Positions 1 to 20,000 of a stretch of 20,000 bases of DNA are shown here, one piece after another. Both the position numbers and the translations under genes were made by a program. This DNA is from an uncultured virus (IMG/VR IMGVR_UViG_3300021079_000006) (Duplodnaviria > Heunggongvirae > Uroviricota > Caudoviricetes): positions 46,055-66,054 of the IMG/VR virus record IMGVR_UViG_3300021079_000006. The stretch is one strand, 5' to 3'. Positions within the stretch are counted from its first letter, which is position 1. Each line of letters starts with the position of its first letter. The notes under the pieces were generated by a model. The model saw nothing but the letters and a program-made list of their open reading frames with translations, did not search any database and had not been told where the DNA came from.

Positions 1-1846
1 CCGAATCCACCAAGGACACTAGTTCCTTTCCAACAGGCTCTGGCTTTTGCTCACTCATAGTAGCCACGTTCCCGCCCCTCTGCCTCATCAAATGCACAAG
101 CATCGAAAGAGAATCCAGCGCATCGGGCGACCCCAGCCGAGTTCTCTTAATGTAATCCTTCTTGCTCTCCACCCGGACCATGCCCTGCCCCTTTTGCATG
201 TATCGCCGAGAGATAGCCTGCTTGGTCAGATCCTCATTCCGAAACCCCGGGCTGATCTTGAGCCACTCAAACTCAAGGTACTTACCCAGCGCAAACAGTA
301 GCTCAGTCACCAGCCCGTTATACAGCTCGCTTGCCTTCTGGCTGTCGTCTCCCATCACAGGCGTGTCCGTCGCCGCCCAGCTATAGTTCAAGCCCATCAC
401 CTCGCTGCCAAACGTCGAGCACAGCACATCGTGAATCCCCGCGCCGTTCCCGGTTCGGTCCACGCACAGCCAACGGGGGCTGATCTTCATCTGCTTGCAG
501 AACTTCGCGATGGCCTGCGCCTGCTCAAGCGTAGCCGCCTTAGGAAAGGGCATCTGACTGTCGAGCTGCATCATCGTCCGAGGGCGTTTGAAGTCGTGGA
601 ACTTCCCAGAGCGGTCGGTCCAGCCGTCGCTCAATCCAAACCGTCCGTAGCTGCACAACACTTGGTCAACGCCTTCTAGGGCAAGATCGAACGAAGCCAA
701 CGGTACAACCGGACCTATGAACCTCACGATGCCCTGTGCGTTGTCCATCATCGCTGGACTGATAATGCCCATGCTGATGCCTTCGTCAGGGAACCAGCCG
801 CGAGCCATTGTCGATGCCTCTGCCGTGCGTCCCTTGCTCACGTAGGCCATGTAGCCTTCGTACGTCTGAAGCCCGTGGAACACCACCCGGCGTTCCTTCA
901 CGTTCTCGGAGTCTGCTCCGTCCAGCCGGATCACCTGCCAGTCGTCTCGGCTTCGCCAGTCCCTGTCCAACTCCATGTCTATGCTGCCCCATCCAAACTT
1001 CGGTTCGCACCGCTGGCCGAACTGGCTTGTCCTGTCTCGAGGGTTCGACGCAGCAAACACCTTGATCCGTCCCGGGGTGCTCGAGTCCGCTGCCGTCAGA
1101 CAGTTCATGACGCCAGCCCAGACGCCGTCCGGGACCTCCTCAGCCTCATCCAACACTATGTGCGTCCGGGACACCTTGCCCCACCGGGGGTGCGCCGGGC
1201 CAAACCGGGGCGACGGGTGGAACCCACGCAGGCTCCCGTGGCCGCTCTCCCCCTTTGGTATGGCGACCAAATGGATGCCTTGCTTGCTGTCGGTCGTGGA
1301 TTGGATGCTCGTGGCGAGGTCGTCGTCCATGCCCCCGGGGCGGACCAGCGCCGTCCGATGGAATGTCTTGATCGAGGCGAAGATGTTTCGCGTAGCGTGA
1401 GCAGCCGTCAGCGAGACGACCTTGATGCACGTCCAGTCCGGGTCCCTGTACCAGTCAAGGTAGAACCATGCCGCTGCCCCGTAGCTCTTGCCCATCGACC
1501 CGGCTCCCTGCACCAACAGCTTGTCCGTGCCCATCAGGCCCTCCCATACCCGGCGGCAGCTCTCGGGCCTCCAGTCGAACGCCCCGGGTCCCCACAGCAG
1601 GATGGCCGCAGGCTCGAACAGGTCAGCGTCGAGCAGGTGCTGAACGTAGCTGCGAACGATCCGTTCCGCCATTGCCTCGGTGAGGGCTAGCTTGCCTCGG
1701 TGCTGGAGTGCCGCTGAAGCAATGTAGGCCGCGCAACGGATTAGCCCGCGCTCCTCACTAGAGTCAGCCAGCTCCCGGGCCTCGGTAGCGATGCGGATCG
1801 CCCGGGCTACCGGGGGTGGCAGTGTGGTGAGGAGGTCGTCGCTCAT
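1..1846 (-). CDS. terL: Terminase large subunit (partial, runs off left edge)
   Basis: Translated manually (not in the track because there is no stop in the window): MSDDLLTTLPPP... Contains Walker A GAGSMGKS, Walker B IVLDEAEEV, coupling motif AASNP, and RNase H-like nuclease motifs SFDLALEGVD, CVDRTGNGAG and C-terminal GSPDALDSL. The start ATG overlaps the upstream stop (ATGA at 1843-1846). Confidence 0.92.
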   Translation of the reverse strand, partial: MSDDLLTTLPPPVARAIRIATEARELADSSEERGLIRCAAYIASAALQHRGKLALTEAMAERIVRSYVQHLLDADLFEPAAILLWGPGAFDWRPESCRRVWEGLMGTDKLLVQGAGSMGKSYGAAAWFYLDWYRDPDWTCIKVVSLTAAHATRNIFASIKTFHRTALVRPGGMDDDLATSIQSTTDSKQGIHLVAIPKGESGHGSLRGFHPSPRFGPAHPRWGKVSRTHIVLDEAEEVPDGVWAGVMNCLTAADSSTPGRIKVFAASNPRDRTSQFGQRCEPKFGWGSIDMELDRDWRSRDDWQVIRLDGADSENVKERRVVFHGLQTYEGYMAYVSKGRTAEASTMARGWFPDEGISMGIISPAMMDNAQGIVRFIGPVVPLASFDLALEGVDQVLCSYGRFGLSDGWTDRSGKFHDFKRPRTMMQLDSQMPFPKAATLEQAQAIAKFCKQMKISPRWLCVDRTGNGAGIHDVLCSTFGSEVMGLNYSWAATDTPVMGDDSQKASELYNGLVTELLFALGKYLEFEWLKISPGFRNEDLTKQAISRRYMQKGQGMVRVESKKDYIKRTRLGSPDALDSLSMLVHLMRQRGGNVATMSEQKPEPVGKELVSLVDS

Positions 1847-2256
1847 AGTAGCTTGAATTCAGCGATGGGGATGTGCGCCATCGACTCGATATCTTGTGCG
1901 TCTGCCCTGTCCCGCCTGCCGCCCGAACGCACTTCGTATCGCTCGGGTTGCACCCATCCAAGGCAGTCCGTCCACTGCACCACCAACATAAACGGCAGGT
2001 TAGTCTGTTCAGCAAGGGCGCGACCCGCCAGCATCTTTGCCTCGGACACTGCGTAGGTGTCGTACTGCGATTGAGGGTTGCTGCGGCACTTGATCTCGAC
2101 CCACGCCATCAGCCTGCCGTTGCGATACAGGGCATAGTCCACCCCGCATAGCTTCGGCATCCGCAACCCCTGACATCGCCACCGCTCAAACAGTGTCTCC
2201 ATCACTGCCGCCTCGTTGGCTCGGTCCGCCTCTGTCTCGTAGATGGGTCGGCTCAT
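1843..2256 (-). CDS. PD-(D/E)XK restriction-endonuclease-like protein
   Basis: Motif VDYAL...WVEIKCR. Probable start MSRPIYETE at 2256, with ATGA overlaps at both ends. Confidence 0.7.
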   Translation of the reverse strand: MSRPIYETEADRANEAAVMETLFERWRCQGLRMPKLCGVDYALYRNGRLMAWVEIKCRSNPQSQYDTYAVSEAKMLAGRALAEQTNLPFMLVVQWTDCLGWVQPERYEVRSGGRRDRADAQDIESMAHIPIAEFKLL

Positions 2257-2363
2257 CGCCACGGGTTTGCCCAGCGCCACATGTACGCCAGCGCCCCCAG
2301 CGACACCATCCCGTAGAGGATGCCGATGAAGTCGCCGACACGGATGTCTACTCCGATGATCAT
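2253..2363 (-). CDS. 36-aa predicted single-pass membrane peptide
   Basis: Manual translation MIIGVDIRVGDFIGILYGMVSLGALAYMWRWANPWR*. It fills the gap, and its TGA overlaps the next ATG. Confidence 0.55.
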   Translation of the reverse strand: MIIGVDIRVGDFIGILYGMVSLGALAYMWRWANPWR

Positions 2364-2367
2364 GCGG

Positions 2368-2670
2368 TCACGGACGAAGGATGATGCGGCCATTGCTGCG
2401 ACCCAGTGGCTGTACGAACAGTCCCGTGGCATCCCGGCGGACCCGAAGACGCTGTGTCTGGCCGAGCAGCCAGCCGGGGTTGGCCGTGGGACCGCTGCCT
2501 GTGGGCTGTGTGCGCTTGAAGACAGCGAACGTCTTGGAGACGGCCACGCACAGGAACGTCAAGTCAGGCATGACTGCGGCCTCGGCGTTGTTCTGCTCGT
2601 CGTAGGGGCGCAGTCCGTAGTTAGTCAGTGAGTTGGTGTAGGTGTTACCCTCGGTGAAGTAAGTTGCCAT
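2368..2670 (-). CDS. Hypothetical protein (100 aa)
   Basis: ATG preceded by an A/C-rich leader like the other genes; co-oriented with the operon. Confidence 0.6.
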   Translation of the reverse strand: MATYFTEGNTYTNSLTNYGLRPYDEQNNAEAAVMPDLTFLCVAVSKTFAVFKRTQPTGSGPTANPGWLLGQTQRLRVRRDATGLFVQPLGRSNGRIILRP

Positions 2671-2784
2671 AATAGGTGTAGGTTGCTGATTGGTTGATGT
2701 TTACGAGCTAAAAGCAGTGGGGTTTTCCACTCCATATGACTTATGTTGTACGGGGTTATGGGTAAGTTGTTGAGTTTTAGATGC

Positions 2785-3333
2785 TTACAAGGGTGCTGTT
2801 GTAGCGTGCTTTAGAACCTCGTCTAACCCGGGCTGATTCATCGGTGCAGACTGATACATCAGCTCTGCTGCCTCAGGGGCGACAATGACGGCCTCCATCC
2901 ATTCCCGGGGTGGGTTGGGATGGTTGCGATGGTAGACCTCGAAGGTCAGCTTAATGTCACCACCAGTGTCCAGCGTCACATTGTCAGCCAGTTCCCCAGC
3001 GAGCTTAGCGTCGGCCATCAGAGCGCCCAGACGGTCAAAGGTCGCCTCGATCTTCCCGTCGGTCTTCTTGACGACCCGGGTTGGCACGGTCCCCTCGATC
3101 ATTTGCCGCAGCAGGTCCCGCTTGTTGTCGATGGCCATGAGGGACCGACAGTTGACCTCGGTCTGGATTTCCGCGATGCGGGCCTTGATGTCAACCTTCT
3201 TGTAGAGCTGGTAGCCGATCTGCCCGGGATTGTTGGCATGCGGGGCAAGCTGGGTGTAAGCCGACTTGCGGTCCAGTCCTTCGGCGACAAGCCAGCAGAA
3301 TCGCTCGTGCAGTCTGTTGGTCAAACGAGGCAT
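2785..3333 (-). CDS. terS: Terminase small subunit
   Basis: N-terminal HTH pattern typical of TerS (LTNRLHERFCWLVAEG...AY...IKARIAEIQ) followed by oligomerisation helices; lies upstream of terL. Confidence 0.75.
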   Translation of the reverse strand: MPRLTNRLHERFCWLVAEGLDRKSAYTQLAPHANNPGQIGYQLYKKVDIKARIAEIQTEVNCRSLMAIDNKRDLLRQMIEGTVPTRVVKKTDGKIEATFDRLGALMADAKLAGELADNVTLDTGGDIKLTFEVYHRNHPNPPREWMEAVIVAPEAAELMYQSAPMNQPGLDEVLKHATTAPL

Positions 3334-3335
3334 GA

Positions 3336-3401
3336 TCAGCGGGTTAGAACAGAGACGGCAGAAAAGGGGGCGCGACCCACAGTGTTGGAGTTTGTTGTCA
3401 T
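3336..3401 (-). CDS. Putative 21-aa leader ORF upstream of terS
   Basis: MTTNSNTVGRAPFSAVSVLTR*. First ATG after the predicted promoter, with an A-rich leader; stops 2 nt before the terS ATG. Confidence 0.35.
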   Translation of the reverse strand: MTTNSNTVGRAPFSAVSVLTR

Positions 3402-3420
3402 TGTAGTGCTTTTGGGTTGG

Positions 3421-3449
3421 ATAATGCCTGTTTACATCATTGAGGTCAA
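3421..3449 (-). promoter_or_regulatory. Sigma70-like promoter for the packaging operon
   Basis: Minus strand TTGACC-N17-CATTAT, just downstream of a terminator. Confidence 0.55.
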
Positions 3450-3493
3450 ACGGATGATTTTGGGCGTTGTAGTCAGAATTGTTAAAATATACG

Positions 3494-3532
3494 AAAAAAC
3501 CGTCAAACCACTTGATTTGGCTTGACGGTTTT
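3494..3532 (-). terminator. Intrinsic terminator
   Basis: Minus strand AAAACCGTCAAGCCA-AATCAAG-TGGTTTGACGGTTTTTT, a long stem plus T-tract following the 3555..3860 gene. Confidence 0.7.
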
Positions 3533-3554
3533 GATTACCCTTATTTCCGACAGG

Positions 3555-3860
3555 CTATCGATGGACTGAGGATAGAGCGGCGGCTAAGGCGGCTGCGACG
3601 GGATTGATGGGTGCGACCTTATGACCTTGGGTTTGCTTGTAGCTGGCGGCTGATCGATTGATGTTTTCGACCCGATGAATAGCCTTGATGGCCTTAGCAG
3701 CCTCAGCCTGCTGGTGTTTAGCGATGACGACTGGCGGCGATTCGTGGGTGAGGTCGCCGTTGGTTAGCTCTTCGTAGACTGGGCAGATGTCCCGGTGGAA
3801 GTCGGTTAGTTCAGCCCCGCAGGAACAGGCGACGGTGCGGTTGTGGAATCGTTTACTCAT
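3555..3860 (-). CDS. Hypothetical protein with CxC...HxxxC putative metal-binding motif
   Basis: Likely start MSKRFHNRTVACSCG at 3860, overlapping the upstream stop. Confidence 0.55.
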   Translation of the reverse strand: MSKRFHNRTVACSCGAELTDFHRDICPVYEELTNGDLTHESPPVVIAKHQQAEAAKAIKAIHRVENINRSAASYKQTQGHKVAPINPVAAALAAALSSVHR

Positions 3861-4197
3861 AACATTGCTTGGATTTTTCTGCATCCTCCCATTTACCCAA
3901 CGCCCGCAGGAAAGCCTCTGCACGTTGGCGGGCGGTGGCATTCCAGACGTACCGCGATGCTGGATGATTTTCTAAACGCTCGCGCAGGTGTTTTCTGATG
4001 AAAACACATTGTTCATCCGTCAGCACCTTCTCCGCCTCATGCATGGCGTTGAGGTCGTTACAGTAGTCCTCAATTCCAGTCCGGCCCCCGTCGTGCGTTT
4101 TCGAATTAACCCCCATCAACCCAAACTCTGGGTGCTCAATGATGTCAGTCCACCCGCACGCCTCGGCTATCGCCGTGTTGATCTGTTGGTCGTTCAT
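3853..4197 (-). CDS. Phage ABA-sandwich-domain-like protein
   Basis: INTAIAEACGW...DYCNDLNAMHEAEKVL...ATARQRAEAFLRA pattern; AAGGAGG upstream; ATGA overlap at 4194-4197. Confidence 0.6.
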   Translation of the reverse strand: MNDQQINTAIAEACGWTDIIEHPEFGLMGVNSKTHDGGRTGIEDYCNDLNAMHEAEKVLTDEQCVFIRKHLRERLENHPASRYVWNATARQRAEAFLRALGKWEDAEKSKQCYE

Positions 4198-4520
4198 TTC
4201 CCCTCCTTTGCTGCCGCGATAAGTTCGTCCGCTTCGTCTAATGCCATATCTGCCCCGTAGCACCAATCTTGCGCCAAGAACATCGCCGCAATCTCCAGCC
4301 GCGAGGGTTCTGGGCGGGTGTGCGCGGTCTCTGCAAGGGCTTTCTCAAGCTTTTCCAGTTCGTGTCCTCTGCTGACTCGCCGGGCGTTTGCTTGGCCCTC
4401 GAGCAGCTCGGCCCGCTCGGAGTCGACGATGACTGTGACGTGGGGGTGACGGTTGTCTGCGAGCCACTGCATGAGTGGCATGGCTGCTTCCCGGAAGGCC
4501 TTGAATTCTTGTTCGATCAT
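4194..4520 (-). CDS. Hypothetical phage protein
   Basis: PLMQWLADNRHPHVTVIVDSERAELLEG N-terminal motif recurrent in phages; A-rich leader. Confidence 0.65.
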   Translation of the reverse strand: MIEQEFKAFREAAMPLMQWLADNRHPHVTVIVDSERAELLEGQANARRVSRGHELEKLEKALAETAHTRPEPSRLEIAAMFLAQDWCYGADMALDEADELIAAAKEGK

Positions 4521-4598
4521 GGTGTTTTGGTTTGATGAATGATTGTGATGTTTTAGAGTGACGGCCTAACCAAACGCTGGGCGGCGTTGGTGACGTGG

Positions 4599-4645
4599 AC
4601 AGGAAAGCCCCGGCCCGTCATGTGACGGTGTCCGGGGCAATCTGT
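4599..4645 (-). other. Long GC-rich intergenic stem-loop
   Basis: GCCCCGG/CCGGGGC outer stem and CCGTC/GACGG inner stem right after the stop at 4651; no clear U-tract. Confidence 0.5.
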
Positions 4646-4650
4646 TGTGG

Positions 4651-5196
4651 TTATATGGTTGCGGCCATGCGTGCGCCGATATCTTTGGCCCGTTTGATGA
4701 TGAGGTCGATGTCGTCTTTGTGGCCTGCGAGCAGCCTGTTGGCTGATATGAGGTCTGCCCGGAGTAGGAGGCTATTGAGCACCGTGTTGGCGTGGAGCTC
4801 GGCTTTGGATAGCATGGGCATGACTGGTTGCGCTGGCTGTTTGCGGTATGGAGGCGCAAAACTTCTAAGTTGATGTTGGTCATGCAAGGCTTCGGCCATT
4901 CTTACTGTGGCCTGCTCGCATTCATGCTTCCACTTGTCGCGATCTTCCCGGGTCTTCTCAAGCTCGGCATTCGTTTTGACGCAAGATTGTTTCCATTCAT
5001 CCCGGGCTGATTTCAGAGCTTCGATCTGAATATCCCGGAAGGTGACCTTGCTTTGCAGTTCGCTGATACGCTGGGCGACTATAGGCTTGGGTTCTTGTTT
5101 AAGCTTTTCCAGCTCGGTCATTACTTTCCCGTGTTCAGCCTGCCACCAGTCCCGGTTATCGATGATTTCCTGTATGTCTTTAATGGTCTGGTTCAT
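4651..5196 (-). CDS. Coiled-coil hypothetical protein
   Basis: Likely start MNQTIKDIQ at 5196 (ATGA overlap); heptad-rich, with a repeated RDxWK motif. Confidence 0.6.
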   Translation of the reverse strand: MNQTIKDIQEIIDNRDWWQAEHGKVMTELEKLKQEPKPIVAQRISELQSKVTFRDIQIEALKSARDEWKQSCVKTNAELEKTREDRDKWKHECEQATVRMAEALHDQHQLRSFAPPYRKQPAQPVMPMLSKAELHANTVLNSLLLRADLISANRLLAGHKDDIDLIIKRAKDIGARMAATI

Positions 5197-5636
5197 AATG
5201 TTTTGATGGCTTGATCTACTAATATGTCGATGATTTCTCCTGCGAGTTGTTTTGCTGTTGTTTTTTCTGCTCCGGAATCTGAAATGAATCCGATGAATTG
5301 CTTTTGATTGTGAGCGAGAAACGAGATGAGTAGGTCTAGGTGTAACCAATTGAGCTGATCACTGTAGTGTAGCAAAAACGCGGGGGTGCGTTCGCCAACG
5401 TGGGCTCCCGCGATGTTGAAGTCGAAGAATTCCTCCGCGTCTTCAAGGTCTACCCCTGCGCCTTCCTTGATGCCTTGTATGGTGCGTTCTTGGTCGTACA
5501 CCGCAATGGCAGTGTGGTTAATGAATGCAACTCCGACGAACGCATGATCATGGCCGTCCGCGAACAGAATGGGCTCTTCTGGGGCGGCAGCCTCGCACCA
5601 TTGCTCAATGTTCCTTCTCTGAGCGCAAGATGGCAT
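5193..5636 (-). CDS. Conserved acidic phage hypothetical protein (start uncertain)
   Basis: LFADGHDHAFVGV...AVYD...EDAEEFFDFNIAGAHVGERTPAF matches a recurrent phage family. The track's N-terminal extension overlaps another gene. Confidence 0.6.
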   Translation of the reverse strand: MPSCAQRRNIEQWCEAAAPEEPILFADGHDHAFVGVAFINHTAIAVYDQERTIQGIKEGAGVDLEDAEEFFDFNIAGAHVGERTPAFLLHYSDQLNWLHLDLLISFLAHNQKQFIGFISDSGAEKTTAKQLAGEIIDILVDQAIKTL

Positions 5637-5802
5637 TAACGGCCTCGAGAGCTTTTTGGCCTTCTGTGTACGGGCTCCAACCTGAGGCTTGGAGGATGCC
5701 TTGGATGTTGATGGCTGCGGCTTTCCAGAGGTCTCTGGAATAGGTGAGACCGTCGATTTTGGCTTTAAGGGCTTGGATGGTTTTTTCATGGCTATTCTTC
5801 AT
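5605..5802 (-). CDS. Hypothetical protein (65 aa)
   Basis: Overlaps the upstream gene end; SRDLWK resembles the RDxWK motif of the 4651..5196 product. Confidence 0.55.
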   Translation of the reverse strand: MKNSHEKTIQALKAKIDGLTYSRDLWKAAAINIQGILQASGWSPYTEGQKALEAVNAILRSEKEH

Positions 5803-6178
5803 CGGTTTCTATGCTGTTGCTTTTAAGGTATTCCAGATCTGGAAAATAGGAGTCAACTTGTGATTTTTTGAGGACAAATACGCCCCTGAGATCCGGGTGA
5901 TCCCGGAGAATAAAGCGGACGTACACGGCTGCGAGCGGATCGCTTATCTTGAAGCCCTCGGTCTTGACGGTCTCGACGTTAATCTTCCATCGTAAGACTT
6001 CAAACAACATGTTGATGCCGATGTTTCTCTGTCCTGACCGTGAGACCTCGTAGGCCATGTTTACCAAGAGGGGCATGACATGAGGATTGGCCTTGTGATA
6101 AACGTGAAACCGCTCCCACAGGGTTTTCTTCAGCTTCTTTGGCTTCTCATCGAAGTCAAACTCGGGATGCTCATTCAT
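5792..6178 (-). CDS. Conserved phage hypothetical protein
   Basis: FHVYHKANPHV...EVLRW...FKISD...YVR...HPDLRGVF pattern recurrent in phages. Confidence 0.65.
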   Translation of the reverse strand: MNEHPEFDFDEKPKKLKKTLWERFHVYHKANPHVMPLLVNMAYEVSRSGQRNIGINMLFEVLRWKINVETVKTEGFKISDPLAAVYVRFILRDHPDLRGVFVLKKSQVDSYFPDLEYLKSNSIETDEE

Positions 6179-6488
6179 GTTCTATTTGTTTAAAGAAAAT
6201 GAGGTTGCGAACCGCATGAACAAATTCCACGTCGCCAAAGTAAATATCAAAGACGGCCAGCCAATGCTGTTCATCCACTGATGCCTGCCCGGTTTCCCCT
6301 TTCTTTTTAATTTGGGCAAGCGAATCACAGAACGCTGCTATCATTAGGTTTGCAGCTCTATATGAACTGATTTCTCCTTTGATCGGAAAAGCGCCGATAG
6401 AAGTGCCGAGGCCAGTGATCTTCTGCCCAATGATTACCAATGCCTCGCTGGCGTTTTTTGGAACTTCAAATATGTGTCGTTCGTTCAT
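6171..6488 (-). CDS. Hypothetical protein
   Basis: Likely start MNERHIF at 6488 (ATGA overlap). Confidence 0.55.
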   Translation of the reverse strand: MNERHIFEVPKNASEALVIIGQKITGLGTSIGAFPIKGEISSYRAANLMIAAFCDSLAQIKKKGETGQASVDEQHWLAVFDIYFGDVEFVHAVRNLIFFKQIEHE

Positions 6489-6739
6489 AGCTTTCCTGCT
6501 TTGCAAAGGTTGAGTGTTTCGAGCCATTCAAGGCACTTGTTCCCGCTGTGCTGCACGACTGTTGGCCGGGCGGCATCGCAAAGCGCCGTGAGCGCCTTGA
6601 CTGTGGCTTTTAAACGCCGAATCTCGGCCTCGGCCAATTCGAGGGCGTGGTCTTCATCCATGATGGGAGGTGGCTCGCCTTGACCGTATCCAGACCACTC
6701 TACGTGGCGGACAAATGTGGGATCGTTTTTGCTTCTCAT
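6485..6739 (-). CDS. Hypothetical protein (84 aa)
   Basis: Tightly packed between neighbours; short coiled coil. Confidence 0.55.
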   Translation of the reverse strand: MRSKNDPTFVRHVEWSGYGQGEPPPIMDEDHALELAEAEIRRLKATVKALTALCDAARPTVVQHSGNKCLEWLETLNLCKAGKL

Positions 6740-6740
6740 G

Positions 6741-7196
6741 TTAAGCTAGTTTGATGATGGTTTCTGCAACCGCGTCTAAAGTCCCAGCTTTTTTAAGAAC
6801 AGAAATGCGTTCGCATAATTCCACGAACTCTCGCAATCTCGCAATTTCTCGGTCGTGTTCAGCGCCAACAAAAAAAGTGCGAATGTCCTGAAGTTCTTTT
6901 TTAATAGTATTAATTTCAGCAACGTAGGCTATTTTAAACCCCTTGATTGCAGAGATGTTGTTTTTCATGTTTTCCCGGTGGCGATCCATGTCACCGCCTA
7001 TGCCTCTGTACAGTTCGTCAATGATTGATCGTGCGTCCTGAGCTGCCAGCACCATAGGTCTGGTTTCTCTTGGCATTTTCCCTATCTGCTCCGCGATTAA
7101 GACAGCTAAGTCGTCGAAGGAATAGCATTCCTCGCCTCTGAACATTTGCGTTCTGATTTTGCTGTCGCTGTCTGTGCTGCTTTTGATTTCGGACAT
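6741..7196 (-). CDS. Hypothetical alpha-helical protein (151 aa)
   Basis: Full ORF with AT-rich leader; co-oriented. Confidence 0.65.
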   Translation of the reverse strand: MSEIKSSTDSDSKIRTQMFRGEECYSFDDLAVLIAEQIGKMPRETRPMVLAAQDARSIIDELYRGIGGDMDRHRENMKNNISAIKGFKIAYVAEINTIKKELQDIRTFFVGAEHDREIARLREFVELCERISVLKKAGTLDAVAETIIKLA

Positions 7197-7217
7197 AATT
7201 TATCTATTTATTTTTAG

Positions 7218-7553
7218 TTACAGGCTTTTGATTTTGAACACTCTCGCCAACACTTCCCTGCTGGTCTGCGGGATGGATAGCGTCGTGGGGCCTTCGTCCG
7301 GGGTGTTGTAGCTGACGACCTCTACGCCGTTCTGAAGCAGCACAGCAATAGCCTGACGCTCAAAGTCGCAGATGTTTGTGTCGTATGGGATTGTCAGGCT
7401 GCGCCCCCGGGCTCGGTAACTAAGTTTGACCCGGTCGCCACGCTTGGCTGTGGATGGCAGGTAACGCACTTCGATTTCGTCGTGCTTAGGTGTTTTGGAA
7501 GCGACCTGTATTGTGAGTTCGCCTGTTGTTTTGGTGTTTATGGCTTCTAGCAT
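7218..7553 (-). CDS. Hypothetical early protein
   Basis: IEVRYLPSTAKRGDRVKL motif recurrent in small phage early genes; A-rich leader. Confidence 0.6.
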   Translation of the reverse strand: MLEAINTKTTGELTIQVASKTPKHDEIEVRYLPSTAKRGDRVKLSYRARGRSLTIPYDTNICDFERQAIAVLLQNGVEVVSYNTPDEGPTTLSIPQTSREVLARVFKIKSL

Positions 7554-7573
7554 ATATATGTGTTTGGTTTAAT

Positions 7574-7638
7574 GGGGCTTGATTGCCCCCTGCTACCTAC
7601 GGTTTGTGCCCGGGGACAGAAACCGTAGGCAGACGGGG
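7574..7638 (-). other. Structured intergenic element (two hairpins)
   Basis: 13-bp stem CTGCCTACGGTTT/AAACCGTAGGTAG (one G-U pair on the minus strand) at 7593-7632, plus GGGGC-AATCAA-GCCCC at 7574-7589. Confidence 0.55.
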
Positions 7639-7647
7639 ACACTCACG

Positions 7648-7893
7648 CTAGTTTAGCGACATGATGACGGTTGGCGCACAGCCCTCTGGAACGTCTTCCA
7701 GAACTTCACGAACGGCCCGGAGGTGAGCTTTGATGGCACTTTCCTTGTTCCCGGTGTAGACGGCCTCGCCAATCTGGTCGCAATTGGAATTTTTGATCTG
7801 CGTGAGGTAACTGCGCTCTTGTCGAAGATACCAAGTTTCGACGAACCGGGCGTCGTGGGCAGGCGTGGCCTTGATGTAGTCGTGGAGGTGCAT
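7648..7893 (-). CDS. Hypothetical early protein (81 aa)
   Basis: FVETWYLRQERSYLTQIKNSNCDQIGEAVYTGNK; lies downstream of a predicted promoter. Confidence 0.6.
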   Translation of the reverse strand: MHLHDYIKATPAHDARFVETWYLRQERSYLTQIKNSNCDQIGEAVYTGNKESAIKAHLRAVREVLEDVPEGCAPTVIMSLN

Positions 7894-7980
7894 TAGGCGA
7901 GGGAAGCTGTGATGTCTTTGGTTGGGATGTCCCAGAGCGCACTGGCGTCGATGTATGGTTGAAATTGACTGACAGGTGAA

Positions 7981-8009
7981 GCGATACCCGAATCAAATTT
8001 CCCGGGCAA
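7981..8009 (-). promoter_or_regulatory. Putative early promoter
   Basis: TTGCCC-N17-TATCGC with AT-rich upstream region; flanks shared with two other sites. Confidence 0.4.
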
Positions 8010-8035
8010 GCAATTTTGTAAAAACAATTCAAACA

Positions 8036-8072
8036 AAGCCGCAAGCTGCTGTTTTGTAGCAACTTGCGGCTT
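8036..8072. terminator. Bidirectional intrinsic terminator-like hairpin
   Basis: AAGCCGCAAG...CTTGCGGCTT inverted repeat with T-rich flanks on both strands, directly after the stop at 8083. Confidence 0.7.
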
Positions 8073-8082
8073 GTTGTTTTTT

Positions 8083-8349
8083 TTAAAATAAAACTGTTTT
8101 TGTGGCTATAGCGACCCGTTCGTACACATCGTCGTCCGAGTACGCCTGAAATACTATCCCGCCTCCGTACTGCTTGTTGTGGAAGCGTTTACCTCCAAGT
8201 TTGCGGGCTTTCTTTAGCGCAAACTCGTACAAGTCTACAAGAGTAAGCGCGGAGCGTTCTTCGGGCGTAATGAATGCGAGGAAATGGATGACCCGGCGCG
8301 GGTTGCCATTAATGTCGTTCTTGATGCGAGTGATGCTGTAGTCGTTCAT
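8083..8349 (-). CDS. Conserved phage early hypothetical protein
   Basis: Likely start MNDYSITRIKNDINGNPRRVIHFL...GGKRFHNKQYGGGIVFQ, 7 nt after the upstream stop. Confidence 0.7.
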   Translation of the reverse strand: MNDYSITRIKNDINGNPRRVIHFLAFITPEERSALTLVDLYEFALKKARKLGGKRFHNKQYGGGIVFQAYSDDDVYERVAIATKTVLF

Positions 8350-8356
8350 AAAATAA

Positions 8357-8875
8357 TTAAGCCAAAAGTTCTGATGCGTAGCCTCCAAAGTATTTTCCTC
8401 GGGCGTTGCCAAGCAGGTCGGCAAAGTTATCAAACTCAAATTGGGAGGGATTATCCCGAATGTATTTGATGCGTTCTGATGCCGAATAGCAGTCCGCCCA
8501 AACCCTGTGCGCCTCTTCATACTCGCGCCGGGACAAGTCCTCGTCATCAAGCACGGGGTAGTCCTCGAGGGACAGGTGGATATCAAGAGCGATCTCGTAA
8601 TCGGTCGTCCCTTCCCGGACTGCGAGGTACTCGATCCAGCCACAGGCCCAGTGCCCGATGCGGACAACCTCTACGTTCTCGCCCTCACCTCCGAGTTGCT
8701 CGAGGGCTACCTCGAAGTTGGAGTTTGCGAGCAGGTCAGAGTCACGGTTGCGGGCGACCACAACGCCCCATCCATCGTCCGGGAGTTGCCCGGCATAGTT
8801 GGACAGCGAATCGAGGCCAGTAGGGCTAGAAACAGCCTTTCTGAGCGAAGGCAGGGAGAATTCAGTTTTGTTCAT
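8357..8875 (-). CDS. Conserved acidic phage early protein
   Basis: RDSDLLANSNF...GHWACGWIE...DYPVLDDEDLS motifs recurrent in phage hypotheticals; first gene after a promoter. Confidence 0.7.
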   Translation of the reverse strand: MNKTEFSLPSLRKAVSSPTGLDSLSNYAGQLPDDGWGVVVARNRDSDLLANSNFEVALEQLGGEGENVEVVRIGHWACGWIEYLAVREGTTDYEIALDIHLSLEDYPVLDDEDLSRREYEEAHRVWADCYSASERIKYIRDNPSQFEFDNFADLLGNARGKYFGGYASELLA

Positions 8876-8920
8876 AAATGTACAGTGTTTGAGTTAGATG
8901 GTTGCTTGCTGACTGAGGAC

Positions 8921-8949
8921 ATCCAACCATACCACTCGTTGTCTGGCAA
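8921..8949 (-). promoter_or_regulatory. Putative early promoter
   Basis: TTGCCA-N17-TTGGAT (alternative extended -10 TGGTATGGT) with an A-tract upstream. Confidence 0.4.
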
Positions 8950-9011
8950 CTTAATTTGCATTCTTTTTTTAAGCTGCCCGCAAGTGACGCAAGCCCAGCG
9001 TTTTACGGAAC

Positions 9012-9051
9012 AAAAAAAAGCACCAACGAACTTAACCGTTGGCGTTTTTTT
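9012..9051. terminator. Intrinsic terminator ending the replication operon
   Basis: Minus strand A7-CGCCAACG-GTTAAGTT-CGTTGGTG-C-T8. Confidence 0.8.
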
Positions 9052-9060
9052 ACATTTTCA

Positions 9061-9228
9061 TCACCAGTTTTTGTCCTCTGGCTCGCCATCTGGCTCAAAT
9101 ATCTCTCCGCAATCTAAGCATTTGGCTGAATCTGTGCCGTTTGGGACGACAACGCCGTTGCATTTAGGGCATTCTGATTCTTCTTCGTCTCGGTCGTCGA
9201 AATCTCCCGGAAATCCTGTGCAAGTCAT
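9061..9228 (-). CDS. Small acidic zinc-ribbon protein (55 aa)
   Basis: Manual translation MTCTGFPGDFDDRDEEESECPKCNGVVVPNGTDSAKCLDCGEIFEPDGEPEDKNW*; CxxC...CxxC; ATGA overlap. Confidence 0.7.
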   Translation of the reverse strand: MTCTGFPGDFDDRDEEESECPKCNGVVVPNGTDSAKCLDCGEIFEPDGEPEDKNW

Positions 9229-9521
9229 TGTTTTTGTTTGGTTAAGAATTCGAGTTTCACTTGCAATACGGCTCTCGCCTTTGCCGACGCCAACTGAAGG
9301 CGCTGGTAGTCGATTAGCCTGACAACACGGCCAACAAGGGAATCTTCAAGGTGCATTGGCTCATACACTTCCAGATCGTCGCACCCTTTTTCAATTGCAT
9401 CAAATTCCTTTAACATCTTTGCTACCTTTTCTTTAAGGGCGTCACGTTCAATCCGCAGCAACGTAAACTGCTGGGATTCCGAGAGGATAATTCGTTCGTC
9501 TGTTTGTATTGTGTTTTCCAT
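9225..9521 (-). CDS. Hypothetical coiled-coil protein
   Basis: Likely start MENTIQ at 9521, 1 nt after the upstream stop. Confidence 0.55.
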   Translation of the reverse strand: MENTIQTDERIILSESQQFTLLRIERDALKEKVAKMLKEFDAIEKGCDDLEVYEPMHLEDSLVGRVVRLIDYQRLQLASAKARAVLQVKLEFLTKQKQ

Positions 9522-9522
9522 G

Positions 9523-10188
9523 TTAAACTGTTCTGTATGAGGGCCAATCGCACACTGCAACGCCCCCGGTTTCAAGTATGCGGCTAGATATGCTTTCGCC
9601 AACGGATTGAAGAAATGTTTCCTTGGTCTGATTTGAGATAAGGAGCGTATCTCTTTCGGACTGATAGCGTCTATCGATTAGGTGGGTAAGTAGGCGATCC
9701 TCCCAAGCTGTTTCTCCTCGTTCCTGCATTTCGTCGAGCACCAAGTAGGCGGGGGCGCAGTAACGCTCGATCACATCTTTCTCAGATCCGCCCTTGTCCC
9801 TAAAGGACTCTTTGATGTCTATAAAGAACCCCATCGCCGTTGCGTACAATGGGCGTTTCCCGGCGTTTGCAATCATCTTGGCTATCTGCACCGCCATTTG
9901 AGTCTTCCCGGTGCCCCTGCGCCCTACCAGCGCAATAATGAATCCAGTGCCAAGTCGCTTCTCCACCCGAGCCTGAACTTTCAGCCAATGCCCCCCTTGC
10001 AGGTCAACGGAAGTAACATTGCGGTGCCGTGGCGGGATGTTCGCTTTCGCGAGGTACTCGATGCCCTTTTCACGGAGCATCCGAGTCTCCTGCTCTTTCT
10101 CGCGTTGCTGGATCTCGTCCTTAGACAAGGTCAGGAACCTCGATTGTTTCAACAAACTCTCTGCTACGTTTTTCGCTTCGGTGATCAT
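9523..10188 (-). CDS. DnaC/IstB-like AAA+ helicase loader
   Basis: Walker A GRRGTGKT, Walker B LVLDEMQ, LIDRRY, LISN; follows the initiator gene. Confidence 0.85.
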   Translation of the reverse strand: MITEAKNVAESLLKQSRFLTLSKDEIQQREKEQETRMLREKGIEYLAKANIPPRHRNVTSVDLQGGHWLKVQARVEKRLGTGFIIALVGRRGTGKTQMAVQIAKMIANAGKRPLYATAMGFFIDIKESFRDKGGSEKDVIERYCAPAYLVLDEMQERGETAWEDRLLTHLIDRRYQSERDTLLISNQTKETFLQSVGESISSRILETGGVAVCDWPSYRTV

Positions 10189-10915
10189 GGTTGATTTTTG
10201 ACTTTTCCTGCTGTTCGTAAAACTGACTGTACCCGGCTGCCATTGCCGCCCTGAGCGCTGGAATGGCTTTCTCTAGCCCTAGATCCTCGGCTCTCAGCAA
10301 AGCATTGCGAAGTGCCGTTGGGGTCATGGGCTTTTTGATCTCGACTCTGTGCTGCTGAAATTCCGCAAAAACAGATTTAAATTCAACAGTATCGAACCCC
10401 GCAGGGTAATCAATTTCCCCCGCAGGGGGATTAAGGGGGGTGCTCTTTAATTTGGTTCTTGGTTTATGGTTCTTGGTTCTTGGTTCTTGGTTCTTGGTTG
10501 GTATACCAGTGTCCGTATACGGCGACTGGTATACCGTGGGTATGTTTTCTGATACCGTCGGTATGTTTTCCGATACCGCCGGTATACCGTCGGTATTTTT
10601 AGACCACCGCTTGGAAACTCTGGCCCTCTGTTGTTCTGAGAGTGATTGATACTTTTCCAGCTCTTTGTCGGCTCGCTTATGCGACCAAACGCCGTTGCAG
10701 TGAGAAAAGAACTCCCGCAAAACTCGTTCCACGGCTTCGCGTTCGTCCTGTGCCCGGGCGGACAGCTTTCGGATCAGGTCGTCAACAGTGAGTTGAAGCG
10801 GTCCGTTGTTAAGGTAGTAGAGATCGAGCAGGCGGCTGTAAACGCCGTGCTCAAGTAGGGACAGGTGACCTGTGTCACGCAGGTAGTCCCCAATGTGTCG
10901 AGGGTAATGGTTCAT
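10121..10915 (-). CDS. DUF1376 (YdaU-like) replication initiator
   Basis: MNHYPRHIGDYLRDTGHLSLLEHGVYSRLLDLYY N-terminus (likely start 10915), low-complexity repeat linker and C-terminal helical domain. Confidence 0.85.
   Translation of the reverse strand: MNHYPRHIGDYLRDTGHLSLLEHGVYSRLLDLYYLNNGPLQLTVDDLIRKLSARAQDEREAVERVLREFFSHCNGVWSHKRADKELEKYQSLSEQQRARVSKRWSKNTDGIPAVSENIPTVSENIPTVYQSPYTDTGIPTKNQEPRTKNHKPRTKLKSTPLNPPAGEIDYPAGFDTVEFKSVFAEFQQHRVEIKKPMTPTALRNALLRAEDLGLEKAIPALRAAMAAGYSQFYEQQEKSKINHDHRSEKRSREFVETIEVPDLV
10451..10596. repeat. Putative replication origin: iterons and heptamer array inside the initiator gene
   Basis: Seven copies of (C/T)(T/A)TGGTT at 10451-10499; 36-bp imperfect palindrome at 10500-10535; ATACCGYSGGTAT at 10531, 10552, 10573 (21-bp period) and 10584. 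Confidence 0.7.
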
Positions 10916-11330
10916 CGATTGAATAAATTGATAGATTGATGGATGGGGACTCCCCCTTGGCAGCGTAGACCTTTTCAACGGTCGCCCGGACGATCTGCCC
11001 GTCGTCCTCCCAAAAGCCCTCCAAGGCATCTTGCGTGCCTTTGCAGAGGTTGTCCCAGTCGGGGCGAGCGTCCATCCACATGCGCCCCTCTGGGTCTTTT
11101 TTCCGCTGTAGCCGCTGCGGGCGGGCCATCACAAATAACACTTCAATTCCCATCGGCCCGGTGATGGCGGCTACGGGCCGATGTTGGTTTGCAAACAGGC
11201 GTATCGCGTCCAGATACCTCGTCGTGCGCTTGTCCTTGAAGAAGACTGGCTTGCCTCCTTTAATAAACATTCGCTTGCCCCCGGTCTGAACTGGGATGGC
11301 CTCAACGGGTATCTGGAACGTGACCCTCAT
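10875..11330 (-). CDS. rusA: RusA-family Holliday junction resolvase
   Basis: RPDWDNLCKGTQDAL...WEDDGQIV catalytic motif. Confidence 0.9.
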   Translation of the reverse strand: MRVTFQIPVEAIPVQTGGKRMFIKGGKPVFFKDKRTTRYLDAIRLFANQHRPVAAITGPMGIEVLFVMARPQRLQRKKDPEGRMWMDARPDWDNLCKGTQDALEGFWEDDGQIVRATVEKVYAAKGESPSINLSIYSIDEPLPSTHWGLPA

Positions 11331-11332
11331 GC

Positions 11333-11932
11333 CTAGAACGGGATGTCGTCGTCGGTCAGATCAATCGGGTCCGATGCGTACACCGTGCGCTGCGGAGTTG
11401 CCGGGCGGGACGCTGGAGCGGCTGCTGGAGCTGCCCCGGTCTCGGCCTGAATGGACTTCGCCACGGCTTGCAGCTTCCGGGACAACGCCGACATTTTGGT
11501 GCGGTCGAGCGGTGTTCCCGCCGGGCGGGCGTCGGGATCGTTGAGCCACGTCGCTTCATACATAGGCTCGCCCTTTTTTGTGTACGCTAGCTCCCGGCCT
11601 CCATTCTGGCCAGCCTTGGTCCGCTGCTCGATTGTCACGAGCACTGCCCGGCCTTCGAGGAACCCGTCGCCTTGAGCCAGTAGGTCAAACCAGTTTGCCG
11701 GGGCCTTGAGAGCCTCAAGAAGCATGCGAGACGTGCGTGCTATTGATTTATCGGACGAGATATACCCCTCCCAGATGATAGTGCATCCGCCCTGCGCGGG
11801 ATCTTCTGGATCGATGACAAGAGGTATGCGGACAAACTCCGCTCCGTTGTCGGTTTCTGACAACCAACCCCCGGTCGTGGGGCGCTGGACATATGCCCGG
11901 AAACGTCCGGGTTGCGTGATGTATTTGCTCAT
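11333..11932 (-). CDS. Single-stranded DNA-binding protein (DUF669-like)
   Basis: Beta-rich N-domain, Ala/Pro linker and acidic tail DDDIPF; follows the Sak4-like gene. Confidence 0.7.
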   Translation of the reverse strand: MSKYITQPGRFRAYVQRPTTGGWLSETDNGAEFVRIPLVIDPEDPAQGGCTIIWEGYISSDKSIARTSRMLLEALKAPANWFDLLAQGDGFLEGRAVLVTIEQRTKAGQNGGRELAYTKKGEPMYEATWLNDPDARPAGTPLDRTKMSALSRKLQAVAKSIQAETGAAPAAAPASRPATPQRTVYASDPIDLTDDDIPF

Positions 11933-11934
11933 GG

Positions 11935-12813
11935 TTATTGTAGTGACTGAAGTTTAACTATCCCTGCCTTAATGCGGTCAGCTGGAAGGGTTTCAATTGG
12001 GGTTTTGGTATACGCAACCTTCTGCTCTTTTGTGAGCGTTGAGGTGGTGAGTAGTGCAGTGAATTCCTGACGCAACTTTGCTGGAGAATTGGCGTCAACT
12101 GCGGCTGCAAACTCTTCGTAAGACAGGTTCAACGTCTCTGGCAGTGAGAGGCGATTCTTGGCATCCCAGCCCGGGCTCCAACAAGTCTGAATGATGCGGC
12201 CTCCACCGATAGTCTTGTCTGGCTTGCCCCCAGCGGACTTAGTTTTGAACACCTCGTACACGGCGAACAGGCAAGCGTCTGGCCATTCCCGGAGAATCCC
12301 GGTGAATCCCTTGTGCCCCTTCATCTCGTAACGGTCCCACTGCTCGCCCCCGGGCTGAGTAAAGGTCTTAATCTGGACGTGGCTGAGAAGAATGATGCCA
12401 AACTTCTGGCGTTCTCGGAGCGTGTCGAGTTTGTTGAGCAGTGCAGACAGCTCGAACTCGGCAACCTTGTAGCCTTTGCCAAAGCCGTAGCTTTCAATGT
12501 TAGTCTGGCCATCTCTTTTACAGACGTACCCGTGGATAGACCGCTCCAAGGAGTCTGTGGTGTCAACTACGAGGGTTTTGAAATCCCCGGGATTGGTGGT
12601 CAACTCATCGACTGTGGCCAGCGTGTCACCAAACGAGTCAGGGGTGATGCGGGCGACATGATCGAGCCCAGTGAGCCCTTGCTCTTGGCTGATAAACAAC
12701 GGCGATGGCGCTGCTGCTCCAAATGTTGACTTACCGATGCCTTCTGGACCGGAAAGAAGGATGCGTGGGGGGAGGGATTCTCCGCCTCGTTTAATTTTTG
12801 CTAGTATGCTCAT
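11935..12813 (-). CDS. Sak4-like (AAA_24) single-strand annealing ATPase
   Basis: GPEGIGKST, TLVVDTTDSLE, YGFGKGY, AKNR motifs; context of exonuclease-Sak4-SSB. Confidence 0.85.
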   Translation of the reverse strand: MSILAKIKRGGESLPPRILLSGPEGIGKSTFGAAAPSPLFISQEQGLTGLDHVARITPDSFGDTLATVDELTTNPGDFKTLVVDTTDSLERSIHGYVCKRDGQTNIESYGFGKGYKVAEFELSALLNKLDTLRERQKFGIILLSHVQIKTFTQPGGEQWDRYEMKGHKGFTGILREWPDACLFAVYEVFKTKSAGGKPDKTIGGGRIIQTCWSPGWDAKNRLSLPETLNLSYEEFAAAVDANSPAKLRQEFTALLTTSTLTKEQKVAYTKTPIETLPADRIKAGIVKLQSLQ

Positions 12814-12823
12814 ATGTATCGAT

Positions 12824-13879
12824 TTACTGGTTAACTACGAAGTGCCGCAGAAACTCTTCTGCCGCGTTGTGGAAGCCTGTGCCAAGAGCAAGGGCTTCGT
12901 CAATCTCTCCCAGCCTTTTTGTTGGCTGTTCGTAACGGAGAAAGTGATACCTGCTGCACTTGCGAAGTGCCGTCAGGCGCGAGTTGGTCAGGAGCTGTTT
13001 TTCTCCTTCCTTGAGGGTCAGCTCTGCGTGTTTTGTCGCAGGTCCGAATCGGATGTTGTCCACGGTCGCCCGGCCTGCGCACAGGTCGTAGAACTCGCAG
13101 GTTCCGTACTGCGTGCACGCTCCCGGGTTTCGTGGCCATAGGTTGCGATTGCGGAAATACAGAAGTTGCTGGGACATGGCCCACGCATCCCCCATGTACT
13201 CAAGCAGGTCGTTGTCGGTGCGTCCGACTTCCTTTACAGCAAAGTAAGAATCCCGCTTTTCATTGATCTCACCAAGCGTCCGGGCGGATAACTCCTCGAG
13301 GGTCTCTGGCCGGGTTTGTAAGACGTACCCGGCGTCAGTGTCCGCCGTCTGTCTCCACTTTTTTCCGTCCTTTGTGCGTACCCGCTCCCCGGCTGCGTCG
13401 AGGACGATCTTGACGCCCTCCTCGTCCAGCAACGGAATGTTGCCAAGCTTATACCCGGGCTTGCGGACAACGTCGTACACGACCGTGTTGGCGTCGATGC
13501 CCCGGGAGCGCAGGCTTAGGATGTACTTGCTGATCTGGGTGTCCATTGTGAGACGCCCCCAATACATCGAGTCGGCGTCGATTGAGTCGCTGGTCGTTTT
13601 GTGCTCGAGGACCTTGAGCACCCCGGTCTGCTTGTGACGCAGGACCCCGTCGATCTTCCCGGCTTCGAGGAAAGACCGAGAGGGAGCCTCGGTCTCCGGG
13701 TTTAGCAGTGGGAACGTGAATTCCGACTCCACTTCAAGAACGTCGTGCGCCTCGAGCACCGGGATGAATGACTCCACCCAGCCCATGAATAGGCCCCGGG
13801 CTTTGGCCAGCGCCACGTCGGTTGCCGGGACCCGGGAAAGACCGCCAGTGACTGCGGTACGATAGATTGATGTGTCCAT
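12824..13879 (-). CDS. Cas4/AddB-like PD-(D/E)XK exonuclease, apparently circularly permuted
   Basis: EVESEF, GKIDGV and LEHKTT catalytic motifs; Cys triad C255/C261/C267; the family's usual N-terminal motif (TNSRL...CSRYHFLRY...ALALGTGFH) sits at the C-terminus. Confidence 0.85.
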   Translation of the reverse strand: MDTSIYRTAVTGGLSRVPATDVALAKARGLFMGWVESFIPVLEAHDVLEVESEFTFPLLNPETEAPSRSFLEAGKIDGVLRHKQTGVLKVLEHKTTSDSIDADSMYWGRLTMDTQISKYILSLRSRGIDANTVVYDVVRKPGYKLGNIPLLDEEGVKIVLDAAGERVRTKDGKKWRQTADTDAGYVLQTRPETLEELSARTLGEINEKRDSYFAVKEVGRTDNDLLEYMGDAWAMSQQLLYFRNRNLWPRNPGACTQYGTCEFYDLCAGRATVDNIRFGPATKHAELTLKEGEKQLLTNSRLTALRKCSRYHFLRYEQPTKRLGEIDEALALGTGFHNAAEEFLRHFVVNQ

Positions 13880-13880
13880 G

Positions 13881-14498
13881 TTAGATTTCGGTTTCTGCTT
13901 CTTCTGTTTCGATTAATTCGTCGTCTCCGTCAACCCGGCGATTGGCAACAAGCTCTGGGTAGCCGCAAGTGATTAGGTTTCTACGGAGCGTTGTGCTGCT
14001 CAACAACTGGTTGTTTTTAAAACCAACGACCCACTGGTCAAACTTGGAAAACTGGCCCTTCTCCCCGGCAATAGTGTCGCCCACGATGTCCCACCAGATA
14101 ACGCAAGCTGTGTGCGCTCGTTCTGGCTCTGGAAGAAAGCCGACTTGCCATACCCATTCCTGCACCTTTCTGCCTTTTTTTAGGACACTGAACTCTTGAG
14201 TGGCATAATAAAGCGCCTCCTCTTCCAATGTGTAAGGTCTCCACGAGTTTTCATAAATTGAGTCACAGACTCGATAAAGCGCTAAAAACTGACTTGGACT
14301 TAATTTAAGTTCCGCTACTTCGGCATCCCGATTTTTAGGCTCCATGCGATTGATAAGCACAACCCTTCTTAACATTGAGGTGGCGCTGAAGTTCCCGGCA
14401 ACCGCTTTGAGCATTGAGACCTGTTTTGCATCGGACCCGGTGACGGCCTGTAGCAGACCTCGGGCAATTTTGCTGTCCCACTTTTTGAGTGTTTTCAT
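13881..14498 (-). CDS. Hypothetical protein (205 aa)
   Basis: TAATG coupling with the upstream gene; acidic tail. Confidence 0.65.
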   Translation of the reverse strand: MKTLKKWDSKIARGLLQAVTGSDAKQVSMLKAVAGNFSATSMLRRVVLINRMEPKNRDAEVAELKLSPSQFLALYRVCDSIYENSWRPYTLEEEALYYATQEFSVLKKGRKVQEWVWQVGFLPEPERAHTACVIWWDIVGDTIAGEKGQFSKFDQWVVGFKNNQLLSSTTLRRNLITCGYPELVANRRVDGDDELIETEEAETEI

Positions 14499-14713
14499 TA
14501 TTCAAGACGTGAAAGGGTTTCGATTGCTGTGAAGAAGGTGATGGCGAGAAGCGCCAGAATGGCGAGGAACTCGTATGGGGTTTGCGCCAGCCTGTAGAGC
14601 CAGTACACGTCTGCTGCGCCAAGGACGAGCAGCGCCACAACAAAGGGCAGTGGGCGCTCTGGAGCCCGGTCTGCGGGGCTGCTGGGGAGGAGAATGCGAG
14701 GTGGTTTAGACAT
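14498..14713 (-). CDS. Small membrane protein, two predicted TM helices
   Basis: Hydrophobic segments LPFVVALLVLGAADVYWLY and FLAILALLAITFFTAI. Confidence 0.65.
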   Translation of the reverse strand: MSKPPRILLPSSPADRAPERPLPFVVALLVLGAADVYWLYRLAQTPYEFLAILALLAITFFTAIETLSRLE

Positions 14714-14746
14714 ATGATCGATTAATTTTAATTATTACACTCTGAC

Positions 14747-14797
14747 GGCCTCGTCAGCGCCCGCATTACGGGTCGGACCCCCGGAGGGGTTTCGGCC
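14747..14797 (-). ncRNA. Type II hammerhead ribozyme
   Basis: Minus strand GGCC GAAA CCCC TCCG GGGG TC^ CG A CCCG TAATG CGGG CG CTGACGA GGCC: complete CUGANGA/GAAA/GUC core with stems I, II and III all pairing. Confidence 0.9.
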
Positions 14798-14970
14798 TAG
14801 GCTTTACGCACACTGTAGTCAATACCTTCTAGCCCCCCGTTTTCACTAAGGTGCTGGCGGGCCAACTTCCTTGCGTCCTCGGAAGTTACGGCCTCAACTG
14901 TGAAACTGCCATTACAAGAGGAAGGATAGTAGCGGCAAGAATAAGAGCAGATGAAGGATGCGGCGTTCAT
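14797..14970 (-). CDS. Small early protein (57 aa)
   Basis: Manual translation MNAASFICSYSCRYYPSSCNGSFTVEAVTSEDARKLARQHLSENGGLEGIDYSVRKA*; A-rich leader downstream of a promoter. Confidence 0.6.
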   Translation of the reverse strand: MNAASFICSYSCRYYPSSCNGSFTVEAVTSEDARKLARQHLSENGGLEGIDYSVRKA

Positions 14971-15012
14971 TGGATTAGTTTATTTTTAAGGTTCACTGCG
15001 ACCGACGAAATG

Positions 15013-15041
15013 AACTTATTCCACATCCATTTTACTGGCGA
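15013..15041 (-). promoter_or_regulatory. Putative early promoter of the recombination/replication operon
   Basis: TCGCCA-N17-TAAGTT with AT-rich upstream element. Confidence 0.45.
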
Positions 15042-15102
15042 GCAATTTGTGAATTTATTTTCAGATCTTTTCCACAAAAACACACAAGTGGCTAGTTTTA
15101 AA

Positions 15103-15276
15103 CTAGTAGCGATAGGTGGTTTTTGCCCCTTTTTTCTTTATTGGTGTTCCCAAAACAGGCCCGCGACCTTGAATTTTGTCAAAATTGGCGCGAAACTTTA
15201 CGCGGTCTACCGGGCGAGCTTCATCTCCTTTTCCTGCGCCGTGTCCAAACTGGTTAGATGCAATTGGTTGCGACAT
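15103..15276 (-). CDS. Small basic phage protein (57 aa)
   Basis: Manual translation containing GAGKGDEARPVDRVKFRANFDKI, a recurrent phage motif. Confidence 0.65.
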   Translation of the reverse strand: MSQPIASNQFGHGAGKGDEARPVDRVKFRANFDKIQGRGPVLGTPIKKKGAKTTYRY

Positions 15277-15463
15277 GCGGATCGATGTTAAATGTGATGT
15301 TTTTTTCTATCAATAGCTGATCAGAACGAAAGTGCCGAATGCGCCCGTCATGCAGCGCAACGGCCCAAACGTCGTTTGCAAAAGTCCCTGATTCAGAGAC
15401 ATATATTGCCATGCCGTCGCCTAGATCCGTTTTCACCGGGATGGGGCGTCTGAATTCAAGCAT
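15254..15463 (-). CDS. Conserved small phage protein (69 aa)
   Basis: EFRRPIPVKTDLGDGMAIYV...NDVWAVAL...IRHF pattern. Confidence 0.65.
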   Translation of the reverse strand: MLEFRRPIPVKTDLGDGMAIYVSESGTFANDVWAVALHDGRIRHFRSDQLLIEKNITFNIDPHVATNCI

Positions 15464-15466
15464 TAC

Positions 15467-15661
15467 TTACAGCAGTTTTTTGTGGGGATGCCCTGCATTC
15501 CCTTTTTGAGACCGCCAATCTTGCCGTTTAACTTTTTCTTTGTCTTCGGACTTAATCTGCTGTTCATCAACTCGTTTTGAGTCTCTGTGATTTCGATATG
15601 GCGCTTGAGGTGCGGATTTTTGTGGGTCATAACGTGGGATCTTTGCGGGAGGAAAGCGCAT
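15467..15661 (-). CDS. Small basic hypothetical protein
   Basis: Co-oriented, packed ORF; K/R-rich. Confidence 0.5.
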   Translation of the reverse strand: MRFPPAKIPRYDPQKSAPQAPYRNHRDSKRVDEQQIKSEDKEKVKRQDWRSQKGNAGHPHKKLL

Positions 15662-15815
15662 GCCTGCGCAGCAAGTCTGTGCGTTTTGGTCTAGTCTCTT
15701 TGCTCCCGCCAGTTTCAGACACGGCGATTGCGTGAGCGTGACTGCGAGGAGCCATCGCTTGTTCCGCGCCTTTAATTGGCTTATGCGCTCGAGTGAATTG
15801 ACTTTTAGATTTCAT
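15627..15815 (-). CDS. Small basic hypothetical protein
   Basis: Likely start MKSKSQF; contains a HAIAVSE segment. Confidence 0.45.
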   Translation of the reverse strand: MKSKSQFTRAHKPIKGAEQAMAPRSHAHAIAVSETGGSKETRPKRTDLLRRHALSSRKDPTL

Positions 15816-15842
15816 GTCACAAGACAGCAACTTTAGCAGGAG

Positions 15843-16049
15843 TTAAGGCGCAGCCGAAAGAGCAGCGGCAAGCTGTTCTTGCTGTTCTTTTGGATGTTGA
15901 ATTATATCTAGAAGCGTAGACGCAAGTGCCATCCGGAAAGCAAATTGCCCAGATTGTTCAATGACATCTTTTAAGATTTCTTCGGCGGTTACTTTGGAGA
16001 GATCAATGTTTTTTATGGCCTCAAGGATAGGATCAGTTTTATCGGACAT
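15843..16049 (-). CDS. Hypothetical protein (68 aa)
   Basis: TAATG coupling with the upstream gene. Confidence 0.6.
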   Translation of the reverse strand: MSDKTDPILEAIKNIDLSKVTAEEILKDVIEQSGQFAFRMALASTLLDIIQHPKEQQEQLAAALSAAP

Positions 16050-16276
16050 TATTTTCTTCTTTTAGGGAGTCGCTTTGCGGGGTTTTTTTCTTTGCGGTCA
16101 AGAGGTTTGGAATCTGATGCGCCGGGCATTATCATCTTTTTGTTTTTTGGCATACTCTCCACAGGAGCAGCCATAGGCATGGATTTCTTTTTAGAGCCTC
16201 TCACAGCATCCAGCCCAATGTTAATTTCGGGAGATGCAAACTTTAGCGTAGCAGCAGATGATGATGGTGATTTCAT
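16049..16276 (-). CDS. Small Lys/Pro/Met-rich basic protein
   Basis: ATGA and TAATG couplings at both ends; low complexity. Confidence 0.6.
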   Translation of the reverse strand: MKSPSSSAATLKFASPEINIGLDAVRGSKKKSMPMAAPVESMPKNKKMIMPGASDSKPLDRKEKNPAKRLPKRRK

Positions 16277-16500
16277 TGGAAAATCTCTTTGTAGAACTCG
16301 TCTGCCAAATCAAACGCAAGCGGAATTCGGTCTTCGATGTCGGTGGTAAGGTCCGGGTTGTTGATCAGGGCGTGAAATATAAGAAGCGCAGCAAGCTCTC
16401 TGATCCCCACTCCGGAATTGGCTTTCTGGGGAGGATTTACGGCATCCCCGGGATATGGCGCAACTGGCATTACTGGAAAGTTTTTTGGAATGTATGACAT
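16273..16500 (-). CDS. Hypothetical phage protein (75 aa)
   Basis: GVGIRELAAL...AFDLADEF pattern of a common small phage helical family. Confidence 0.6.
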   Translation of the reverse strand: MSYIPKNFPVMPVAPYPGDAVNPPQKANSGVGIRELAALLIFHALINNPDLTTDIEDRIPLAFDLADEFYKEIFQ

Positions 16501-16503
16501 AAA

Positions 16504-17214
16504 TTAGAACGTCCTAGTCTCCCACAACTTCCGAGCGCCCGCAACATCAATGCTTGACTTCCCGATGCGGTCATTCACTGCGTTATGCAGACAAACTCCC
16601 CACGCAAAGAATTCACCAAAGTCAGCAGGGTTAAGTGCCATCCATTCTTTAAGGTGTGCCTCGCACGGGCAACCGTCAAACGGGAGAGAAGCCACCCAAG
16701 CCTCAAGCCAGTATCGCATGTCACCAAACGGGATGCATGTGGCATCAGCCCGGAGGCTATAGAGGTGCAGCTCCGCCCAGTACCGGGCTCCCTGCATAAG
16801 AATGCGGCTCTTTTGAAGTTCGCTACGCTGCTCAATCCGTTCAACCTCATTGCCGACATCAAACACCCATTTGTCGTGCGTTTCCCAGTCCGTGGACGTG
16901 GCTATTGCGGCTTCCCGCTCCAATGCCATTGCTACGACGTGCTGACGGTGATACGGGGCAGCAGGGTCGTCCCCGGGCTCCTCGAGCTTGGGGTTGTCGG
17001 TGTCAAACTTGGTCACCTGCTCATCGGTAATGCCGTCGCGTTTGCACAAAAACGCTTCGACCATCTCGTGGATTGCCACGAGCAGGACCGAAACGTCCCG
17101 GCCACCGTACTCTGGGACCTTGAGCATTAGTGCTCCATCGGCCAACCATTCCCAGTCGCCAGCCGTTGGGTAACGCATTGCGCTGGGGTCTACAGTCTTA
17201 ATTTCAATCCTCAT
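16504..17214 (-). CDS. HExxE metallohydrolase-like domain fused to an Erv1/Alr-like sulfhydryl oxidase
   Basis: N-domain RYPTAGDW...IHEMVE...PYHRQH...E; C-domain GARYWAELH, LPFDGCPCEAH, FFAWGVCLHNAVNDRIGK. Confidence 0.75.
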   Translation of the reverse strand: MRIEIKTVDPSAMRYPTAGDWEWLADGALMLKVPEYGGRDVSVLLVAIHEMVEAFLCKRDGITDEQVTKFDTDNPKLEEPGDDPAAPYHRQHVVAMALEREAAIATSTDWETHDKWVFDVGNEVERIEQRSELQKSRILMQGARYWAELHLYSLRADATCIPFGDMRYWLEAWVASLPFDGCPCEAHLKEWMALNPADFGEFFAWGVCLHNAVNDRIGKSSIDVAGARKLWETRTF

Positions 17215-18475
17215 CGAATGTTGATAGCCCGATTTCTTTCATCTTATCAATTTGCTCACGCACCTGCTCAATCGCCCCGGTCTTTCCCTCGAGGTAGTAC
17301 CCCTCGACAAGCTCGGCGTTCTCGAGCGCATGATCAAAAGCTTCTTCTAGCGTGTTTCCAAGTCCAACAACTGCGCCAATTTCCGGGAGTCCGCAGGATT
17401 GTGGAATAACAAAGTACCCACGGTCATCTTTGTAAATATTCCGCAATTTAACGTAATCTCGGATCTCTTCAGGAAACCGCAGCGGTTGCCAATTCTTGTC
17501 TGCAAAGCTGCTATGAAGCATGATCTCCGCCCCGTACTTAGCAACGGGCTCCGGGTTGATCACAACTCCGTTTGCCCCGGCCCAGATACACTCGGCCAAA
17601 TTTTTGTACTGTTCTTGGTAAAGCTCATTCGGAGGACTAGGAGCCCGAGCGCAGAAATCGATCATGTACGGCTTGTGGTCAGCCCCAATGCGGATCTCGG
17701 ACGAGAAAAAACCACGATAGCCGTAAGCCTGAAACACCGGGACCATGCGGTCGTTGAATCGGCGAAGAGGTTCCGGGATGTCAGCGTAATTCTTGAATAC
17801 TGATGCAAATCCGCAGTCTTTAACTTCAATGCCGCTAATCAGCGTCTTGGGAAATTGGCCGTCAATTGTCCAAGCATCGGTTCCAAATTCAATCTTATCG
17901 TCGAGAGCCTCTTCGACCGTGAATTCGATGATGTCTTTGAACCTACCAAGACCCCACTCAACCTCGTCGAGTTTAGGCTCCACAAGGTCGTAGGAGAGGC
18001 TGTGGAACGTTTCAAACGTCCCACGGTACTTGTCAGTCTTGACGTAGACATTGGGGTGGTCTTTAAGGAACTCTCGAAGATCCGCCATGCCCTTGACGTG
18101 AGTGTATTGACCCACAGGCATGTCTATCGCCTTGAGGATCTCTTTCATGCCCTCCCGGTTTAACTCGAGGCATTCCCCGGTCCGAGACCCCCAGACAACC
18201 TTGCCCATTTTGAGCAAGTGTTCCTGTTCCCATCCAAAATAGATGTCCGGGAAGCAGAACAGGTCAATCTCGTCAAAGTGTGGGCCGTAGATTGAATCTA
18301 CAAGCTCCAGCTCTTCAATGCCTGTGCCGATTTTGGCGAGGTTTAGCCTCGGAAAAGCAGACTCCCACGGGACGTAGTAGTACACTTTCTTGTACGTCTT
18401 CGCGAGCTTGATTGCCAACTCGCAGAACAACCCGTTATCAACAACGAGGCAAACTACGTCTTTAGGGTCTTTCAT
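17204..18475 (-). CDS. PurD(GARS)-like ATP-grasp ligase, divergent
   Basis: Pre-grasp Rossmann start, LELNREGMKEIL, VYVKT, VEEAL, GYRGFFSSEI, IDFCAR, and GARS-C-like VVGLGNTLEEAFDHA. Confidence 0.75.
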   Translation of the reverse strand: MKDPKDVVCLVVDNGLFCELAIKLAKTYKKVYYYVPWESAFPRLNLAKIGTGIEELELVDSIYGPHFDEIDLFCFPDIYFGWEQEHLLKMGKVVWGSRTGECLELNREGMKEILKAIDMPVGQYTHVKGMADLREFLKDHPNVYVKTDKYRGTFETFHSLSYDLVEPKLDEVEWGLGRFKDIIEFTVEEALDDKIEFGTDAWTIDGQFPKTLISGIEVKDCGFASVFKNYADIPEPLRRFNDRMVPVFQAYGYRGFFSSEIRIGADHKPYMIDFCARAPSPPNELYQEQYKNLAECIWAGANGVVINPEPVAKYGAEIMLHSSFADKNWQPLRFPEEIRDYVKLRNIYKDDRGYFVIPQSCGLPEIGAVVGLGNTLEEAFDHALENAELVEGYYLEGKTGAIEQVREQIDKMKEIGLSTFDED

Positions 18476-18675
18476 TTTTTCTTTTTTACAGGCTTTTTCA
18501 TTTTTGCCAAAGTCCCCATTTTTGCTGGTTTGGCGGGGTTTGCTGTCTTTGCAGACTGCTTGAATGCCTTTGATGTTGGAGCACCCTTGGCTCCGGGCTT
18601 ACGCATCTTTTCGCCGCTACCAGCAGCAATGCGTTTCCGTTTAGCGTTTACGTTAGCGTAGAGTCCTTCTTTCAT
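18472..18675 (-). CDS. Lys-rich small phage protein (67 aa)
   Basis: GLYANVNAKRKRIAAGSGEKMRKPGAKGAPT motif recurrent in aquatic phages; 18 of 67 residues are Lys; ATGA overlaps at both ends. Confidence 0.75.
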   Translation of the reverse strand: MKEGLYANVNAKRKRIAAGSGEKMRKPGAKGAPTSKAFKQSAKTANPAKPAKMGTLAKMKKPVKKKK

Positions 18676-18728
18676 TTGCAGTTCCAACGTTTGAGTGATG
18701 CGGCCTTCCGAGTTACGTTTTTTGGCAT
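18672..18728 (-). CDS. 18-aa mini-ORF
   Basis: MPKNVTRKAASLKRWNCK*; starts 1 nt after the upstream stop, and its TGA overlaps the next ATG. Confidence 0.5.
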   Translation of the reverse strand: MPKNVTRKAASLKRWNCK

Positions 18729-18729
18729 A

Positions 18730-20000
18730 TTATTCTTCGTCTTCTCCTTCAGCTTCTTTTCGCAGTTTTTCTGCCGCTTTGATTGCTTTTTCTTTTTCCA
18801 TCAATTGCTTCAAAAGTCCTTTATTTGGTGACTTTACGCCAGTCAATTGAGCCTCATCGGCCTCGGACAAGAGTCGCACTGTTTTCCCTTTACGATCCAC
18901 TTGGAACAAACCTCCAGCTTGGATGATGTCCAAAGAAAACTTGGCGGCGTCAGCGTAGTCCGCTGGTTCTGCTCCGCTGGTGGCCGCGCCGTACTTCCCA
19001 AACAGCTCCTTCTCATTAAACCACAAGGCGGCTTGCATGTCAGCAATCGAAACATTAATCCCGGCCTGAGCGAGCCTAGCCTGAGCCTGTTCCATTGTCG
19101 TCTGTTGAAAAGCACGCTCATTACTTGCCCGGGGGGCGGCAAGCGGCGTCGTTCGATCTTGAACCCAATTCTTGGCGGCTCTTCGTAATTCGGTTTTTCC
19201 CTTGAAGCTGCCAGTTCTGAACACTTTTTCGAGGTGCTCCGCAAACTGAAGCAGTGCGCCACTATCTTCCAATAATTTGTGAAACTCTTTTTTGGAGCCT
19301 TTAGGGGCGTCCTCGCCGTAGAGGTAAGGCTCTTCGACTCCTTTTTTAATAAGCACTCGGTCGGTGTACTCTTTGCCTTTTTTGATGGCTTGATTCCGAT
19401 TGTATTCCTCAATCAACGAGTCTTGGAACCGCTCAAATTGATGCCCCTCCTTGAGAGGATCATACTTAAATGAGCGACCAAGAATTCGATTCCACGTTCG
19501 GGTATACCAAAGGTCGGCGGTGAGGGTCGAGTAGTCGCCATGAAGGTTATTAATAAACGATCCGATTTTTGGCCCAAAGACCATAAACCCGGTCACCATT
19601 TGATTTTTACCGCCCTCAACAGACAGCGGCTCCCCGTTGTAATACAGGGAAGTGTCTTGCTTCAGATTCTTGTTCCAATTTGCAACAGTGTCCGTTTTGA
19701 ACAAAAGGGTTCGGAGCTGGCTTGGGGTATGTCTTGTCAGCAACTCGTGCAATTTTAATATGTTGTTTTCAATCGCGGCAGTCTTGTCGCCAAACGTGCC
19801 ATGCAGTGCGGTGACAATCTCTGGAAGAGTTTTGCCCTGCTCCAGCATTAGAGTCACCCGAGTTGCCATCTTTCCATTCTCGAAGACGTCGTTGCCCTGA
19901 GACGCAATCCCGAGAACCGCATCGAAAACAAGGCTCTTGTCTGCGTCGTGCTGGGGAGACCCAACCTCGAGCCACGGAAAGAGTTGCGAGTACATTCCCT
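18730..20000 (-). CDS. C-terminal part of a large (probably virion-associated/polyvalent) protein with an HhH glycosylase-like domain
   Basis: Frame is open to the window edge; motifs LGIASQG, FGPKIGSFINNL, LTADLWYTR, ADMQAALW. Confidence 0.55.
   Translation of the reverse strand, partial: GMYSQLFPWLEVGSPQHDADKSLVFDAVLGIASQGNDVFENGKMATRVTLMLEQGKTLPEIVTALHGTFGDKTAAIENNILKLHELLTRHTPSQLRTLLFKTDTVANWNKNLKQDTSLYYNGEPLSVEGGKNQMVTGFMVFGPKIGSFINNLHGDYSTLTADLWYTRTWNRILGRSFKYDPLKEGHQFERFQDSLIEEYNRNQAIKKGKEYTDRVLIKKGVEEPYLYGEDAPKGSKKEFHKLLEDSGALLQFAEHLEKVFRTGSFKGKTELRRAAKNWVQDRTTPLAAPRASNERAFQQTTMEQAQARLAQAGINVSIADMQAALWFNEKELFGKYGAATSGAEPADYADAAKFSLDIIQAGGLFQVDRKGKTVRLLSEADEAQLTGVKSPNKGLLKQLMEKEKAIKAAEKLRKEAEGEDEE

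Follow-up and report, generated by a model that had tools for sequence, protein, structure and literature searches.

A type II hammerhead ribozyme at the end of a phage early gene, with a conserved tail predicted to mask its catalytic core

The roles of bacterial self-cleaving ribozymes are described as largely elusive, and the reason for their presence between small phage genes as largely unresolved, glmS being the sole bacterial case taken to be well understood (PMC6765202). Type II hammerheads have been seen in clusters between phage genes, where they were proposed to cut long transcripts into gene-length mRNAs. Clustered prophage copies of this kind cleave transcripts in vitro and in E. 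coli, and hammerheads without known contacts are mentioned in the same article, with reference to its Figure S5 (Perreault et al., 2011; PMC3088659). Those of Desulfovibrio vulgaris cleave both in vivo and in vitro (cyPhyRNA-seq; PMC8782182). Viroid hammerheads cleave while the RNA is being transcribed, and some of the molecules stay uncut owing to alternative folds (PMC3376415). Fast hammerheads have a U-A trans-Hoogsteen (reverse-Hoogsteen) tertiary contact (PMC9217987; PMC6155905).

The stretch of DNA analysed here, called the window in what follows, is the final 20 kb of a virus record of 66,054 nt. Its minus strand carries at 14797-14747 a type II hammerhead in which inspection of the sequence finds all core bases and stems (Table 1). 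The core reads CUGANGA, GAAA follows stem II, and a NUH triplet stands at the three-way junction. Stems I, II and III are all present, the G10.1-C11.1 and A15.1-U16.1 pairs included, and the topology is that of type II, with stem II open and stems I and III closed. A first-pass annotation, made from the sequence alone, had announced an intact type II core at this place. Every part that it named lies where it put it on the minus strand, and the coordinates of its predicted cleavage, 14776/14775, 62 nt upstream of the ATG at 14713, agree with ours. Folded in isolation, the 51-nt piece adopts the hammerhead fold at -22.7 kcal/mol, its folding z-score being just -0.79. A custom structure descriptor gave one type II match in the 66,054-nt genome and none in 150 dinucleotide shuffles of the window. 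It additionally gave one type I/III-like spacing in the record. The Rfam model Hammerhead_II (RF02276), suggested with the annotation as a check, matches from end to end with 25.2 bits (E 0.28): the full extent is there, but the score stays under the gathering score of 37. Scores of 40.0 and 36.1 are reached by copies that follow relatives of the same upstream gene. By Rfam, the other 46.4 kb of the record show no further ribozyme at E up to 1. Judged by its sequence, then, the type II hammerhead is real. It is a single copy in a 66-kb record, which is not the clustered-prophage arrangement, where several copies flank single small genes.

Table 1. Positions of the ribozyme, its flanks and the neighbouring genes in the window.
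Feature	Positions	Strand	Evidence or remark
Promoter-like site (putative)	15013-15041	minus	-35-like 15041-15036, 17-nt spacer, -10-like 15018-15013
Conserved 17-nt leader motif before first gene	14992-15008	minus	
57-codon ORF, first-gene slot	14797-14970	minus	TAG 14799-14797 overlaps ribozyme
A just 5' of stem II, in stop codon	14798	minus	predicted reverse-Hoogsteen partner of U14768
Stem II, 5' strand GGCC	14797-14794	minus	sequence, folding, descriptor
GAAA	14793-14790	minus	sequence, Rfam, folding
Stem III, UCCG-closed loop	A14790-U14777 plus four C-G pairs	minus	sequence, Rfam, folding
GUC triplet	14778-14776	minus	predicted cut 3' of C14776
Stem I, 6 bp, bulged A14773	14775-14758	minus	sequence, folding
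Loop I UAAUG, 5 nt, starting at U14768	14768-14764	minus	
Catalytic core CUGACGA	14757-14751	minus	sequence, Rfam
Stem II, 3' strand GGCC	14750-14747	minus	loop of the masking hairpin when masked
Core-masking tail	14742-14747	minus	complementary to 14757-14752; folding, conservation, covariation
A/U-rich spacer ahead of next ATG	14714-14741	minus	no Shine-Dalgarno sequence
71-codon ORF, hydrophobic stretches	14498-14713	minus	first fixed gene of operon
Downstream operon	9523-14498	minus	205-codon ORF, PD-(D/E)XK exonuclease, Sak4, SSB-like, RusA, DUF1376 initiator, DnaC-like loader

Loci for comparison came from four pattern scans and one protein scan, at least 463 in all, in which our own scanner recognized at least 404 distinct type II hammerheads, 321 with a short and 83 with a long loop I. 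The GUC triplet, the core and the greater part of stem II were prescribed by the patterns, two of the scans dividing the sample according to core base 7; loop I, the tail and the base that precedes stem II on its 5' side were left free in all of them. With these elements imposed and the viral matches being those listed, the set is incomplete and biased. We kept 317 short-loop copies (stem II of at least 4 bp) and 70 long-loop copies (3 bp) followed by a tail of at least 30 nt, dropping 17 of the 404. Thinning at 90% identity left 295 and 69 respectively among the matches listed. The 69 long-loop copies form the pseudoknot class: a complement of at least 4 nt between loop I and tail is present in 55 of them, against 20 of the 295 short-loop copies listed. 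In the window a pseudoknot of loop I with either flank was ruled out, the longest complement being 2 nt, and the copy falls outside the pseudoknot subclass of the Perreault consensus.

The short-loop copies share something else. An A precedes stem II in 292 of the 295 listed, and of the 245 listed with a 17-nt stem-loop, 242 have U as the first base of loop I. The window has both, the U seven bases past the cut (bulge aside) and the A immediately 5' of stem II. By these bases, its ribozyme falls in a short-loop subclass of phage hammerheads in which the U and the A of the reverse-Hoogsteen contact are retained, and we infer that U14768 and A14798 make this tertiary contact. The presence of both suggests a ribozyme maintained for rapid cleavage. 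In stem I, six of six pairs covary, each with several pair types among 216 relatives listed, and pairs 1, 2 and 6 are kept in 216 of 216 while the sequence is free to vary, which is partly the result of selection, as the scanner required four pairs.

The 3' flank adds a second possible fold. The tail can pair with the core (CUGACG, 14757-14752) in a 6-bp hairpin that is incompatible with stem II and with the catalytic fold. It takes seven extra 3' bases for the minimum-energy fold to become this core/tail hairpin, in place of stem II, at -26.3 kcal/mol. The masked ensemble is lower than the active one by 2.8 kcal/mol locally and by about 5 with longer flanks. Stem II has a probability of 0.004 with the native tail, against a median of 0.99 with 300 shuffled tails, five of which were as low as the native one. 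In the 73 masked copies listed the masked fold is favoured by a median of 2.0 kcal/mol (above zero in 70), a narrow range that is partly built in, because the sequence selection fixed both stem II and the mask. Nearest-neighbour energies omit the contacts of the core and the tertiary contacts, so that the predicted active fraction goes from 1% to 97% when a bonus of 0-5 kcal/mol is granted to them. Further folds compete once coding flanks are included. In naked RNA the ribozyme pairs with the last part of the upstream ORF, and when the product is lengthened to 14690, its most stable structure joins the core to the beginning of the next gene.

The mask is not peculiar to the window. Its adjacent form is present in 73 of the 295 short-loop copies and in none of the 69 pseudoknot copies listed. 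A core-masking helix of at least 6 bp in any register is found in 98 of the 295 short-loop copies listed, where shuffled tails give a mean of 8.9 and a maximum of 19. After removal of the adjacent form there are still 25 in 222 listed copies for 7.7 expected. The pseudoknot class has 5 in 69 listed, for 2.5 with shuffled tails. Most short-loop copies are unmasked, 197 of the 295 listed being devoid of a strong mask. Core base 7, the single variable position of the core, and its partner in the tail vary together: C/G 48, U/A 23, U/G 2 and C/A 0 among the listed copies (p 5e-17, relatedness ignored), then 29, 18, 2 and 0 among 253 listed copies after thinning at 80%. Both compensated states occur inside two to three sequence clusters, the number depending on the threshold. 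None of the 26 listed copies with A or G as base 7 is masked. Among the viral matches listed, the nearest stem I relatives keep the mask, unasked for by the pattern, in 17 of 17 cases: 15 exactly, one with a G-U pair and one in another register, one record identical to the window being included. The masked copies listed also keep the bases of the tertiary contact, A in 73 of 73 and U in 59 of 59. Conservation and covariation together argue that the masking hairpin is under selection. An operator in DNA was considered for the mask and rejected. Tails that miss it by a single change keep a G-U pair in 8 of 11 listed cases, which points to RNA rather than to a DNA operator, and the variable register counters this idea as well. 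The first-pass annotation had assumed plain cleavage; a selected hairpin that competes with the catalytic fold speaks against this assumption.

What might such a hairpin do? The reading that we prefer, and to which we would give about an even chance, is that the hammerhead cuts the early message only partly or late, the hairpin setting the cut fraction. The early transcript would start at the promoter-like site. During transcription the catalytic fold would be complete five bases before the masking tail emerges. The tail would then pair with the core, open stem II and park the RNA in an uncut state. The contacts of U14768 and A14798 would roughly offset the 2-3 kcal/mol advantage of the masked fold, leaving both states populated, and the hairpin would thereby determine the share of messages that are cut. 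Two RNAs would result from cutting. One would carry the first gene alone and finish at stem III with a cyclic phosphate; the other, the downstream mRNA, would have a 5'-OH in stem I, the masking hairpin coming next, and according to the first-pass annotation this 5'-OH end could alter its stability. What the analysis establishes is sequence, folds, conservation, covariation and context; that the region is transcribed, that it is cleaved, that this cleavage is partial and that expression is affected are predictions. With reference to the function of ribozymes lying between small phage genes, a covarying hairpin that hides the core provides a precise handle, which may separate tuned or switched cutting from constitutive cutting. 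If it is tuned, about 60 bases would be a natural setting of the ratio of processed to unprocessed mRNA.

It is somewhat unlikely, in our view, that the ribozyme is a constitutive processor. Nearly every transcript would then be cut, and the role of the mask would come later: it would leave the downstream mRNA with two adjacent hairpins at its 5' end and no unpaired 5' base, and would prevent the cut from being reversed. The predicted 3' product does fold as stem I plus the masking hairpin, and the bases of the contact for fast cleavage are wholly kept in the masked copies listed. A spacer shorter than 14 nt is also rarer in masked (4 of 67) than in unmasked copies listed (42 of 194; p 0.003), but such spacing of the start codon would suit an uncut masked message equally well. 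Against this reading, the 5' end of the product is enclosed in stem I already, and competition by the tail in the precursor is unavoidable. As to irreversibility, we infer that re-ligation is unlikely anyway, since four base pairs alone join the two products. Nor are masks enriched in arrays, a neighbour ribozyme within 1 kb being found for 12 of 58 masked and 25 of 114 unmasked copies listed (p 1.0). The same counts led us to reject a mask that would guard arrays against circularisation or scrambled ligation.

On its upstream side the ribozyme overlaps the 57-codon ORF: the last base of the TAG is also the first of stem II, and the A of this stop codon is the A of the predicted contact. This ORF has no match in PHROG or Pfam. 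It has four protein relatives; relatives at 73-75% identity lie in other phage families, with a hammerhead behind them too. Such overlap between stop codon and ribozyme is the rule among phage copies: in 194 of the 282 short-loop copies listed with enough upstream DNA, an ORF of at least 40 codons has its stop no more than 4 nt from stem II, and the frame of the stop is the longest open frame in 182 of 234 listed. The term 'stop codon' does not occur in the main text of PMC3088659. On the other side, an ATG opening 40 codons is found within 120 nt downstream in 249 of 267 listed copies, at a median of 32 nt past the core. No GGAG or GAGG was seen by eye within 16 nt of 24 starts. The ORF had been called the first early gene, which is plausible given the promoter-like site, conserved by eye in L467, L468 and L469, if too weak for a consensus scan, where it is unlisted. 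Of 25 matches to the pattern of the leader motif that follows this site, 4 lie in the same position, all in members of this phage family. We gave it up as a probe for the family, the other 21 matches being unrelated DNA. The motif is complementary to the hammerhead core, in L472 without a mismatch over 8 nt (by eye); as a functional element the pairing was rejected, because the leader is also present in relatives that have no ribozyme.

Flush stops would suit a switch gated by translation, a reading that we find decidedly unlikely. The ribosome terminating on the first gene would block stem II and the mask would trap the uncut state, cutting being reserved for cases when translation of this gene lags or fails. 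The hammerhead would be conditional without any ligand, the ribosome at the stop codon and the masking hairpin deciding whether the early message is cut. If this were true, the phage would read the translation state of its host via RNA self-cleavage. Besides the general frequency of flush stops in their longest open frame, masked copies have them more often than unmasked ones (60 of 72 versus 134 of 210 listed, p 0.002), but this excess may reflect lineage. The unmasked pseudoknot class is equally flush (49 of 64 listed), so that tight packing explains these stops. The A of the stop codon, furthermore, is also the A of the tertiary contact, and translation at this place could aid the ribozyme instead of hindering it, by removing the upstream misfold.

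Behind the ribozyme, profile matches agree with the gene names given by the first-pass annotation: exonuclease, Sak4, SSB (at E 0.0025 only), RusA and initiator (DUF1376). The ribozyme had also been placed at the head of this recombination and replication operon. It is indeed upstream of those genes, but the 71- and 205-codon ORFs intervene before the exonuclease. A search with the exonuclease gave seven loci: one identical, one (L471) without upstream DNA and hence unscanned, one distant, and four with shared gene order. These four (L468, L469, L470 and L472) all have the 71-codon ORF, for which PHROG and Pfam gave no family match, and each has a different first gene. In this slot L468 has two hammerheads, L472 has one, and L469 and L470 have none. 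In the whole records of L469 and L470 (one of them complete, 60.6 kb), a pattern match was found only inside a gene, and it was unstructured. Missing in two of four non-identical close relatives with the same gene order, the ribozyme loses its standing as a feature of the recombination and replication operon. The 17 nearest of the near-identical ribozymes listed are bordered by 13 upstream and 11 downstream gene families. The absence in two relatives and the 11 downstream families tie it to a swappable first-gene slot. The ribozyme would thus mark the end of an exchangeable first gene and be optional for the operon behind.

How genes are exchanged there is suggested by the window itself. Its upstream ORF shares 73% identity with its counterpart in L127/L128 and 38% with the one in L468, whereas from stem III to the core the identity is 100% to L468 and 80% to L127/L128. 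An upstream ORF like that of L127/L128 combined with a ribozyme like that of L468 points to a crossover within the 11 conserved bases that surround the beginning of stem II. The conserved ribozyme would, by this comparison, double as a DNA junction for swaps of the first gene. That the element would serve mainly at the DNA level, as a gene-swapping repeat or a palindromic protein-binding site, with RNA cleavage incidental or silenced, is very improbable: the mosaic junction, the many gene families around near-identical ribozymes and the Sak4 encoded by the phage favour it, but stem I varies in sequence with its pairs kept (in part by selection, as noted), the unpaired tertiary bases are invariant, and G-U pairs, loops of 4 or 5 nt and shifted registers all occur in the mask of listed copies, all of which argues for selection on RNA structure.

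Several observations accompany this survey. In L468, a hammerhead at 2404-2470 has one extra base between core and stem II, keeps a masking tail and is absent from the Rfam matches. Where small genes are not separated by a hammerhead, a hairpin whose loop resembles a tRNA T-loop follows the stop codon in L470 (about 4160-4185) and L472 (about 890-925 and 1080-1115); the same pattern did not find it in the genome of the window. A run of small genes at 7218-9050 (minus strand) is headed by a terminator-like hairpin and a second promoter-like site, with no hammerhead, and two of its genes look, by eye, like members of the hammerhead-bounded cassettes of L503 and L472. The window also encodes, at 16504-17214, a protein of 236 residues with a C-terminal Erv1/Alr thiol oxidase domain (Pfam). 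It is preceded at 17204-18475 by an ORF of 423 residues, with no Pfam or PHROG match, which may be ATP-grasp-like. Sak4 is at most 38% identical to its counterparts in isolated phages (best 12 of 261 entries). It reaches 37-42% in 14 of 301 genomes from the phylum of a Spartobacteria assembly, and this does not discriminate a host. Finally, G003, the 94-kb record of L126/L467, identical to the window, has a second exonuclease-Sak4 block at 24302-25351, with 65% identity, and this record may join two related phages.

Among isolated phages, no masked copy was found in the 5 examined of 15 weak matches, all of the pseudoknot class. The Streptomyces phages Paedore, Diane, Pablito and Spernnie and the Rhodobacter phage RcRudolph (L518, L520, L521, L522 and L519) carry arrays of this class between small genes, with 5, 7, 5, 3 and 2 hammerheads respectively, by pattern, in 2.4-5 kb. 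In these arrays 18 of 20 Rfam hammerhead matches are above the cut-off. None of the hammerheads is annotated among the record features shown, and we found no description of them in the literature. Such phages are culturable models for the function of hammerhead arrays.

With respect to described systems, the ribozyme of the window is closest to the type II hammerheads of Perreault et al. (RF02276), with its open stem II, its full core and its intergenic place between changing small phage genes. It differs from their pseudoknot type in lacking the pairing of loop I with the 3' tail (at most two complementary bases). It has instead a 4-bp stem II, a 6-bp stem I and a 5-nt loop with the contact U and A, and its tail pairs with the catalytic core (PMC3088659). 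We found no description in the literature of a core-masking tail in phage hammerheads; figures and gapped alignments, such as Figure S5 of PMC3088659, could hide one. In the hammerheads of Avsunviroidae, as here, core bases take part in a competing fold; there a fraction is left uncut, which is a prediction for the window, and the competitor is the overall structure that a replicating circular RNA adopts, as opposed to a local 6-bp hairpin, five bases past the ribozyme, in a phage mRNA (PMC3376415). The Desulfovibrio vulgaris copies are likewise of type II and lie beside phage-like or hypothetical genes (PMC8782182). The glmS ribozyme too, as predicted here, cleaves itself in a bacterial-type mRNA ahead of a gene. 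It is folded differently, depends on a metabolite as cofactor and brings about decay, whereas no ligand site is evident in the window copy. The early RNase III sites of phage T7 and the regulatory cassettes of T4 are also structured spacers that process an early polycistron and bound exchangeable small genes. These elements need a host enzyme or are promoter cassettes, while a hammerhead is self-cutting. As a kind, this ribozyme is ordinary, and the window copy is dispensable in close relatives. The activity of clustered type II hammerheads between phage genes and the idea of mRNA processing are known as well; what appears to be new, relative to the literature found, is a selected tail that masks the core.

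Follow-up and report, generated by a model that had tools for sequence, protein, structure and literature searches.

An Erv/ALR-type domain with a Cys-Pro-Cys centre in a tailed bacteriophage

Do tailed bacteriophages encode enzymes that form disulfides within their hosts' cytoplasm? The question is raised by one gene in a 20,000-nucleotide stretch of uncultured viral DNA (positions 46,055 to 66,054 of IMG/VR record IMGVR_UViG_3300021079_000006), referred to here as the window. A 2026 paper states that no such disulfide machinery has been described in phages. A literature search covering titles and the openings of abstracts, with subscription journals and supplements outside its scope, found no description of a phage Erv or of a CxC motif next to FAD. 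The preliminary description of the window proposed that the gene carries an Erv1/ALR-type sulfhydryl oxidase domain with CxC in place of CxxC, and that it gives the phage a route to cytoplasmic disulfide formation.

Architecture of the phage protein

The gene encodes a protein of 236 amino acids whose C-terminal part holds the features in question.

16504..17214, minus strand: two-domain open reading frame P0001, an HExxE domain fused to an Erv/ALR domain, 236 amino acids (AlphaFold pLDDT 94.3, pTM 0.83)
16510..16806, minus strand: Erv/ALR four-helix domain, predicted to bind flavin, amino acids 137-235 (PF04777 match; VIA-align)
16663..16671, minus strand: C182-P183-C184, the predicted redox centre (invariant in alignments of 56/56 and 29/29 sequences)

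The Erv/ALR signatures by which the domain was first recognized are all present in the reading frame and in the order described: G142-x3-W146-x2-L149-H150, L177-P178-F-D-G-C182-P-C184-E-A-H187, W205-x3-L-H210-N-x-V-N214-x-x-I-G-K and W231, with residue 141 beginning at 16794 as reported. They amount to more than a chance resemblance. The Pfam profile for Evr1_Alr (PF04777) matches amino acids 145-231 with 29.3 bits, above its cut-off of 27.6 (E 1.2e-6), and the top match of the protein among PDB sequences in a phmmer search is the African swine fever virus protein pB119L (3gwl; E 7.5e-7). A profile built from 29 Erv-domain sequences reaches 3gwl with an E of 1.1e-13, and Erv/ALR proteins account for every one of the 15 PDB sequences that it matches at E<=10. 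In six-frame searches, PF04777 exceeds its cut-off in 10 of 12 matches in related genomes (two from this record), and control genomes yield no match over the cut-off. PHROGs and NCBIfam hold no model for the 236-residue protein, an Atlas search gives no usable match for its Erv part, and tblastn against 50,697 GenBank phages returns nothing, as is also the case for the putative capsid protein.

An AlphaFold model built on a 56-row alignment predicts the fold expected of the family, with Erv-domain helices at 137-159, 163-176, 184-194, 199-217 and 224-233 that form a four-helix bundle plus a short fifth helix (pLDDT 94). The top VIA-align match of this model is again pB119L (Z 14.0, rmsd 2.4 A over 97 residues, 27% identity). 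Erv1, Erv2 and mimivirus R596 follow at Z 12.1-13.2, so that six Erv chains span Z 12.1-14.0, while QSOX and baculovirus P33 score 6.0-6.3 and the first unrelated fold 5.9. Foldseek agrees with VIA-align on the Erv fold. Homology of the C-terminal domain to Erv proteins is near certain.

In Erv structures, the W-x3-H of helix 1, the H-N-x2-N of helix 4 and a terminal tryptophan take part in FAD binding. The flavin-site residues of the phage domain align with those of 3gwl and ALR. Conservation was assessed in an alignment of the query with 55 of 68 homologues, omitting one near-duplicate, one partial sequence and 11 matches to the N-terminal domain only. Among these 56 full-length proteins, G142, W146, H150, P178, C182, P183, C184, H187, W205, H210, N211, R216 and W231 are invariant, and N214 is present in 55. 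The domain is predicted to bind FAD, and very probably does so.

The same alignment bears out the replacement of CxxC by CxC and the conservation of both redox-centre cysteines. The canonical FAD-proximal C-x-x-C is absent, and C-P-C takes its place in 56/56 sequences. C184 aligns with the second cysteine of the Erv CxxC, the first cysteine is shifted, and P178 is followed by a loop with two extra residues. In the available text of PMC10598087, CxxC is named as an Erv signature. Because CPC replaces this signature, the domain is a variant Erv rather than a plain member of the Erv/ALR family. In one fused relative, P0207, both redox cysteines have been lost.

A second conserved cysteine pair, which could act as a shuttle, was not found among the 56 homologues. 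The preliminary description had drawn attention to additional cysteines at 160 and 208; these occur in 9/56 and 1/56 homologues, respectively, are incidental, and are ruled out as a shuttle pair. According to the portions of PMC3509050 available, many compact viral Ervs likewise lack a shuttle pair, and Cys-X-Cys shuttle disulfides are known in cellular Ervs. No hydrophobic segment suggesting export was found in the 236-residue protein (best 19-residue hydropathy 1.3).

The remainder of the record places the gene in a phage. PHROG and Pfam matches include a small terminase, RusA, Sak4, a DnaC-like loader, an endolysin, collagen-like tail fibres and an internal virion protein, a set that identifies the genome as that of a tailed phage on sequence grounds. 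Capsid, portal and large terminase are labelled here from position, size and conservation, since no library model matches them. A reading of the Erv gene as an artefact, arising from a chance motif match or from giant-virus DNA misassembled into a phage contig, could draw on a fault in the assembly. The ends of the record overlap by ~3.5 kb at 68-91% identity (G000:C1:1-3531 against 62706-66054, the latter being window positions 16652-20000), and the 66-kb record is a chimeric assembly of two strains at its ends. This overlap gives a second Erv copy (G000:27-728), which was considered as a paralogue and ruled out because it comes from the related strain. The 94-kb contig behind L013 and L019 holds both gene versions of the terminal overlap. 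Two sequencing runs that contain the stretch almost in full are metagenomes of lake water and may be where it came from, and no RNA dataset is listed among the runs containing it. The artefact reading is nevertheless refuted: dozens of independent phage contigs carry the same gene in the corresponding slot, five of 10 near-complete carriers are direct-repeat-complete, and the fold match is clear (Z 14.0). The phage origin originally proposed for the gene thus holds.

The N-terminal half of the protein and the gene that precedes it form a second unit.

16822..17214, minus strand: N-terminal HExxE domain, amino acids 1-131, three strands and four helices (conserved H49, E50, E53, H92, E99 and C57; also found as a stand-alone phage protein)
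17204..18475, minus strand: PurD-like ATP-grasp gene, 423 amino acids (family profile matches PurD structures, E 2.4e-20; 11-base overlap with the start of the Erv-fusion reading frame)

The HExxE domain is modelled with a pLDDT of 94.5. The HExxH zinc motif of zincins is absent from it, and H49-E50-x-x-E53 is instead invariant in 27/27 HExxE proteins, as is E99. Its resemblance to known folds is weak. VIA-align of the two-domain model gives Z 5.1 to selecase and 4.9 to PprI, the best Foldseek match of the lone domain is 6mdw with a non-significant E of 0.14, Pfam finds only weak stray matches in the 27 proteins, and the Atlas assigns the domain to clusters of unnamed viral proteins at 0.95. 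The domain probably carries a metal site.

The HExxE domain tracks the ATP-grasp gene rather than the Erv domain. Its motifs are intact in 20/20 dereplicated loci that include the ATP-grasp gene but in 2/12 that lack it (p 1e-6), whereas CPCxxH is kept in all 12 lineages that lack the ligase. Among 21 genomes, the HExxE motifs are intact in exactly the seven with the ligase, three of which have no Erv. Where the ligase is missing, 10 close pairs give dN/dS values of 0.10 for the Erv domain and 0.12 for the HExxE remnant, which indicates purifying selection on both; the remnant would probably stay as a structural appendage. Stand-alone HExxE domains exist in many phages and lie beside PurD-like genes in the three loci examined (L076-L078). 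In unrelated phages, the PurD-like ATP-grasp and HExxE pair adjoins the largest virion genes (L076:10359-11702; L077:10297-11682). The HExxE and Erv domains are therefore two independent modules joined in one chain, and the ATP-grasp gene is the partner of the former. The fusion noted at the outset is real, and the domain regarded as unrelated to Erv proves to be one that is tied to the upstream PurD-like gene.

These patterns also bear on whether the Erv domain acts as a third enzyme alongside the ligase and the HExxE domain, in a small pathway where it would oxidize a thiol-bearing product. The fusion, the 11-base gene overlap and the presence of all three in 20/32 dereplicated loci are what such a pathway would produce. 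However, Erv is kept without the ligase in the other 12/32 loci, and the ligase and HExxE domain occur without Erv in 3/7 near-complete genomes and in unrelated phages (L076-L078), so we regard this pathway as highly improbable.

CxC Ervs and their cysteine-rich neighbours

The CxC centre was described as a peculiarity of this protein, but the wider family does not bear this out. Of 1.84 billion representatives, the Erv-domain profile matches 3117 at E<=1e-3, and the best 150 matches comprise 99 CxC, 45 CxxC and six other forms, a ranking that favours relatives of the query and does not give the CxC share of the whole family. The CPC family of the 236-residue protein supplies 11 of these 99 CxC rows, in which the middle residue varies (S 24, P 17, A 11 and others). 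CxC and CxxC Ervs can be aligned with gaps at the loop only. Shorter stand-alone Erv forms escaped a word search but were recovered by the profile search. A search with one stand-alone CxC Erv matched a single Mollivirus record and nothing else. We are not aware of any FAD-proximal CxC Erv that has been demonstrated to be active.

The suggested phylogenetic comparison with NCLDV proteins was carried out as a quick tree of 100 Erv domains over 106 columns, which is unrooted and leaves 55 of 97 branches open. In this poorly resolved tree, nearly all CxC rows split from the CxxC rows with a support of 90, the CPC family falls among the CxC rows, and canonical giant-virus Ervs form one clade (92) that adjoins the phage CxxC forms. 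The comparison therefore yields a separation of CxC from CxxC and, for want of resolution and a root, no direction of transfer is drawn from it. One giant-virus bin (G033) holds a CxC Erv in addition to a canonical CxxC Erv. Phage-like CxC Ervs are present on the giant-virus contigs L270:5992-6270, L297:5995-6315 and L523.

Elsewhere among phages and prophages, Erv comes after tape-measure and tail genes and directly follows a cysteine-packed gene; in the Verrucomicrobia LW23 prophage (L437), for example, the gene upstream of Erv is cysteine-rich. Phage-type Ervs, clustered at 60% identity and sorted by eye on the tree, make up 54 lineages, of which 46 have an upstream reading frame. The upstream gene has at least 4% cysteine in 32 of these 46 lineages, compared with 11 of 296 control reading frames elsewhere in the same loci, in counts that are uncorrected for relatedness. 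Canonical giant-virus Ervs have such a neighbour in 1/10 cases. In L367, a cysteine-rich domain and Erv are fused in one protein. This pairing is the strongest evidence for the formation of disulfides in virion proteins by phage Ervs, the CxC type included, and supports such a role by association. Thirteen of 15 Erv loci in GTDB lie in Planctomycetota or Verrucomicrobiota records, and the remaining two look like misbinned giant-virus DNA.

Some further arrangements were seen in these loci. Several Ervs are fused to glycosyltransferases, and CxC forms of this kind come after cysteine-rich tail genes (L251:5893-7740; L279:5905-7221; L265:5980-7131; the GT4 match is clear and the GT8 match weak). 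A 155-residue protein with 10 cysteines (G016 L223:2524-2991) has an N-terminus, C-x6-C-x2-C...CPHG, that by eye is similar to extensions carried by several stand-alone phage Ervs.

A CxC centre raises the possibility that CPC is not catalytic, and that the domain is a flavin-holding or metal-binding module (Zn, Cu or Fe-S) that chaperones cysteine ligands of virion proteins. A CxC ring is strained and departs from the CxxC of the family, the cysteine-rich neighbours could bind metal, and the CPC protein Mia40 is reported, in the accessible part of PMC7511737, to carry an Fe-S cluster. Against this, cysteine-rich genes lie upstream of CxC and CxxC Ervs alike (15/19 and 17/25), the two types align gap-free apart from the loop, and all flavin-site residues are invariant. 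A non-catalytic role seems distinctly improbable on this evidence, and thiol oxidase activity through CPC is quite probable.

The catalytic cycle for a CPC domain can be taken from Erv chemistry. A substrate dithiol would attack the exposed C182 of the C182-C184 disulfide; C184, in the Erv position beside the flavin, would then hand two electrons to FAD; and O2 would accept them from FAD to give H2O2. The two-residue longer loop may let the CxC ring occupy the usual place of CxxC, and no shuttle pair would be needed, as in compact viral Ervs. There is a precedent for this motif in that CPC is a working redox motif in Mia40, as the available text of PMC4951193 describes.

An optional gene beside the virion operon

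In the lineage of this phage, the Erv gene sits in a fixed slot right after the virion genes, at their border with small accessory genes. The end of the virion operon is marked within the window by a third gene.

18730..20000, minus strand: 3' end of a giant cysteine-free gene (3468 amino acids in the copy at the start of the record; Kinase-PolyVal domain), marking the end of the virion operon and the site of the Erv gene

The giant cysteine-free product is probably an ejected virion protein. Its full copy (G000:C1:2261-12667, minus strand) has a weak GNAT match in addition to the Kinase-PolyVal domain and is a likely polyvalent protein. Upstream of Erv lies either the PurD-like ATP-grasp gene or this giant gene, and none of the seven lineages with an upstream reading frame has a cysteine-rich neighbour.

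The gene is optional. Among 21 near-complete records recovered by a capsid search (81-97% identity), Erv is present in 10, five of them direct-repeat-complete, and absent by both family profile and Pfam from 11, four of them direct-repeat-complete. One of the 11 (G013) may be falsely scored, since the contig breaks off at the slot. Carriers are dispersed over two core-gene trees, and near-identical neighbours differ (G007 lacks the gene; G005 and G009 have it). Genomes with and without Erv have the same invariant cysteines, six in the putative capsid protein, eight in a 192-residue neighbour of the portal and five in a 713-residue tail protein. After correction, none of 84 variable cysteine columns tracks Erv presence (best p 0.011), and no gene matches it in a co-occurrence analysis of the 21 genomes. 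A difference in portal cysteine count (p 0.024) was dismissed as unconvincing, as it involves one truncated reading frame and ten tests. Searches for thioredoxin and glutaredoxin (PF00085, PF00462) gave no match in 22/22 genomes, with controls positive in 14/14, although divergent folds could escape these models. Relatives that keep the same virion cysteines without any Erv argue against an essential virion pathway in this lineage. What survives of the proposed phage disulfide route is the family-wide link between Erv and cysteine-rich tail-end genes.

Several other cysteine-bearing or unusual genes occur in these genomes. The putative major capsid protein (G000:C1:35141-36355, minus strand), which has no PHROG or Pfam match, has some of its six invariant cysteines near both termini and is a candidate for capsid cross-links. 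Next to it lies a gene for an FGE-sulfatase-like protein (G000:C1:36417-37400, minus strand) with a signal-peptide-like start. The 192-residue protein beside the putative portal (G000:C1:43643-44221; L012:8643-9221, minus strand) keeps its eight cysteines in 21/21 relatives, has no family match and includes two CxxC pairs, which may bind zinc instead of forming disulfides. An 80-residue CxxCxxC module follows the 713-residue tail gene (G000:C1:17543-17782, minus strand; G016 L223:511-2519), and some relatives have it in duplicate, with added domains that vary and are rich in Cys or Gly, in the manner of a plug-in receptor-binding adaptor. Interspersed with the tail genes of G000:C1 are glycosyltransferase and methyltransferase genes (24393-27124).

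We lean towards a reading in which the Erv domain is an accessory thiol oxidase that, at a late stage of infection, puts disulfides into those virion proteins that have cysteines, while they are still in the host cytoplasm. Candidate substrates would be the putative major capsid protein (six invariant cysteines), the 713-residue tail protein (five), the cysteine-rich N-termini of tail fibres and the 80-residue tail-tip adaptor. As the gene is optional, relatives that lack it would depend on oxidation by air once the host has lysed. The same oxidase might instead be aimed away from the virion, as an exchangeable accessory gene that acts on host thiols or a host enzyme, or through H2O2, and so alters redox conditions inside the infected cell. 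Its patchy presence over both core-gene trees, the lack of any covarying virion cysteine and its position next to small accessory genes would suit this role. Yet the wider phage family is tied to cysteine-rich tail-end genes (32/46), and the slot right after the virion genes is fixed. We therefore consider an off-virion target unlikely, and put the prospect that virion proteins are the substrate in this phage, overall, at slightly better than even.

A broader reading can be offered tentatively; it is less likely than not, and more doubtful than the reading for this one gene. Tailed phages, mainly of Planctomycetota and Verrucomicrobiota, might run their own cytoplasmic disulfide enzymes. These would form a large radiation of Ervs, so far undescribed and in good part with FAD-proximal CxC, that folds cysteine-packed tail proteins. 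The gene studied here would be an active member, some giant viruses would carry the CxC type beside a canonical Erv, and the phage radiation may be a reservoir for giant-virus and eukaryotic Ervs. A phage Erv family contradicts the statement that phages have no such machinery described, reopens the origin of Erv, and opens to testing the question of how phages assemble disulfide-bonded particles in a cytoplasm that is reducing. If the FAD-proximal CxC centre is borne out, it represents new redox chemistry for the Erv family. To oxidize cysteines in the phage's own particle proteins is the likely use of the optional Erv gene, and one that has no earlier description in phages. An oxidase of ~100 residues evolved for the bacterial cytoplasm could also serve as a cytoplasmic disulfide tool, for which yeast Erv1 is now in use.

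Comparison with known systems

Cellular Erv1/ALR and Erv2 proteins (3w4y, 4e0i, 1jr8, 3o55 and 2hj3) share the four-helix fold of the phage domain at Z 12.3-13.2. They combine a FAD-proximal CxxC with a distal shuttle pair and reside in mitochondria or the ER, whereas the phage domain has no conserved second pair. Mia40/CHCHD4 shares the substrate-oxidizing Cys-Pro-Cys motif (PMC4951193, available text). It differs in having an unrelated fold and no flavin of its own, and is reoxidized by Erv1, so that it is a chemical precedent only. The middle residue of the CxC motif varies across Ervs (S 24, P 17, A 11 of 99 in the best 150 matches).

The fused domain invites comparison with minimal zincins (selecase 4qhf, PprI 8sln and SPRTN 6mdw), in which three strands likewise precede an HExx-bearing helix. 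This likeness is weak (Z 4.6-5.1), and the zincins have HExxH, whereas the phage domain has HExxE and is coupled to a PurD-like ATP-grasp gene.

The NCLDV pathway of the E10R/A2.5L/G4L type employs a thioredoxin-fold relay protein, for which no PF00085 or PF00462 match exists in 22/22 phage genomes. A pathway of that type would be expected to have a core gene whose presence tracks virion cysteines; here 11/21 relatives lack Erv and 0/84 cysteine columns follow it. Each of the seven NCLDV families has Erv among its core or shell genes, according to PMC10598087, and the gene is optional in this phage lineage. The lineage also differs from other phages in the pairing of Erv with a cysteine-rich tail gene (0/7 versus 32/46 lineages).

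The compact NCLDV Ervs, represented by pB119L of African swine fever virus, are the closest counterparts. They give the best match in both sequence and structure, have the same W, H, H-N-x2-N and W residues at the flavin site, and are likewise viral, without a shuttle disulfide or any sign of export. In contrast to their CxxC, the phage domain has CPC and a loop that is two residues longer, and it is encoded by a tailed bacteriophage as a fusion to an HExxE domain.
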